From: a virus
Virus record (IMG/VR): IMGVR_UViG_3300020421_000003
Length of the DNA: 64,000 nt
Reading direction: 5' to 3' (one strand)
The position numbers were made by a program, and so were the translations under genes. Under the pieces are notes generated by a model, which searched no databases, had not been told where the DNA came from, and was given only the letters and a program-made list of their open reading frames with translations. This document shows positions 1 to 64,000 of this stretch, piece by piece; the stretch's first letter is position 1; each line of letters opens with the position of its first letter.

Positions 1-151
1 CCATAGGATCGCGACCATCAACAACCCACTCATTTAAGATGCTTTTAGCATCATCAGCGCGTGAATCTTCGATGCAGAGTCTCATTGCTTCCAACAATGA
101 ATCACCCATGTTATCTAGTGAAGTTTCTTTTTCGTTGATGTCGTAATTCAT
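1..151 (-). CDS. hypothetical protein (runs off the window edge)
   Basis: ATG at 151 overlaps the stop of 148..351 (ATGA); frame MNYDINEKETSLDNMG... is open to the edge. Confidence 0.65.
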   Translation of the reverse strand, partial: MNYDINEKETSLDNMGDSLLEAMRLCIEDSRADDAKSILNEWVVDGRDPM

Positions 152-351
152 GAATTTAGGGGGTTTGAGTAAAAATTGACGATTTCACGATATAGTGAAA
201 CCTGTGGATCATCTGGTGGTTGTTTTAACTCTGCTTCAATGATGTCAAGAATCTCGCCACATTCATCAGCGGCGTCTTCATCAATCAACACAGCATAGTC
301 TTCTACAGCATCAGCAATTAACTCAAGTTGTCGTTTAGTAAATGTTGCCAT
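148..351 (-). CDS. small acidic hypothetical protein
   Basis: 67-aa ORF with an AGGA RBS upstream, in a tightly packed gene array. Confidence 0.7.
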   Translation of the reverse strand: MATFTKRQLELIADAVEDYAVLIDEDAADECGEILDIIEAELKQPPDDPQVSLYREIVNFYSNPLNS

Positions 352-417
352 GGTGTCCTGATTAGGAGTTTGTGGGAGGTCTTACGCTTAATACTGTGCT
401 GCCCCCGTGTTAGTTAA

Positions 418-690
418 TCAACCCACACATGCCATCGGACGATATACATTAGCAGGAATCTTGTCGGTGTGGTAGTCAGTAACTGTAGCGCCTCCAGCGA
501 TACGCTCTGCCCACTCATTACGTGCTGTGAGTGATGTCACAGTGCTGTAAGACTGTTGTCCATTAGCACGAAATGTGACACACTTAACAAAACGCTTGAC
601 GACAACTTTCATGCCTTTGACTTCATCAGACTCAGCAATGAATGCCTCAGGGAAGAAATCGACGATGGTGACGTTGTTTGTGAGTTGCAT
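418..690 (-). CDS. hypothetical early protein
   Basis: Likely start MQLTNN at 690, just downstream of the promoter-like element at 710-760. Confidence 0.7.
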   Translation of the reverse strand: MQLTNNVTIVDFFPEAFIAESDEVKGMKVVVKRFVKCVTFRANGQQSYSTVTSLTARNEWAERIAGGATVTDYHTDKIPANVYRPMACVG

Positions 691-709
691 GTGATGCGTT
701 TCTTTGACT

Positions 710-760
710 CTCTTAATATACACGGTTTTGGGGTGCTGTGCCACTATAGTGGACACTTCA
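710..760 (-). promoter_or_regulatory. putative early promoter with palindromic upstream element
   Basis: Minus strand GTGTCCACTATAGTGGCAC...TGTATATTAA; perfect palindrome CCACTATAGTGG at 741-752; resembles elements at ~1450-1515 and ~5360-5427. Confidence 0.55.
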
Positions 761-973
761 CGAGGTGGTTAGTTTTGAGAGACTGATCACGAGCAAAAAC
801 GAAAGCATAATAACAACATCCCACGCTCTAGTTCTTACAAAATAGGGCACACTGATTAAATCAGCAATTAGTTGAATACTTACACCCAGTAAGATATTCA
901 CATGGAGGATGACAAAATAGGCAGTGATGACACCAACGCTGCCTAATACTCTCGCTTTACTATCAATTGGCAT
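758..973 (-). CDS. small membrane protein
   Basis: Two to three hydrophobic segments; likely start MPIDSK. Confidence 0.65.
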   Translation of the reverse strand: MPIDSKARVLGSVGVITAYFVILHVNILLGVSIQLIADLISVPYFVRTRAWDVVIMLSFLLVISLSKLTTS

Positions 974-1217
974 AAGAAACAATTTTGTAGTTGTTGAGAT
1001 CATCTTTGATGACTCGCTCGTTTGGTGATAACAAACTACGCTCTAGTCGTAGTTGCCAACCCTCCACAATGTCATTCTCAGCAATAACAGCGAAACCGAA
1101 ACATCCTGGTGTTGGCATCATAAACAAACCATGCTTTTCTGCCTCTTGAGTGTTAGCGAAACCTCGGGCAGTGATGGTCCAATCTTTACCAAAGTAGGCA
1201 CAAATAAAGTCAGTCAT
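963..1217 (-). CDS. hypothetical protein
   Basis: 84-aa ORF packed with neighbours. Confidence 0.65.
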   Translation of the reverse strand: MTDFICAYFGKDWTITARGFANTQEAEKHGLFMMPTPGCFGFAVIAENDIVEGWQLRLERSLLSPNERVIKDDLNNYKIVSYAN

Positions 1218-1236
1218 TGTTGTTAATTAAGGGTGA

Positions 1237-1431
1237 TCAGAAAGGGTTAGACCATGACTCGTACTTCTTCATGGTGATATAACCCTCACGGCAAAGTGAG
1301 TCAGTAAAGTATGACCACTCTAGACGCTTAGCAACAGCATCACCACGTAGGCGAGGATTCTGTTTTGTGTCAACCTTCCAGTTGTAACGGAATTGCTCTA
1401 GCGCCTGTGCTTTGGTGATAGTCCTGATCAT
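1237..1431 (-). CDS. hypothetical early protein
   Basis: 64-aa ORF ending WSNPF, downstream of a TATAAT promoter. Confidence 0.7.
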   Translation of the reverse strand: MIRTITKAQALEQFRYNWKVDTKQNPRLRGDAVAKRLEWSYFTDSLCREGYITMKKYESWSNPF

Positions 1432-1449
1432 CGTGTCGTTTGCTGATGA

Positions 1450-1515
1450 ATCAATTATAAGGGGTCAGGGTGCCACTGTGCCGTCAATTGATACCAGTTT
1501 GCGGATTGACACACT
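1450..1515 (-). promoter_or_regulatory. putative early promoter
   Basis: Minus strand GTGTGTCAAT-ccgc-AAACTGGTATC-aaTTGACG...TATAAT. Confidence 0.55.
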
Positions 1516-2016
1516 AGGGTAGACCGCTCCCAAACTCACACGATATCCGCTCTCAGGTCCCTCACCGCGATGGATCACACTTGAGTTGAATATAACTAAG
1601 CGACCTAGTTTCCATTCTACAGTATCATCCTCAAACACAGTATTGCCACTGTTACCATGTCCCATGTAGATAACACTCAAATAATTATCACTATCAGCAT
1701 CAGTATGATCACACCCTGATTGACCAGCAAGTTGACCATTTAAGAGCACACGATGACAATGACCGACAGTCCATTCTTTACACAAATCATTCCACATGCA
1801 GTGATTGAAATATTCAATAAACCACCATGGTTTAATGTCAATGAATTGATCATTCTCCACTAACATTGACCCGAAGAATCGTGCCTTCTCAAAATCTGCA
1901 TATGGTGAGTTATTATACCTAACAGGCATAAACTCTAGATCTTGTGATACTTTCTCCACCATCCATCGTGGAAAGTAATCATCAACTATCGTTATCTCGT
2001 CCTTGGGATGCATCAT
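1465..2016 (-). CDS. 2OG-Fe(II) oxygenase
   Basis: HTD iron motif, GNTVF, GRLVIFNSSVIH, RVS 2OG-binding motif. Confidence 0.85.
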   Translation of the reverse strand: MMHPKDEITIVDDYFPRWMVEKVSQDLEFMPVRYNNSPYADFEKARFFGSMLVENDQFIDIKPWWFIEYFNHCMWNDLCKEWTVGHCHRVLLNGQLAGQSGCDHTDADSDNYLSVIYMGHGNSGNTVFEDDTVEWKLGRLVIFNSSVIHRGEGPESGYRVSLGAVYPSVSIRKLVSIDGTVAP

Positions 2017-2191
2017 ATGCTGAGTCTAATAATTCGTTTAATTCCTTACACTTGTTGACACGCTCACTGATACTATCCTCAAGGGATTCACCATCCAATG
2101 TAGAATCGCCATAACGTGCCATCATGTCCTTAAGTTGCTCTAATGCCTTGGCAACTTTCTCTCCTTCGGATCTACCATCCTTCATCATCAT
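1982..2191 (-). CDS. hypothetical protein
   Basis: 69-aa helical ORF overlapping both neighbours. Confidence 0.6.
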   Translation of the reverse strand: MMMKDGRSEGEKVAKALEQLKDMMARYGDSTLDGESLEDSISERVNKCKELNELLDSAYDASQGRDNDS

Positions 2192-2384
2192 CTGCCTCCC
2201 TGTTAATAATCTCTCGCAATCCTTCTGTGATCATGACTTGAATCTGCTCTTCAGTTAGACCCTTAAACATACTATATCTAGGGTCATTCTCGTCCCATTG
2301 TACTTCAAATGTGCCATCATCATTCTCTGTGATGGAGAGACCATCAACGTCATTGAAATCCTTTGGGTTGTTGTTGTTTTGCAT
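2172..2384 (-). CDS. hypothetical acidic protein
   Basis: 70-aa ORF with WDENDPRY, typical small cyanophage protein. Confidence 0.65.
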   Translation of the reverse strand: MQNNNNPKDFNDVDGLSITENDDGTFEVQWDENDPRYSMFKGLTEEQIQVMITEGLREIINREADDDEGW

Positions 2385-2562
2385 CGATTACCTCAATAGT
2401 TTTAATGAATTGGTGATAATTCCACCACGCTGTTTGTGCTTCCTCCCATGAGGATACGATCTTCACACTGTTATCTGTACACCATATCTTATAACGGTGG
2501 CGGTCATAAGGGGCATCACTGGTCTGTGTGAAATAGGGTGGCAATTCGTTAGTTGATTTCAT
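2350..2562 (-). CDS. hypothetical protein
   Basis: FTQTSDAPYDRHRYK motif; likely start MKSTNE. Confidence 0.65.
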   Translation of the reverse strand: MKSTNELPPYFTQTSDAPYDRHRYKIWCTDNSVKIVSSWEEAQTAWWNYHQFIKTIEVIDAKQQQPKGFQ

Positions 2563-2752
2563 GATAGTCCCAGTCATTGTCATGTGGATAGTCTACCCAA
2601 AACCAGAAGTCAACGTTGTCGATAGCACTGAAAAACCAGCGATCAGCACGTTTGTGCTCAAGATAAACTAATGATTTAGAGTTTAGATTGTTGGCAAAGA
2701 TGGTCTTTGCCTTGTCACTCTTGGGCGTGACTTTGCATTTACCTCTTAACAT
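2549..2752 (-). CDS. hypothetical protein
   Basis: VTPKSDKAKTIFAN...FWFWV...DWD. Confidence 0.65.
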   Translation of the reverse strand: MLRGKCKVTPKSDKAKTIFANNLNSKSLVYLEHKRADRWFFSAIDNVDFWFWVDYPHDNDWDYHEIN

Positions 2753-3033
2753 AGAATGCCTGCAAGTGGACCTAGATTGAGTTGCATTGACGTATACGGG
2801 CGAGTGTCAGCAAAGTCAACTACTTTTCCTGGTTTCTTGTGATTGATTGGAGCAATGTAGGTGTGCTTTCTTGTGTTGTAAAAACCCCAGATAGATTTAA
2901 CAGGAGCACCACTGTTGTAAACGTATTCAGCACGATTGCAAATCCAAATAGATAAGACACTCTGCTTATGTTGTGTAACCTCATAATAATAACCTTTGGG
3001 TGCTTTGTGTGTGAAACTTTCAGGTAGCATCAT
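2746..3033 (-). CDS. conserved cyanophage hypothetical protein
   Basis: FTHKAPKGYYYE...SIWGFY...TRPYTSMQL. Confidence 0.7.
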   Translation of the reverse strand: MMLPESFTHKAPKGYYYEVTQHKQSVLSIWICNRAEYVYNSGAPVKSIWGFYNTRKHTYIAPINHKKPGKVVDFADTRPYTSMQLNLGPLAGILC

Positions 3034-3917
3034 AATGATAGAAACTTACGATAACAACCACGATTCTTGAGTTTGTCGTGGTGCATGTCAGCAACTGTGA
3101 CATTTAACTCAATCCTACCATCTTCACTGGTGATGATACGATCAAGACCAATACACAATAGTTGATAGAATAGAGTCAATCGACCCTCATTACTCATGTC
3201 AACTGAATTTGAATTCCAGTAAGTAATTATATCAGATGTTAGTTTAGTAGTTTTACCATCCAGGCGAGCAAGAATCTCCTCCTCTAACAACTCAAGGAAA
3301 GTTAGAGCAGATTGATTATACTTGTGTGAGCAGGCAAGTGTTGCCCATGCACCTAATACTTTCGACTGAGATGAAAACTTCTCAGTATTTGTGAGGAAAG
3401 TATCAACCAGTGCAACACCCTCACGAATGTCATCACGCCACAATTCCCACTCTCTCACAGCATTATTGATTGTGAGTTTGACACCACGACGCCGACGTAA
3501 TACGTCACCAAGAATAGCAACTTCACTGGCAAGTGCAGTCTTATCTTTACGTTGGATCTCATCACATGCTCGTCTAGGTTTAGCGAGCACAGTATTTGAG
3601 AAGCAGTTAAGGGCAACACCAGTCGCAACAATACACTCAAATGTATCATCAGGATCATGCCATTTAGCAATAGCACTGAGACGATATTGTCCCTCAGTTA
3701 GGTTACCTTGCTCATTGAATGTGATCGGTTGACCATCATACAACCAACCTGTTTCTCTGATACCAGAATAGATCTCATTGATGTGATTCTTACAGATCTT
3801 TCTGTTATCAAAATTGTGGTTGTCGATGACATATTGGGCATGATCTCTATTCAAATGATAGATGCCAACTGTCTTCTCCTTTGTGATCTCAAATGGTAGT
3901 GTGTTTGCGATTGTCAT
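3030..3917 (-). CDS. ParB/DGQHR-like N-terminal domain protein
   Basis: NR...W.YDGQPI.F...GNLTEGQYRLSAI resembles the (L/I)DGQHRL motif; ATG at 3917 overlaps the MTase stop (ATGA). Confidence 0.5.
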   Translation of the reverse strand: MTIANTLPFEITKEKTVGIYHLNRDHAQYVIDNHNFDNRKICKNHINEIYSGIRETGWLYDGQPITFNEQGNLTEGQYRLSAIAKWHDPDDTFECIVATGVALNCFSNTVLAKPRRACDEIQRKDKTALASEVAILGDVLRRRRGVKLTINNAVREWELWRDDIREGVALVDTFLTNTEKFSSQSKVLGAWATLACSHKYNQSALTFLELLEEEILARLDGKTTKLTSDIITYWNSNSVDMSNEGRLTLFYQLLCIGLDRIITSEDGRIELNVTVADMHHDKLKNRGCYRKFLSL

Positions 3918-4753
3918 AATAAACGAGTGAATACATTGTCTGTCCATGGTAGCACACGCTCGGCACACATCTGATGATATGTTTCATCGATCTCAAAACC
4001 GATAAAATTGCGATTCTCTTCTAGGCACACCTGGGCGGTGGTCCCTGCTCCCATGAAAGGATCAAGAATAACATCATTAACATCAGACCATGTAAGAATG
4101 TGCCCTCGTGCTAACTCTTCAGGCATAGTTGCTGGATGTTTGTAACTTGCCTTGGATGATTGTCCGAAACCTCCTGAGTTTTTGATCTTCCAAATGTTAG
4201 TCCTGACACCATACTCACGAATGACTTTAGACTTCTTGCCTGGGTCATTCATGGTGCCATCCTTCTTACGAGTCTTAGCATTGCCGAAACTCGTATACCC
4301 TGCCCATGCATTCTTCTTATCTTGGATAAGATTAATGGTCTTGGGTCTACCCTTGGAGAGTATAAAACAATACTCAAAGATCTGAGTATATCTTACACTC
4401 TTAGGACCAGATGCGAAGGCAGTGCCTGTCTTCTCATATATCATGGTGTCATGTAGTTTGAGACCACATTGATCCATAAAATATAAGCATTGACGGAAAC
4501 TGCTGCCAGTCTCTGATCCTTTGACTGTGGCATCGTTAACATTCCACATGATAACTCCACCCTGCTTTAACACACGAGTGAGGTTATCTGCGACCTGTGT
4601 AAACACAGTGTGATCCCATTGACTGCTGTCGTTGTATGTCCTCAGGTCATCATAGGGAGGAGAGGTAACAACTAAGTCAACACTCTCCTCATCCATGAGT
4701 TGCATACCATCGATGCAATTCATGAGGTGAGTTTCATTCAGCGAGAGTTTCAT
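3914..4753 (-). CDS. DNA amino-methyltransferase, beta class (N6_N4_Mtase; SPPY suggests N4-cytosine)
   Basis: VDLVVTSPPY (motif IV) near the N-terminus; HPATMP; ILDPFMGAGTT (motif I) near the C-terminus; NFIGFEID. Confidence 0.92.
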   Translation of the reverse strand: MKLSLNETHLMNCIDGMQLMDEESVDLVVTSPPYDDLRTYNDSSQWDHTVFTQVADNLTRVLKQGGVIMWNVNDATVKGSETGSSFRQCLYFMDQCGLKLHDTMIYEKTGTAFASGPKSVRYTQIFEYCFILSKGRPKTINLIQDKKNAWAGYTSFGNAKTRKKDGTMNDPGKKSKVIREYGVRTNIWKIKNSGGFGQSSKASYKHPATMPEELARGHILTWSDVNDVILDPFMGAGTTAQVCLEENRNFIGFEIDETYHQMCAERVLPWTDNVFTRLL

Positions 4754-5342
4754 AGTCAGTGTGGATGAATTTACGAGTCTTACGCACTTTACCATAGATT
4801 ACGGTAATGCAGTGCAGGTCATCATTGTGGACGCGAAGAGTAGAGAAACCGTTGTTATTCTTGCCAGTTTCTGTCACCTTATCATCCCAACCAGTTTCAG
4901 GATGTGTGGCAGTGGAGAGATCAACAATGCAAGCAAATACAGATGGGAAGATGTTACCCACTTGAGTTGCTTTAACACAAAAGATCTTATCAACCTTAGT
5001 CTTGCTGTGGTTGTTACCAGTAGCGAAGGATGATGTTGACTGCGTGAGTGTCAACTTATTCTCTAGTTTCTCACCACATAGAATAGCATCGTAACCAGTA
5101 GTTTCTTCGGTGATGTAGTCAACGCGGTTGAGATCTGCAGCATCCTGCAGAGCAGGGTTAAACACGTTGGCAAGCAGTTTAGTCTTGTCTACGGTAGTCT
5201 CACCGAAATACTCATCAAGGTCGTTGAAACGACCGCCTGAGAGCACGCTGAGACCCTTCTGAAGGCGTTGTGTGCTCAAGGAGATCGCTTTAGGCACGAT
5301 GCGAAACAGTTGATCAGCGAGTTGTGTGTTGGTGGTAGTCAT
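4734..5342 (-). CDS. hypothetical protein, possible PD-(D/E)xK endonuclease
   Basis: GYD-x8-ENK (TGYDAILCGEKLENKLT); overlaps the MTase start; likely start MTTTNT. Confidence 0.45.
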   Translation of the reverse strand: MTTTNTQLADQLFRIVPKAISLSTQRLQKGLSVLSGGRFNDLDEYFGETTVDKTKLLANVFNPALQDAADLNRVDYITEETTGYDAILCGEKLENKLTLTQSTSSFATGNNHSKTKVDKIFCVKATQVGNIFPSVFACIVDLSTATHPETGWDDKVTETGKNNNGFSTLRVHNDDLHCITVIYGKVRKTRKFIHTDYETLAE

Positions 5343-5359
5343 GTCGTGTTTCTTTGGTA

Positions 5360-5427
5360 TGCATATAATATACAGGAAGGAAACACGGTGCGCCATCTCA
5401 GGTGGACAGTTTACCCAACTGTCACAC
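5360..5427 (-). promoter_or_regulatory. putative early promoter with inverted repeat
   Basis: GACAGTT-taccc-AACTGTC inverted repeat at 5405-5423; minus-strand TGTATATTATAT -10-like box at ~5363-5374. Confidence 0.6.
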
Positions 5428-5756
5428 TACCTCTTGTTGAGATCAGGCAGCAGATCATTTCCTGGGTGGTCCTCTGTGGTGCCACGATATGCTTTATGAT
5501 CATAAAAATGCTCATCTTCAATCTCAAGATCATCCCAAAACATTGGATATATGCATAGACAACACTTATTGTATGGTTGTCTATATCCTGGTGGATTAGG
5601 TTTGGATGATATACACAAGGTGATGTATTCATCACTCACGAATTCAATCGTGCCCTCAAAATCTTGAAACCTTGCAGGCATACCAACTTCAAGAGATCGT
5701 AGGATGTTGCTAACTTCTTTAGGCACAGATTCAGAGATAAAGAGTGGGATAGTCAT
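5427..5756 (-). CDS. hypothetical protein
   Basis: GTIEFVSDEYITLCI, typical small cyanophage protein. Confidence 0.65.
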   Translation of the reverse strand: MTIPLFISESVPKEVSNILRSLEVGMPARFQDFEGTIEFVSDEYITLCISSKPNPPGYRQPYNKCCLCIYPMFWDDLEIEDEHFYDHKAYRGTTEDHPGNDLLPDLNKR

Positions 5757-6373
5757 AAGGTTAATGCAGTGTCTTCATAACCAAATGGACCTTTAAGGAA
5801 ATAATTAAAGGCACATGAGTAGCGATCTTCTTCAGTGTCACTGGGTGACACATAGTGAGGCAAGTGAGATGGGAAGATAATAATAGTCCCCTCACATGGT
5901 TCGATTGGAAACTCCCGTTGATTAAGGTAGTTGCTCTCCATGATATCAGGTTGCACAGTGCTTGTCAAGTATGTTGGAAACATGGTGGGCATCCTCAGAC
6001 GAAACTCACCGCAGTTGGGTGGCACCTTAATATACAAACAACCGCTAAACATACTATTGACATGAGTATGCTCAGCGGCGCTATCACCAATGCCATGGTA
6101 ATTAATCCATGATGATTGATGTTGTAATCTGTGTTTACGACTGATTGTTAATGCTTCATGCACATATATGTCCATGTGTTGATCAACAATATCCTTGACA
6201 TCTAAGTGATTAGATAACCACTGTGTGTCCTGTGACATGAATCCATTCTTCTTATATGCACCATCTAGGGACATATCTTGCATGGGTGTCTTTTCTGCCC
6301 TCGTCAATACATCAGGGTCTAAATTAACAACGTCAATATAGACTGGTTGTGAGAAGAGAGGCAGGATTTCCAT
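5753..6373 (-). CDS. putative 2OG-Fe(II) oxygenase, TIGR02466-like
   Basis: LFSQP, SWIN, HTH, SGCLY, IIIFPSHLPH, RYSCAFN. Confidence 0.85.
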   Translation of the reverse strand: MEILPLFSQPVYIDVVNLDPDVLTRAEKTPMQDMSLDGAYKKNGFMSQDTQWLSNHLDVKDIVDQHMDIYVHEALTISRKHRLQHQSSWINYHGIGDSAAEHTHVNSMFSGCLYIKVPPNCGEFRLRMPTMFPTYLTSTVQPDIMESNYLNQREFPIEPCEGTIIIFPSHLPHYVSPSDTEEDRYSCAFNYFLKGPFGYEDTALTL

Positions 6374-6528
6374 TACAAATGCAGAGTGTCAACGATATTC
6401 TTTAGTGATTCATTTTGCACGGTTGTCATGTGTCCGTGTTTTTCATGTGCATTCTTCTGATATAAGAAGAGAGCGTGCTTCAACAATGATTTTTCTTGTT
6501 GAGATAGGATGGCAGACTTATTAAACAT
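6373..6528 (-). CDS. small hypothetical protein (51 aa, below the ORF-track cutoff)
   Basis: GGAG RBS; MFNKSAILSQQEKSLLKHALFLYQK...; stop overlaps the next ATG (TAATG). Confidence 0.6.
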   Translation of the reverse strand: MFNKSAILSQQEKSLLKHALFLYQKNAHEKHGHMTTVQNESLKNIVDTLHL

Positions 6529-6566
6529 GAGTGATACTCCGACATGAATATCTTATCGTATTCGGA

Positions 6567-7271
6567 TCATTTGTCCATGGATTGCCAAATCTTTTTCACG
6601 GTTTCAACATTTAATCCAGCGATACCTTGATCTTCAACGGGTGGCATATTATTTATTTCGTGATCAACAAACAGTTTATGTCTTGTCTCACTATCCATAT
6701 ATTTGAATGCCAAGATGTATCTGTTAAACATATACTTGGGCGTTGGTGGTCTACCAGTGTGAGGAATACGCCCGTCAAATATAACAACACGCCCAGGTCT
6801 AGGTGTCACAATACGTTGTGCCTCTAATTTATCATCATAGAATATAGTTTCACCACCCCAGTTTGCATTCCACTCTGCATTGAGATATACCAACACAGTC
6901 TTATTATCCTCTGCAAAGTATGGTGCATCACAATGAATCCCTGGGTTATCATTATACTTAAGCACGTTGATATATGCTGCATAACATTCATCGCGTGGTG
7001 GCATATCAGGTAACTTTGCTTCAAGATATGACAACACATCTTTCCACAATGGATTCTCACTACCATGCAATCCTGGAGATTGTAACTCATCAGGATCATC
7101 AACTGGACAATAGTTATAAAACTGGTGTGTCCAATACATCCCTGCTAGATCTAATTCAGGTTGTGATTGTGTGGGTGGCACATCAACTCTAGTGTAATAA
7201 TATGGGAGATGCACTACTTGAGAGAATAACTCCTCACTCACTACCTTAGTATCAAATACTTTAATTGACAT
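6567..7271 (-). CDS. 2OG-Fe(II) oxygenase (prolyl-hydroxylase-like)
   Basis: HCD, VLVYLN.EW...WGGET, PRPGRVVIFDGRIPH, RY. Confidence 0.9.
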   Translation of the reverse strand: MSIKVFDTKVVSEELFSQVVHLPYYYTRVDVPPTQSQPELDLAGMYWTHQFYNYCPVDDPDELQSPGLHGSENPLWKDVLSYLEAKLPDMPPRDECYAAYINVLKYNDNPGIHCDAPYFAEDNKTVLVYLNAEWNANWGGETIFYDDKLEAQRIVTPRPGRVVIFDGRIPHTGRPPTPKYMFNRYILAFKYMDSETRHKLFVDHEINNMPPVEDQGIAGLNVETVKKIWQSMDK

Positions 7272-7878
7272 AGTTACCCATCACATTCATGCTCATGACA
7301 TATCTATCTTTGTTTGTCTTATTAACTTCAGTCTTATGTGTCAACCATCCTGGGAAGAATAGCACATCATTAGTTTGCACATCGATATACTCCCAGTCCA
7401 TACCCATGTCATAATAATTATAGTCAAGAGGTTCTGATAGTTTATACTGGCAGTATGGATTCTTCACCATAAATCTACCACTACCCTCAGGCACTGATAG
7501 ATAAGCAGCACAGGCAACTGTGACATTCTGATGATGATGCTCATCAGTCCATGCACCATTGGGATGCACATTGATCCATGATTCTGACAGCATTTTATTC
7601 ATTGGAGTGAGATGCCATAGGTCCCAGATCCTATTAACACGCTCATAAAACCATGGCATAAAATCTTCAAACTCCTCCCATATATGAGGTGGAGTGATTC
7701 TATTAATGACTACACTTGTAGTGCCACCACCTTTCTCATGGGTTTCATATTTGTTATCGTCGATCACTTGTTGTGCTGCTACCATGTGACCCATGGTCCT
7801 TGCTTGTAGTTTTGAATCTTCAAAACCAAAGTCATACTTACATCGATGAATGATGGGAAATGGATTATACGATTTCAT
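7261..7878 (-). CDS. putative 2OG-Fe(II) oxygenase, TIGR02466-like
   Basis: SWIN, HHH, FFPGWLTH, RYVMSMN. Confidence 0.85.
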   Translation of the reverse strand: MKSYNPFPIIHRCKYDFGFEDSKLQARTMGHMVAAQQVIDDNKYETHEKGGGTTSVVINRITPPHIWEEFEDFMPWFYERVNRIWDLWHLTPMNKMLSESWINVHPNGAWTDEHHHQNVTVACAAYLSVPEGSGRFMVKNPYCQYKLSEPLDYNYYDMGMDWEYIDVQTNDVLFFPGWLTHKTEVNKTNKDRYVMSMNVMGNYVN

Positions 7879-8560
7879 GCCATCTCCTGTCTTTACGTTT
7901 CAAAGGACACATATGTTGCATTGGAATAGATACACTCAAACGTTTACCGCTAGGTTGTGCTTGGTGATAACATCTAGCGGGGATGTATAACATATCACCT
8001 GGCGTCATTATAACATCAATGGCACAATCTAGATAGTCATGCTCTGGGTTGTCATGTCTCTGTGACATTAGATTAGAGCAACGGTTATTATATACTTTCC
8101 AGTGTGTCTCTCCCTCTACTTGAATAATAAAATTATTAGCAAAGTCTTCATGAATTCTGAATGATTTAGTCTCACCTATACCAGCATATATGTGCATACT
8201 TGCCTGCACTGGAGGAAACATCTCCTCTACACTTTGCATGATATTCTGTCTCTTTTGATCAATGAAATCAAACTCATTGATGATAAGATTATGACCATCA
8301 TTAAACATCTTAACTAATGTCTCAGCATCAGGAGATGGTGGACCCCATGCTCTCTCATATACTGGGTAGTTTTCAAACGATGCAACAATTCTATTGATAA
8401 ACTGCATCTTAAAATGCTCAGGATGATTGAGACAATACTCTACATCTTGCCAAGTGCAGTAATAGTGAGGATCATCAATTACTCCCTTCCAATAGTGTGG
8501 CGTGTCATCAAGTGACCAGTCTTTGTTAAGACTCTGTAAAATCGAATAGATCATGCTCAC
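7865..8560 (-). CDS. JmjC/cupin-4 (ROXA/YcfD-like) oxygenase
   Basis: HED..NFIIQVEG.THW..Y, PGDMLYIPARCYH. Confidence 0.85.
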   Translation of the reverse strand: MSMIYSILQSLNKDWSLDDTPHYWKGVIDDPHYYCTWQDVEYCLNHPEHFKMQFINRIVASFENYPVYERAWGPPSPDAETLVKMFNDGHNLIINEFDFIDQKRQNIMQSVEEMFPPVQASMHIYAGIGETKSFRIHEDFANNFIIQVEGETHWKVYNNRCSNLMSQRHDNPEHDYLDCAIDVIMTPGDMLYIPARCYHQAQPSGKRLSVSIPMQHMCPLKRKDRRWHEIV

Positions 8561-9179
8561 AAGTAAAATTTAGATTCAATATAACCCTGAATGGATTAGT
8601 TGTCGGGTTAGATGATGAGTGGAATTGATGACCATCAAATGCAAATAGTTTATTTGCTTTCGGTGTTGCTCTGAAGCACTCATTATATGACTGAGTTCTT
8701 GCTTTTGTCCAGCGTTGGTTAACATCACCATACATTGGATCATCATACTCATGAAAGAATACAGTGTCACCACTGCTGTCATGTAAGTAAAATAATGCTG
8801 CATAGTGATCACTCTCATGATCAGTATGTGGTCCGTTATGTGAGTCTTTACCGTTTGCTAGTTGTAATGCCAACCTAGCACGAAAGAATTGCACAGGATA
8901 AGGTAATGCATCACTCACACTATCTAGTAGTGGTTGAAACATAGGCAGAAATGGACTCTCTACGCCCTCCTGATCTAACAGTACATGAGTGAATCCCAGA
9001 GTCTTTTGCTCCTCTGGAATATCACCTAGATGCACATCACCAAACTGTGCAGTTTGAGGTGTGTAACTAATATCTTCAGATAGAAAAAACCATGGGAATC
9101 CATTCATCCCTGATGTCAACGTGTATAACCTCTGAAGGTAACTAGGGGTCAGTAGATCATCTACTTGGATATATTTCAT
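8526..9179 (-). CDS. 2OG-Fe(II) oxygenase
   Basis: FPWF, PHTD, LFYLHDSSGDTVFF, FDGHQFHSS, RVILN; likely start MKYIQV. Confidence 0.85.
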   Translation of the reverse strand: MKYIQVDDLLTPSYLQRLYTLTSGMNGFPWFFLSEDISYTPQTAQFGDVHLGDIPEEQKTLGFTHVLLDQEGVESPFLPMFQPLLDSVSDALPYPVQFFRARLALQLANGKDSHNGPHTDHESDHYAALFYLHDSSGDTVFFHEYDDPMYGDVNQRWTKARTQSYNECFRATPKANKLFAFDGHQFHSSSNPTTNPFRVILNLNFTCEHDLFDFTES

Positions 9180-9795
9180 GATAATGATTAGAAAATGCTG
9201 TAATATTAAATGATAGAGAGATCCTGTCACCTTCACCAGCAGACTTGCTGACTGCATGTTGTAACCATGCTGGAAAGATTACGAGTTGATCTTCTTCTGG
9301 AAACACATCATGCTCTGTCTCATTCATGTGATCCCATCGATGTACATTGTTACCATCACCCCAGTATTCTTTCATTTGTGAGTAACTAAGGTCACGAATG
9401 AATGAGAGATGACCATAACAACAGTCAGGTAGTTTCAAATAATATACACCAGACAACACACCACCAGGATGTGTGTGGACGTGATTAAATGCACCCTTGT
9501 TATTGATATTGATCCACATGTTGATCATCTTCAACGTGTAGTCATTGAATCCAAACTCATCAGCAGCAGCATATGCTCGCTCCATGATGGCGTTTCTAAT
9601 ATCTTTGAGTGGATTGATATCCATGACACTATCAATAAAGTCATGCGATTGCCATCCACCCATGTTGGATTGTTTACGACCCTCAGGGTCTTCATCCTTC
9701 ACACGATATACAAAATTAGTAAGAGATTCTCGGTCTATGCCTACATTATCAAACTTCCAAACAGGTGTTGGAAATATCAATTCAGTTTTCATCAC
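9157..9795 (-). CDS. putative 2OG-Fe(II) oxygenase, TIGR02466-like
   Basis: IFPTP, SNMGGWQS, HTHPG..LSGVYY, IFPAWLQH, RISLSFN. Confidence 0.9.
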   Translation of the reverse strand: MMKTELIFPTPVWKFDNVGIDRESLTNFVYRVKDEDPEGRKQSNMGGWQSHDFIDSVMDINPLKDIRNAIMERAYAAADEFGFNDYTLKMINMWININNKGAFNHVHTHPGGVLSGVYYLKLPDCCYGHLSFIRDLSYSQMKEYWGDGNNVHRWDHMNETEHDVFPEEDQLVIFPAWLQHAVSKSAGEGDRISLSFNITAFSNHYHEIYPSR

Positions 9796-10169
9796 TCAGC
9801 AAAAGTAAACTCACGCTCAGTAACTTCTGGATCCACATGATTTTTATAGAGAGACAATGCTTCAACAGCACCTGATAGTTTATTCATCATATCTCTCTTG
9901 ATTTGCAATTCTTCCAGTGAGATCTTTGTAATCGTAGAAGTGTAATGCATGTTATCAAGTGCTTCCTGCAGTTTGATATACTCTTCCTTGACATCATCAT
10001 ACTGTTGGATGAAATTCATGACGAGTTGATCAAAAGTGATAAGTCCTTCAATCTCTTCTAGGACTCCTTTCTTTTCTTCTTCAGTTGCAACTCCTGCCTG
10101 TGTAGCAAGATCCACTTCAAGCACATCTTGCACGCCTGGTGCAGTGATCTGCGATTCTTCTTTTGCCAT
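9792..10169 (-). CDS. hypothetical coiled-coil protein
   Basis: 125-aa acidic helical ORF coupled to neighbours. Confidence 0.65.
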   Translation of the reverse strand: MAKEESQITAPGVQDVLEVDLATQAGVATEEEKKGVLEEIEGLITFDQLVMNFIQQYDDVKEEYIKLQEALDNMHYTSTITKISLEELQIKRDMMNKLSGAVEALSLYKNHVDPEVTEREFTFAE

Positions 10170-10171
10170 AG

Positions 10172-11059
10172 TTACATAAACCTCTTGATGTTTTTATTTA
10201 GTGCAAGGATTACCTTGTGTGATGCAATGCGCTCCTTGATGGTTTCCATCTCCATAAAATGTTTATGTCGTTGGTATTCCATGATAGCATTGTTTTCAAA
10301 GTCTGCCTCATTGGCAGTCTCGCAATGAAAATCAATGTTCCTATTACTTAGGAGACTTCTATGCACTGGCACCCATTGACAGAGTGGAGTGCCTGCTTTA
10401 ATTAGATACTCACCCTCCTCAATCTTGTGCCAGAATAGTTGTAAGTTAATCTCGTATGAATACGATGGATCAACTATACCTGTAGGTGGTGTGAATCTAT
10501 CCTCATCCCAATAGGGAATAGGCATTTGAATAAACACAATATCAGGGTGTGCTTGTACTCTCCATGGCAATTCTAGTTTAATTGTCCAGTCAAGTACATC
10601 TTTCTGCTGGTTAACTAACTCACGCACACCTGTAGTCTGCTCAGGTATATGTGCTGACACATATTTGCCTGGATTACCTGGACCACCTGTTTTTGTGCAG
10701 AATCTCATTTGTGAGATCCATTGAAAGTTTACACCCGTGCCATCAGTCTTGATCAGAATATCAGCAGGACATTTTAACACATAACCTGAGTCCATAACAT
10801 CACGCAATGCAGGGCATGTTACGGCATGTTCGTATAACTCAGGGATGCTATCATCTCCTCTTAATTCAGCAGACATTCTCTCCCAGAGTTTAGTCACCCT
10901 GAGATATGGGCAGCGTTTCTCTTTACTAGCAGTCTGCTTTAGTGCTTCTGTCCGCCACTTACGATGCAGTTTTGCTGCAGGTATCCATGGTTGCAATTCA
11001 GCAACTCCAGGATCAACGGAATAGAATCTAACCCACGGTTTCTTCTTCTTGAAGATCAT
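10172..11059 (-). CDS. hypothetical protein (dUTPase-like/DUF6065-like fold suspected)
   Basis: TCPA..D.M.SGY....PAD, GIVD, IKAGTPLCQ..P. Confidence 0.55.
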   Translation of the reverse strand: MIFKKKKPWVRFYSVDPGVAELQPWIPAAKLHRKWRTEALKQTASKEKRCPYLRVTKLWERMSAELRGDDSIPELYEHAVTCPALRDVMDSGYVLKCPADILIKTDGTGVNFQWISQMRFCTKTGGPGNPGKYVSAHIPEQTTGVRELVNQQKDVLDWTIKLELPWRVQAHPDIVFIQMPIPYWDEDRFTPPTGIVDPSYSYEINLQLFWHKIEEGEYLIKAGTPLCQWVPVHRSLLSNRNIDFHCETANEADFENNAIMEYQRHKHFMEMETIKERIASHKVILALNKNIKRFM

Positions 11060-12641
11060 AAATGTTGTCCCTCAGGTACTCATAGTGTGATGGTAGTTGA
11101 TCAACCCAGTCGATCATCATTTTGCGGTCTTGTTGGTATTTAGTATGAATATCATGGATGTCATCCATCCACTCATCTAATTCAGGGGCAGTAGACTTCT
11201 TCTCGTGATACATTCCTTCTGAGAATGGACGATAACCCTGACCAGCAGCAATGTAGATAGATCCACTATGTTGCTCCAGGTTATTGAATGCATTCTCCAT
11301 ACCTTCAAGCATAACAACTGTATTACCATGAGCAACCCTAGTTGAATGTCTCCATGTAGGGTCAATATCAAAGTTAATGTTAGTGCAATCTCTCCAGTAT
11401 TGGTTGTCATCACGTTGACTGAGTGCATAGTGAAGTGCAACGAAACACTTCATTGCTTCAATCATGTTATCACAACTGTAGTTAAATGCATCCTGCTCCA
11501 TTCTAGCATAGAATCCCTGTCTTTTCTCTAAAACATCACACAACAGCAAGACATTCTCGTGTGTTGTCATCAGTCCAGTAGATTCTAGAGGTTCTAAGAA
11601 TGCATAGGACAATCCAATGCCCACAACATTCTTAACCCATGCCTTATTACGTTTACCATGTTTAATATCAATCTTGCGTAGTTTGGCATCTTTAGCAATT
11701 TCAGGCGTATATCTCTCACTGAGATACTCTCTAAACTCTACCTCTGCCTCACACTCATTGATATAATCAGACGAGTAAACATATCCTGTGCCAACACGAT
11801 TCCATAGTGGGATATTCCATACCCATCCTGCATCCATTGCAACACAGTCAGTATATGTTTCCATCTGATTCTCACGATCAGAGTATGGAATCTGTGTTGC
11901 TAGTGCTGTATCATTGAATAGTTTATCCTTGAATGATATAAACTCACTACCCATATGCTGCTCAAGTAACAGTGACTTGAAACCTGTGCAGTCAATGTAT
12001 AGATCAGCACGAATCAATCCATCCTGATCAGTAACAAGTGAGTCAATACTACCATCAGGATTCTTCATTACCTTCTCAATTGTGCCCTTGAGATGTAACA
12101 CACCATTAGGAATACAGATAGTATCTCTTAGATAGTTACCAAACAATCCTGCATCAAAATGATATGCAGTATCCTTATCCATATTATAGATGCAGTCAGG
12201 AATAGCATCAGCAGAGATCTTACATTGATCTGCTAAGTATGTCTGACTGTTGGCAAAGTTAGCAAATTGCTCTGGTGGATACTTCTCCATACCATATTCA
12301 CATTGCAACTCAAAGTATCTCATCAATGAGTCTTTATAATCAAATAGATCAAACTCTCCGAATGGATATTGGAATCTCTCTCCCTTACCATCTCTGAAAT
12401 TCTTAAATGCAATTGATGTCTTGTAAGTTGCATTACATGCAGGCATCCAGTCTTTATCTTTCAATCCCAATCTTCTTAGGAATCGATTAAAGTGACCCAA
12501 TGTAGATTCACCCACACCAATTGGTCCCTCAGCACCTTCAATCAGACCAATCTGCATCTTAGGGAATGTTTTGGATAACATTGCTGCTGTCATCCAACCA
12601 CTGCTACCACCACCAACAATAACAATAGATTCAACTCGCAT
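11028..12641 (-). CDS. flavin-dependent halogenase (tryptophan halogenase/PrnA family)
   Basis: GGGSSG FAD motif, GVGEST, ATYK catalytic Lys, GWVWNIP, FLEPLESTG. Confidence 0.92.
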   Translation of the reverse strand: MRVESIVIVGGGSSGWMTAAMLSKTFPKMQIGLIEGAEGPIGVGESTLGHFNRFLRRLGLKDKDWMPACNATYKTSIAFKNFRDGKGERFQYPFGEFDLFDYKDSLMRYFELQCEYGMEKYPPEQFANFANSQTYLADQCKISADAIPDCIYNMDKDTAYHFDAGLFGNYLRDTICIPNGVLHLKGTIEKVMKNPDGSIDSLVTDQDGLIRADLYIDCTGFKSLLLEQHMGSEFISFKDKLFNDTALATQIPYSDRENQMETYTDCVAMDAGWVWNIPLWNRVGTGYVYSSDYINECEAEVEFREYLSERYTPEIAKDAKLRKIDIKHGKRNKAWVKNVVGIGLSYAFLEPLESTGLMTTHENVLLLCDVLEKRQGFYARMEQDAFNYSCDNMIEAMKCFVALHYALSQRDDNQYWRDCTNINFDIDPTWRHSTRVAHGNTVVMLEGMENAFNNLEQHSGSIYIAAGQGYRPFSEGMYHEKKSTAPELDEWMDDIHDIHTKYQQDRKMMIDWVDQLPSHYEYLRDNIYDLQEEETVG

Positions 12642-14076
12642 ATAATGTCCTCAAATAATAATTAAGCGGTGTCGTCATAGTATCTATACCCTCGTAGGGA
12701 GGGATCTCAAAGGTATTTGCACGAGCATTAGTAGGCACACCACCGAAGAATTCCATCTCATCTAGTATAACATCATTAAATGGATTCCATCCATGTCCTG
12801 CCATCACACACAACAATGAATCACTCTCCCATGTAATCTTGATCGGGAAGTGAATCGATTGCTCCATATAATTGATCTGGGCAGACTTAAACAGATTATC
12901 ATATGGATATCTGATATTAGAAACTGCTCTCCAATATGGTGAGTCATTACGTTGAGTCATTGCATAATGCAGTGCAACGAAAGATGCAAACCCATCAAAA
13001 TTATAGTTGGAGTTGTTATTGAAGGTGTCTCTCATAAACTGAGTGACATGATCCTTACCTGCCATTACTCGGCAGAATTGTGTCAAGAATGTGTGTGTAG
13101 ATAGCAGACCATTTGACTCTAGAGGTTCGATAAATCCTGCACTCAAACCAATAGAAACAACCTTACCATTCCATATCTCTTTCTTACGTCCTGTCTTATA
13201 TTCTATCAGTCTGAATCCATGCTCATCGGGATTAACCTTGAGGTGAGTTGCAAACTCCTGTAGTGCATCATCTGTAGAGATATACTTATCACAGAAATTA
13301 TATCCTGTGCCAATTCTCTCCCATGTTGGTACATTCCATACCCATCCTGATGACAATGCAGTGCAATCAGTGACAGGTTTCAACTGCTCCTCTTTATTAG
13401 TATAAGGGAGACGTGTTACCCATGCTCTATTATTAGGTAGGTAGTCACTGTAATCAATCCACTCACTATCATTCAGCAGTGATTTGAATCCAGTGCAATC
13501 AAAGAATAGATCATAGTCTTCATTCAATATATCCCTAGTTAGATGCTCCTGCTCATACCTTACACCACGAGGTATTGCATAGTTTTCCTTCAACCAGTTT
13601 GCAAACTTAACTGCATCAAAGTGAAACCCTGTTTGTCCACCAATCTTAAAGTATTCATGATCAACAGGCAGCAAATTCTTTTCAGCACAATATGCTGTCA
13701 CATAAAAGTCTTTGGCAAACTGATCATTAGTCCACCCACGTTTTGCCTGAGCATACCACCACACATCTGGTGGGATATCAGTATCAGTTCTTGGTTGACC
13801 AAAAGGATACTGCCAAGGTCTATCACCAACTTTATTAAAATTATGAAACCTTACACTAATCTTATAGGTTGCATCACATGCAGTCATCCACTCTTCATCT
13901 TTAAGACCTAGGAAGTGCAACCACTGTCTAAACAACTGCGTTGTAGATTCACCCACGCCAACACTGGCAACTTTGGGCGATTCAATCAGGGTTATATCCC
14001 AATCTGGAAATGCTTTTACAAGAGTAGAGGCGGTCATCCAACCAGACGATCCGCCACCAACAATACAAATTTTCAT
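12631..14076 (-). CDS. flavin-dependent halogenase (tryptophan halogenase/PrnA family)
   Basis: GGGSSG, GVGEST, ATYK, GWVWNVP, FIEPLESNG. Confidence 0.92.
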   Translation of the reverse strand: MKICIVGGGSSGWMTASTLVKAFPDWDITLIESPKVASVGVGESTTQLFRQWLHFLGLKDEEWMTACDATYKISVRFHNFNKVGDRPWQYPFGQPRTDTDIPPDVWWYAQAKRGWTNDQFAKDFYVTAYCAEKNLLPVDHEYFKIGGQTGFHFDAVKFANWLKENYAIPRGVRYEQEHLTRDILNEDYDLFFDCTGFKSLLNDSEWIDYSDYLPNNRAWVTRLPYTNKEEQLKPVTDCTALSSGWVWNVPTWERIGTGYNFCDKYISTDDALQEFATHLKVNPDEHGFRLIEYKTGRKKEIWNGKVVSIGLSAGFIEPLESNGLLSTHTFLTQFCRVMAGKDHVTQFMRDTFNNNSNYNFDGFASFVALHYAMTQRNDSPYWRAVSNIRYPYDNLFKSAQINYMEQSIHFPIKITWESDSLLCVMAGHGWNPFNDVILDEMEFFGGVPTNARANTFEIPPYEGIDTMTTPLNYYLRTLYAS

Positions 14077-14111
14077 ATAATAAAGAAAGTCTTAGACTTT
14101 AGATCACTATC

Positions 14112-14540
14112 TTACACAGGTGGAGTCCAGTTGTCAACCCATTGATCCCATGCTTTACGTCCTTCAAGTTGTGAGTGCTTAGGATTAGGCACGTATTCAG
14201 GAATACTACTAGGTGAAGTTGTGGTTGCTCTTACATTAGCAATGTGATCTTTCCAACGTGTGCCACCATCTAACTGATCCAAATACTGCATCTCTAGTTG
14301 CTCACCAGTGGTGCCATATCCTAGGACACGGGTAACAGTTGCACGCTCTTTGTGATCCTCAAGGTCATCTCTATGGACACATACGCCATTGATCATACTG
14401 TGCTCATAGGTGACATCATCAGGTACTGGCACCCACTTCATGTTAGCGTCTGGACCTTCATAGATCTCAAACTTATCTTCTTCATCGCAGATGTCGTTAA
14501 GTTGACCTGTCGCTGCGTCGCAGATTGCCCATTTAGCCAT
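14112..14540 (-). CDS. putative tail-fibre assembly/accessory protein
   Basis: Y.T.GEQLEMQY.D...G.T.WKDHI..VR resembles small proteins that follow fibre genes; late TAAATA upstream. Confidence 0.45.
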   Translation of the reverse strand: MAKWAICDAATGQLNDICDEEDKFEIYEGPDANMKWVPVPDDVTYEHSMINGVCVHRDDLEDHKERATVTRVLGYGTTGEQLEMQYLDQLDGGTRWKDHIANVRATTTSPSSIPEYVPNPKHSQLEGRKAWDQWVDNWTPPV

Positions 14541-14571
14541 GATAGATTAAAATCTCCTTCGTTGTTATTTA

Positions 14572-15381
14572 TCAGCTGTAGTATTCGTAAACTACAACTA
14601 CACCTTCACGTCCTCTAGCACCTCTGTTACCGTGCTGAGATCCGTTACCACCCGCGCCCCATGCGGCGTGTGATTGGTGTCTATGTGAATAGTTGCCTTG
14701 GTTGTGTGATGATGGTTGAGATCCACCCATGAAGGATGATCCACCAGAGTGGTTGCCATAACTATAGTGAGATCCGTGACCATTGCCACCTCCACCATAG
14801 ATATTCAGGGTGCCACCTGACCCATTGCCACCGATACCACCAGCATGTTGCTGACGGCAGTTTGCGCCGTATCCGCCCGATGCTGAGCAGAATGATCCAA
14901 AACTTGATGAGTTACCGTTACCACCACATCCAGCGTAGTTTGTACCACCGCCAGGACTACCGATAGTAACTGAAACACTCGAAGTGTTAGTTACATCAAT
15001 AACTCTCTCTGCCATACCACCAGCACCTGCTGATTCACAATAACCTGATCCCCCGCCACCAGCGCCGACTACGACGACTTTAATTGATGCAACACCACTA
15101 GGTCTAGACCATGTGCCATTAGATGTCCACACTTGCATGGACCTGAATCCACCTGTAGCAGAAACTCCTGACCATTGTAGACTACTACCATTGGTAGATA
15201 GATACTTACCACTTTGTCCCGAAAGCGACGGGATCACATAAGTAGATGCCCCCGAAATACTGCCGTTAATGTTAAGGTTGGTGACCTTTAATTCACCGTT
15301 CGCAGTAATTTGACCACTGTTGAGGGTAAATCCACCCACACCAGAAGGATCTCGTACTGTAGTAACTTTTAAGACGCTCAT
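14572..15381 (-). CDS. glycine-rich fibre-like virion protein, paralogue 3 (269 aa)
   Basis: GKYLSTNGSSLQW fibre repeat; WTSNGTW..P...V.V.GAGGGG and Gly-rich domain ending GVVVVYEY. Confidence 0.75.
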   Translation of the reverse strand: MSVLKVTTVRDPSGVGGFTLNSGQITANGELKVTNLNINGSISGASTYVIPSLSGQSGKYLSTNGSSLQWSGVSATGGFRSMQVWTSNGTWSRPSGVASIKVVVVGAGGGGSGYCESAGAGGMAERVIDVTNTSSVSVTIGSPGGGTNYAGCGGNGNSSSFGSFCSASGGYGANCRQQHAGGIGGNGSGGTLNIYGGGGNGHGSHYSYGNHSGGSSFMGGSQPSSHNQGNYSHRHQSHAAWGAGGNGSQHGNRGARGREGVVVVYEYYS

Positions 15382-15404
15382 TTCGTAATGCCTTGACTTA
15401 GTAT

Positions 15405-16214
15405 TTATCCGAAGAATTCTTGGACTACAACTACACCCTCACGACCTCTAGCACCTCGGTTACCATGCTGAGATCCATTGCCACCAGCACCCCACGCGGC
15501 GTGAGATTGGTGTCTATGGGAATAGTTTGATTGACCATGAGACGATGGTTGTCCACCACCATAGTATGATCTACCAGAGGAATGGTTACCGTAACTGTGG
15601 TGTGATCCATGACCATTACCACCGCCACCGTATACATTTAGGGTGCCACCTGATCCATTACCACCAATGCCACCTGCGTGCTGTTGACGACAGTTAGCAC
15701 CATATCCACCAGATGCAGAGCAATAACTACCGAAAGAAGATGAGTTACCGTTACCACCACATCCTGCATAGTTTGTGCCACCACCAGGACTACCAACAGT
15801 AACTGAAACTGATGAGATATTAGTTACATCAATTACTCTTTCAGCGGTGCCACCAGCACCAGCGGACTCAGTATATCCACTGCCACCACCACCTGCTCCA
15901 GTAACAGTCACGATGATAGATTTACAGTTACTAGGTCTAGTCCATGTGCCATTAGATGTCCACACTTGCATAGATCTAATACCAGATCCACCACCAGCAC
16001 CTGCCCATTCAAGACCAGATGCACCTGCTCTCAGGTATTTGCCTTCGTTACCAGACATATTAGGAATAATGTAATCACTATTACCTGAGATCTTACCGTT
16101 GATGACGATGTTAGAGACCGTCAACGTCCCGATAGCGTGGATTTTACCTGTAGAAAGGAGAAACCCAGAGTTATCAGAAAGATCTTTAATAGATGATACT
16201 CTAATCTGTGACAT
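15405..16214 (-). CDS. glycine-rich fibre-like virion protein, paralogue 2 (269 aa)
   Basis: Colinear and highly similar to the flanking paralogues. Confidence 0.75.
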   Translation of the reverse strand: MSQIRVSSIKDLSDNSGFLLSTGKIHAIGTLTVSNIVINGKISGNSDYIIPNMSGNEGKYLRAGASGLEWAGAGGGSGIRSMQVWTSNGTWTRPSNCKSIIVTVTGAGGGGSGYTESAGAGGTAERVIDVTNISSVSVTVGSPGGGTNYAGCGGNGNSSSFGSYCSASGGYGANCRQQHAGGIGGNGSGGTLNVYGGGGNGHGSHHSYGNHSSGRSYYGGGQPSSHGQSNYSHRHQSHAAWGAGGNGSQHGNRGARGREGVVVVQEFFG

Positions 16215-16234
16215 AATAGTCTCTTTTTTAGTAT

Positions 16235-17044
16235 TTATCCGTAGAATTCGTGGACTACGACCACACCCTCACGTCCTCTAGCACCTCTATTTGAGTGCTG
16301 AGATCCGTTACCACCAGATCCCCATGCAGCATGAGACTGGTGTCTGTGAGAATAGTTTGATTGACCGTGGGATGATGGTTGTGCGCCACCGAAGTAACTC
16401 ACTCCTGAAGTGTGGTTACCATATGAGTGGTGAGATCCGTGTCCGTTACCCCCACCTCCGTAGATGTTAAGGGATCCTCCAGATCCGTTACCACCGTATC
16501 CACCAGCGTGCTGTGTACTACAGTTGGCACCGATTCCGCCACTGGCACTACAGTAGGATCCAAAGGAAGAAGAGTTACCGTTACCGCCACAACCAGAATA
16601 GTTTGTACCGCCACCAGGACTACCAATAGTAACTGAAACTGATGATACATTGGTCACATCAACTTGTCTCTGTGAAGTGCCAGCAGCACCACCAGATTCA
16701 CAGTGTCCGCTACCTCCACCACCTGCACCTGTCACCGTAACCATGATAGTTTTAACACCAGATGGTTTCGTCCAAGTACCATTAGAAGTCCATACTTGCA
16801 TGGATCTTACACCAGCAGCACTACTCAGATCACCCCATTGAAGTGATGATCCATTAGTGGTTAAAAATTTACCCTGATAACTAGAAGGGTTTGGAATAAT
16901 ATAGTTAGACGATCCAGCAATATTCCCATCAACTGAGAGATTAGTAACGGTTAGTGTGCCGTTAGCGGTCAATCCACCACTCGACAAGGTGAATCCACCG
17001 ATTCCACCTAAGTCCTTAATAGCGTTTACATTTAGCTGTGCCAT
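16235..17044 (-). CDS. glycine-rich fibre-like virion protein, paralogue 1 (269 aa)
   Basis: Colinear and highly similar to the two downstream paralogues. Confidence 0.75.
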   Translation of the reverse strand: MAQLNVNAIKDLGGIGGFTLSSGGLTANGTLTVTNLSVDGNIAGSSNYIIPNPSSYQGKFLTTNGSSLQWGDLSSAAGVRSMQVWTSNGTWTKPSGVKTIMVTVTGAGGGGSGHCESGGAAGTSQRQVDVTNVSSVSVTIGSPGGGTNYSGCGGNGNSSSFGSYCSASGGIGANCSTQHAGGYGGNGSGGSLNIYGGGGNGHGSHHSYGNHTSGVSYFGGAQPSSHGQSNYSHRHQSHAAWGSGGNGSQHSNRGARGREGVVVVHEFYG

Positions 17045-17065
17045 GCTACTTTAATTCCTACGTTG

Positions 17066-17620
17066 TTATTTATGTAATTTCCTGGTCTTAAACATCAGAG
17101 TCATTCTAAGCGAATCACTATACTGACTAACTGGTCTGACTCCGTGCCAGACATTACCAGGAAAACCTAAGATTGATCTAAACTTAGGTAATACCGAATG
17201 AGTTATCAATTGGTTTTCTTTATCCCAAAGAATAGTTTCTCCTCCAGAATCGACACCCCAAGATTTATTCACATAGACAATTATAGTCTTACTTGTATCT
17301 AGGGAATCATCAGTGTGTAGTCTTTGATCTTGCCCACATGTTTGAGCATTTGCATAACAACGAATCAAACAATCATCAGGATCTAAGTATGGTTTGATAT
17401 CTTTCCACACATCAAGTATCAATCCACTAATTTCATGCTCACAGTCATAACATGACTCCCCCAATGTAGTCGGTCCACCGAAAAAGATAGTCCAATGTGG
17501 AATACTCCTCCTTACTATACTAGGATGACTGAGATATCCCCATTTCCAGGCAGAATTTCTCAGGTATTCATATAATTCAGTTGCTCTAGATTCAGATATC
17601 GCATTTTCATGATAAAACAT
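17066..17620 (-). CDS. 2OG-Fe(II) oxygenase
   Basis: RCYANAQ, HTD, GGET, FPGNVWHGV, RMTL. Confidence 0.88.
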   Translation of the reverse strand: MFYHENAISESRATELYEYLRNSAWKWGYLSHPSIVRRSIPHWTIFFGGPTTLGESCYDCEHEISGLILDVWKDIKPYLDPDDCLIRCYANAQTCGQDQRLHTDDSLDTSKTIIVYVNKSWGVDSGGETILWDKENQLITHSVLPKFRSILGFPGNVWHGVRPVSQYSDSLRMTLMFKTRKLHK

Positions 17621-17626
17621 ATTCTT

Positions 17627-18454
17627 TTAACCCCAACCGAAGTATCCTTCGGCGTTTCCTAGGAATCTATTAACAAATGTTTGTGCTTGAGATTGATCAA
17701 TTGTGCCATTTGTCTGTCCCTTTGACACTAGAGCAGTCCAAACAAAACAGTTTGTTGATGTTGATTCGTATTGAGATGTGTCACTGTCAGAGTTACCTGC
17801 AAAAGTATTAACAGTAAATCCATTAGAGACATTACTACCTCCCCACCTACTACTACCAACAGTGCAGTATAAGTGAGAAACACCAGGGTCACTATTCTGG
17901 TTCCATGATTTGTTTACGATCCATGCATAAACCTTATCAAATTCTCCCACCGTAGCATTATTATATACTGTAAGTGCAGCAGGAGTGCCACCACCATTGT
18001 CAGCACCTAGGTTACCATATCTTGACCATCCATATCGAGTTTCTTGACCAGTTGGTGCGACTGCAATAGCAACCAAGGGCCAAGAATAACCAAGTGGAAT
18101 ATATTTGATCGAACTGAATGTTTGTAGATTACTATTATATCCCAGGTTACCACTGGCACTACCATCCCTTCTTACTTGAGTGTAGTTACCACCGTCATAC
18201 ATATCAGACTGAGCATCATTAATTCTGTCATCACCAGCATCTGTCTCATATTGATAGTTGGTGCCAGTTGATGCCCAACCTGTTTTCCTAGTCTGCATGT
18301 AGTCACGGAATGCTGTTAACTCAGAATCATTATATAAAGGGAAATCAACTACGCCACCACCTGAATTGGGATCACCAGCAGCACCACCAATTGTGCCTCT
18401 TCTTGCAATAGTAGCACCAAGGGGCGAAAATGCCCCTGACAGTCCAATACTCAT
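17627..18454 (-). CDS. putative virion protein
   Basis: G/S/T/N-rich beta-type composition, coupled to structural genes. Confidence 0.55.
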   Translation of the reverse strand: MSIGLSGAFSPLGATIARRGTIGGAAGDPNSGGGVVDFPLYNDSELTAFRDYMQTRKTGWASTGTNYQYETDAGDDRINDAQSDMYDGGNYTQVRRDGSASGNLGYNSNLQTFSSIKYIPLGYSWPLVAIAVAPTGQETRYGWSRYGNLGADNGGGTPAALTVYNNATVGEFDKVYAWIVNKSWNQNSDPGVSHLYCTVGSSRWGGSNVSNGFTVNTFAGNSDSDTSQYESTSTNCFVWTALVSKGQTNGTIDQSQAQTFVNRFLGNAEGYFGWG

Positions 18455-19308
18455 GATGCGTAGTTTCCTCCACTACCTAACACTGTATACTGACCCGTGG
18501 ATCCAGTGTTGAATGCAATGAATGAGAAAGATACAACACAAATACTACCACCAGTATGTCCAGGGTTAACACCCCCAGGCCATTTAATCACTTGTTGTTG
18601 ACCATCTACGTTGACTGTAGAGGGGATACCTGTACCACCAGCGTCGTTAATAATACATGTAATTGTATATGCCGCCGAGTCTGTGGGCATATTGTTAATA
18701 TTTAAGGTGAAGTTACCACCGCCAGTCTTTTCAATAAAGATAGCATTATTGTTATTAAAATCGTGAGTGATGTCACCAGCGGTGTTGTAGAAAGTCAGAC
18801 TTTCTTTTGTCTCAGAGAAGTGTAGCGTCCCTGTGCTAGTGATATGTCCAGATGTAATCTCTACAAATTCTGCAGTGCTGGAGTCTTCCTCACCAATAAC
18901 GTTCCATGCAGCACCATTTTCAACGGTAACTGTGAAACCGTTGTCAATCTGCACGGGACCAATCGTGGCACCGTTGGCAAACTCAGGACCACCGTTAGCA
19001 GTTGATCCAATAGTAATATTCTCTTGAATATTCTTTCCGTTTGTCCTGATGATAGAGTCTTCACCCAGTGAAGGACCACCACCACCGACATCATCCCAAC
19101 CAGGCACACCTTGGGCAGCATCTGCTTTATAGATCTGCGCCATGTCCTCGGTGGTGTTATACACCAACGTGCCATAGGCAGGTGTGCCTAAGGCAGTGAC
19201 TGCTGCTTGGTTAAGTGCAGGCAGGTTGATCTGCTCGGTTACCTGCAGTGCCTCCATAATGGCACGGGTAACCTGATCAATCTGATTGCCTATAATTTTG
19301 GTGGACAT
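18451..19308 (-). CDS. putative virion/fibre protein
   Basis: GTLVYNTT repeat, GGGPSLGEDSIIRTN, C-terminal IKWPGG domain. Confidence 0.65.
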   Translation of the reverse strand: MSTKIIGNQIDQVTRAIMEALQVTEQINLPALNQAAVTALGTPAYGTLVYNTTEDMAQIYKADAAQGVPGWDDVGGGGPSLGEDSIIRTNGKNIQENITIGSTANGGPEFANGATIGPVQIDNGFTVTVENGAAWNVIGEEDSSTAEFVEITSGHITSTGTLHFSETKESLTFYNTAGDITHDFNNNNAIFIEKTGGGNFTLNINNMPTDSAAYTITCIINDAGGTGIPSTVNVDGQQQVIKWPGGVNPGHTGGSICVVSFSFIAFNTGSTGQYTVLGSGGNYAS

Positions 19309-19333
19309 TCTAGACCCCGATTAGTGTATGATT

Positions 19334-22300
19334 TTAGATAACCAATTCACGGATTTGAATGTTGTCTCCAGTCTGAGGCACTGTGCCGACTGAGAAGTCA
19401 ACCGCGTTAGCAGTAACTGTGTAGTCAGTCCCAGGACGTTGACAAACACCATTCAAGAATACCAATAATGAATATGCATTATGACCAGGCGAGATAGCAA
19501 AGGATGACGTTGATCCATTGCCTGTATACATCACACCGTTGTTTCCATTACTAATTCCAGTCGCCAATGAGTATTTATCAGCGCAACCATATTTACCAGT
19601 CACATCAATGTCACCGCTAACCATTACGTTACCAGCAATCTTCATGCGATTGGATGCATCAGGTGCGATGCCAATACCATAATGTGTTTCACCACTAAAC
19701 CTATTAGATGTGATAGGTGTAGTATCACTTAGACCAAACTTATACCATGTGCCTGAGTCGTAAATCCAACCCAAGGCAAGACCTGGAGCCCAGTCAATGT
19801 TGTAGCAGAGATCACCGCTGTTGTATGCTTCACCAGAATCAACCTCAGGGTTACCTGAGGAATCCTCTTCTGCCATGAGGATGTTTCTCAACACCGTGCC
19901 ATCTTGGTTGGACAGTGTGAAGTTAACAGTCTGCACTGTATCCTGTGATGTAATCTTCTTCTGGAAGGTTACAGGACCAGAGAATACAGATTCCAACTGG
20001 TTAGATGCACCACCAATAACAGTTAGTTTATCAGTCAGCACCAACTCAGAGAATGTCTCAATAGTTGTGCCTTCTTCACCCAACACGTTAAGTTGTGCAA
20101 TATCTTCGTTAGTGATCTGACCTGTAACTGGGTTAATAACTTGGTTACCAACAAACAACTCACCGTCAGAGTTAACACCAGAGTAGTATGCAACACCTGC
20201 TGCTTCTTTCAGTGACTGAGACAGGCGAACTTGGGCAGGACTGAGCACTTCCACCTGTGTAGATGGGAATGCAGTTGAGTAGTTACCAGGACCGAAACCA
20301 AGATACTCAAACGTGTGACCAGATGCTCTAAGAATAGAGTATCTTCTCAACTCACAGAGAATAGGTTGGACACTATTGTCAGCGTTAAGTTTCAATGGGA
20401 TCTTACGATCTTCTGCTTCACCCAGGCGTGCAGTGACAGAAATGCCATTCAGCACGTTAGATGTAGTGTTATAACCTAGGTTATTCTCACTCTCAAGCAG
20501 GAAGAATTGTGATGATTCCTTTGTAATAGATCTCTCTGTATCCTTATTAGGGACAGGAGATGCACCATCAGTTGTAGTAACTAAACCTAGAGTTTCGTTA
20601 TCTGCAATAGAAACTGCAGCGGCAGGATCAGCAACAGGGTTGTCTCTATCGAATGCAGGATAGAGGTCAACTGTCTGCTGTGAGAAGAAGAAATCGTTGA
20701 AGTTAGAGGTAGATGGTGATACTGACGCATTCAATAGTGTCAGATAGTAGATACCATCGGTAACACCCCTTTCAAATGTTTGATATGTCTCAGTAGCATA
20801 GACATAGTATGTCTTACTGTATGCAGGGGAGTTTGTTTCACTGGATCTAGGTTGTAATACGAAACCAGTGATGGGCTCTCTAGGCACTGGGAATGCATCT
20901 TTGTCCAGCACATAGCGATAACGATATACTCTGTCAACCAAGTTACGAGCATCAGGCACACGACGAATGTATGTCGTAGGTGTGAATCCGAGGTTTTGAT
21001 AGAGTGAGTTTGCTTGTAGCGTAGTATAAATGGTATTCTGTGCTGCGTTACCGTCAACCTGAATATACCATTGATTGTTGCTACTATCCCACTTGAGTGG
21101 TGATTCATCATCACCAGCACGGGTGCCAGTTACATCCTTACCAGAAGGATTGATGTCTGCATAGTGTGCAGTGGGTTCAGACGCGCCAGATGCAAGCAAG
21201 AGGACATATAGACGGTCAGGGGTGTTAACGTCGTCTCTTCTTGCACCAACAGTATAACCTTGGACCTTACTTGGTGGTCTTCCAGTTTCTACTGTGTATC
21301 CATATATGAATAGTTTAGTTGGGTCTGCTACAGATCGGGTCTTGGTAATATCAATTGTGACCCAGTTGATCGAAATTTCATCAACATCTGACAGCGACTT
21401 GGGAGGAATAACGTGGGTAATCTGTCCCGCTTTATCCTTAGTAAATGATGCTGCTTTGAAACCTTTGCTTCGCAGCGACGTATTTCCGAAGTTAGAGTTT
21501 GAGTTAGTAATGGATAAGTCACCACCAGACTCACTAAAGAAATGGTCACCAAATCCCACAGCAAACACAGACACAACCTGAATGAATGAATCATTGGATG
21601 CGTGGATATGGACGTGACGCCATCCTTTACGGTATTTACATAGACCGTTAATGTGTGCGCCAGATCCAGAAGCTTGTGCTTCATAGTTTCCTGTATTAGG
21701 GTTATACAGCACGAATGCACGGTCATCCTTTTGAAGGGAGATTCCCGTGAATTGAGCCACAACCATCGACTTAAATCCAGTTGCTTGACTACCATCGGCG
21801 TGCATACCGTTGATACCCCAAACACTTCTTAGTGATAGGTTAAAGACATATGGTGAGGCAGAGTCAACTGTGTCGATCTCAACCTTAACTAGGACATTAC
21901 TACCCAAAGCATTACCTGAGGGCTCTGCTGACATCTGATAGGTAAACTGGTTACCCTGTGCAGATGTTACCAGGAATGATCCATTATAGAGGAGAGCATC
22001 TTGGTCAGTAGGACCTGTAACCCCAGAAATATTAACAGCGACACCCACGGAGAATCCATGATTCTTCGGGTTACCAAGTTCATCAACTGTGAATGCTGTG
22101 GCGGTTTGTCCATTTCGGATGATCTGTGAGACTGCAAATTCGTCGGAAATAGGACCAACGATTCTGTTTTCCTCGACCCTTGGTTGCAACTGGTCTTGTG
22201 ATGGCAAACCTGAAGTATCAGGAATAACTGCGTAACCTTTAGAGATCTTCTGATAGTAGAGCTCTAGATCATCACCGTTGGCATATTCAAAACAAGTAAT

Positions 22301-22912
22301 CTTATGGTGTGAGAAGTTAGGTGCAATCTGACTCAGGTCATCTCTATAATAGACACCAGTGTTGTCCCCATCAAAGAAGGACATCTGCCAGAAATAACAA
22401 CCACCAGTTAACCTAAAGATAGCAGAAGGGCCAGGTTCATTAGCAGCAGTAATACCGAGACTACCCTGTACTGTGGGATAAGGGACGTATTTCGGAATGA
22501 TTTTGGTTCTACGAAGGTCCGAACCAACAACAGAGACACCACGAGGACAAATAACACCACCACGAGTTGAATTAAATTTATAAAGCTCATTACTCGCTGA
22601 GGTTAGATCAAAGTTGGTGTTTTCATTAAACGGTTGAATCTGGTTGTAATCCGCAAGACCAGGACGGTTATCAATAACATACTCTGATGGATACAGGTAG
22701 ATACTGAATGCGTCAAATTCGTCATTACTTAGACCCACACGATATGAGAAACGTGCCACCTCAAGGAAAGCACGTTGCAACGACTTAAATGGACGCAATG
22801 CCGAGTTACCTCGGTTATCAAATGCGTCCGATGCATCAAAGTCATCAGGGTTGACGTAAATAATACGCCCAGTCCTCGACGTGATTATATTTTTAAGACG
22901 TGTTAATGCCAT
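19334..22912 (-). CDS. large cyanomyophage virion structural protein
   Basis: N-terminus MALTRLKNII...YVNPDDFDASD...PFKSLQRA and RRYSILRASGHTFEYLGFGPGNYSTAFP recognised as a conserved cyanophage structural family. Confidence 0.8.
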   Translation of the reverse strand: MALTRLKNIITSRTGRIIYVNPDDFDASDAFDNRGNSALRPFKSLQRAFLEVARFSYRVGLSNDEFDAFSIYLYPSEYVIDNRPGLADYNQIQPFNENTNFDLTSASNELYKFNSTRGGVICPRGVSVVGSDLRRTKIIPKYVPYPTVQGSLGITAANEPGPSAIFRLTGGCYFWQMSFFDGDNTGVYYRDDLSQIAPNFSHHKITCFEYANGDDLELYYQKISKGYAVIPDTSGLPSQDQLQPRVEENRIVGPISDEFAVSQIIRNGQTATAFTVDELGNPKNHGFSVGVAVNISGVTGPTDQDALLYNGSFLVTSAQGNQFTYQMSAEPSGNALGSNVLVKVEIDTVDSASPYVFNLSLRSVWGINGMHADGSQATGFKSMVVAQFTGISLQKDDRAFVLYNPNTGNYEAQASGSGAHINGLCKYRKGWRHVHIHASNDSFIQVVSVFAVGFGDHFFSESGGDLSITNSNSNFGNTSLRSKGFKAASFTKDKAGQITHVIPPKSLSDVDEISINWVTIDITKTRSVADPTKLFIYGYTVETGRPPSKVQGYTVGARRDDVNTPDRLYVLLLASGASEPTAHYADINPSGKDVTGTRAGDDESPLKWDSSNNQWYIQVDGNAAQNTIYTTLQANSLYQNLGFTPTTYIRRVPDARNLVDRVYRYRYVLDKDAFPVPREPITGFVLQPRSSETNSPAYSKTYYVYATETYQTFERGVTDGIYYLTLLNASVSPSTSNFNDFFFSQQTVDLYPAFDRDNPVADPAAAVSIADNETLGLVTTTDGASPVPNKDTERSITKESSQFFLLESENNLGYNTTSNVLNGISVTARLGEAEDRKIPLKLNADNSVQPILCELRRYSILRASGHTFEYLGFGPGNYSTAFPSTQVEVLSPAQVRLSQSLKEAAGVAYYSGVNSDGELFVGNQVINPVTGQITNEDIAQLNVLGEEGTTIETFSELVLTDKLTVIGGASNQLESVFSGPVTFQKKITSQDTVQTVNFTLSNQDGTVLRNILMAEEDSSGNPEVDSGEAYNSGDLCYNIDWAPGLALGWIYDSGTWYKFGLSDTTPITSNRFSGETHYGIGIAPDASNRMKIAGNVMVSGDIDVTGKYGCADKYSLATGISNGNNGVMYTGNGSTSSFAISPGHNAYSLLVFLNGVCQRPGTDYTVTANAVDFSVGTVPQTGDNIQIRELVI

Positions 22913-22957
22913 CTTCTATAAGAGTCCTGCTATATGGTTATTTATTAAGGGTCAAGA

Positions 22958-25192
22958 CTATGGGGCGGGAGCAGCACCACCGTCTGCTTCAGTCTGCTTC
23001 TTAATCATATTGATAACAGTGAGATCATCCGAAGCGGACTCGAAACCATTAACAACGTAACTTAGATCAGCAGCAGAGGAATAGACGAGAATATTCTGTC
23101 CAGGACCCACTACAACACCAGAAATCTTTTCTGTATCATTTGCTGCAATAGCGTTATCGTAGTAGAGGTAATCTTCTGCGCTATAAAGACCTGTCTGACT
23201 TGTTTGCTCAGCAGTAGAGATAGTAGCAGCATTAAATGTTAATGCAGCACCACCACCGTTGCCCAGTTGTGAATCATTGATCTGAATAGTTTCAGCAGCA
23301 GCAAAATCTTCGCCACCATCAACAATAGTAACAGTTGCAGCACCAGACCCATCAACAACTACAGTGAATTTTGCCTTAGCAATATTACCTGAAGCACCAG
23401 TGGCATTTGCGGTCAGATTAGAGTATGTGCCAGCAGAGCGAGCAGCATCAGCAGCACCAACAGTGTCAACAGATAGAATCTTACCAGTGACTGCCTTCAC
23501 CATGACACGAGTGCCATTATTTAATGTTGGCGTGTCAAGGAATTCAGTGTTATCTGTAAATGCAGTAGATCCTTCGCCTAAAGCAACCTTCAGGTGTGCT
23601 TTTGCAGGATCCCAATCCAACACATAACCATAAGGACCAGCGACAATACCATTCTGCTGGACAGTCTGGGTCACGTTGTTGATCGTGAAGGTGTCACCTG
23701 CAATCAGGGGCTCACCAGCAACATCATAGATGTAGATATCTTCGTAAGTAGGATTAGTTTGGACACTAACACCGAAACCAATACCAACTGTTGCTGCAGG
23801 AGGGTTACCAGTCGTGCCATCTGCATATACAAACAGTGAGATTCCAGTATTCTCATCGATAGCAATCGATGTGTATGCACCTGCTTGACCTGCAGTACCC
23901 ACCTTACTAACACCCTGAGTATACTCTGTGCCAGGAGTAGCGTCATTAGGACCCTCCACAGCATCATTGGAGAGTTTCAGAGGATAACCAGTGTTGGATG
24001 AATCTGATATATCAAACTTATAGGTGCGGTCAATGTTAAGTTGCAACTGACCGATATAAACATGATCGGTAGCAGAAGGTCCAGTGGGAGTAACAACAAA
24101 CTTGGTGAGAATAGTTGCACTCACGTTAGTTGTAAAGTTAAGACCAGCAGAAGCATTAGATGTGCCACCAGTGATTGTTTCGCCTTCACTGAAATAGTTA
24201 ACCAGATAGGTGCCGTTATCAATCAGCAGAGTAACGTTAACACCATCGTTATGATCAACATCAGCAGTGCCGTAGATACCACGCTGCAGGGTAAGATCGT
24301 TACCGTTAACCTGATCAATAGTGCAGAGCTCGTTATCAATTACGACAACACCACCAGATACAAATCCAGTGGAGTCAGTAACAGTTAGAGTTGAGTCACC
24401 AGAGGCAAAAGTTGCACCCTCGTTAATAGTTGTAACGGTAGCAGATGCAGACCATGCATTAGATGCAAGACCAGCAGGCACTACGCGAGCAGTTGTGCCC
24501 AGTCCAGAGCGACTAACTGTGACGATATTAGTAGCAGTGTCAACACCAGATGCATCGATAGTGACAACTTCAGCAGCAGCATCGTCTGTGGTGCCTAGAG
24601 TCACATACATGCCATCAGCAAGACCCGTTGTGCGGGAGAATGCCATCGCAGTGACACCCGTAGCATAAGATGTAAATTCTAGATCTGCACCAGTAAGTGA
24701 TCCACCACGATATAAAGCAGTGTAACCAGAATCACCACCAGTTAGAGTCTCACCACCCACAAATGTGCCAGCAGCAGAGTCTGCTTGGAATTGGATAGTA
24801 GAAATATCTTTTACTTGGGTGTAGTAAGTAACCTCACCCGTTGCCTTGAAGATGTCAAGGATCTTACCACTTGATGCGTTGGTAGAGAGAAATTCTCCTC
24901 CAGGGATGGCATCAGCAAATGAAAACCCAGGGTTAACAGTGACTTTATATGCACTGATTGGGTTGCCTTTAGTAAACTTATAGGTAGATGCCGATCCACC
25001 ATTCTCGGATTCGGGTCCATCTAGGTGCAGCACCTGATCGTAGTCCCTTAATGCCATCCGATAAGTGGCACCACTACCAGACTGGTTGCATACACTAACA
25101 ACTGTGCTGCCAGTTACAGTAGTCGGACACCTGTAAAGGACCGTATTTGTGGTTGCTCCTGGTTTAGAAGCTGCGAGTCTTCCTGCTGTCAT
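22958..25192 (-). CDS. virion structural protein
   Basis: MTAGRLAA..P.ATTNTVLY N-terminus and C-terminal YVVNGFE; T/G/S-rich interior. Confidence 0.75.
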   Translation of the reverse strand: MTAGRLAASKPGATTNTVLYRCPTTVTGSTVVSVCNQSGSGATYRMALRDYDQVLHLDGPESENGGSASTYKFTKGNPISAYKVTVNPGFSFADAIPGGEFLSTNASSGKILDIFKATGEVTYYTQVKDISTIQFQADSAAGTFVGGETLTGGDSGYTALYRGGSLTGADLEFTSYATGVTAMAFSRTTGLADGMYVTLGTTDDAAAEVVTIDASGVDTATNIVTVSRSGLGTTARVVPAGLASNAWSASATVTTINEGATFASGDSTLTVTDSTGFVSGGVVVIDNELCTIDQVNGNDLTLQRGIYGTADVDHNDGVNVTLLIDNGTYLVNYFSEGETITGGTSNASAGLNFTTNVSATILTKFVVTPTGPSATDHVYIGQLQLNIDRTYKFDISDSSNTGYPLKLSNDAVEGPNDATPGTEYTQGVSKVGTAGQAGAYTSIAIDENTGISLFVYADGTTGNPPAATVGIGFGVSVQTNPTYEDIYIYDVAGEPLIAGDTFTINNVTQTVQQNGIVAGPYGYVLDWDPAKAHLKVALGEGSTAFTDNTEFLDTPTLNNGTRVMVKAVTGKILSVDTVGAADAARSAGTYSNLTANATGASGNIAKAKFTVVVDGSGAATVTIVDGGEDFAAAETIQINDSQLGNGGGAALTFNAATISTAEQTSQTGLYSAEDYLYYDNAIAANDTEKISGVVVGPGQNILVYSSAADLSYVVNGFESASDDLTVINMIKKQTEADGGAAPAP

Positions 25193-25199
25193 TTGTTAA

Positions 25200-26537
25200 T
25201 TACCAACCTGCTTGGAAAAATGATTGTAGTCTTAGTTGCCCACCCAAAACAGGTGCGGCAAGTGCTCCACCGAAACTAATTGCAACGTTACTAATGTTAT
25301 TAGTAGATAGAAGTGTTGCATCAGCGTCAGGGAATTGAATGGAGCGAGCTCCAGTCAAGTTGCTGGCATCAATAGTAATGATACCGTTAACGTCATCTGG
25401 GTTATTTATCTTCGCCAGTTCTAACGTTTTATTATAAAGAACTTGTGTCTTTCTTTCAGACACCAGCATATTAACTAATGTGCCGTTATTCAACGGTGCT
25501 GCTGGATCATCATCAGGAAAAGCAAACACATAGGTTTGGTTGTCCTCAATGTTGCTGAGATCCATTTGGATCTTTCTGGTATCATCACCAACGTCAGCAA
25601 AGATTGCACCTTTGTATATCTTGTTGGTAAGTGTCTGTGACGATGCTTCACCAACTACCTTGATATTCAAATCAGGGAAGGTAACCGTGCGGTTATTGCT
25701 CAGCAACGAAGAATCAAAGATCACATATCTTGTGGGGTCATTCTCTTCATCTGTTGAGGGAGTGTTAGAGAATGTGGGATTGACCATGTTTTTGTTGAAA
25801 ACATTTTGGTCAGAGATGTCGTCCAACAAAGTAGACTGAGTATTAGCAGCACCAAAGTCAGGCAACTTGTAAGTGTGCTGACCAGGACTTTCCCAAGCGT
25901 CACATTCAAATTTTGCGATCTTATCAGTTGAAGTAGATCCTGTGATCTGCAACTCACCGTCTTTAATAATGATCGTCTTGTTTGTGACAGTCTGGAAAGT
26001 ATCATTCGCCAGAATAGTGGTGCTTGTGTTTGTACCTACATTAGGTAGATCGAAACGACGTGTGCCAGACTGGGTTGAGATTGTATCAACGTTGAATTGC
26101 ACTCTCTTTGCAGGGTTTTGATCACCTTGCAAGAAGAATTGTGCATCAGTCTGAATGATAGGACCATTAATAGTAAAAAATCCACTACCCTGTGGAGTCA
26201 TTTCTATGCTTGACGTTGCAGATGCACTGTCAACAGCACGAATGATCAGGGTAGAGGATCCATCAGTGTTTTCTCTTCTAGTATTATAGAGAGATGCTGA
26301 TCCAAATGCTAGACCAATCTCATTAATCGCTGACTGGTATATCCCACTATCTCGGTCCAAGTCAAACGCTAATCCAGGTGCTGATGCGCTACCTGCGCTT
26401 ACACCACGGAATAGTTGATTGACCTTTGCCTTACGGTTTGGAATCAGAGGGTCAGAGATAACGATAGGCAGAATTGCCTCGCCAGTAACGAGCGCATCTG
26501 CAATCGTATCTAATTGGGATATACGTTTAGTTGCCAC
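25200..26537 (-). CDS. virion structural protein
   Basis: TKRISQL start, internal TLTNK/FPD repeats; late promoter TATAAATA upstream. Confidence 0.7.
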   Translation of the reverse strand: MATKRISQLDTIADALVTGEAILPIVISDPLIPNRKAKVNQLFRGVSAGSASAPGLAFDLDRDSGIYQSAINEIGLAFGSASLYNTRRENTDGSSTLIIRAVDSASATSSIEMTPQGSGFFTINGPIIQTDAQFFLQGDQNPAKRVQFNVDTISTQSGTRRFDLPNVGTNTSTTILANDTFQTVTNKTIIIKDGELQITGSTSTDKIAKFECDAWESPGQHTYKLPDFGAANTQSTLLDDISDQNVFNKNMVNPTFSNTPSTDEENDPTRYVIFDSSLLSNNRTVTFPDLNIKVVGEASSQTLTNKIYKGAIFADVGDDTRKIQMDLSNIEDNQTYVFAFPDDDPAAPLNNGTLVNMLVSERKTQVLYNKTLELAKINNPDDVNGIITIDASNLTGARSIQFPDADATLLSTNNISNVAISFGGALAAPVLGGQLRLQSFFQAGW

Positions 26538-26563
26538 GAAATCTCAGCACAATTGCTACAGTT

Positions 26564-27241
26564 TTATTTATAACCGTTTTTCTCCAACCATTCATTTGTC
26601 ATAGGTGTAGGAGGATAAACTTCCCACATATTACCCCGCGCACATGCTTGGAGAGCACTCATTGTCATTCCTTCAGTCTTACCTGCCCAGAATGCTTCTT
26701 TCTCCCAAGGGATTGCTCCTGGTTGGAATCTGTAGGTGTCAGCAGCAATCTCTTGCCAGATCTTGGGCACCTTGTCCTCATCCATAATGATAGCGATCAT
26801 GGAGTTGTTGATAGTGCCTGCCATGCAATCCTGTGCGGCGTGCCATCCTTCATGACGCATTACACTCATCAGAGTTTCAGGACGATGCATGAATGCTCGG
26901 TTGAGATAGAAGTTGTTGCTCACAGTGTGATATACACCACGATGTCCAACAGGGAAGTATTTTGAATCTGCAAGATATACTTTGACTCCAACCTGATTCA
27001 ATGCCACAAGCATTTGGTTGAATTCATTAGAAGCGAAAGTAAACCTATCGGGACTATCATACTGAGACGAGACATCCAGAAGTGAAAAGACTTCTGTTAC
27101 CCCCTCAGTACACTCTTGTAGGAGCATACAACCCATAGAATGATTAGTGAAGTATTCACTATCTTTGAGTGGTTTGGCATTGACTGGCAATGTTGCCAAT
27201 CCTAGCAGTGCTCCTGCCAATAATACATTGCGAAATTTCAT
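26564..27241 (-). CDS. secreted HExxH (zincin-like) protein
   Basis: Signal-peptide-like N-terminus; VMRHEGWHAAQ and downstream E.EA. Confidence 0.6.
   Translation of the reverse strand: MKFRNVLLAGALLGLATLPVNAKPLKDSEYFTNHSMGCMLLQECTEGVTEVFSLLDVSSQYDSPDRFTFASNEFNQMLVALNQVGVKVYLADSKYFPVGHRGVYHTVSNNFYLNRAFMHRPETLMSVMRHEGWHAAQDCMAGTINNSMIAIIMDEDKVPKIWQEIAADTYRFQPGAIPWEKEAFWAGKTEGMTMSALQACARGNMWEVYPPTPMTNEWLEKNGYK
26565..26572 (-). promoter_or_regulatory. T4-type late promoter TATAAATA
   Basis: Exact T4 gp55 consensus ~30 nt upstream of 26537; shorter TAAATA boxes also precede 14540, 15381, 16214, 17044, 22912, 31826, 41555, 46600, 52587 and 58738. Confidence 0.8.
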
Positions 27242-27564
27242 ACTAATAACCGTTTAAGTTTACCTTCAACAAAATGTAGCATTATCCTAGGAAAGGGTGC
27301 ATAATGTGCATTCCAGACTGCAGGATAGACCTCAATACTCTTTGTAGCATAGTAGGGTTTCACCTTACCATGCAAACCGTTGGGCACATAACCCTTAGGA
27401 TCTTCTCTTGAAAAGTCCTGAGTGTCGCTGTAATCAACTTCCCATAATTGACCTGCAGGATCTAAGAAAAATGTATACATCCATCCGTCAAGATCTTTTG
27501 TTTGTAGAGGTCTCTTGTAAAAACCTGCACCAAGATCAAAGTGACATAGGATGGTGTCATACAT
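27238..27564 (-). CDS. hypothetical protein
   Basis: MYD...LQTKDL...F.EG family-like pattern. Confidence 0.65.
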   Translation of the reverse strand: MYDTILCHFDLGAGFYKRPLQTKDLDGWMYTFFLDPAGQLWEVDYSDTQDFSREDPKGYVPNGLHGKVKPYYATKSIEVYPAVWNAHYAPFPRIMLHFVEGKLKRLLV

Positions 27565-27574
27565 TATAAAATCC

Positions 27575-28060
27575 TCAAGAAAAACTCAATGTTGCTCTTG
27601 GTCCTAATACCAAGGGCTCATGATGCAGGTATTTAGGTATGAATAGTGCATCGCCTGGCTCCATAAAAACTTCACCAAGACCATCTACACCATAACCTAT
27701 ATCTCCAATAATAGGCACAATCATGACATCTACTGTATCATTGTGCCTACCAAAGGTGCTAGATCCACCACTCAGTGAAACATACTGGTGGAATTCTCTC
27801 ATACCATAGTTGAGTTTCATATGCTCTGCAAGAGGGCGCATACTCCATGGAATATACTTCCCCTCGGAGATCATAGTATTCATACCACCCCTATGTAAGA
27901 CAAGTGTCCTTGATTCGTTAAGGATTTCTTCAGGTTTGATTTTCGGTGCGATCACCGTGAAATCTTTTTGTTGCCTGTCGGTTTCCAACTTATCAAATAC
28001 ATCTTCCCAGGTGATATTACTTACGTCAACTATTCTTTTTGACAGCTTTGCTTGACTCAT
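27575..28060 (-). CDS. cupin/JmjC-like protein
   Basis: FGRHNDTVDV, MEPGDALFIPKYLHH, PRATLSFS. Confidence 0.75.
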   Translation of the reverse strand: MSQAKLSKRIVDVSNITWEDVFDKLETDRQQKDFTVIAPKIKPEEILNESRTLVLHRGGMNTMISEGKYIPWSMRPLAEHMKLNYGMREFHQYVSLSGGSSTFGRHNDTVDVMIVPIIGDIGYGVDGLGEVFMEPGDALFIPKYLHHEPLVLGPRATLSFS

Positions 28061-28148
28061 GGAGTTTCTTAACTGCTTTGACCGTTTCGGGTGTTTCTTC
28101 CCATTCCCAGGTGTCTCCACCCTTCCCAATGAATTGTTTCTTAGGCAT
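28026..28148 (-). CDS. small hypothetical protein (40 aa)
   Basis: MPKKQFIGKGGDTWEWEETPE...; GGAGGAG RBS; overlaps the upstream stop. Confidence 0.55.
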   Translation of the reverse strand: MPKKQFIGKGGDTWEWEETPETVKAVKKLHESSKAVKKNS

Positions 28149-28362
28149 TTTTCTCCTCCTTTTTTGTTTTGAAGTAGAGTTTATAATACCTCTTCTTCAT
28201 TTCATTGATGGTGTCCATATCTTCCTTGAAACCCATATATTTAAGATGTTGGGATGTGCCCTCCATCTCACTAATGAGTAGCAGGAGACCTACACCAGTG
28301 ACAGGTCTCCCACCGAAATCATATGAACTCTTGACTGCAGGATCAGTCAGGGACTTCCTCAT
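28141..28362 (-). CDS. hypothetical protein
   Basis: YDFGGRPV...LKYMGF.ED...MKKRYYK; start uncertain. Confidence 0.6.
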   Translation of the reverse strand: MRKSLTDPAVKSSYDFGGRPVTGVGLLLLISEMEGTSQHLKYMGFKEDMDTINEMKKRYYKLYFKTKKEEKNA

Positions 28363-28615
28363 AATTTTCAATCCAATCACTGAGATCAAATAGGATGGGA
28401 TGACATCCTTCTAACACCAGATAGTCTGATGATGTGTAGAGATCATCCATCGTAAATTCTCGTGCAGTATCTGCATCGAGTTTGACTTCTTCTAATTCAC
28501 TCATAAACTTCGGCAACTCTTCAAATGTAAACGGCATACCCTGGATGAAGTACATCTGGACTATACCTATGTCTTCCAAATGATGAAAAGAGCTAGTGAT
28601 CCGAACCTTCTGCAT
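28343..28615 (-). CDS. hypothetical protein
   Basis: MYFI.GMPFTF...YL..E.CHP. Confidence 0.65.
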   Translation of the reverse strand: MQKVRITSSFHHLEDIGIVQMYFIQGMPFTFEELPKFMSELEEVKLDADTAREFTMDDLYTSSDYLVLEGCHPILFDLSDWIENYEEVPD

Positions 28616-28616
28616 C

Positions 28617-28865
28617 TTAGAAACCTTGCGTCATTTCTCCAAGAGACTCTGCAACGTATGCCTGGACCGCAGCAGGGTCAGGCACAAATTCTTCAGGGTC
28701 TGGGATATTTATCTCAGATCCTTTATCCTTGGTGACGAGAGGTGTCATCATACAAATACCGCCTGGATGGACGATTTTGATTGTATGTCCTCTCTCAACA
28801 AGGGAGAATACGAAGTCGAAGTTTGCCTGGACTTCGGCACAGTCTAATGTAATAATGCTATTCAT
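28617..28865 (-). CDS. Phd/YefM-like small protein
   Basis: EVQANFDFVFSLVERGHTIKI resembles the Phd/YefM N-terminal fold. Confidence 0.45.
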   Translation of the reverse strand: MNSIITLDCAEVQANFDFVFSLVERGHTIKIVHPGGICMMTPLVTKDKGSEINIPDPEEFVPDPAAVQAYVAESLGEMTQGF

Positions 28866-29053
28866 GCGAGATAAGTGATTAGATCTTCAGGGAGGTTTTT
28901 GTTGAATTCAGCGATAGTCTCACTGAAACCCTCGGCACCTTCTTCATCAAACTTCCATTTGATAACTTCGTCCACACCCTCACTATCCATCATTTTGATG
29001 GAGCGTTGAGAGATGGTAACCCAGATGTGCTCAAGGTAGGTATCGGTTTCCAT
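28862..29053 (-). CDS. hypothetical protein
   Basis: 63-aa acidic ORF coupled to the downstream gene. Confidence 0.6.
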   Translation of the reverse strand: METDTYLEHIWVTISQRSIKMMDSEGVDEVIKWKFDEEGAEGFSETIAEFNKNLPEDLITYLA

Positions 29054-29084
29054 GGGAGCATGATGAAGACTCCCATATCATACC

Positions 29085-31826
29085 TCAATTCAGCAGCAAT
29101 GGCAAGCCATAGACCTGATGGGGTCCGAGTCCGCAACCTGTTGCCATGTAACCCGTGCCAACACCCGTGTGGATCAGTCCAGTAGCAACCTGATTCAATA
29201 GGGCACCAGTGGGCACAAATTCAGCAATCACACCAGTAGGAGATGCGATGAAGGTTGAGTGGACACCTGCACTAGATCCCATGATGATGTCATTCATGGA
29301 TGCAGGCATGGATGTACCCAGACAGATCCTAGTCTGTGTTGGTGGTGCCAGACCAGGGATAGGCAGGTCAGTAGTGATATCAATGATTGCACCATTCACA
29401 AAGGTGAATTGACCAGACAATGCTTTGAGTGGGTTGAATACTGCAACGATCTCAAATCTACCACTGTTGAGGAAAGAAGAGATCCAGTTTGCCTCGTTAG
29501 TAATCTCACCCGATGCCACGTTTTCAATCGTGTTTGCTTCAGTCTTAATAGTCTGAGAGTTAAATGCTAGTGAGTTAATTGCAGTGATCTTAACCTTTGC
29601 ACCCTGAATACTAACGTCACCAGTGTATGCAATGTCATGGTCACCCTCTTTACGAGTTGCAGACTTCTGCTCTTTCTTGTCTTCTAACTTACCAGCTAGT
29701 TGACTACCCCATGGCACTTTACCCATCTCATCTGCTTCAGGATGGAAAGGAATCTCATCAACAGGATAGAAGTGACCACCAGGCAATGCCTTGAAGTATT
29801 GATCACGCTCAGTCTGCTGAATGTGGACCATGTTGTAAGAGTTATTATTGTTTTTATTTTTCTTCTTGGTAGAAGACTTATCAGCACCACCAGTGTCCAG
29901 ACTAGCAGTCACGTCTGTGCCCTGTTGAGCAATCTTAGTTTTCTTAGCATCAGTACGATCAGTTACTTTGATTGCCTGAGCATCAAGGTCACTCTTTGCA
30001 TCAGCCTTATCTGCCTTCTTAGATGATCCCTTAGACTTTGCTTGAGGACCCTGAGAGGCATTATCATTCTTAGATCCTGTTACTTCCTCATGATAGTTAC
30101 CCATGACCTTCAGATAGAAGTCACCCTCAACTGTCAACACATAGTTACCTTTAATGGTCTCACACTTATCCTTAGCAACGATCTTAGTTTCGTTGTTGGG
30201 GATATTCTTGTGCTCGTTACCATGTCCATCTTGGAAAGAAGTAACACCACCAGGACCCTGAGTGATCTGCTTCTCAATGCCAGGTGTTGCATCATTGATG
30301 ACCTTAGCACCATTCAGTTGGGTAACAACCTCCATGAGGTTTACATTGATCTTAGTAAACATCTGATCGATGTAACTACCGCTGTTACCGCCTCCAGTGA
30401 CAGCATCATCAAAACTAGAGTATGGTGTGCCAACGATTGCTTCATTGACATTGCCACATTCCGTAGTCCCGATCAACGGGAACCACGACTTTGATTTCGG
30501 TCGTTTAATCTTCCTCCCACAATCTTTCTGGAAGAATGCCTTCAGGATGGCAAACAGGAGTTTAATTAGACCTGCCCAGTTAAGTTGAGTGAAGTCAAAC
30601 TCAAAGATTGATGTTACTGTGTCACCAAGTGCTCTTGCTTGACCAGCAATACCCTTTGCCATATCAACCGCAGCGATCACATCTCCAGCAATATCCTTGA
30701 CACGATTCATTGTCTTGGTGATACCACTAAGGATACGATTAGTAACACCCTTAACAGCAGAGTCAACACCCTTAAGTTTATCAGCAATCTTATCTACAAT
30801 CTGCGTCGCTATATTATTAGCGAACGCAGAGACATCCGATATTGCGGCTTGCACTAGCCCCAACCACATCGGTTTCTTCATACAGAAGATATCAAAGATC
30901 ATCTCAAGGAACATCATGATTGTGTTGATCACAACCAGAGGGACAAAACTAGAGATGATTTGCACAATCTTACCAACAACCTCAGCAATGAGTTTGGCAA
31001 GCAATTCTTTCAATGGTGCAAGAATACCAGCGATACCACCAGCAAGGAAATTCATGATCTTACCCATGTGCTCCATCACCTTATCGCCTGCAACCTTCTT
31101 ACCCGTTGCAAGGGAGATGAATCCACCAGGACCACTGGCAAGAGTCGCTGCCATGTTGCCCAACTCTGTGAGCATACGCTCTAGGTCAGTCGAGAAACCT
31201 TCACCACTAGGACCAGCAACACCGTCAGCAATAGACTGCTTCTCTACAGGAGGTTTAGTAGGGTTAGTAACAGCATTACCAGGCAGAGTTTCCTCAGCGG
31301 CAGAGATAACGCCGCGAGCCTCTTCTCCACCCACTGTGCCAGGAGCCCCAGGCGTGCCTGTCTGCTTCTTAGGCATTGGATGACCGTCATTTCTTTCATT
31401 ACCTGCTAAGTCTTTCTTCTGTGGAGTCTCAGTCTTCAACTTTTCTGCATTAGCACCATCAGCAGCAGTTGTTTTCTTCTTAGGATCTTCCTTTGTTTGG
31501 AATCCACGGAATGCACCCATGACAATAGGCAACTGTGCCTCATCACCGTCAAGGAAGAAACCCATGACCCATGCGCCAGGTTGCAATCCAGTGGTGGATC
31601 CAACAGATTTAGTCTGTGCTTTATCCGTAGGTAGCAACACCTGTGCCCATGGCAGCACCTTTGTAGGCATCTCTTTCGTGTATGCCTGCTTTGCCTTGTG
31701 ACCAGTATACCAACCGAGAATACGCACCTGGACACGACCTAACTCGGAGGGATCCTCGATATTCTCAACTTCCCCGATCCACCAAGTGTAACCGTCTCTT
31801 CCTAGGTAATCAGTGCGTTCTCTCAT
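29085..31826 (-). CDS. gp5: baseplate hub/central spike protein gp5-like (no lysozyme domain seen)
   Basis: WWIGEVE...DP.ELGRVQVRILGWY...LPWA...WVMGFFLDG..AQLPIVMG OB-fold; V.G beta-helix repeats; C-terminal G...LLN. Confidence 0.85.
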   Translation of the reverse strand: MRERTDYLGRDGYTWWIGEVENIEDPSELGRVQVRILGWYTGHKAKQAYTKEMPTKVLPWAQVLLPTDKAQTKSVGSTTGLQPGAWVMGFFLDGDEAQLPIVMGAFRGFQTKEDPKKKTTAADGANAEKLKTETPQKKDLAGNERNDGHPMPKKQTGTPGAPGTVGGEEARGVISAAEETLPGNAVTNPTKPPVEKQSIADGVAGPSGEGFSTDLERMLTELGNMAATLASGPGGFISLATGKKVAGDKVMEHMGKIMNFLAGGIAGILAPLKELLAKLIAEVVGKIVQIISSFVPLVVINTIMMFLEMIFDIFCMKKPMWLGLVQAAISDVSAFANNIATQIVDKIADKLKGVDSAVKGVTNRILSGITKTMNRVKDIAGDVIAAVDMAKGIAGQARALGDTVTSIFEFDFTQLNWAGLIKLLFAILKAFFQKDCGRKIKRPKSKSWFPLIGTTECGNVNEAIVGTPYSSFDDAVTGGGNSGSYIDQMFTKINVNLMEVVTQLNGAKVINDATPGIEKQITQGPGGVTSFQDGHGNEHKNIPNNETKIVAKDKCETIKGNYVLTVEGDFYLKVMGNYHEEVTGSKNDNASQGPQAKSKGSSKKADKADAKSDLDAQAIKVTDRTDAKKTKIAQQGTDVTASLDTGGADKSSTKKKNKNNNNSYNMVHIQQTERDQYFKALPGGHFYPVDEIPFHPEADEMGKVPWGSQLAGKLEDKKEQKSATRKEGDHDIAYTGDVSIQGAKVKITAINSLAFNSQTIKTEANTIENVASGEITNEANWISSFLNSGRFEIVAVFNPLKALSGQFTFVNGAIIDITTDLPIPGLAPPTQTRICLGTSMPASMNDIIMGSSAGVHSTFIASPTGVIAEFVPTGALLNQVATGLIHTGVGTGYMATGCGLGPHQVYGLPLLLN

Positions 31827-31847
31827 TTGAATAATAATTCTATGTGA

Positions 31848-32315
31848 TTATTTATCGATCAAGGTGAAGAGGAATTCACCTTCTTCTTCAGGTTTACCCC
31901 ATGCTTGCTTATCAGTTTCAGTATTCCATCCTTGATCCAATGATCTGTAGTCTAGTCCGTTGAATCGGATCCTAGACTTAATCAGAAACTTACCTACCTG
32001 ACACCAACCATCAGGAATACCTGTCCACCATTTACCATCCCAAGTCCAGATAAAAGGACAACTGTCCTCTCTGCTTAAGTAGTTATAGGTGTCAGTCCTG
32101 ACAGTTGTCTCAGTCGTCTCAGTTATTCTGTATCTTAACCAGTTATATGCGTCCTTCTCGCCTTTATACTTGTACCAGGACTTGGATTCAAAAATTCCAG
32201 ATGATGTTTGCCAAATCCTGATATCTATCTGTGGCCATTGAGAGGGATTACTCTGTGCCTGCAGTTTATTACGATAGTGCCCATATAAGAGCTCCTCAAA
32301 GTTATTCATTTTCAA
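31848..32315 (-). CDS. cpeT: T-type phycobiliprotein lyase (CpeT/CpcT-like)
   Basis: GHYRNKLQAQSNP..WP, SKSWY, SLDQG.......WG..GEF.F. Confidence 0.85.
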   Translation of the reverse strand: MKMNNFEELLYGHYRNKLQAQSNPSQWPQIDIRIWQTSSGIFESKSWYKYKGEKDAYNWLRYRITETTETTVRTDTYNYLSREDSCPFIWTWDGKWWTGIPDGWCQVGKFLIKSRIRFNGLDYRSLDQGWNTETDKQAWGKPEEEGEFLFTLIDK

Positions 32316-32353
32316 CCCTTACATGGTTATTATAATAATTTATTGGAGGTTTG

Positions 32354-32581
32354 TCAATCCTCGTAAACTAAACACTCAGGTTCCGAAGGATTCTGGTCGC
32401 AGAAGAGCTCCAGATATGTGGGATCATGATGATCTCCTGCTTCAATCTCTTTCTTGTGATGCTCAGCATAATCCTCCAATTCATGCAACTCGCCTTCAAT
32501 GTGGCGACGTTGATTGGGTGAGATCATAGGATTGTCTAGGATCTCTTTGTCTTTTTGGATGTGCTTTTCGATGCTTTCCAT
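32354..32581 (-). CDS. cp12: CP12 Calvin-cycle inhibitor
   Basis: C-terminal LELFCDQNPSEPECLVYED; RRH...EL.EL..Y. Confidence 0.93.
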   Translation of the reverse strand: MESIEKHIQKDKEILDNPMISPNQRRHIEGELHELEDYAEHHKKEIEAGDHHDPTYLELFCDQNPSEPECLVYED

Positions 32582-32586
32582 TTCAG

Positions 32587-33957
32587 TTACTTAGTGGGAA
32601 TTGAGTCTCTAATCAAAAGCAATTCAGAACTACAACCTTTCTTGGTGTAGGTAAATGTATGGGCAGCAATGAGATACTTCCCGCTAAATTTCCTATCCTT
32701 GGTAACACTCTTACCCTTCTCGCGAGATCCAGGTATGATGAGTTTAATAACGTCCCCTGCACAGAGTGCAGTGTTTCCAGGCACCTTGATGGTTAACTGA
32801 ATTGCTTTCATTAAATTATATCTAGCCGCTGCGTATTCTGCAACCGCCAAAGTGTCAAAGTTTTGAGTCCCATTGTCAGGATCTCCTTGCGGTTTACCTG
32901 TACTGCCTTGCTGATGGGCAAGTGCTGGGATGATTCTCATCTTTTGTCTAGTAGGCGATGCACCCTCCCCCTTCACCTCTTCAGGCATATTGAATGGTGG
33001 TGAATCATGAAGGGTCTTAGCTCTCTTGAAGATAGCGTCAAACGCGGTTTCTCTAGCAGGATATACCGTGCCTGAGGGTGAAGACTTCTTGTCATTACTA
33101 CCGCCTGACTGTGTAGCATTACTTAGTGTAGGCATAGTCATACAAATACCAGTGGTAACTGTTTTATATGTGCCCATTCTCATATGTCTGAGATGGTTTG
33201 CCTTATCAGGATATTGAATCGATTCAATATTGTAATACCCAGGATCTCCCTCTTCTAGTTGACCCTGCTGTTTGTATGTATATGAAAATTCAAACCCCTG
33301 CTCACACAAAGAGTCAATAGACTTAAAGTTATATCCTCTCTGAGTTTCATAGAATAAGAATCCAGATTGTTTCTGAGATCCCGCACCAGATGTCACCCTA
33401 GTAACCTTGTCCGAGACATATGAGATAAGATCTACAGGTCTCCAGTTGGGAGATACAACCATAACTCTAGAGTGTTTTTCAAAATTCTCTTCCTTAAGTC
33501 TCTTGCCAGGTGCTTTCAGGTATTTCTTACAGACAAACTTGGGAATGTTTTCAACGTCCTTGGATCCACCCTCATCAATAGGACCAAATGCTTTGAAGAC
33601 TTTGAATAATTCATTGTTATACATCTCTGGTGAGCAACAGAAAAGTTTATACATCTGTCCTCTCTCAGATTTGATGATGTCACCAATCTTATAGACTTTG
33701 AATTCTAACTTCAAGATGCCTTTATCATCCGCTGATAAAGTTTTTAGATTGACTTCAACCTTCTCACCACCCTGCAAATTCAAGTTAAAGTCAACAGAGT
33801 CAATCATCGTCAACTCTAGGCGTACAAATGGTGCCTCAATAGACTCATAGTAGACAAAATTTCCCACTAGATCCTTAATGTCATACTCTTCCTCATTAGT
33901 GAGCGTAGTTAGAGAAATTTTGTTACACTTAAATTCTCTTGATGCGTTGTTTGCCAT
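32587..33957 (-). CDS. baseplate hub protein (gp27-like)
   Basis: YYESI..PF...L...DS, GFLFYET..GYNFKSIDSL, VPGNT.L.AGD.I, SGKYLI...LIRDS. Confidence 0.65.
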   Translation of the reverse strand: MANNASREFKCNKISLTTLTNEEEYDIKDLVGNFVYYESIEAPFVRLELTMIDSVDFNLNLQGGEKVEVNLKTLSADDKGILKLEFKVYKIGDIIKSERGQMYKLFCCSPEMYNNELFKVFKAFGPIDEGGSKDVENIPKFVCKKYLKAPGKRLKEENFEKHSRVMVVSPNWRPVDLISYVSDKVTRVTSGAGSQKQSGFLFYETQRGYNFKSIDSLCEQGFEFSYTYKQQGQLEEGDPGYYNIESIQYPDKANHLRHMRMGTYKTVTTGICMTMPTLSNATQSGGSNDKKSSPSGTVYPARETAFDAIFKRAKTLHDSPPFNMPEEVKGEGASPTRQKMRIIPALAHQQGSTGKPQGDPDNGTQNFDTLAVAEYAAARYNLMKAIQLTIKVPGNTALCAGDVIKLIIPGSREKGKSVTKDRKFSGKYLIAAHTFTYTKKGCSSELLLIRDSIPTK

Positions 33958-36900
33958 TACATTAAGTTACTAAGGGTGGAATTAAACTCAGTGAGGACAC
34001 CAAATTTAGGCATTAGGAAGTCATCAGCGTCATTCTTATCCTTGCCAGGGACAATAATTTCATTAGATTCACCACCCATGATAGGTGCTTCTTCTTGATT
34101 GGTAACAATGGGTTGCATTGCGGCATCACGTTGAGTAGTCAGTGACTTCAATTTATCTGCTCTACTTTCAGTCTTCTTCTGCTGACCCTCTTCTACCTTC
34201 TTACCACTGTCATTAGTGCTCGTAGTGGAATCCAAAGATTTACCCAATTCTCCGAGACCTTTACCCAAGACACCATCTTTACCAAATAGTCTCTTGATCT
34301 TCTCATCAGCAGTTTCTCCTTTTGATTCTGTCTTAGTCTTCTCTGCTTTTTTTGCTGCTTTCTCTTCTGCCTTACGTTCTTTATCGGTTACGACAGCATC
34401 CTTCATAGTCTCAGGTGCTGCAAACTCATTGTCAGCGCCAGGTTTGACAGACATCTTGGTTACAGGATCTATCTGATAACCCTCTGTTGCTGCCCTCGCT
34501 GCATTTTGATCGTTAGCACCTGCTGCTTTATGATCTTGGAATGATTTATCAAACCAGTATGCGGTATCTGCCTTGGGATGAATCTTAATATCTTTGATAT
34601 TTGCTGGTGTAGATGTCCCCTTCGTGCCTTGAGTCTTATGTCTATTGGCAATGTCAGTCTTCAGACCACCTGAATTCATTACTGCCTTAAATTCATCACT
34701 GTCTGGTCTAACACCAGCTCTCTCTTCACCCATTCCAAATAGGTTACCTGCCTTAGTCCTCTTGGACATTGACTTGATGGTTACCGATCCATCAACATAT
34801 CCATAAGTTACATAGTAGGACTTGTCATTTAAGACAACTCTACTTGCTTGGAAACTATCTTTCTTATACTTTACAGGATCAAACTTACCACCAGCAGCAA
34901 ACTTAGGCAGGAGTCCACCCTTAGAGAAAGGCATGGAGTATCCACCACGAGTTGCCTCACCTATTCTCTGATTAGTAAGACCAGGATTAGTTCTGGTTGC
35001 AGGAGTGTCAAATGGCACAACAAATGCACCACCACCTGCAAATCCCTTCATACCGACCCACTCAGTGCCATGACCGATGAATGATGTTGTAGCACCACCA
35101 TCCAGTGACACAGGGTAACCAGACTGAGGACCAGAGATCCATCCACCCATCGCTGCTTGTGGGATCTGACCACCCTGAGCGAATCCAAAGAAGTTACCAA
35201 CAGCACCCAGGAGACCACCTGCTACTGCCTTCACACCCTTGAAGATAGGATGATCTACGATTGCTTTGAATAGTTTACCAATCAGTGAGATAGTGCCATT
35301 ATCACCAGCGATTGCCTCTAGGAGTTTCTCATCCCAGGTCATTCCTGGATCTTTTTGTGCCTTTCCTTTATCCTCACCCTTCATATCTTCTTTATTGGCA
35401 GCACTACCACCAATAACAGAAGTCGATACACCAAAGATCTTAGCAAGAGGTGCGATCATTGCACCTAGCATGTTTCTAATAGGTGCAGGGAGGAATGCTC
35501 CGAATACTTTACCAATGCCACCGATGGCAGTCATAATGCCAACACCCAGTGCTTTGAATGGGAGTTGCATCAACTGACCGAAAGCTTTAGCAACCTTCGC
35601 AGTCTTGCGAAGTTGCTTTGCCATCTCATCTTGCAGGTTAAATGACCCACCAGATGCCATCTTAGGTTGGACCATCTTAGCGGTCTGGAAGGACCCTCCT
35701 GCTGCCTTACCTGCCTTACTCTTCTCCTTATCTACCTCATCTGTCTTAGGTGCAAAGAATTTCAGCACCGTAGTCAGTGCTTTGATTCCCAGGAATAATG
35801 GTGCAAACATAACCTGGACACCAATACCCAAGATCTTACTGATCATTGGGAGGTGGGGCTCGATGAAGTCAAGCACCTGAGTCATTACTGCCCCAAGGAC
35901 TTCAAAGAAACCACTCAGATTATCTTTAATAGGTGCCATCACCTGCTTAAAGACATCACCAATCATGCCGAAGAATCTACCGATTGGTTTGAAGATGGGC
36001 TCCATAAACCCACCGATTGCTTTACCTGCCTTACCACCAACGAATGCACCAGCAGCACCACCGATCATCCCACCAAGGGGACCACCGAGTTTATTACCAA
36101 TAGCTTCACCAACCATGGCACCACCAGCGGTGCCTACACCAGCACCAACTGCCTCTGCATTGCTAGCACCAGCAGCTTTCTCACCTATGAATGAACTAAC
36201 ACCTAGACCACCAGCAATCAAACCCTTACCGAGTCTGGTGCCTGCAAACTTCCTAAGCTTGGCACCAGCTTTCGCTGCCTTACCAATGTTTAGGATACCT
36301 TTGATCAGATTACTGACAACCCATCCGACAGTCTTAGCAGTCGCTAATGGATTCTTGAGGAATGCTATCCCCAGGAATATGGGAGCAGCAGACAGCAGAA
36401 ACTGTCCTAATCCTATAATCCCCTTCAGGGATATAGGATTCTCCATAAACTTCACCAGTCCATCAAACGCCGACCCTACAAGGAATGACGTTATCTTAAA
36501 GACAAACTTACCAATAGCAGCAAGTCCTTCTACAAGTTTCTGGACCTTATCTGGATTCTTAGAGATCCAATCCAATGCAGCAAATGCAATGAAGATCTTA
36601 AAGATACCACCTAAGAATCTAGCAATAGCACCAAGGAATCCACCGAAGGCACCTTTTGCTGCCTCCTTAAAATTCTGGACTACCTGAGATCCTGCCTTCT
36701 TTTCCTTCTTCTCGCTCTTATCTTCTAACTCTTCTCTCTTCTTCTTATTCTCTCTACGCTTCTCTTCAGCAGTTTTCTTCTTTTCTCTTGCTGTCTCTGC
36801 TTTATCTGCAGCAATCTCTTGCTTCTTAGTAATATTGTCGCCTCTGATCTTGGCAGAGACTCTATCCTTCATCGCTTGAGTCATTGCCTCTACTTGGAGA

Positions 36901-37106
36901 GCAATGCCATTCATCGATGCACCCAAGGAATTCATACCTGAGGTGATAGACTTAAATGCTTTATCCTGATCCTTGACAATCTTACCTAACTCATCAGCAG
37001 CAGTAAGAGGCGTAAACTTCTTGCCACCACCAGTGCCCCTATAAGATATCATCTTATAAAGTTTTGGTTTTGAGACCTTAGTTGCTGGTGCTTTTGGTGA
37101 TGCCAT
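33957..37106 (-). CDS. tape-measure-like/baseplate hub protein
   Basis: Charged helical N-terminus, GxxxG-rich amphipathic repeats, AxGG motifs; paralogous layout to 37106..40660. Confidence 0.6.
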   Translation of the reverse strand: MASPKAPATKVSKPKLYKMISYRGTGGGKKFTPLTAADELGKIVKDQDKAFKSITSGMNSLGASMNGIALQVEAMTQAMKDRVSAKIRGDNITKKQEIAADKAETAREKKKTAEEKRRENKKKREELEDKSEKKEKKAGSQVVQNFKEAAKGAFGGFLGAIARFLGGIFKIFIAFAALDWISKNPDKVQKLVEGLAAIGKFVFKITSFLVGSAFDGLVKFMENPISLKGIIGLGQFLLSAAPIFLGIAFLKNPLATAKTVGWVVSNLIKGILNIGKAAKAGAKLRKFAGTRLGKGLIAGGLGVSSFIGEKAAGASNAEAVGAGVGTAGGAMVGEAIGNKLGGPLGGMIGGAAGAFVGGKAGKAIGGFMEPIFKPIGRFFGMIGDVFKQVMAPIKDNLSGFFEVLGAVMTQVLDFIEPHLPMISKILGIGVQVMFAPLFLGIKALTTVLKFFAPKTDEVDKEKSKAGKAAGGSFQTAKMVQPKMASGGSFNLQDEMAKQLRKTAKVAKAFGQLMQLPFKALGVGIMTAIGGIGKVFGAFLPAPIRNMLGAMIAPLAKIFGVSTSVIGGSAANKEDMKGEDKGKAQKDPGMTWDEKLLEAIAGDNGTISLIGKLFKAIVDHPIFKGVKAVAGGLLGAVGNFFGFAQGGQIPQAAMGGWISGPQSGYPVSLDGGATTSFIGHGTEWVGMKGFAGGGAFVVPFDTPATRTNPGLTNQRIGEATRGGYSMPFSKGGLLPKFAAGGKFDPVKYKKDSFQASRVVLNDKSYYVTYGYVDGSVTIKSMSKRTKAGNLFGMGEERAGVRPDSDEFKAVMNSGGLKTDIANRHKTQGTKGTSTPANIKDIKIHPKADTAYWFDKSFQDHKAAGANDQNAARAATEGYQIDPVTKMSVKPGADNEFAAPETMKDAVVTDKERKAEEKAAKKAEKTKTESKGETADEKIKRLFGKDGVLGKGLGELGKSLDSTTSTNDSGKKVEEGQQKKTESRADKLKSLTTQRDAAMQPIVTNQEEAPIMGGESNEIIVPGKDKNDADDFLMPKFGVLTEFNSTLSNLM

Positions 37107-40100
37107 TACTTAGTGAGAAGTGGCGAAGGTTTGGTATACACTGCGCTAGTGCTCCCTCCTGTATTTATCGTCTGTCTAACCTTTTGTACAACCAATTTCT
37201 CCATAACAACAGGCACAAAATCTGATTCCCCATCACGTCGTGCTTTTTCTTCAATTGCTTTGAGATTCTTGACAGCTTTAGCTTGGTTAGATCCTAGTTG
37301 CTTAATCTCAGTCGTGCTAGCTGAGGTTGATGTAGCAACAGGGTTTCCAGGTTTCTCTGCAGCAGATTTAGTGGGAGTATCTTTGGGCACGTTGGTGCTG
37401 ATCTTTGTCAAGGCAGATGTTAAACCTGACTTGAATGCTTCCATCATCTCTTCAAGAGTCTTGGGTTTCGCATCAGCAGTATCACCGCCCTTATTATCGC
37501 CTCCACCGCCAGCGTTGGCATCACCGCTGCTACCAGCAGTACTGGTTTCCGTCATGCTAGACGAATCAAATTCTCCACCGAGTTGATGTGCAGCGTATGA
37601 TCTATGATCTGATGGTGTCGCATCTAGGTGGACATGGACCAGTCCACTAGGTTTGTTACCTTGTAAACCAATGATTGTATTGGGATTAACCATCTGACCC
37701 ACTGATGCTTTGATTGAATCAAAGTGGTGGAATTGCATACGGTCTTTGCCATTTTTGGCAATGACTACAGTATACCCAGAAGCATGGACAACCTTACCAT
37801 CCACACCAGCAACTACAGGTGATCCTCTATCTTTAGATTGGTCACCAAAATCTCTAACAATCACATAGTCTCTAGGGACAATAGGATGTCCACCTAGTCT
37901 AGCATTATTGTAACTATCACTATCAGGTTTGTTATGGTGGAGAGGATACTTACTGAATGGTGTTTGAGGTGTCAGATGCACATCAGGGACAGATCCATTA
38001 GTGGCAAGCAGACCGCCTGCCGCAAACCCCATAATCTCCTTTTTCTTCCGAGTCTTCTCTGCTACGTCCTCATAGACAGATATGGTGGGCTCACCCATAC
38101 CGACGCGAGCGCCACGTTTGACCCTACCACCCTTTGCCAGTTGCTCGAAAGCATCATACATCATCTGAGGTTTGATGTGCGCTACATTGACACCATCCCC
38201 AGCATAGAAACTAGCACCACCATCATCCTTTGGAATTGCAGCCCAAACTCTTGACAGTCTGAGCATTGCCTCCTTAGGATTCTCCTTCGCCATCTGCTTG
38301 GAGACCTGTGCCTGACCAGGACCGATTAGATATTCAGCAATCAGTTGCTGATTCTCTGCATTGTATATGTCCTTTTTAGGGTCAAGACCTACTGCTACTG
38401 CTCTCTGATTGAGATACTCTGGTAAGTTTTGCCATGCACCAACAGCACCTGTTGCCTTAGAAGCAACGTCAGCAATGGGCATTCCAGATGCACCAGGCAA
38501 TGTAGTGCCTGGATACATTGAATCATATCCACCGCTACCAGCTTCATACTTTAGAATTAGATTAAGTACTGGAGCCCATCCGCCTTCAATCTCTCCTACA
38601 GGAGACCCACCACCACTACTGGTGCTTCTTGGACTTTTTGGAGTTTGACCACCAGGATTCTTCTGATTTTCAATCTGCTTTGCTAATTCAGGATTGAAGA
38701 TCTTGATACCACTGAGAAGTAGTTTGTTTAACCCCTTATCAATCGCATTGTAAATATTTTCTTTATAAGTAAGATTCTTAACTGCCTCAACCTTTTTCTT
38801 TTCAGACTGACTTGCTTGGAATTGTACACTATTACTTACACCACCACCAGCAACGCCACCACCACCAGTGCTGACCTGCACACCTAGTCCACCAGCAATC
38901 TTCTGAATGTCAGGTGCTAGGACAGCTTTTACTTTATTACCAACAAATCCAAATGCACCAAATGATCCCACTATGGTCTTAAGGTAGAGACCACCTACCA
39001 TGCCCAGCATGTCAGGGTGACTACCAAACTGTAGAGCACCACCCGCTGCCATATGTACAGGACCACCTGCTGCCTTCTTATTCTCTTTGTCGAAGTCAAA
39101 CAGGTTGAATGTCAACGCATCAGCAATACCACCTGCCACAGAAGCAGGATTCATCAGACGCTTGGCATTATTGACGACAAACTGGACAGTGCCCTTGATG
39201 GCATCCATCATGCCACCAAAGATAAACCCAATGAAGTCACCAAGGACCTTGGCAGCATCCATTAGGACTTTGCCAAGTTGACCTATGAAACCAAATATCA
39301 ACCCTAAGGGCTCAGCGAGTTGCTGGAAGAGAGGTCCGATGGTCATCTTGACCACCTCAAACATCATCTTAAATGCTTTACCAATAGGTCCGAAGATAGG
39401 CTCCATGATTGGACCTAACTCTTTACCTACCCACTCACCTAAGAAACTACCGATCGCATTACCAACGATAGGTGCAAAGGGTCCTAGGAAGGGTCCCAGG
39501 AGTGCTGTGCCAGCGATACCGCCAACTAGACCACCAACACCCTGACCGACGCCAGCACCAATAGCAGAGGATGCCTTCTCACCACTCGCAAGACCTGATG
39601 CGATCCTTCCAGCGCCTCCTACGACGCTCATACCGACGTTTAACTTACCGCCGAGCTTACCAAATGCTTTGTTAGCACCAGCACCAAATCTCTTGCGTGC
39701 TGCAGATGCTTTACCTTTGAATTTAGAGAAACGACTCTCTTTACCAAATCTGTCCTCAAATGCTTTTCCAGCACCAGGATTCTTGCGGTCTGCCCTTGCG
39801 GCAGACTTCTTCATCGCTTCGTATTCTTCTTTGGAGTATATAACTCCAGTCTTCTTATCTCTATATCCGCTCTTTCTTACCTTCTGGTTAGCATCCTGCT
39901 CTGCAGACTGCTGGTTGGACATGTTGAAGATCATTCTCAGACGATTAACGTCCTTCATCAACTTCCAAGGCATGATCAGATACTGTGCTGTCCTAAGCGC
40001 AGCAAGACCACCCATCATCTGCACAACTCCGAGTATGCCTCGGAATGCACGTCTGATCGGACCTTCTTCCTTAAAATTACCAATTACATTAGTCAGTCCA

Positions 40101-40660
40101 TCAAGGAGCAGACCAACCCCAAATTTAGTAACTTTGAATGCAAACTTACCTATGGTGAATAGTATCTTGAATACCTTTACGGCACTCTCAGCATTCTTGG
40201 GGTTACTTAACCAATTTAATGCTCCAAATATAATCATATATTTGAAGACTTTGAATAGACCATTGAAAAGTCCACCAAGTGCATTTAACTTGGGTTTCTG
40301 CTTCTCAACTGCCTTTCTACCTTCCTCTTTGCCTTCTTCTACGCCCTTCTCTGCTTCGTCTTCTAATTTACCACGTTTCTTTTTTCGGAAAGTGCGTCGG
40401 AAATCCCGCATGGATGTAGTCCACTTGGTCTTATCCTTCTTATCTTTCTTCTTAATCGTCGTGACTTCTGTCTTGGAAGTGTCTGTAAGATACTCTTTCT
40501 CAAACTTTAGAAGCTCAGTAGTGTCATAAAAACTCTTGGCAATGCCATCCGTCACGCTCCCCATGCGATTGATGCCCTTACGCACCTGATCCATGTTTTT
40601 GGCGATACCTGATTTACCAGTTATCGGTTGAATTTTAACGAAACTACGGATTGCTGCCAT
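37106..40660 (-). CDS. tape-measure-like protein with lysozyme-like and M23-peptidase-like domains
   Basis: Helical and Gly-zipper N-terminal half; YE..SGGY...A.GAWQ...NQ...LSRVWAAIP; SPVVAGVDGKV...FHH...IIGLQG...HVH. Confidence 0.7.
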   Translation of the reverse strand: MAAIRSFVKIQPITGKSGIAKNMDQVRKGINRMGSVTDGIAKSFYDTTELLKFEKEYLTDTSKTEVTTIKKKDKKDKTKWTTSMRDFRRTFRKKKRGKLEDEAEKGVEEGKEEGRKAVEKQKPKLNALGGLFNGLFKVFKYMIIFGALNWLSNPKNAESAVKVFKILFTIGKFAFKVTKFGVGLLLDGLTNVIGNFKEEGPIRRAFRGILGVVQMMGGLAALRTAQYLIMPWKLMKDVNRLRMIFNMSNQQSAEQDANQKVRKSGYRDKKTGVIYSKEEYEAMKKSAARADRKNPGAGKAFEDRFGKESRFSKFKGKASAARKRFGAGANKAFGKLGGKLNVGMSVVGGAGRIASGLASGEKASSAIGAGVGQGVGGLVGGIAGTALLGPFLGPFAPIVGNAIGSFLGEWVGKELGPIMEPIFGPIGKAFKMMFEVVKMTIGPLFQQLAEPLGLIFGFIGQLGKVLMDAAKVLGDFIGFIFGGMMDAIKGTVQFVVNNAKRLMNPASVAGGIADALTFNLFDFDKENKKAAGGPVHMAAGGALQFGSHPDMLGMVGGLYLKTIVGSFGAFGFVGNKVKAVLAPDIQKIAGGLGVQVSTGGGGVAGGGVSNSVQFQASQSEKKKVEAVKNLTYKENIYNAIDKGLNKLLLSGIKIFNPELAKQIENQKNPGGQTPKSPRSTSSGGGSPVGEIEGGWAPVLNLILKYEAGSGGYDSMYPGTTLPGASGMPIADVASKATGAVGAWQNLPEYLNQRAVAVGLDPKKDIYNAENQQLIAEYLIGPGQAQVSKQMAKENPKEAMLRLSRVWAAIPKDDGGASFYAGDGVNVAHIKPQMMYDAFEQLAKGGRVKRGARVGMGEPTISVYEDVAEKTRKKKEIMGFAAGGLLATNGSVPDVHLTPQTPFSKYPLHHNKPDSDSYNNARLGGHPIVPRDYVIVRDFGDQSKDRGSPVVAGVDGKVVHASGYTVVIAKNGKDRMQFHHFDSIKASVGQMVNPNTIIGLQGNKPSGLVHVHLDATPSDHRSYAAHQLGGEFDSSSMTETSTAGSSGDANAGGGGDNKGGDTADAKPKTLEEMMEAFKSGLTSALTKISTNVPKDTPTKSAAEKPGNPVATSTSASTTEIKQLGSNQAKAVKNLKAIEEKARRDGESDFVPVVMEKLVVQKVRQTINTGGSTSAVYTKPSPLLTK

Positions 40661-40857
40661 TAGAGGGACATTCGTGACTGATCTTGTTGTTGCCTTCTTT
40701 CTTCCTCAGCAATGTGTGCGAGGAGAAGATTCACATATACATCACGCTCCCACGGTATCATATTCTCTAATTCTGTTAGCGAATACTTGTGGTGCTGCAT
40801 CAAGGCAAAGTTTGTCTTATAGTAGTTTTCAAGACTGTCATGCAGTAGGGCTATGCG
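40660..40857 (-). CDS. gp51: gp51-like baseplate hub/tail assembly frame (first ATG only at 40800; candidate -1 frameshift extension of gp26)
   Basis: Open frame RIALLHDSLENYYKTNFALMQHHKYSLTELENMIPWERDVY...SL*; stop overlaps the ATG at 40660. Confidence 0.7.
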   Translation of the reverse strand, partial: RIALLHDSLENYYKTNFALMQHHKYSLTELENMIPWERDVYVNLLLAHIAEEERRQQQDQSRMSL

Positions 40858-41555
40858 AAAAAACTCGCTAGTCCTTCAAGCACAACATCGGATACGACTT
40901 TAGTGTTGGGGTTAACAACTTCAATTGTATATGACAGTTTGGGCATGGTCTCAAAGAATTTCTGGACTTTAGCAAACTGCTCAGAATTCAAGTCTTCCAA
41001 GAATTCTAGTGCTTCTTTCTTAGTGAAGTTGTCATAGACTTCTTCCTTGTCGTAAACACTTTCAATACACCCTGCTGCCAACTCAAAGATATCCTCGATA
41101 TTGGGATCCTCCGACATATTTTGACTGATGAATACATCAATCGACGGATACTTCATAACAATACCTACATTATCATCGAGAAGCATTTTCTTCTCATGCT
41201 CTGCAGGAATAACCACCTCAACTTCATTGAGAGGGACCATCACTTCTACTTGGGTCTCATTATCATCGGGGCAGGTGATTTTGAATTCACTTGCTTCACC
41301 AACAGCAGTAGCACGAATGCGAAGGAAGATGTATTCGATCTCGAATGTTGCGAGATCTTCAACCTTACCTTTCAGGTTGGTGCAGTTTCTGATGATGGTC
41401 TTAACTGCCTTGATCATCTGCTTGTCGTCTTGCGACTCCATAGCGAGATACAGCAGTTTTTCCTCCTTAACGAGGAAAGGTCTATATGTGATTTTAGTGC
41501 CAGTAATAGGCAGTGTCAAATCATACTCGGGGATAGCGAGCTTAGGTAAAGGCAT
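40851..41555 (-). CDS. gp26: baseplate hub assembly protein gp26-like
   Basis: MPLPKL..P.Y.L.LP...YRPFLVKEEKLL...FF.TMPKL...LEGLASFF. Confidence 0.85.
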   Translation of the reverse strand: MPLPKLAIPEYDLTLPITGTKITYRPFLVKEEKLLYLAMESQDDKQMIKAVKTIIRNCTNLKGKVEDLATFEIEYIFLRIRATAVGEASEFKITCPDDNETQVEVMVPLNEVEVVIPAEHEKKMLLDDNVGIVMKYPSIDVFISQNMSEDPNIEDIFELAAGCIESVYDKEEVYDNFTKKEALEFLEDLNSEQFAKVQKFFETMPKLSYTIEVVNPNTKVVSDVVLEGLASFFA

Positions 41556-41580
41556 AATGCTCCATAACTATTAAATTTAT

Positions 41581-42336
41581 TTAGGTGCCAAAGAAGGATG
41601 AATCTATCTGATCGCTGGCAAATCCTAAACGCTCAAATATCTTATCAAAATTACGAATGACCTTATCACTTGCTTCAGGTTTGAAGGACAATACATCCTC
41701 TGCCACCGTGTCAAATCTAAATCTTTCGTATTTGAAGTCAACATCGATCTTCAGTAGATCTGCTGGTCCATTATTAAGAGTCATTGCTGAGATGTCAAAT
41801 GGATATGCACCATACATCTGCCAGACTGCAGTAGATCTATTCATTCTCTGCTCAAACTGAATTGGACGCCCAACACCATTATTGGCAGAACCCCTGTATA
41901 CAACGTTAGCAGCATTCTCCCATTTCAGGATCTGAATGCTTGATGTATATTCATCATAGAATGTAACTCTGTTTTCAGCGTCATTAGCAGTCATATTCAT
42001 CCAATTCTCAAAGAATTGACGATGATACATGTCCTTTGTCATAATAAAGGACATTCGGACTTCTTGCTTCTGCTGACCATATGCATAGTCATATGGCATA
42101 CCAACAGTCTTGACTGATTGTGTCTTAATCCTTCTAGCAGGGATAGTTACACTGTCAGCAAAATAGTTGATAGATTCGTAATGCTCTTTGAAACCAGGAG
42201 CTTTGCCAGGGACGGCATACATCATCGCGGGGAGAGTAATCTCCACCGAGAATAGATTCGACTTTGCAATATCTTTCTCGCCACTACTGACTAGATCAGA
42301 AAATCGGAGAAAACTATTGGGATTTCTGTAACTCAT
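41581..42336 (-). CDS. tail tube-like protein (gp19/gp54-like)
   Basis: N.F.V.I, SVTIP.R, FFENW, YGAYP..I...L, V.F.Y. Confidence 0.65.
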   Translation of the reverse strand: MSYRNPNSFLRFSDLVSSGEKDIAKSNLFSVEITLPAMMYAVPGKAPGFKEHYESINYFADSVTIPARRIKTQSVKTVGMPYDYAYGQQKQEVRMSFIMTKDMYHRQFFENWMNMTANDAENRVTFYDEYTSSIQILKWENAANVVYRGSANNGVGRPIQFEQRMNRSTAVWQMYGAYPFDISAMTLNNGPADLLKIDVDFKYERFRFDTVAEDVLSFKPEASDKVIRNFDKIFERLGFASDQIDSSFFGT

Positions 42337-42806
42337 TAAACTCGACTCCAGATGTGACTGCTAGGGACTTCGATCCAGCGACCTGCTGCATTAAATAAGA
42401 ATTGCTCGATAGGCAATGGAGTCATATCCTGCAGATCAATCGGTTTAACAGTGTAAATGTTGGTAGCATTTGACATAAAGTATTTATGATAGCAACGGGC
42501 AGGAAATGCGGGACTGCCCATAGACCACTGTGCAGCGATTGTCTTTCGTGCTGTTGGTTGTAGATAATGTAAGTTACCACCTGAGAATTGCATGTTACGT
42601 TTATCCAGATCGGATATTTGCACCATGGGGAATCTGTCATAAAATGACAGTTTCTCAGTTGATGCAGAGTATGCAAAGAAGATGATGTCACCAACTGCAA
42701 AGTTGCCCTCATAGGGATCCATACCATATTGCAGTTGAGAGCGATACCACTCTTTAGATTGCTTCTTGCCTTCTGCAAGATCTTTAACATCAGTGAAGAT
42801 GCTCAT
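42336..42806 (-). CDS. gp2: DNA end protector protein
   Basis: WY..., FFAY.A..EKL.FYDRFP.V, GGNLHYL.P; adjacent to gp4. Confidence 0.75.
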   Translation of the reverse strand: MSIFTDVKDLAEGKKQSKEWYRSQLQYGMDPYEGNFAVGDIIFFAYSASTEKLSFYDRFPMVQISDLDKRNMQFSGGNLHYLQPTARKTIAAQWSMGSPAFPARCYHKYFMSNATNIYTVKPIDLQDMTPLPIEQFLFNAAGRWIEVPSSHIWSRV

Positions 42807-43237
42807 ACGTTTAACTCTTTTTCTGTGAGAATTAGGAATTCCATACGACGATCCTTACAGTATTCTCTTGCTGCCTTCCATTTTGCTTGGTTGACACCGT
42901 AAGTTTTCACTTCAGTTATATATCGTTTAGTCTGCCTCTTCGGTCTCTTCGGGGGCGCACACTGGACCTTCGGTTTAACTTCGATAATGAATTTCTGAGT
43001 CCCTCCGTTTCTAGTTCGTGCTCTGACGTAGAAGTCGGGAAAATAGCGGTGAATCCGACCATCAACAGGACTGATGTATGGAATAACGATCTCTTCACTT
43101 CCCCACTCCAATACATTTACATTCTTATCACACCAGACCATAAACTTTCTTTCCCACAAACTCCTATAAATAATATTAGTGGGATCACCCTTATACTTAT
43201 GTCTATTTGATGGTCTGTATTTGCCAGAGTAACTCAT
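42803..43237 (-). CDS. gp4: head completion nuclease
   Basis: MSYSGKY.P.N..KYKGDP.NIIYRSLWE, WGSEE, RYFPDF, IEVKP, VNQAKW. Confidence 0.92.
   Translation of the reverse strand: MSYSGKYRPSNRHKYKGDPTNIIYRSLWERKFMVWCDKNVNVLEWGSEEIVIPYISPVDGRIHRYFPDFYVRARTRNGGTQKFIIEVKPKVQCAPPKRPKRQTKRYITEVKTYGVNQAKWKAAREYCKDRRMEFLILTEKELNV
43165..43172 (+). promoter_or_regulatory. late promoter TATAAATA for gp48/gp53 (inside gp4)
   Basis: Exact consensus on the plus strand ~65 nt upstream of 43236. Confidence 0.7.
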
Positions 43238-44168
43238 GCCGAAGTCAAATTTGTTAATTTTCCCTAGGGTCAAACCCATGGGCACATCAGGTAGTAGTAG
43301 AGCATCTGTAAGGGAACAAGCAAGTTACCCAACAGAGGTTGTAGACTATCTTAAGTTAAATATTTATAAGCACGCACGGGGTGATAAAGCTCAGAATAAG
43401 GGTAGTGGCAACATTGAAAAGACCCTCTACCTCTATCTTCCCCCTGGTTTGAATGAGAGATATTCTGCCAAGTATGAAGGTAAAAACCTTGGTGCAGTTG
43501 GTAAGGCAGTAGTTGATGCTGCTGCTGACGTGGTGCAGAGCGGTGGATCGCTTGAAGGTATTGGTGATAATGTTTCAGCAGCGGCAGCTGCAGCAAAACC
43601 TGCTCTAGGATTTAAGCTTGGTGCTAGCGCAATCAACACGGTGGTGGGTGAAGTGTCACCTTACGGATTCAACATTGATTCTAACGATCTTGCCCAACTA
43701 ACGAAAGGTAAAGTATTCAACCCTTATGAAGAGATGCTCTTCAAAGGTGTTGGATTTATCTCTCATAGTTTTAAGTTTACCTTTGTGCCTAAGAGTGCTG
43801 CAGATGTGCAGACGATCTATGAGATCATCAGTTGTCTTAGACAATCTATGCACCCATCAAAGAAAGGAAACGACTGGTTAACCATCCCTGACAAATTTGA
43901 TGCAGAGATTGTTAGGTATGAATCAACTGGTAGTGATGAGAAACTAGGTGGAGGTAAGGGAAAAGGTGGGTATATGAATGCCCTACTACGTTTTCCTTAC
44001 AAAATGGTTTTGCAAGACATGAGTGTTGACTTTGGCGATTCAACTGCTATTCGCACCCAAATGCCTGGAGCTATTGCAAATGCAGACTTTGGTTTTGCTG
44101 TCTATAACATGACTATCTCTCTCCAAGAGACCAAATACCGCACTCGCGAAGACTTCAAGGACGACTAA
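43236..44168 (+). CDS. gp48: baseplate tail tube cap
   Basis: LYLP, FNPYEEMLFKGV...H.F.F.FVPKS..D...I..I, L.IPD.F; synteny with gp53. Confidence 0.8.
   Translation: MPKSNLLIFPRVKPMGTSGSSRASVREQASYPTEVVDYLKLNIYKHARGDKAQNKGSGNIEKTLYLYLPPGLNERYSAKYEGKNLGAVGKAVVDAAADVVQSGGSLEGIGDNVSAAAAAAKPALGFKLGASAINTVVGEVSPYGFNIDSNDLAQLTKGKVFNPYEEMLFKGVGFISHSFKFTFVPKSAADVQTIYEIISCLRQSMHPSKKGNDWLTIPDKFDAEIVRYESTGSDEKLGGGKGKGGYMNALLRFPYKMVLQDMSVDFGDSTAIRTQMPGAIANADFGFAVYNMTISLQETKYRTREDFKDD
43361..43368 (-). promoter_or_regulatory. late promoter TATAAATA for gp4 (inside gp48)
   Basis: Exact consensus on the minus strand. Confidence 0.6.
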
Positions 44169-45136
44169 TGGCAAATTATTTCTCATACTTACCTGATGTA
44201 TTCGTAAGGACATCCAGTTATCGCACAGGTAGCAATGATCCTTACGTCCAGGCAAAGAATCTATTCCGTCGTATTAAGATACGAGATGATATAAGTGATA
44301 TCATTCTTGGATTTGAAAAATACATCATTCAACACAACGAAAGACCCGATCAGATTGCTGATAGGGTGTATGGTAACGTTGAATATGATTGGGTCGTGCT
44401 GCTCACTAATAACATCATCAACGTATATGATGAATGGCCTATGACTGAGGAGGAGATGTACTCAATGATGGTCCGTAAATACGGTAAAGACCATGTAGAG
44501 AGTATTCATCACTGGGAAACGCAAGAGATTAAAAGCACACGAGGTGATGTAGTCCTTAGAGCAGGATTTGAGGTCCCTCAGGACTTCGTATACAGGAGAC
44601 CTGATGGCACGAATATCCCTAGAGAAGAGTTAGTTAGACCTATCTCTAACTATGACTATGAATCTCAGTTGAATGACTACAAGAGAGGCATTCACGTCCT
44701 GAAACCTCAATATATCGACGCATTCGTTGAAGAGTTTGAGACTCTCGTCGAATACCTTCCTTCTAATGAAGTTGATCCTGCTACAGGCATTAAGAAGACT
44801 GTTAACATTGTTGCAGAGGCATTTACCAACGTCAGACCCACATATCAGACTCTTGTTGGTCAGACACCATCTATCGAATTTGCATCTCAACAAGAATTCA
44901 CCTCCAGAAACTTCGGATCTACTGATCCTACTATCTCTGAAGGTGATATACTTGCTGACGGTAGCACCGTTGCAGTTACTGTCTCTACAGGCACTAGCAC
45001 TGCTGCTGTTGAGCAAGCAGGTCAGATGGATACAACTGAGACTAACCAATATGGATCTGCTGGATCTTCTACTGGTCAGACATCAGGATCATCACAATCC
45101 TCAGGATCGTCCTATAGCGGTGGTGGTGGATATTAA
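44168..45136 (+). CDS. gp53: baseplate wedge subunit
   Basis: YFS.LP, KNLFRR, ERPDQIA..VYG...YDWVVLL.NNI....EWP, IHHWET; S/G/T-rich tail. Confidence 0.88.
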   Translation: MANYFSYLPDVFVRTSSYRTGSNDPYVQAKNLFRRIKIRDDISDIILGFEKYIIQHNERPDQIADRVYGNVEYDWVVLLTNNIINVYDEWPMTEEEMYSMMVRKYGKDHVESIHHWETQEIKSTRGDVVLRAGFEVPQDFVYRRPDGTNIPREELVRPISNYDYESQLNDYKRGIHVLKPQYIDAFVEEFETLVEYLPSNEVDPATGIKKTVNIVAEAFTNVRPTYQTLVGQTPSIEFASQQEFTSRNFGSTDPTISEGDILADGSTVAVTVSTGTSTAAVEQAGQMDTTETNQYGSAGSSTGQTSGSSQSSGSSYSGGGGY

Positions 45137-45375
45137 ATAAGTCCTTTCTCTTTTGCTACATGTAGCAATTCTTTCAAATTACCCACATGTTGTGCTCCAA
45201 GTGCAATTTGTGGGTATTCTGCTTTTGACCCAAATTCGTTTTCAAACGCTCTTTGATCAAAATGCTGATCTAGGCGATATTCGAGATATTCGCCATCTAG
45301 TGCTTTTAGCAGTTGTGCTGCTCTCTCACATTCTTGACTTCCATTAGAATAGATTACTGCGGTCTGAGGGATCAC
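45133..45375 (-). CDS. glutaredoxin-like protein (SxxC)
   Basis: IYSNGSQECERA, EFG..AEYPQI. Confidence 0.7.
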   Translation of the reverse strand: MIPQTAVIYSNGSQECERAAQLLKALDGEYLEYRLDQHFDQRAFENEFGSKAEYPQIALGAQHVGNLKELLHVAKEKGLI

Positions 45376-45376
45376 G

Positions 45377-45562
45377 TTACTTCTCCTTGTGGTCGTAGGT
45401 AATTACTATCTTTTGATGCTGTGTCCTTTTATCAGTGCAAATGTAATGGTTTGCTTTACCATCCAATATTTTGCATATATTATCTAGTTGTATTTGTACT
45501 GCAAACTTCTTAAAATTGTCATCAATCCCTGGTCTTTCCTGTGGTTGGTTAAAGTCATCCAT
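45377..45562 (-). CDS. hypothetical protein
   Basis: 61-aa ORF coupled to neighbours. Confidence 0.6.
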   Translation of the reverse strand: MDDFNQPQERPGIDDNFKKFAVQIQLDNICKILDGKANHYICTDKRTQHQKIVITYDHKEK

Positions 45563-45869
45563 AAGTAATCACAATTTTGTTGTCTAGGTATTCAACTTCA
45601 GCATTCAGTAAACCACCTGCTCTTCTGATGAGAGCAAGTCCTGCAATTCTATCCGCTTCAGGACCAGATTCAGGTTGCTCTCTATGCTTCTTCCACATCT
45701 CAGCAACCATATCGACAGGCTCTGGTGTGTTGTAAGGCAGTGCAGGAGCGTTATACCACTCATCAATTGCTTCCTGTGTAGGAATACTAATAGAAAAAGC
45801 AAGTCCCTCTTCACGAAACTCATCTTCCATCTTTTGATAAGTTTCTGGCGTGATATTCGCATCATTCAT
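45555..45869 (-). CDS. hypothetical protein
   Basis: ITPETY.KM..EF motif. Confidence 0.6.
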   Translation of the reverse strand: MNDANITPETYQKMEDEFREEGLAFSISIPTQEAIDEWYNAPALPYNTPEPVDMVAEMWKKHREQPESGPEADRIAGLALIRRAGGLLNAEVEYLDNKIVITYG

Positions 45870-46165
45870 AATGTCCTTTCCAGTCTTTCAGTTGGTTGGT
45901 CTGGGAAATCTCTTGGTCTACTATCAGCGGCATTATCGGTCCTAGGGGATCCTTCGTTTGCCTTCATAGTGTGCTGATAGTTTGCTCTCTTATATCTCAT
46001 ATAAAATGGATCAGGCATCCAATAGGTTACCTGCCATTCTTGGTCTGGACACAATTCAAGGTGTTTCTCTACACTATGTGAAAAACTACCAAGTTGGATA
46101 TAACCGTCATGACTGACACACCTGCCGTTGCCCGTATCAACCAGAAATAGCATTTTACTGCTCAT
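45866..46165 (-). CDS. hypothetical protein
   Basis: HDGYIQLGSFSHSVEKHLEL...WQVTYWMPDPF; likely start MSSKML. Confidence 0.65.
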   Translation of the reverse strand: MSSKMLFLVDTGNGRCVSHDGYIQLGSFSHSVEKHLELCPDQEWQVTYWMPDPFYMRYKRANYQHTMKANEGSPRTDNAADSRPRDFPDQPTERLERTL

Positions 46166-46293
46166 AGCACTTTTTGCTCTGGATTGAGGTTTTTCACGAA
46201 TTGCACTGGATCCTCTTCTGACTTGTGTACCCAATGATAGCGCATACACTCAAAAATAGGATCCCATGTTTGGACACAGACATAATCAGTCAC
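46162..46293 (-). CDS. small hypothetical protein
   Basis: GTG start; DYVCVQTWDPIFE..RYHWVHKS. Confidence 0.55.
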   Translation of the reverse strand: MTDYVCVQTWDPIFECMRYHWVHKSEEDPVQFVKNLNPEQKVL

Positions 46294-46600
46294 GTTGTCT
46301 CCAATCATCAGGTTTTTCTTGATGAAACCAACTCTTAATGTCGTCAGCGTCAGTAAATCCCGTTTTGTGATTGGCTGGGTCGGGATCACCTAATCCCAGC
46401 CTATTCAGAAAATCGTCTGTGCTGCCTTCTTCAATATTGTATGTAATCTGGCGACGTGCTATTTTCAACATTTCATTAGCAGAGGTATTTGCCTTTGCTA
46501 GTTTGTTTGCCCAGATCATGTCGTCTAGTTTGACTTCTTCGCCGTTAGCAATGCGCTTACAAATAAATTCCATTCGTAGGCGATAAGCAGTTGATAACAT
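46286..46600 (-). CDS. conserved cyanophage hypothetical protein
   Basis: MLST.YRLR.E.IC...DDWRQRD. Confidence 0.75.
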   Translation of the reverse strand: MLSTAYRLRMEFICKRIANGEEVKLDDMIWANKLAKANTSANEMLKIARRQITYNIEEGSTDDFLNRLGLGDPDPANHKTGFTDADDIKSWFHQEKPDDWRQRD

Positions 46601-46708
46601 TAATTACACCCTTTATCACTGATATTTAGGAAAAACCCTGGAGACGAAAAATTACCCCGAATTTTTTTCCGCCGATCCTGTAAATCAAAAGTCAAATAAT
46701 ATATGGGG

Positions 46709-46978
46709 TCAGCACGGTCTATACTTTAGACGTGTCTGCTTCTCGTAGTAACCCTCGACGTATTCATGACGCCCTAACCAGTAGCCAGGGATCCAAACAC
46801 GTCGGGTTACTTGCACCTCACACATGCGTCTACGGGGTCTGTAATAGTCCCTGTGGATGTGTGATTCATGATAATGGTAATGCCGATCCCCTTCAAACGG
46901 CTCCCAGAATTCCTTCCAGGTTAGAGCGTTGGCAGGTGCCGCGCAGAGCAGCAGAAGGGGAAGGGCAAGTAGTTTCAT
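46709..46978 (-). CDS. secreted hypothetical protein
   Basis: Signal peptide, His/Arg-rich stretch, WIPGYW. Confidence 0.6.
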   Translation of the reverse strand: MKLLALPLLLLCAAPANALTWKEFWEPFEGDRHYHYHESHIHRDYYRPRRRMCEVQVTRRVWIPGYWLGRHEYVEGYYEKQTRLKYRPC

Positions 46979-47916
46979 CAGTCGTTAGCGAGTGCAGCGA
47001 AGTAGTCCAGGTCAGGACCATCGTCTGCTTTGTTTAACTCTTCAATCTTAGCACCGAATCCACTGGGTGTGGTGTCAGGTTGTGACAGTGGTGCAACTGA
47101 CATGATGTCAGGAGAGTTGAAGTTTCCACGACCCTCAGACTCATCCTCAAAGGACTCGTCACGAGTGCGGACCTGAGTGCGACCCTTGTTAAGGACCATA
47201 TTCAGACGCTCTTCCAACTTCTCATAGGATTTGAATGCAGTAGGATCAGTGAATTCCTTGAGGGAATACTGAGACTTCCACAGTGCTTCCAGTTTGTCAT
47301 CATCGAAACCACCCAGCGTAGAAGGTGATGCGAAGTCAGACTTATCATAATTCCAGTAACCACCAATGGTCTGGATCTTGATACGGAAGTCAGCACCTTG
47401 CCAAAGATCAAAAGGATTGATAGGCTCTTCATCCTCAAACTGAGGTTGCATAGAGGACACCACTTTGTCGTGGATCTTCTTGCCATACTTATACAGGAAT
47501 ACTTTACCCTCATTCTGAGGATTCAGTTGATCCTTCACGACATAGATGTTGCTGTAGTAAGAGAGCTTACGCTTCTGCTTACGAGCAATCTCTTTATCAG
47601 AGTCAAGACCGCTATTCCAGAGTGTGCGATTCAATTCACCAACAGGATCTTTCTGACCCAATGTGGTGAGAGAGTTTTCAATATACCATCCGCCAGGACC
47701 TTGGAAAGCGTGGCTCCACACCTGTGCCCAAGGAAGGTCTTCACCATCAGGCTCAGGGAGGAAACGGATCACGGCATAACCGTTACCGCTCTTGTCCACC
47801 CCAGGTTTCCAGAGTCGCTCATCAGGACCAGCGCCTTGGGGTTTGGACATCTTCTCAATCTGTTGAGTCAGCTTGTCAAACGTGCCTGACTTCTTCTTGA
47901 GACTTGCAAAAGACAT
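46978..47916 (-). CDS. gp32: single-stranded DNA-binding protein
   Basis: MSFASLKK, DERLWKP..DKSGNGYAVIRFLP, GGWYIENSLTT, acidic C-terminal tail. Confidence 0.95.
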   Translation of the reverse strand: MSFASLKKKSGTFDKLTQQIEKMSKPQGAGPDERLWKPGVDKSGNGYAVIRFLPEPDGEDLPWAQVWSHAFQGPGGWYIENSLTTLGQKDPVGELNRTLWNSGLDSDKEIARKQKRKLSYYSNIYVVKDQLNPQNEGKVFLYKYGKKIHDKVVSSMQPQFEDEEPINPFDLWQGADFRIKIQTIGGYWNYDKSDFASPSTLGGFDDDKLEALWKSQYSLKEFTDPTAFKSYEKLEERLNMVLNKGRTQVRTRDESFEDESEGRGNFNSPDIMSVAPLSQPDTTPSGFGAKIEELNKADDGPDLDYFAALAND

Positions 47917-47958
47917 GTGTTTCTCCGTTGTGGTTGTGTGTTTTGTATTTGCCACCGT

Positions 47959-47990
47959 ATTATAGTGGCATAGTATTTAGCGTTTGTCAA
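47959..47990 (-). promoter_or_regulatory. composite promoter upstream of gp32
   Basis: TTGACA...TAAATA...TATAAT; the -35/-10 spacing is 20 nt (non-canonical). Confidence 0.45.
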
Positions 47991-48129
47991 CCGCCTGTGT
48001 GCGGTTTATGATCAGGACCTTCTCACCATCGTGGGTGAATTGTAACTCGTCATCAGGGTCCCACAGCAGCTCCTCGTATAGGTCATCGAGTTTCTGCATG
48101 TCCTCATACAGTTGGTTAGGATTTGGCAT
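47977..48129 (-). CDS. small hypothetical protein (50 aa)
   Basis: MPNPNQLYEDMQKLDDLYEELLWDPDDEL...; AAGGAG RBS. Confidence 0.65.
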   Translation of the reverse strand: MPNPNQLYEDMQKLDDLYEELLWDPDDELQFTHDGEKVLIINRTQAVDKR

Positions 48130-48484
48130 CACGCAACTCCTTACGCCACGCCTGTAGTTTATCTTCCATAGTCTGTAGGATCATCATGAGATTCAATCCA
48201 CCAGAATACTCCTGTGACAAGAGATCAATGCGATCCTTGACAAACTTTGCTTCATTATCCTCATCATCAGTAGGATCTAACCCATGAGATGCTAATGCCA
48301 AGCGTGAGTAGAATACTTTCTGCTTGGCAATTAACTCTAGGGTCTTCTCCACATGCTCCAATCGTTGTGCTGGATCAAACTCTTTAAGACCAGCAGACAT
48401 CTTCAGGAGTTCTGTATAACACTCCTGAATCTCTTCTACTTCGTCTTTTACTACGTCGCTCTTGAAAAAATCGTTGTCAGTCAT
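48116..48484 (-). CDS. DUF1825-like protein
   Basis: FF.SD.V..E...I...Y, LI.KQKVFY.RL.L. Confidence 0.65.
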   Translation of the reverse strand: MTDNDFFKSDVVKDEVEEIQECYTELLKMSAGLKEFDPAQRLEHVEKTLELIAKQKVFYSRLALASHGLDPTDDEDNEAKFVKDRIDLLSQEYSGGLNLMMILQTMEDKLQAWRKELRDAKS

Positions 48485-48726
48485 AGTGGCAGGATACCTC
48501 TGCTCGTCCGTTTAATGTAGTTTAATTGCTGTGCGTCCCATTTAATTTTGTCCTTGAGTGGTTTGGAGATGAGTTTACTTACAGTTTCAACTTCAATCTC
48601 AAACTCCTCGCAAACAGATGCGACTGCTTCTATGTAGTTGATCAGTCCTTGGGACTCTTTGACTCGCATTTCTACGAGAGAGGTAAACTTACCTTGAGTC
48701 ATGAATTTTTCTTCAATCTCTTTCAT
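48481..48726 (-). CDS. gp33: late transcription coactivator
   Basis: INYIEA...CEE.EIEVE.V.KLISKPLK.KI..DA..LNYIK. Confidence 0.85.
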   Translation of the reverse strand: MKEIEEKFMTQGKFTSLVEMRVKESQGLINYIEAVASVCEEFEIEVETVSKLISKPLKDKIKWDAQQLNYIKRTSRGILPL

Positions 48727-49397
48727 TTAAGTCCCTCGACATAGTAACGATACTCCTCGATCCATTTGATAAGGGTATCCATATAAGGTATCTTATCATA
48801 CTTCTCTACAATTTGCATCTGTCCGTCTTCTGCAACAGATAATGTAACAAGTTTGTCTACCTCAACACCAGTCATCTCATAATACATGTAAGCATATGCT
48901 GCTTCCTGCACAAAGTATGACCTGAGATACTCCTCCTTCTTGATCCTAGTTGTAGTCTTGAAGTCAATGATTGCTAGAGAGTTATCAAACTCAGCAATAC
49001 AATCAACCCTACCAGCAAGACCCAACTTAAGAGAATGAAGAGGGGCTTCAATACAATGAATGTTAGAAATACGATCAAGATCCTTACGAGCAAACCCGAA
49101 AAGGTACTTGGGAAGACCTTTGCTTTCTTTAATTTTCTCCAAGTCATTGTTTAGATAGTGCTCCACGATGGTATGGTATTGGGTGCCACGCCACGATGCA
49201 GCACGGCGGACACGCTCTGCCTCAGTGTATCCTACTCGCTTCTCCCAGGCAAGGATACCTGACTTAGTATTATGACCGACAACAGTTGTGACGCTAGGCA
49301 TCCAACCACTATCGGTCTTATAGAATCTTCCGTGAGGAAGGGTCCTACTCTCCAACTCTTTGAGGGGAGCAGCAGGACCCACATAATTAAAAGACAT
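48723..49397 (-). CDS. PD-(D/E)xK exonuclease
   Basis: PSVTTV, RGT.YH, E..L.S..L.LAGRVDCIAE, IIDFKT, YFVQ..AYA. Confidence 0.88.
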   Translation of the reverse strand: MSFNYVGPAAPLKELESRTLPHGRFYKTDSGWMPSVTTVVGHNTKSGILAWEKRVGYTEAERVRRAASWRGTQYHTIVEHYLNNDLEKIKESKGLPKYLFGFARKDLDRISNIHCIEAPLHSLKLGLAGRVDCIAEFDNSLAIIDFKTTTRIKKEEYLRSYFVQEAAYAYMYYEMTGVEVDKLVTLSVAEDGQMQIVEKYDKIPYMDTLIKWIEEYRYYVEGLK

Positions 49398-50162
49398 TCA
49401 CATTCCCATGTTAATTTTAGATACAAGATACTCTTTCACTAACCCAGACCTTACGATGTCCTCGATACCAAACTCAACACAGTCGAAGGATGGCATAGAT
49501 TGTAGGATCTTCATGAAGTCAAGCACACCATTGCGCTCATTAGATTTCAGTAGATCAGACTGGGAGTAGTCACCAGAGAAGATGATCTTAGCATCCTCAC
49601 CAACACGAGTGATAATGGAATCAAGCTCATGGAAGTTGAGATTACTAAACTCATCCACTATTATAATGCACCTGTCAAGTGTCACGCCACGAATGAATGA
49701 GGTAGACCAGAAAGAGACCGACTCTTGTGCTCTGAGGTTGGCATACAATGCTTCAAACGCATTGTCATCTGGCATCTCAAACATATACTTCACCATATTC
49801 TTGTATGGTATCTGGTATAGGTTTGCTTTGTCCTCATGATCACCTGGCAAGAAACCAATCTCTCTCGTAGGCACCAGCGATCGGACCATGTATACCTTAT
49901 CGTATGGAGTCTCTGGGTCCAGGACCTCACGCAATGCCAAGTAAAGACTAATAAAAGTCTTGCCTGTGCCAGCGGCACCATGCAGGACTAGATTCTTACC
50001 TTCAGCGAAAGAGTTGAAGATAGTCTCTTGATTGTCTGTGAGTGGATTAATCTGCTTGAGATGCTCAAGATTGATAGGTTTCTTTCTTCTCATTTGCTTA
50101 GCTGTGAGTGTCTCCAGTTTCATGGAGCGACGACGTGTCTTGGACTTGACAGATGTTGGCAT
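49398..50162 (-). CDS. phoH: PhoH-family ATPase
   Basis: GAAGTGKT, REIGFLPG, FIRGVTL, IVDEF.N, GD..QSDL, DIVRSGLV. Confidence 0.95.
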   Translation of the reverse strand: MPTSVKSKTRRRSMKLETLTAKQMRRKKPINLEHLKQINPLTDNQETIFNSFAEGKNLVLHGAAGTGKTFISLYLALREVLDPETPYDKVYMVRSLVPTREIGFLPGDHEDKANLYQIPYKNMVKYMFEMPDDNAFEALYANLRAQESVSFWSTSFIRGVTLDRCIIIVDEFSNLNFHELDSIITRVGEDAKIIFSGDYSQSDLLKSNERNGVLDFMKILQSMPSFDCVEFGIEDIVRSGLVKEYLVSKINMGM

Positions 50163-50174
50163 AGAGGGTGTTGG

Positions 50175-50405
50175 TTAGGTGTAACGGGATAGATTTGCTC
50201 GGGGATGATCGGCTTGCATCTTCTGCATAACCTCCTTGAAACCATCCGACTGCTTGGGCTCGCCGTAAGTGGTGCCAGCGACACCTGCTTGCCAATCTTT
50301 GTCCCAGTCGGGATTCTCTTCACGCCAGCGACTGTATTCAGTCATTGACATTCTAAATTGTTTTTTCTTACCCGTTTTAAGATTCTTTACATTGTATGTA
50401 GGCAT
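50175..50405 (-). CDS. hypothetical protein (FmdB-like, Cys-less)
   Basis: MPTY...N.KTG, GFKEVM.K; usual neighbour of phoH. Confidence 0.65.
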   Translation of the reverse strand: MPTYNVKNLKTGKKKQFRMSMTEYSRWREENPDWDKDWQAGVAGTTYGEPKQSDGFKEVMQKMQADHPRANLSRYT

Positions 50406-50584
50406 TACAAACTCCTGCTCTGTGGCATAACTGTGCTACAAATATACTTAGCGGTAGGTATGTCTGACTCAAAGAGTTGCTTTGATTCCGACTGTGACCG
50501 TGCTTCAACGATCTTATAGTGACGACGATTACCTGTAGCGGGTAGCGAATAGGTAATCATGTATCGAATTAGTTTGAAACCCAT
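50405..50584 (-). CDS. small hypothetical protein (59 aa)
   Basis: MGFKLIRYMITYSLP...; TAATG coupling at both ends. Confidence 0.6.
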   Translation of the reverse strand: MGFKLIRYMITYSLPATGNRRHYKIVEARSQSESKQLFESDIPTAKYICSTVMPQSRSL

Positions 50585-51321
50585 TAGTCAATCCTCAAAC
50601 ATGGTTGTAGGTCTTGCCAGTAAGTATCACTATCCTTACACCCACAGTCCTCATCAGGACACCAGTCAAGTGCCTTAGAGATGGTAGGAAACTGACAGAT
50701 GAAATGCTTCTGACATAGTTTAGCGATGTCCATGTGCTCCTGCTGTGTGCCATTAGCAGACCTCAGTTGGATGTAATGGACCCATGAACGCACAGAGCCC
50801 GTCATGAAAATTCTGGTGGGCGCAGCGAGGGGAAGCACAAAACGAGCACACTCCTTTGCAATACCTTCACGCAGCAATTCATTGTAAAGATCCATTCCTT
50901 CAGCAAAGTATTGATGGATGCGTCCTTGCAGGAATGCTTTCTGCTTCTCATCCACACCGTCAATACTATTCTGACGATTCTTACTGTCCTGCAGTCGCAG
51001 ATCAGGCACCTCAATCATGTCACTCAGCAGATTAGTATCTGCATAGCGTTGTGAGAATTCTTGATAGGTGAAAGACCTATGCCTCAGGATCTGAGCTGCC
51101 AGTCCCCTGGTAGTGTTGATCTCAAGCGTCATGAATGCTTGCTCAAAGACACTCCAGTGCCCATGCTTGATGCAATACTTCAGTAGACCAGCAACCTCAG
51201 GGTTGTCCTGGTTGTTTGGGTTGCTCACGCGAGCAACATATCCCATGTGCTTCTCAGCATCAGGGGTCACAGATACCATGCAGACCTTGGAGGAGTGCTC
51301 CGTAGGGGTTATTTTAGTCAT
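50584..51321 (-). CDS. thyX: flavin-dependent thymidylate synthase
   Basis: H.SVFE, QILRHRSFTYQEFSQRY, KECARFVLP, TQ.EH. Confidence 0.95.
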   Translation of the reverse strand: MTKITPTEHSSKVCMVSVTPDAEKHMGYVARVSNPNNQDNPEVAGLLKYCIKHGHWSVFEQAFMTLEINTTRGLAAQILRHRSFTYQEFSQRYADTNLLSDMIEVPDLRLQDSKNRQNSIDGVDEKQKAFLQGRIHQYFAEGMDLYNELLREGIAKECARFVLPLAAPTRIFMTGSVRSWVHYIQLRSANGTQQEHMDIAKLCQKHFICQFPTISKALDWCPDEDCGCKDSDTYWQDLQPCLRID

Positions 51322-51616
51322 TCTTAGGGATAAGCAGGCGAGAGATAACGATTAGTCCCATGCTTGTCCAATAGGTTAGCACAGGTAGTGCAAAAAGTCC
51401 TGGCATAAACATATTCCAGATAAACATCAGCACCAGTGGTGAGATGAAGAGGGTGCCGAGTCCTGCAACAATAGATTTACCCATCTCAATGTTGTCCAAT
51501 TTCTCCTGCTCCTCTTCCTCTTTTTTCAGGGCAGCATCCACTGCTGCCTTCATGTCTTCAATCTGCTGCTCAGCAGACTGTCTAGGGTCGAAGTAAACTT
51601 GATCTCCTTTAGTCAT
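51314..51616 (-). CDS. membrane hypothetical protein
   Basis: C-terminal hydrophobic helices (WN..MP.LF.LP.L.YW). Confidence 0.6.
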   Translation of the reverse strand: MTKGDQVYFDPRQSAEQQIEDMKAAVDAALKKEEEEQEKLDNIEMGKSIVAGLGTLFISPLVLMFIWNMFMPGLFALPVLTYWTSMGLIVISRLLIPKND

Positions 51617-51891
51617 CCTTTGCCCTTGGTTACCTTTGCTTTTGGTGAGTTTGGATCTTGCCATAGTTTGGGACTGATTCTTCCTTCGGTTTGTTTATAC
51701 CATTTCAAATCATGCTTATACTTGTCCCAGTAATGGTCAAAGATATCAACATTTTTTGCGCTGGTAACGATGTCGTAGTGCTCTTTACCTTCAAGCAAAT
51801 AGCAGACAATGAATGCAGAAGTAGGCAAGGACCTGTCTTCTGCTAGCGTGGGATCACAATCTGAGTGTAAGGTTTTGATCTTACTGCTCAT
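51613..51891 (-). CDS. hypothetical protein
   Basis: CDP.LA.DRSLP...IFDHYWDKY...QTEGRI.PKLW. Confidence 0.7.
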   Translation of the reverse strand: MSSKIKTLHSDCDPTLAEDRSLPTSAFIVCYLLEGKEHYDIVTSAKNVDIFDHYWDKYKHDLKWYKQTEGRISPKLWQDPNSPKAKVTKGKG

Positions 51892-52328
51892 CGTGCTCTG
51901 CCTCCCCATTCGATGGAAGGGAAAGCTTCTTTTACTACTGCGAGTGTGATGCGATACTTCTTATGGAGTGTCTTATTCACTGCTTTGATAAGGATCTCTG
52001 CTTCCGTTGCATGTAGTCCTTCAAGCATCTGAATAAACATATTCTCAATCTTCATCCCAGGCAGTGTGTCGTCACCACCCTTAAAGAATCGATAGAGTTT
52101 CTTACCCTCCTTCTCCAGCAGCGTGTGCTCAGTGCCAACAGGTGCTTCGTTAGGACGGTAGGGGACATCTTCACCCATAGGGACACGAGGCTCGATGCTC
52201 TCATCAAAGTTGATGATAAAGATAGACCTCAGTGTCTGGGTGTTGTTGTCTTGCAAGATTTTAATCTTTGCTGCTTTCGTCTTAGCATTATGTGCTTTCT
52301 GAAGCACTTCAGAAATCATCAGTTTCAT
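51888..52328 (-). CDS. conserved T4-like hypothetical protein
   Basis: ISEVLQKAHNAKTK..KI, E.MFIQMLEGLH..EAE. Confidence 0.75.
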   Translation of the reverse strand: MKLMISEVLQKAHNAKTKAAKIKILQDNNTQTLRSIFIINFDESIEPRVPMGEDVPYRPNEAPVGTEHTLLEKEGKKLYRFFKGGDDTLPGMKIENMFIQMLEGLHATEAEILIKAVNKTLHKKYRITLAVVKEAFPSIEWGGRAR

Positions 52329-52350
52329 GGTTTAGATAGTAAGTTTACAT

Positions 52351-52587
52351 TCACTCTTCGTCATCAATCATATCATCTTCATCTGCAATCCGCAAGTAGA
52401 GGAGCTCAGCTGGGTCTGCCATGCCATCTTCACCCTGCATTTCAGGGTGCATAACAACAGCAGCATACTCTGCTCTATCTAACCACAGATCAAACACATG
52501 CTTCAGATTCCAAGATGCGATAAACCCTAGAAGAAATGATCCTAGGGTCAGAAAGAAGGCAATGTACAGAAATGTAAGATCAGCCAT
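52351..52587 (-). CDS. membrane hypothetical protein
   Basis: N-terminal TM helix, HPEM motif; AAGGAGG RBS. Confidence 0.7.
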   Translation of the reverse strand: MADLTFLYIAFFLTLGSFLLGFIASWNLKHVFDLWLDRAEYAAVVMHPEMQGEDGMADPAELLYLRIADEDDMIDDEE

Positions 52588-52612
52588 GATGCCTCCTTAA
52601 GTCTTGTTAAAA

Positions 52613-52966
52613 TTATTTAGCAACCTTCTTGCGCCTTCCAGGTTTCCTCTCGGCATGATACCTCCAAGAGTCTTCCAGGATACCGTAAAGGTAGTCTCTG
52701 ATCTTTCTTGCTTTGGGTTTGGGGATGTGACCATACGCTTCGCGTAGCACTTTGTCCCCTCCTTTGATGTAACCATTCAACTCCTCCACGGTGTTACTCA
52801 GTTGTGCTGCAGTGGATGACTCAATGAAATCATTTGTCTCACGTCGTGTCCACTTTGCTGCCTTGAGATAGTTGTACATCTTGAATAAAAATTTCTGGTT
52901 GAGCATTGCCTCATCGAGTGCTCGCTCGACCAGTTGATAGACTTCAGTTGTGTCTCTTGTCTTCAC
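52613..52966 (-). CDS. hypothetical protein
   Basis: LREAYGHIPKPKARKI..YL. Confidence 0.75.
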   Translation of the reverse strand: MKTRDTTEVYQLVERALDEAMLNQKFLFKMYNYLKAAKWTRRETNDFIESSTAAQLSNTVEELNGYIKGGDKVLREAYGHIPKPKARKIRDYLYGILEDSWRYHAERKPGRRKKVAK

Positions 52967-53211
52967 AGTAGGTTGTTTTCTCTCAGATACTTAACAGTTT
53001 CAGTGCATCCACCCATCTGGCGTCCATTGATTAGGACTTGGGGGAAGGTAGCACCATTACCAAACTCTTTATAGAATTGGTCTCTTGTAAAGTTAACATT
53101 CAAAGTGAATTCTGAAAAGGGGTAACCTTTCATTCGATACACTTCTTTAATCTTAGTGCAGAAAGGACACCCAGGTCGTGTGTAAATTGCTGTGTTGCCA
53201 GGTTTTGCCAT
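52963..53211 (-). CDS. nrdC: glutaredoxin
   Basis: CPFC active site, TFPQV, GGC. Confidence 0.9.
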   Translation of the reverse strand: MAKPGNTAIYTRPGCPFCTKIKEVYRMKGYPFSEFTLNVNFTRDQFYKEFGNGATFPQVLINGRQMGGCTETVKYLRENNLL

Positions 53212-53231
53212 CGTAATATATGTTGAAGAAT

Positions 53232-53254
53232 AAAAAAGGGTCCCGAAGGACCCT
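53232..53254 (-). terminator. intrinsic terminator with UUCG loop
   Basis: AGGGTCC-TTCG-GGACCCT followed by a T-run. Confidence 0.85.
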
Positions 53255-53287
53255 CAACAGAGCATCAGATTCCGTCTAGATTATATA

Positions 53288-53665
53288 TCAGAAGGAATAC
53301 TTCAAACCCACTTTAGCACCATAGCCACGATCGATGTCGTCGTCGCCAGATCCCACGAAGGAGACCTCACCATATGCACCCAGTGCATCGGTCACGCCAA
53401 CACCCAGACCTGCCTTACCAGAAGGCACGGTGTCGCTTTCGCCACCGTCAGGACTGACCAGGGTAGCGCCCCCTTGGACATAGTATGAAGCAGATTCGCC
53501 CAGGGCACCTTCGTAACCTACGTGAAAATCTGTATTTGCCCCAGTGTAATCCGCGCCTGACCAACCAGCGTTGGTTTCCACGTTGACGTAGGGACCTGCC
53601 AGGGCAGCAGACGGAGCCACGATTGCAGCAGCGGCGGCGAGAGTTGCGATTGCAGTTTTGATCAT
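53288..53665 (-). CDS. small outer-membrane beta-barrel protein
   Basis: Signal peptide (..SAALA), AGPYVNVE.N.G, alternating beta strands, C-terminal KYSF. Confidence 0.75.
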   Translation of the reverse strand: MIKTAIATLAAAAAIVAPSAALAGPYVNVETNAGWSGADYTGANTDFHVGYEGALGESASYYVQGGATLVSPDGGESDTVPSGKAGLGVGVTDALGAYGEVSFVGSGDDDIDRGYGAKVGLKYSF

Positions 53666-53782
53666 TTGGTATTTACCTCTTAGTGTTTTTCTTGTGGAGT
53701 GATTACCCACAGATGATAGGGGATTCGACTCTCCCCGTGTGTAGACTGTAACAATTCGTAACCATGGTGAGTCACGAATGGT

Positions 53783-53813
53783 TATTTATAACAGATTAAT
53801 CTTGAAATGTCAA
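53783..53813 (-). promoter_or_regulatory. overlapping sigma70-type and late promoter
   Basis: TTGACA-17nt-TATAAA with extended TG; the -10 also reads TATAAATA. Confidence 0.7.
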
Positions 53814-54028
53814 TCCCTTGTGCCAGTTGGACAACGGTTAACCTTCTTGATCAACTGCTCGGACAGATCATAGTATAGGGCGTGGCATTCTGTCAAGATA
53901 TAGTATCCAGTGAGGGACACTCCATCATCTGTCCATCCATAGGTGATTATGCGCTCATGCACGTCATCTGAATCCAGAAGTTTATCGGTATTAAGATAGT
54001 GGTTATACTTCTGGTGCAGATTGATCAT
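53810..54028 (-). CDS. hypothetical protein
   Basis: 72-aa ORF overlapping the upstream gene. Confidence 0.6.
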   Translation of the reverse strand: MINLHQKYNHYLNTDKLLDSDDVHERIITYGWTDDGVSLTGYYILTECHALYYDLSEQLIKKVNRCPTGTRD

Positions 54029-54407
54029 GGTCTGTAACTTCCTTGGACTTACTAATTATATCACGAATCTCTGACATTTGTCCAGTCGTTAGATTCTCTT
54101 CAGGTTGAGTAACATCTTCTTGGGTGTCCTCTGCAGGGGAGAGTGACCTCTGGACTGCCTCCAGGTCTTCTAGCATACCAACAGGCACAAATCCACCACC
54201 AAATGCTTGAGTCTTGCCAGGTTTGTGATCCATACCCTGCACCTCTGCAAGGTTAGACCTCCAATACTTCTGCATTTTCTTCATCATCTTCTTACGACCC
54301 TTGGGATCGTCTTTATATTTCTCGATGATCTTCCTGAGTGCTTTCAACTCACGGGAGGTTTTCTCCATGGACCTCTCTGCGTGTCCAGTATTACCAAATC
54401 CTGCCAT
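54003..54407 (-). CDS. hypothetical protein
   Basis: 134-aa ORF with basic N-terminus, follows the large virion gene. Confidence 0.6.
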   Translation of the reverse strand: MAGFGNTGHAERSMEKTSRELKALRKIIEKYKDDPKGRKKMMKKMQKYWRSNLAEVQGMDHKPGKTQAFGGGFVPVGMLEDLEAVQRSLSPAEDTQEDVTQPEENLTTGQMSEIRDIISKSKEVTDHDQSAPEV

Positions 54408-54409
54408 AA

Positions 54410-57400
54410 TTACGTCGTTTGTGTGATGATTAGTTTGAATTTAACTCGATGTTTGTCTCTATCAGAGCTAGTATACCACACAGGTGAGTTTTTGTTGTGT
54501 GATTCTTGATAGAATGCTTCCTTCGCTGTCCTCTTTTGATTCTCCTTCTCATAGAAGGCAGCAAGTTTACGAGGTAGTTTGAAGTTACCCTTCATATCTG
54601 GGTAGTAAGGTGATGTACCTGGATCTTCCATTGCATTATAGGCAGCATCATCAGATTGTCCACCACCACCGCTAGTAGTTAGGTCTGCAATTACCATCTC
54701 TGCATTTTTGTCAAATCCATTCGCTGCATTGTCATCCCATTGAATGGTCTGACCATTGTCTCTGATTCGGAAACCAGCAGTCTCACTCTGACCACTGATA
54801 GACCAAGTGTATTTGTTGCCACCTGTAACAGCGAAAGATCTGGATTGACTGCCACTGTTGTTGTTACCTTGATCAAATGTTTGACCTTCAATAGTCATTG
54901 ATCCAATTGCCTGACCTGAAGTATAAACATTGTCATCCCAGTCAAAGTCCAGAGTGATGGTGCCAGTGCCACTACCAGTTACCTCGATACCTTGTCCATC
55001 TGGTGTGAAGTATGCGCCTAGGGTGCCACTAGATCCAACGTTGTATCTCCTAGGTGGCCATGCAAGATCATACTCCTGCCCCTCAGAGTATCCTATACCC
55101 GCCTGCAGCACCTCTACGAGAGAGATGGCACACAACCACCTCTCAGGGTTATCAGCACCGCCTTGCGCCCTACCAGACTCGTTAGGGATTCCCTTGCTGG
55201 AGTAGAAGGTGAATGCAATCCTAACCTTTGCATACAGTTGAGATGCTACGTTCACATTCTCAACAGCATCATTCTCAAACTCATTACCATCTAGGTAGTA
55301 GTCCTGCATGAAAGTATTTGCACTAAAGAAGTTTGTGCCACCATCGAATACTGATGATGCTGCTGATCTAAGGTTAGCAACTTCATACCATGGTTTCTCT
55401 GCCCTAGCAAAACAGACAGGAGACTTGTTGAGGAAGGTGCTACGTTGAGGGATTGTGCCATCAACCTGATCGAAACGTGTGATCAGATGCCTTCTCACAA
55501 GGTCACCATAGTCACCACCCAACACCTGGATGCGATACCCCTGCTGTCCTCCTCTTTCATAGTTGGCTGCATCTTCCTCAGGATAACCTGTGTCAATGTA
55601 TCCACTATTAATAGCAGGCAGCAGAGGATTGTAGATATTTCTATCGTTGCCACCCAGAATTCCAGGGTTGCTCTGCAGTAGACCATGCATCGATGTCAAT
55701 GCATAGTTATTATATACCTTAGTAGATGCCTGCTTAGGACCAGAAGACTTCTTATTATCTCTAGCACTCTGGTGCCAAGAATCACCACTGTAACTACCTG
55801 CTCTCACCTTACCATCTGCCTTGGCATTGATTGAAGATCCATAGGATGGATAGAATTGCATATCAAATCCACTGATAGCACCAGCCTGTTGAATGACAAG
55901 CAACTCTGGGTTTGCCATCATCCTAGGACTGAGTGGTGTGTCACCTGATGCTGTGGTCAACTGAAGACCCCACTGCATCTCAAACTTACCTGTGTCTATA
56001 TTCCATAGAGCACAGTATGGTGTGATCGTTCCTGTAGGTGGACCAGTGATAATTGATATCAGTTTGAAGTTGAGTTTGTCTCCAGGAGCGAGGGAAATGA
56101 CGCCATCATAGAGGTCTTGCCCAATACTCGGCCATGACCCTGCATCATACCTGTCGTTAAATATCTGCGACCCATTCTTTTTCATCCTCATTTTGAATCT
56201 GATGCAGTCACCTGTGCTACCACCAGTGATACCACCGAAGGACTTCAACTTAAAGTTACCACCTGTGATCGTAGTAATAGTTTGGTCACGTCCTTGTGAG
56301 ATTGTATAGTCTCCTTCACACTTACCACACTCATGGTTTTCATCAAACTCACCAAATGTAATAGGTGAATCGTTACCACACTCCTGACGTTGTAGCACAA
56401 CATCCTTAAAGTTTTTCTTAAATGACTGAGGATCACATGGGTTAGACAGATCAATCTTCAGCATCACAGGCTCAGGTCTGTCGTCTGCAAACACATAGCA
56501 CTGGATACCCTCGTAAATGTAACCAGGATAAGCAGTAAACTCTACAGTATGCCAAAGGATCAGGTCATCGTAGTCATCGTCACCATCAATAAGGTCTTCC
56601 CACATCTGTTTGTTGGGACCCTTCCACTTGGTGTAGTCCTTCTCATCCTCAGGATTCCATTTCTTATCTGAGAAGAGAGCATAATTATTTTCCTTAGTGC
56701 TGATACCACTGCCCCTGAAACCAGGACCGTAACCACTAGAGTGAGAATTGAAGTTGAATGTCTGGTTGACACTCAGACTGTTTTGACCAGCGCCATCAGA
56801 CAGCAGGAAGAATCCCATGGTGCCACCCTTATATTGCTGCAACTCAGACTGACTGATTGTAATAGTGCTGGTCTCGTTACCACCACCCTCTTCAGCATTC
56901 TTAGCACTAGGCACAACGATCTTGCCCCACTTAGGACCATCTTTATCTGCTAGGTAGTAACCAAATGCATTGTCGTATCCTGCCTTACCCTTCTCAACAT
57001 CCATGCGGACGGTGAGATCGGTAGTGACCTTCTGAGGGATACGGTATGCAAACCTGCTCCGTGAGACCCTCTGAGGGATGGTGTTGTTCTGTGGGTCAAT
57101 TGTATACCTATGGTCACCCGTGGAGGGATTGTAGAAGCGATGAAGTCCCCACAGTTTTTCCTTATCAGCAATGAATTCAATGCCATCAGGTTTCTTTTGG
57201 AAGACATACCCCAGGATACTATGGAAGACCATGCCTGCCTGATTCATGGTGTCTCTCTCACCAGGACCCTGAGTATCAGGAGCACCAGGGTTAGTAGTCA
57301 GAAAATAATCATGAGGATTGCTACCTTTATACTTAAACAGAGGCACACTTCTATCTCTTGTCTCAGATCCAAGGATGACTGCAGTGATATTCATCACCCT

Positions 57401-58738
57401 CTGACCATCCTTACCATTCTGCTGAGGCATGAATGTGAATGGAATCTCTACACCAGACTCAGGCAGTTTGCCAGTCCAAGATGTGACTCTCCACTCACTA
57501 TCAATATCATCTGCTTTACCATCACTGCCGACATCATATACAGGTCGGACTTCAAAGTTAATCTCAGCACCACCATATCTGATAGTGTGCTGTGCAATAT
57601 CTCCTCTTACCTTGTTACCACTACTTAAACCTAGGTTTTTCTTAGGCCAGAAGTCAGCACCACCCTCATTATAAACCCAGTTACCGTTACCTACACCTTC
57701 ATTGTTAGTAGTTTTGATCGGTGGATTCTTTTCTGATGTTGTGAATCCTGAATTGCTACCAGTGATTAGCTCTACGTTTTGTCCACTACCACCTGCTGAT
57801 CCAGGCACCTTCTCCTTCAGGCACCACCATGCAGCATCACCATCAGTCAGAGAGTATCCAGAAGGACCAGAGATCTCATTGTGATAGTTGTATTCATTAC
57901 CACTCTCGGATTCATAGACAGGGACTCTCTCAGGGAAGCAATTCTTGATACAAACTTCCGTCTTGTTAGCAGACCATCCACGAGGGTGGAATCCTTCACA
58001 GTCTGCCTTGGCAGGTGTCCAACCACCACCAAGGTATGGTTTGAATGTACATTCAAGAGTCTTTCGGACACAATCCTCCCACTCTTTCTTTGGTGGATCA
58101 TCCTCAGGACAATATAAAATTCTTTCAGGATCACTGCCGATAACTTTCCAGTATCCACCACCAATATCTTTTACTTTACTAACGATTCTTAACTCAGATA
58201 CTTCTCTACAATCATCACCACCAGTTGATATCCAAGGACCCGTGGGGATCTTAGGATCTGGAATCTTGATGATGAAGTCATGTCCACACTCAAGACCAGG
58301 GATTTCTATACCTAATTGCTCTGTAATGAAACAAACAACAGGATCAACAGGGACAATCGTAGGTAGATCAGGCACCTCTGCCTCAGGTGGAGGTGGCAGC
58401 AGTGGTGGAAGCTCAGGATAACATCTCCCAACCAGTCCCTGAATTACCTCATTAGGTGTGGGGACAGGTGCAGGCTCTGGAGGATCAGGACGGAAAGGAA
58501 TATTGATCGAGTCCAGTGGGTTAGGACTGTTTAGGACTGGAGGACCATAGCATCTGCCCACCAGATTTTGGATCACCTCAGAGGGAGTCAGTGCGGTTGG
58601 TGCTGGACCAGTTGTAGATCCACCTGCGGGATTAAATTCACTAGCAGGATTCTCACCATCCAATGCGTTGGGGGTCAAACCAATCGGACCCGTGACATTG
58701 TAACAGCGAGCAACTAGATTACGAATATGCTCGGACAT
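54410..58738 (-). CDS. large putative virion protein with Pro/Cys-rich N-terminus and DUF4114-like segment
   Basis: Repeated LV.RCY + Pro-rich units; AGYDNAFGYY...WEDL..GDDDYDD; late promoter upstream. Confidence 0.7.
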   Translation of the reverse strand: MSEHIRNLVARCYNVTGPIGLTPNALDGENPASEFNPAGGSTTGPAPTALTPSEVIQNLVGRCYGPPVLNSPNPLDSINIPFRPDPPEPAPVPTPNEVIQGLVGRCYPELPPLLPPPPEAEVPDLPTIVPVDPVVCFITEQLGIEIPGLECGHDFIIKIPDPKIPTGPWISTGGDDCREVSELRIVSKVKDIGGGYWKVIGSDPERILYCPEDDPPKKEWEDCVRKTLECTFKPYLGGGWTPAKADCEGFHPRGWSANKTEVCIKNCFPERVPVYESESGNEYNYHNEISGPSGYSLTDGDAAWWCLKEKVPGSAGGSGQNVELITGSNSGFTTSEKNPPIKTTNNEGVGNGNWVYNEGGADFWPKKNLGLSSGNKVRGDIAQHTIRYGGAEINFEVRPVYDVGSDGKADDIDSEWRVTSWTGKLPESGVEIPFTFMPQQNGKDGQRVMNITAVILGSETRDRSVPLFKYKGSNPHDYFLTTNPGAPDTQGPGERDTMNQAGMVFHSILGYVFQKKPDGIEFIADKEKLWGLHRFYNPSTGDHRYTIDPQNNTIPQRVSRSRFAYRIPQKVTTDLTVRMDVEKGKAGYDNAFGYYLADKDGPKWGKIVVPSAKNAEEGGGNETSTITISQSELQQYKGGTMGFFLLSDGAGQNSLSVNQTFNFNSHSSGYGPGFRGSGISTKENNYALFSDKKWNPEDEKDYTKWKGPNKQMWEDLIDGDDDYDDLILWHTVEFTAYPGYIYEGIQCYVFADDRPEPVMLKIDLSNPCDPQSFKKNFKDVVLQRQECGNDSPITFGEFDENHECGKCEGDYTISQGRDQTITTITGGNFKLKSFGGITGGSTGDCIRFKMRMKKNGSQIFNDRYDAGSWPSIGQDLYDGVISLAPGDKLNFKLISIITGPPTGTITPYCALWNIDTGKFEMQWGLQLTTASGDTPLSPRMMANPELLVIQQAGAISGFDMQFYPSYGSSINAKADGKVRAGSYSGDSWHQSARDNKKSSGPKQASTKVYNNYALTSMHGLLQSNPGILGGNDRNIYNPLLPAINSGYIDTGYPEEDAANYERGGQQGYRIQVLGGDYGDLVRRHLITRFDQVDGTIPQRSTFLNKSPVCFARAEKPWYEVANLRSAASSVFDGGTNFFSANTFMQDYYLDGNEFENDAVENVNVASQLYAKVRIAFTFYSSKGIPNESGRAQGGADNPERWLCAISLVEVLQAGIGYSEGQEYDLAWPPRRYNVGSSGTLGAYFTPDGQGIEVTGSGTGTITLDFDWDDNVYTSGQAIGSMTIEGQTFDQGNNNSGSQSRSFAVTGGNKYTWSISGQSETAGFRIRDNGQTIQWDDNAANGFDKNAEMVIADLTTSGGGGQSDDAAYNAMEDPGTSPYYPDMKGNFKLPRKLAAFYEKENQKRTAKEAFYQESHNKNSPVWYTSSDRDKHRVKFKLIITQTT

Positions 58739-58767
58739 TAAAAAAGAGGAGCGGGTGCTGCTCCTCT
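58739..58767 (-). terminator. intrinsic terminator
   Basis: AGAGGAGC-agcaccc-GCTCCTCT-TTTTT on the minus strand. Confidence 0.7.
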
Positions 58768-58826
58768 ATTTAGTGCGATGTGTTTGATGGATTTTGCCAT
58801 CCACATCAGCGGCGACGATACTTTAT

Positions 58827-59072
58827 TTATGCTTCCTGAAGCGATTGTAATGTGTTGTGTAACTCACCAACATCACGGAGACCCTCGGCACTAAACCAAG
58901 GAGCATTCTCCCAACTAAACCCAACACCCATGGTGCTGTCAGGTGCTGTGATATACCAATGACATGCTGTGTCTGGCACATCTACTGCACACTTGGACCA
59001 GTCATCACTCCACTGTGGGACTTGCACCCACATCAGAGCGGCAAACATAATGCTGAAGAGTGATTTAATCAC
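58827..59072 (-). CDS. secreted hypothetical protein
   Basis: [23 protein letters not shown]. Confidence 0.7.
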
Positions 59073-60124
59073 AGTGCATTACCTCTTGGCAATACTTCCT
59101 CAGGGAAGACGAAGTTTTCATGTGGTTGGTCAGCAGGTGCCATCCAAGCACGGAGTCCTTCATTCAAGAGGATATTCTTGGTGTAGAAGGTCTCGAATTC
59201 AGGATCCTCCGCTGCACGAATCTCCTGAGATACGAAGTCGTAAGCACGAAGATTAAGAGCGAGTCCAATAATACCGATAGAAGAAGTCCAGAGACCCATG
59301 ACGGGCACGAAGAGCATAAAGAAATGCAACCAACGCTTGTTACTAAAAGCAATACCGAAAATCTGTGACCAGAAACGGTTCGCAGTAACCATCGAGTAAG
59401 TCTCCTCCTCTTGCGTAGGCTCAAAAGCCTTGAAAGTATTCGCTTGCTCACCATCTTCAAACAGCGTGTTTTCTACAGTAGCACCATGGATTGCACATAA
59501 CAATGCTCCACCCAGGATACCTGCCACGCCCATCATGTGGAAGGGATTGAGTGTCCAGTTGTGGAAACCCTGCAGGAAGAGTAGGAATCTAAAGATTGCT
59601 GCTACCCCGAAACTAGGTGCAAAGAACCATGAAGACTGACCCAGTGGATACATAAGGAATACACTGACAAAGACAGCAATAGGACCAGAGAACGCAATAG
59701 CATTGTAGGGACGGATACCAACTAGACGAGCGATCTCAAACTGTCTAAGCATGAAACCAATGAGAGCGAAGGCACCGTGGAGAGCCACGAAAGCCCAGAG
59801 TCCCCCAAGTTGGCACCACCTGACGAAATCCCCCTGAGCTTCAGGACCCCAAAGTAGAAGAAGAGAATGACCCATAGCGTCAGCAGGCGTTGAGACAGCT
59901 GCCGTAAGAAAATTAGCACCCTCAAGATAGGAAGAAGCAAGTCCGTGGGTGTACCAACTCGTGACAAAAGTTGTGCCAGTAAGCCAACCACCAATGGCAA
60001 GATAAGCAGTGGGAAGAAGAAGTATTCCAGACCAACCCACAAAGATAAAGCGATCCCGTTTAAGCCAGTCATCAAGGATATCAAACCAACCCCTCCGTTG
60101 TTGTTGTAGTGTAGCAGTCGTCAT
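59069..60124 (-). CDS. psbD: photosystem II D2 protein
   Basis: [19 protein letters not shown]...[10 protein letters not shown], full length. Confidence 0.99.
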
Positions 60125-60135
60125 TGAATTTTACC

Positions 60136-60357
60136 TTAATTGTTTAGTTCCAGATAGAATTTTGTTTGATCACTGGGTGCATTCTCGTAGAATGAGATGT
60201 CACCATACATTTTATGATCTTTGTATCCAACCATGCGACCTTTTGTATTTTGGATAGCACCCATCATAGCAATGATAAGGAAGATCGCGGGAGGACCGAT
60301 GATTAAAGCACCACCGATCACATAGTAAGTGAGCAATTCGATTAGATCAGTAGACAT
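60136..60357 (-). CDS. membrane hypothetical protein between psbA and psbD
   Basis: TM helix followed by QNTKGRMVGYKDH. Confidence 0.65.
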   Translation of the reverse strand: MSTDLIELLTYYVIGGALIIGPPAIFLIIAMMGAIQNTKGRMVGYKDHKMYGDISFYENAPSDQTKFYLELNN

Positions 60358-60377
60358 AAAACTTTACAGTAATGAAG

Positions 60378-60405
60378 AAAAGAAAAGGGGTCTCGAAAGA
60401 CCCCC
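60378..60405 (-). terminator. intrinsic terminator after psbA
   Basis: GGGGTCT-TTCG-AGACCCC-TTTTCTTTT. Confidence 0.8.
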
Positions 60406-60428
60406 TTATTATACAACAGGTTGAGTTA

Positions 60429-61508
60429 TCAACCGATGCTAGGTGCGGTGAGTGCCACAGGAGTGGACTCAGCAGCAGCGAGATCGAGTGGGAAGTTGTG
60501 AGCGTTACGCTCATGCATAACTTCCATACCCAGACCTGCACGGTTGAGCACGTCAGCCCAGGTGTTGACCACCTTACCTTGTGACTCAACGATGGACTGG
60601 TTGAAGTTGAAACCGTTGAGGTTGAATGCCATGGTGCTTACGCCCAGTGCAGTAAACCAGATTCCGACAACGGGCCATGCGGCGAGGAAGAAGTGAAGAC
60701 TTCTGCTGTTGTTGAAGGAAGCGTATTGGAAGATCAAACGACCGAAGTAACCATGGGCTGCGACGATGTTATAAGTCTCTTCCTCTTGTCCAAACTTGTA
60801 ACCATAGTTTTGTGACTCAGATTCAGTCGTCTCACGGACGAGTGAAGAAGTAACAAGACTACCATGCATTGCCGAGAAGAGTGATCCACCGAAGACACCT
60901 GCTACTCCCAACATGTGGAAGGGGTGCATAAGGATGTTGTGCTCTGCTTGGAAGACAAGCATGTAGTTGAATGTGCCAGAGATGCCAAGTGGCATTGCGT
61001 CAGAGAAAGAACCTTGACCGAAAGGATAGACCAGGAAGACTGCGGATGCTGCTGCAACAGGTGCAGAGTATGCAACACAGATCCAAGGACGCATCCCAAG
61101 ACGGTAAGACAATTCCCACTCACGTCCCATATAGGCAAAGATGCCGATCAGGAAGTGGAAGATTACCAATTGGAAAGGACCACCGTTATACAACCACTCG
61201 TCGAGTGAAGCTGCTTCCCAGATGGGGTAGAAGTGAAGACCAATTGCGTTGGAGGATGGGACAACAGCACCAGAGATGATGTTGTTACCATACATGAGTG
61301 AACCTGCTACGGGCTCACGGATGCCGTCGATATCGACGGGAGGTGCCGCTACGAAAGCGATCACGAAGCAGATGGTTGCCGCCAACAGAGTTGGGATCAT
61401 CAGCACTCCAAACCAACCGACATAGAGACGGTTATTTGTAGAAGTAACCCACTCGCAGAACGAATCCCACGCGGAGGTTGTTTGTTGTTGCCTTGATAAA
61501 GTTGACAT
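60429..61508 (-). CDS. psbA: photosystem II D1 protein
   Basis: [17 protein letters not shown]...[13 protein letters not shown]; uninterrupted, 359 aa. Confidence 0.99.
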
Positions 61509-61514
61509 TGAAAT

Positions 61515-61600
61515 TTAGGGTAGGTATAAGTGCAGGGAAACACTGGTATAGTATGCCTGTTGCACCCTCAGCAGCAGGTATGAAAGACTGTTATTTAATG
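61515..61600 (-). ncRNA. PhotoRC-II-like cis-regulatory RNA in the psbA 5' UTR
   Basis: GTCTTTCATACCTG...GAGGGTG..CAGGCATA...CCCT directly upstream of psbA; recognised from memory, not by covariance model. Confidence 0.6.
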
Positions 61601-61655
61601 ACGCTGTTTAGTCTTGGTGAGGCGTCAAGTGTGTCGTTGTGTAACGACCGTCCAT

Positions 61656-61684
61656 ACTATATATGGTTTTCAACACCTTGTCAA
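61656..61684 (-). promoter_or_regulatory. sigma70-type psbA promoter
   Basis: TTGACA-17nt-TATAGT; the -35 overlaps the halogenase stop codon. Confidence 0.75.
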
Positions 61685-63153
61685 GAATAATCGAAGGTGG
61701 ACTGTAGGAAAACTGACATAGGTGGACATGTCTCGGCATATTGTAGCACACGTTGGTGCCTAATTGCCCACTCATCGACCTTGCGACGAGCAACAAGCTC
61801 TGGATACTGGAAGTATTCATTGAGACGCTTGTTGACAGTAGTATAACCAGATCCTGCAAGGATGTAAAGGACCTGGGTCTCTCCATGAGAGACGGGCTCG
61901 TTGCCATTCATAACATACTGAATGACTTCATGGGTGGTGCCCTTGAGATTATACTCTACTTCATCGCTGACATGACTCCAGAAAGGTGTGTCACGACGGC
62001 GACTGTAATAGTAGTGTGCCTCTACAAACTCACGCCATCCGTCCATATGCTCAGTGAGGTTATGGTTGAAACGATCACGCTGGAATTGTCCAGGCAGAGG
62101 TGCCTCCTGTAGGAGGTCCATGAGAGCAAGGATGCCATGGTGTGTGTTGAAGAGACTTGTAGATTCTAGCGGCTCAATGAATCCAAACGCGAGTCCGATG
62201 GACACACAGTTACCTGTCCACGCTCTCTCATGCCTGCCGTTTTCAAACTTGATCAGGCGAGCGTCATCGTATCCGAATTCTTTACGGGCATCCTCTTCGC
62301 TCTGAAACTTTGAGGAGAATACATATCCCCTACTGAGGAAGTCATAGGTAGGGATAGTCCACTGCCAACCAGCAGTCATTGCTTTGGCGTTGGTGTAGGG
62401 GACCATCTCGGTCTCACGATCAGTGTAGTCAGTCTTAACTACGAGTGCTCTGTCAGTTACAATTGAATCGTAGGGTTTCCACTTGCTAAGCGCCCCTCCG
62501 ACAACTGCTTGCTGCCCACTACAGTCGATAAAGAGATCACCAAAAATCTTTTCTCCCCCGAGTTTGTATGGTCCACCTGTGACCACGACGTGCTCGATGT
62601 TCCTTCCTTTAGTAGCAACAGACTTAACTGTGCTATCAACCACCTTAAGATCTTTGCAGAAGGTGTCTCTGAGAAAGTTGGAGAAGGCTGCTCCGTTAAT
62701 ATGGAATGATCTGTCTTTGGCGAGGTCATATGGATTTAAGATATCTTTATTCAGTGGGAGTCGCCCTGCCTCTGCCACTGCTGTGAATGGCATGAATACG
62801 TGAGAGAAGGGTGGCAGATTCTCTGGATGAAATGCCTTAGCGAGCATCCACTCCTGAAATTTTATACGTTGGTTAACTGTTTGTCCATTGGGATAATGAA
62901 ATACTTCACCCTCGTTAACGAAACCATCAAACCTTGAAGAAGATTTGTATGTTGCTCGTGCTGCAGGGAGGAATACTTCATCAGTGATTCCCATGTATGA
63001 GAGATATTGATTGATGTGTGGCGTAGTGCTTTCACCTACACCGATGGCATCACCACCATTGATCATAGTGATGTCCCAGTCAGGGAAAGTTTTACAAAAA
63101 GCGGCGGCAGTCATCCAACCAGATGTACCACCACCGACAATCACAATACGCAT
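61681..63153 (-). CDS. flavin-dependent halogenase (tryptophan halogenase/PrnA family)
   Basis: GGGTSG, GVGEST, ATYK, GWQWTIP, FIEPLEST. Confidence 0.9.
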   Translation of the reverse strand: MRIVIVGGGTSGWMTAAAFCKTFPDWDITMINGGDAIGVGESTTPHINQYLSYMGITDEVFLPAARATYKSSSRFDGFVNEGEVFHYPNGQTVNQRIKFQEWMLAKAFHPENLPPFSHVFMPFTAVAEAGRLPLNKDILNPYDLAKDRSFHINGAAFSNFLRDTFCKDLKVVDSTVKSVATKGRNIEHVVVTGGPYKLGGEKIFGDLFIDCSGQQAVVGGALSKWKPYDSIVTDRALVVKTDYTDRETEMVPYTNAKAMTAGWQWTIPTYDFLSRGYVFSSKFQSEEDARKEFGYDDARLIKFENGRHERAWTGNCVSIGLAFGFIEPLESTSLFNTHHGILALMDLLQEAPLPGQFQRDRFNHNLTEHMDGWREFVEAHYYYSRRRDTPFWSHVSDEVEYNLKGTTHEVIQYVMNGNEPVSHGETQVLYILAGSGYTTVNKRLNEYFQYPELVARRKVDEWAIRHQRVLQYAETCPPMSVFLQSTFDYS

Positions 63154-63154
63154 G

Positions 63155-63292
63155 TTACTTTTTCTTGAGTGTCTTTTTAATCAGTTTAGCATACAAAACT
63201 TCCTCTGGTGTATACCATTCGGGATGTTTCTTTGCTCCTTTAATTAGTTTCTTTACTGCTTTCTTTGTTGAGAGTTGTTTCTTTTCGTCCAT
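63155..63292 (-). CDS. small basic hypothetical protein
   Basis: KKLIK.AKKHPEWYT.EEV.YAK; likely start MDEKKQ. Confidence 0.65.
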   Translation of the reverse strand: MDEKKQLSTKKAVKKLIKGAKKHPEWYTPEEVLYAKLIKKTLKKK

Positions 63293-63545
63293 TAAGGTCT
63301 TGGTATTTAGAAAATTCTTTGAAGAGATTCTCACCAACAAAAGCATACAAGTCACCACCATGTGACGCTAATGCTTCTTCTAATCCTTCCTGAGTTGCAG
63401 GGACATTCAGCAACCCATTCGACACATAGTAGTGACAGAACTCATACACTTCTCTATTTATGGGGATTTGCTTATGAATGAAAGCGGTAAGACAGATCTG
63501 TCTTTCTACCATCTTACCGTCGTCATAGCGCCAGTCTTCAATCAT
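63240..63545 (-). CDS. hypothetical protein
   Basis: DWRYDD.KM..R...VYEFCH. Confidence 0.65.
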   Translation of the reverse strand: MIEDWRYDDGKMVERQICLTAFIHKQIPINREVYEFCHYYVSNGLLNVPATQEGLEEALASHGGDLYAFVGENLFKEFSKYQDLNGRKETTLNKESSKETN

Positions 63546-63697
63546 TGAGCAATCATCCTGAATTCTTTTTTAGTTTGGAATGCCTTCTGCCCTGCTTCAC
63601 ACAGGTGCAGAAGGAATTGAGCCTTGTGTATGGATAGGTTTGAGTAGTTTTTTAACTTAACCCAGTTACCATCCCAGTAAAACTCTAAGCAATACAT
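63542..63697 (-). CDS. small hypothetical protein (51 aa)
   Basis: MYCLEFYWDGNWVKLKNY...; ATGA coupling. Confidence 0.55.
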   Translation of the reverse strand: MYCLEFYWDGNWVKLKNYSNLSIHKAQFLLHLCEAGQKAFQTKKEFRMIAQ

Positions 63698-63700
63698 GAC

Positions 63701-64000
63701 TCATGCATCCAACCTGAGTTTATTTAGATAATCCCAAGCATAGTCCTCGCGGTAACCTTTGATGCCCCATCCCAACCAACGATAGGCAGGTGCCATATAG
63801 TAGGAGATACTCTGTCCATTCGATTGGAAGTATGGAAGTTGACGCTGAAATATATTCTCGTTAACCATGTAACGAAGTTGGCAGTCGAATGTGGAGGGAT
63901 CACACTCAAACTTGGTGGCAAATTTGCCGAGGTTGACGTAGCGGTTTACGCTGGTCCACTGAATGATGCCATAACCACCCCGATGACAATCGTGGTAAGA
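63701..64000 (-). CDS. phage tail-lysozyme-family protein (C-terminal part; starts beyond the window)
   Basis: Open frame ...CHRGGYGIIQWTS..RY..L...QL.YM.NE...WLGWGIKG.R; not in the ORF track. Confidence 0.65.
   Translation of the reverse strand, partial: SYHDCHRGGYGIIQWTSVNRYVNLGKFATKFECDPSTFDCQLRYMVNENIFQRQLPYFQSNGQSISYYMAPAYRWLGWGIKGYREDYAWDYLNKLRLDA

What the first reader, a model, noticed from the sequence alone, without database searches (positions are those of the whole stretch)
40660..40870. Candidate -1 ribosomal frameshift fusing gp26 to the gp51-like frame (lambda G/GT-like chaperone arrangement in a T4-like phage)
Seen: gp26 ends AGT TTT TTC GCA TAG, containing the X XXY YYZ heptamer T TTT TTC (40857-40863) one codon before its stop. 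The -1 frame is open from that point for 65 codons (RIALLHDSLENYYKTNFALMQHHKYSLTELENMIPWERDVY...) and its stop overlaps the ATG of the tape-measure-like gene. The gp51-like stretch (SLENYYKTNFAL) begins upstream of the first in-frame ATG (40800). Known: many long-tailed phages make tail assembly chaperones G and GT by frameshifting just upstream of the tape measure gene. Inference: this phage makes a 234-aa and a ~298-aa product, and the conserved 'FF' end of gp26 may mark a slip site rather than a protein motif.
Basis: partly seen in the sequence, partly recalled or inferred. Interest (0 to 1): 0.8.

Follow-up and report, generated by a model that had tools for sequence, protein, structure and literature searches.

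The report
Frameshift joining cyanophage gp26 and gp51
One tail-assembly gene of this T4-like cyanophage very probably makes a short and a long protein because some ribosomes slip back one base on a strictly conserved TTTTTTC, which is real but was already described for T4-like phages in 2022.

Summary
All genes lie on the minus strand. gp26 (40851-41555, 234 aa) ends AGT TTT TTC GCA TAG. The heptamer T TTT TTC is at 40857-40863. The -1 frame is open from there to 40660, and its stop overlaps the ATG of the next gene.

- All 145 distinct gp26-gp51 junctions, from 168 loci, keep an in-phase T TTT TTN with the gp51-like frame at -1.
- 47 of the 145, this window included, have no ATG/GTG/TTG before the conserved part of the tail.
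- T4 gp51 (249 aa) is a gp26-family domain plus this tail in one frame. A profile of five such proteins aligns across the slip site in 140 of 145 conceptual fusions.
- T4 has two gp26-family genes. P-TIM40, S-H9-1 and phiM9 have one each.
- Phages with two genes lack the heptamer.

The predicted products are 234 aa and 298 aa. No protein evidence was available. Transcriptional slippage is not excluded.

This is not new. Two papers cite Vladimirov, Gautam and Davidson (Virology 2022) for exactly this; I could not read that paper itself. This scan has also noted it before on other DNA (360 notes, at least 312 genomes). Public annotations still truncate or omit the gene.

The parts
40851..41555 (-). 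gp26 frame, the short product (TAC-N, 234 aa), including its TAG stop at 40851-40853
   Evidence: ORF list. Pfam PF12322 T4_baseplate, E 3e-69, residues 9-234 against profile 2-219 of 219. phrog_150, E 2.8e-75.
40857..40863 (-). Slippery heptamer T TTT TTC in X XXY YYZ phase with gp26
   Evidence: Sequence. An in-phase T TTT TTN is present in 145 of 145 distinct junctions. Positions 0-5 have zero entropy in 144 of 144.
40872..40877 (-). Shine-Dalgarno-like GAAGGA (Glu-Gly codons), 9-10 nt upstream of the heptamer; a possible stimulator
   Evidence: 108 of 145 junctions have a 5-mer Shine-Dalgarno-like motif at -20..-6, against 4.3% of background windows. The Glu codon there is GAG 85 to GAA 32, against 31% GAG elsewhere in these genes. 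A stimulatory role is inferred, not shown. The window itself has the weaker GAA form.
40660..40857 (-). -1 frame extension: 65 codons plus TAA. This is the 'gp51-like' tail that becomes the C-terminus of the long product (TAC-NC, 298 aa)
   Evidence: Open frame. phrog_634, E 1.2e-31, and phrog_150 positions 229-276 of 282. BLASTP against T4 gp51 residues 198-244, E 9e-6. HMM of five Straboviridae gp51 against the conceptual fusion: one domain, HMM positions 15-244 of 251, E 4.9e-15.
40876..40878 (-). TGA that closes the -1 frame upstream of the heptamer. No start codon lies between it and the slip site.
   Evidence: Stop-to-stop ORF 40660..40875; sequence.
37106..40660 (-). Downstream 1184-aa gene, tape-measure-like, with an M23 peptidase domain. 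Its ATG overlaps the TAA of the -1 frame.
   Evidence: ORF. PF01551, E 1.4e-6. phrog_90 and others. No BLASTP similarity to T4 gp29. No NCBIfam hit. ESM Atlas neighbours include T4_Tape_measure and TMP clusters at 0.83-0.86, which are leads only.
41581..42336 (-). Upstream tube-family gene (gp54-like baseplate-tube initiator, 251 aa)
   Evidence: PF23849 Phage_TTP_2, E 6.7e-9. phrog_45, E 8.6e-41, the same phrog as T4 gp54.

Best explanation
gp26 and the small 'gp51' frame are one gene with two products. Most ribosomes read gp26 to its TAG and release a 234-aa protein, the short form (TAC-N).

A fraction slips back one base. This happens when two tRNA-Phe sit on UUU UUC in the P and A sites of U UUU UUC and re-pair with UUU UUU. 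Those ribosomes then read 65 further codons in the -1 frame and make a 298-aa protein, the long form (TAC-NC).

The long form is the ortholog of T4 gp51, and the short form corresponds to T4 gp26. T4 and its close relatives encode the pair as two paralogous genes instead. Both T4 proteins are listed as hub assembly chaperones that act before tail-tube growth.

Shown here: the sequence anatomy, its conservation, and the homology across the junction. Inferred: that slipping happens, that it is ribosomal, its efficiency, and the chaperone role in this phage.
For: - Anatomy.
- In-phase T TTT TTN in 145 of 145 distinct junctions from 168 loci: C 94, T 48, G 3. The preceding codon varies (GAT 51, AGT 45, TCT 36, GCT 9, AAT 4) but always ends in T. 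Background third-position T is 39% and the TTT share of Phe codons is 63%.
- The set spans cyanophages, Methylophilales, Pseudomonas, Vibrio and Sinorhizobium phages.
- The gp51-like frame is always -1 and open from the slip. Median tail is 62 aa; the only tail under 50 aa belongs to a locus that is cut short.
- 47 of 145 have no ATG/GTG/TTG before codon +8. S-H9-1 has no annotated gp51 at all. P-TIM40, Melnitz and Astolliot are annotated from an internal ATG.
- T4 gp51 matches PF12322 over residues 1-201 and phrog_150 over 13-280 of 282. T4 gp26 stops at 235 of 282.
- A Straboviridae gp51 HMM spans the junction in one domain in 140 of 145 fusions.
- PF12322 copies: one each in P-TIM40, S-H9-1, phiM9 and G001, and two in T4.
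- Five two-gene phages have no T6 at the equivalent place.
- Phage P2 uses TTTTTTG for its E/E+E' tail proteins, without downstream structure (PMC3091744, passage).
- Citing passages state that polyT -1 signals are known in the TAC-N genes of T4-like phages (PMC12846349), and that some T4-like phages carry a short and a fused long gene instead (PMC10274946).
Against: - There is no protein evidence of any kind. No junction peptide, reporter assay or ribosome profiling was available.
- No conserved downstream RNA structure was found. RNAalifold on 144 anchored junctions and on four subgroups gave essentially nothing, and the window's own downstream fold has z about 0.
- 98 of 145 junctions do have a canonical start codon before codon +8 in the -1 frame (72 have an ATG at +1 to +6). 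Separate translation of the tail is therefore possible in many lineages. The window has CTG where close relatives have ATG.
- The window's own genome is not held, so a second gp26-family gene elsewhere in it is not excluded.
Confidence: 0.8

Rival explanations
1. The fusion is made, but by transcriptional slippage. RNA polymerase adds one U on the T-run, so a minority of mRNAs carry the two frames in phase.
For: The signal is a homopolymer run: T6 in 94 junctions and longer in the 48 with Z = T, for example GAT TTT TTT TAA. Conservation of the run cannot tell the two mechanisms apart. The title of Vladimirov et al. [quoted passage not shown] By the passage in PMC10274946, that phrase refers to the two-gene solution.
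Against: - In 94 of 145 junctions the run is only six T. As I recall, that is short for efficient bacterial slippage.
- The base before the run is never T, and the run is not extended where Z = C.
- The run always starts at the third base of a codon, which is the X XXY YYZ phase.
- RNA-library contigs of four runs show no inserted or deleted letter. One contig bridges 40347-41595. Contigs drop rare variants, so this is weak evidence.
Confidence: 0.08
2. No fusion is made. The tail is a separate small protein of about 47-65 aa. It would start at a non-canonical codon (CTG or ATA), at the internal TTG/ATG at 40803/40800, or by re-initiation after the gp26 stop, and it would act together with gp26 without being joined to it.
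For: This is how public records annotate it. 72 of 145 junctions have an ATG 1-6 codons after the slip, often overlapping the stop as TAATG or TGATG. The window has CTG at the position where relatives have ATG.
Against: - It does not explain an invariant in-phase heptamer with two frozen synonymous sites.
- It does not explain a constant -1 phase with never a spacer.
- 47 of 145 junctions have no canonical start before the conserved residues.
- The only full-length homologs carry the tail joined to a gp26-family domain.
- The heptamer is lost exactly where a fused gene exists.

Separate initiation may still occur alongside slipping.
Confidence: 0.07
3. The heptamer is a chance T-run in an AT-rich phage, with no function.
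For: TTTTTTC is not enriched in the window: 7 found against 9.8 expected.
Against: Identical position and phase in 145 of 145 distinct junctions, at gp26 identities down to about 25-30%.
Confidence: 0.01

Closest known systems
[quoted passage not shown]
   Same: By those passages, the TAC-N genes of T4-like phages carry polyT -1 frameshift signals. Some T4-like phages instead carry one short gene and one longer fused gene. That is what searches show for this locus and for T4 gp26/gp51.
   Different: I could not read the paper. I therefore cannot say whether cyanophages, the 145-junction census, the upstream Shine-Dalgarno-like bias or the frequent in-frame ATG are covered there.
Phage T4 gp26 (208 aa) and gp51 (249 aa), hub assembly chaperones (Leiman et al. 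2010, PMC3004832, Table 2 and passages)
   Same: Same Pfam family, PF12322. T4 gp51 carries the same C-terminal tail, in frame. gp51 is needed for hub assembly but is absent from the finished particle.
   Different: In T4 these are two separate, divergently transcribed genes with no slippery heptamer. Here there is one gene with a -1 overlap.
Lambda gpG/gpGT and P2 E/E+E' tail assembly chaperones (Xu, Hendrix, Duda 2004, as cited; P2 details from PMC3091744, passage)
   Same: There is a short and a long product from one start. [quoted passage not shown] The gene lies after a tube-family gene and before a long tape-measure-like gene. P2 slips on TTTTTTG without a downstream hairpin; phiM9 has the same heptamer here.
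   Different: No sequence match to any Pfam tail-assembly-chaperone family at E up to 0.1. gp26 is larger (234 aa against 91 aa for P2 E). The downstream gene is not shown to be a tape measure.
E. coli dnaX -1 frameshift with an upstream Shine-Dalgarno-like stimulator (recalled, no call)
   Same: A Shine-Dalgarno-like GAGG lies about 10 nt upstream of the heptamer in 85 of 145 junctions, with a codon bias towards GAG.
   Different: The motif also encodes conserved Glu-Gly, and the window has the weaker GAA form. No downstream hairpin was found. A stimulatory role is untested.

Membership tests
-1 programmed ribosomal frameshift site (X XXY YYZ type) | Slippery heptamer in the correct phase of the upstream frame | tested here: met
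   T TTT TTC at 40863..40857 in gp26 phase.
-1 programmed ribosomal frameshift site (X XXY YYZ type) | -1 frame open from the site and encoding a conserved protein segment | tested here: met
   65 codons are open. phrog_634, E 1.2e-31. The tail HMM hits 141 of 145 junctions.
-1 programmed ribosomal frameshift site (X XXY YYZ type) | Heptamer and phase conserved among diverged homologs, including synonymous sites | tested here: met
   145 of 145 distinct junctions. Zero entropy at positions 0-5 against 1.0-1.9 bits at the other third positions.
-1 programmed ribosomal frameshift site (X XXY YYZ type) | Homologs that encode the fused product in one frame | tested here: met
   T4 gp51 and four other Straboviridae gp51 proteins. 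The HMM spans the junction in 140 of 145 fusions.
-1 programmed ribosomal frameshift site (X XXY YYZ type) | Stimulatory element: downstream structure or upstream Shine-Dalgarno-like motif. This is common but not obligatory. | tested here: inconclusive
   No conserved downstream fold. The upstream Shine-Dalgarno-like motif is enriched but overlaps conserved Glu-Gly codons. A 0-frame stop lies 0-1 codons after the heptamer in 143 of 145.
-1 programmed ribosomal frameshift site (X XXY YYZ type) | Two proteins with a junction peptide shown experimentally | not testable with these tools
   No proteome or reporter data. The RNA contigs say nothing about translation.
T4 gp26/gp51 family (PF12322), the tail assembly chaperones of T4-like phages | PF12322 domain in the short product | tested here: met
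   E 3e-69, full profile coverage.
T4 gp26/gp51 family (PF12322), the tail assembly chaperones of T4-like phages | The long form carries the gp51-type C-terminal tail | tested here: met
   BLASTP, E 9e-6, against T4 gp51 residues 198-244. phrog_150 positions 229-276. HMM result.
T4 gp26/gp51 family (PF12322), the tail assembly chaperones of T4-like phages | One family gene per genome where the frameshift is used, two where it is not | tested here: inconclusive
   Met in the relatives P-TIM40, S-H9-1 and phiM9 (one each) and in T4 (two). The window's own genome is not held, and its nearest record, G001, is a 45-kb fragment.
Lambda gpG/gpGT-type tail assembly chaperone | Gene lies between a tube protein gene and the tape measure gene | tested here: inconclusive
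   The upstream gene is tube-family (phrog_45). The downstream 1184-aa gene is tape-measure-like by place, size and Atlas leads only.
Lambda gpG/gpGT-type tail assembly chaperone | Sequence membership in a known Pfam tail-assembly-chaperone family | tested here: not met
   The Pfam scan at E up to 0.1 returned only PF12322 for gp26, and only a sub-threshold chance hit (PF09556, RE_HaeIII, E 0.03) for the tail.
Lambda gpG/gpGT-type tail assembly chaperone | Fold like solved chaperones; binding of the tape measure and tube proteins | not testable with these tools
No PDB relative by sequence.

The most novel reading that the evidence does not exclude
The locus may be a three-product switch rather than a two-product one. 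About half of the lineages (72 of 145 junctions) keep an ATG 1-6 codons after the slip site, often as TAATG or TGATG. Those lineages could make a free tail peptide of about 60 aa by termination-reinitiation, in addition to the short and the fused long form. Lineages like this window, S-H9-1 and P-TIM40 have lost that ATG and depend on slipping alone. The upstream GAGG, 10 nt from the heptamer and carrying a GAG codon bias, would set the slip rate. I could not check whether Vladimirov et al. 2022 already treats this.
Probability: 0.2. Interest if true: 0.45.

Novelty: already known. Interest (0 to 1): 0.27.

Why it matters
The finding removes an apparent exception. T4-like phages do follow the short-plus-long chaperone rule of long-tailed phages, either by slipping on one gene or by keeping two genes.

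The practical point is annotation. Public records still name the tail frame 'baseplate hub assembly catalyst' as a separate gene. They start it at an internal ATG, which cuts off conserved residues (P-TIM40, Melnitz, Astolliot), or they omit it altogether (S-H9-1). Because the signal was invariant in every junction examined, a simple annotation rule could correct this family.

Tried and rejected
**Downstream RNA stimulator.** RNAalifold on 144 gapless anchored junctions and on four subgroups found no shared structure. The window's downstream 53-113 nt fold no better than shuffles (z 0 to +1.3). The shuffles were mononucleotide shuffles of my own, not dinucleotide-preserving. In the Melnitz-like group a weak GGAGGG/CCUCUC pairing flanks the slip site (-1.3 kcal). 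I do not rely on it.

**Structure comparison with lambda-type chaperones.** The PDB sequence search found nothing for gp26 or for T4 gp51.

**Tape-measure identity of the 1184-aa gene.**
- BLASTP against T4 gp29 found nothing.
- NCBIfam found nothing.
- Pfam found only M23.
- Atlas neighbours score below 0.9 and are leads only.

**Order of events (duplication or fusion).** In a tree of 51 gp26-family domains (41 of the 145 single-gene forms, taken as every fourth plus the named ones, and 10 Straboviridae proteins), the singles, the gp51 group and the gp26 group meet at one node. Several branches are long. The tree therefore cannot give a direction.

**RNA evidence.** All 23 runs offered were kept as contigs. 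The four I laid show cover and no indel, but they cannot show rare slippage or translation.

**Own genome.** It is not held.

**Vibrio gp26 as a query.** It found no IMG/VR relatives.

**Literature.** The first seven that ran found no paper on this frameshift. The prior paper surfaced only through the reference list of PMC12846349.
Full report
**What is there.** The genes in this part of the window run on the minus strand, in this order:
- a DNA end protector, gp2-like (42336-42806, phrog_429);
- a tube-family gene like T4 gp54 (41581-42336; phrog_45);
- gp26 (40851-41555, 234 aa; Pfam PF12322, E 3e-69);
- a short frame annotated elsewhere as gp51;
- a 1184-aa gene with an M23 peptidase domain (37106-40660).

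gp26 ends AGT TTT TTC GCA TAG. T TTT TTC lies at 40863..40857, in X XXY YYZ phase. The -1 frame is closed by a TGA at 40876-40878 and then stays open to the TAA at 40660-40662. That TAA overlaps the next gene's ATG. The first TTG and ATG in the -1 frame are at 40803 and 40800, which are 18 and 19 codons after the slip. The heptamer alone is not unusual in this window: 7 copies against 9.8 expected.

**The tail belongs to a longer protein.**
- The -1 frame peptide matches phrog_634 ('baseplate hub assembly catalyst', E 1.2e-31). It also matches the last part of phrog_150, the gp26 family, at profile positions 229-276 of 282.
- In T4, genes 26 and 51 are separate and divergent.
- T4 gp51 (249 aa) matches PF12322 over residues 1-201 (E 3.9e-52) and phrog_150 over 13-280 of 282. 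T4 gp26 (208 aa) stops at 235 of 282.
- BLASTP aligns T4 gp51 residues 198-244 with residues 4-51 of the -1 peptide (E 9e-6). The alignment runs straight through the place of the slip.
- I built an HMM from five Straboviridae gp51 proteins (T4, Octan, 44RR2.8t, RB16, KFS-EC). It matches the conceptual -1 product of the window in one domain (HMM 15-244 of 251, E 4.9e-15). It spans the junction by at least 30 residues on each side in 140 of 145 distinct junctions.

So the cyanophage 'gp51' is only the tail of the real gp51. In these phages the full equivalent can be made only by joining it to gp26.

**Census.** I collected 80 IMG/VR loci with the window's gp26 (51-97% identity), 86 more with the gp26 proteins of phiM9 and Astolliot, and five named phages. 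Of the 172 loci, the window included, 4 run off their contig. The remaining 168 give 145 distinct junctions.
- All 145 carry an in-phase T TTT TTN: C 94, T 48, G 3.
- The 0-frame stop follows after 0 codons (48), 1 codon (95) or 8 codons (2).
- The preceding codon is GAT, AGT, TCT, GCT or AAT. That is four different amino acids, and the codon always ends in T.
- The gp51-like frame is always -1.
- Anchored on the heptamer, positions 0-5 have zero entropy in 144 of 144 junctions, while the other third-codon positions upstream carry 1.0-1.9 bits. The background is 39% T at third positions and 63% TTT among Phe codons.
- The set includes phages of Methylophilales, Pseudomonas, Vibrio and Sinorhizobium.
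- A tblastn search with the tail found 551 phage records.

**Start codons.**
- 47 of 145 junctions have no ATG, GTG or TTG in the -1 frame before codon +8, at or after the start of the conserved residues. The window is one of these.
- 72 have an ATG at +1 to +6.
- RefSeq omits gp51 in S-H9-1. The records start it at an internal ATG in P-TIM40, Melnitz and Astolliot.
- The window has CTG where close relatives such as L003 have ATG.

Separate initiation therefore cannot be the general route, though it may coexist with slipping.

**Natural controls.**
- Complete genomes of the frameshift type (P-TIM40, S-H9-1, phiM9) have one PF12322 gene. T4 has two.
- Contiguous gp51 occurs in 1375 records, almost all from phages of enterobacteria, Acinetobacter and Aeromonas.
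- In five such phages the junction-equivalent of gp51 reads VFK, IFK, LFE, LYK or LFK, without a T6 run. The FF of T4 gp26 is TTC TTT.

The first Phe is thus a protein feature. The T6 run is kept only where slipping is needed.

**Stimulators and mechanism.** I found no conserved downstream structure. P2 also lacks one at its TTTTTTG site (PMC3091744, passage). Upstream, 108 of 145 junctions have a Shine-Dalgarno-like 5-mer at -20..-6, against 4.3% of background windows. The Glu codon in it is GAG 85 to GAA 32, against 31% GAG elsewhere. This resembles dnaX as I recall it, but the motif also encodes conserved Glu-Gly, and the window has the GAA form. A 0-frame stop follows within one codon in 143 of 145 junctions.

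Transcriptional slippage on the T-run would give the same protein and is not excluded. Against it stand the short T6 run in 94 junctions, the fixed codon phase, and the absence of any indel in RNA-library contigs. The last is weak evidence, because contigs drop rare variants.

**The G/GT comparison.** The layout matches: a tube-family gene, a short frame with a slip at its 3' end, a tail frame, and then a very long gene. Sequence membership in a lambda-type chaperone family was tested and not met. The downstream gene is not shown to be a tape measure. The fold could not be tested. GenBank record MT409116 (phage Octan) names both gp26 and gp51 'tape measure protein assembly chaperone'. Leiman et al. 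2010 list both as hub assembly chaperones and say that gp51 is absent from the particle (PMC3004832, Table 2 and passages).

**Prior work.** My first seven literature searches found nothing on this. [quoted passage not shown] It cites Vladimirov, Gautam and Davidson, Virology 2022, 566:9-15. PMC10274946 summarises the same paper as showing that some T4-like phages carry one short gene and one longer fused gene instead of frameshifting. The paper itself is not held, so I know it only from these passages and from its title.

This scan has also flagged the same thing before on other DNA: 360 notes in at least 312 genomes. At least one earlier follow-up (e1-5705917) said that no published report was found. 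The citation above corrects that.

**Verdict.** What remains open is direct protein evidence, ribosomal against transcriptional slipping, the role of the upstream GAGG, and whether a free tail peptide is also made where an ATG is present.

Noticed in passing
window 33957-40660 (-): Two very long genes follow in tandem (1184 aa and 1049 aa), joined stop-to-start. The first has an M23 peptidase domain. Neither matches T4 gp29 or any NCBIfam model. Which of them, if either, is the tape measure is open.
   Followed up: partly
L081 (S-H9-1), L173 (P-TIM40), L082 (Melnitz), L083 (Astolliot): Public annotation of the tail frame is inconsistent. It is missing in S-H9-1, and it is started at an internal ATG that cuts off conserved residues in the other three.
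   Followed up: yes
L131, L132, L134: A variant group has T TTT TTT eight codons before the gp26 stop, instead of 0-1 codons. The two frames therefore overlap for longer.
   Followed up: partly
L092-L125 (Melnitz-like IMG/VR loci): GGAGGG upstream and CCUCUC downstream of the slip site could pair and put the heptamer in a loop. The RNAalifold energy is only -1.3 kcal.
   Followed up: no
L176 (RB16) 610-3187: RB16 has genes 54, 51, 26 and 25 in tandem on one strand, with the long form before the short one. T4, Octan, 44RR2.8t and KFS-EC have 26 and 51 divergent.
   Followed up: no
L086 (T4) 4803-5090: The T4 record annotates an internal product 26' (the C-terminal 95 aa of gp26). T4 therefore also makes more than one protein from this gene family, by internal initiation.
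   Followed up: no
L174 (Acinetobacter phage Octan, MT409116): Both gp26 and gp51 are annotated 'tape measure protein assembly chaperone'. The chaperone reading has therefore reached at least one GenBank record.
   Followed up: no
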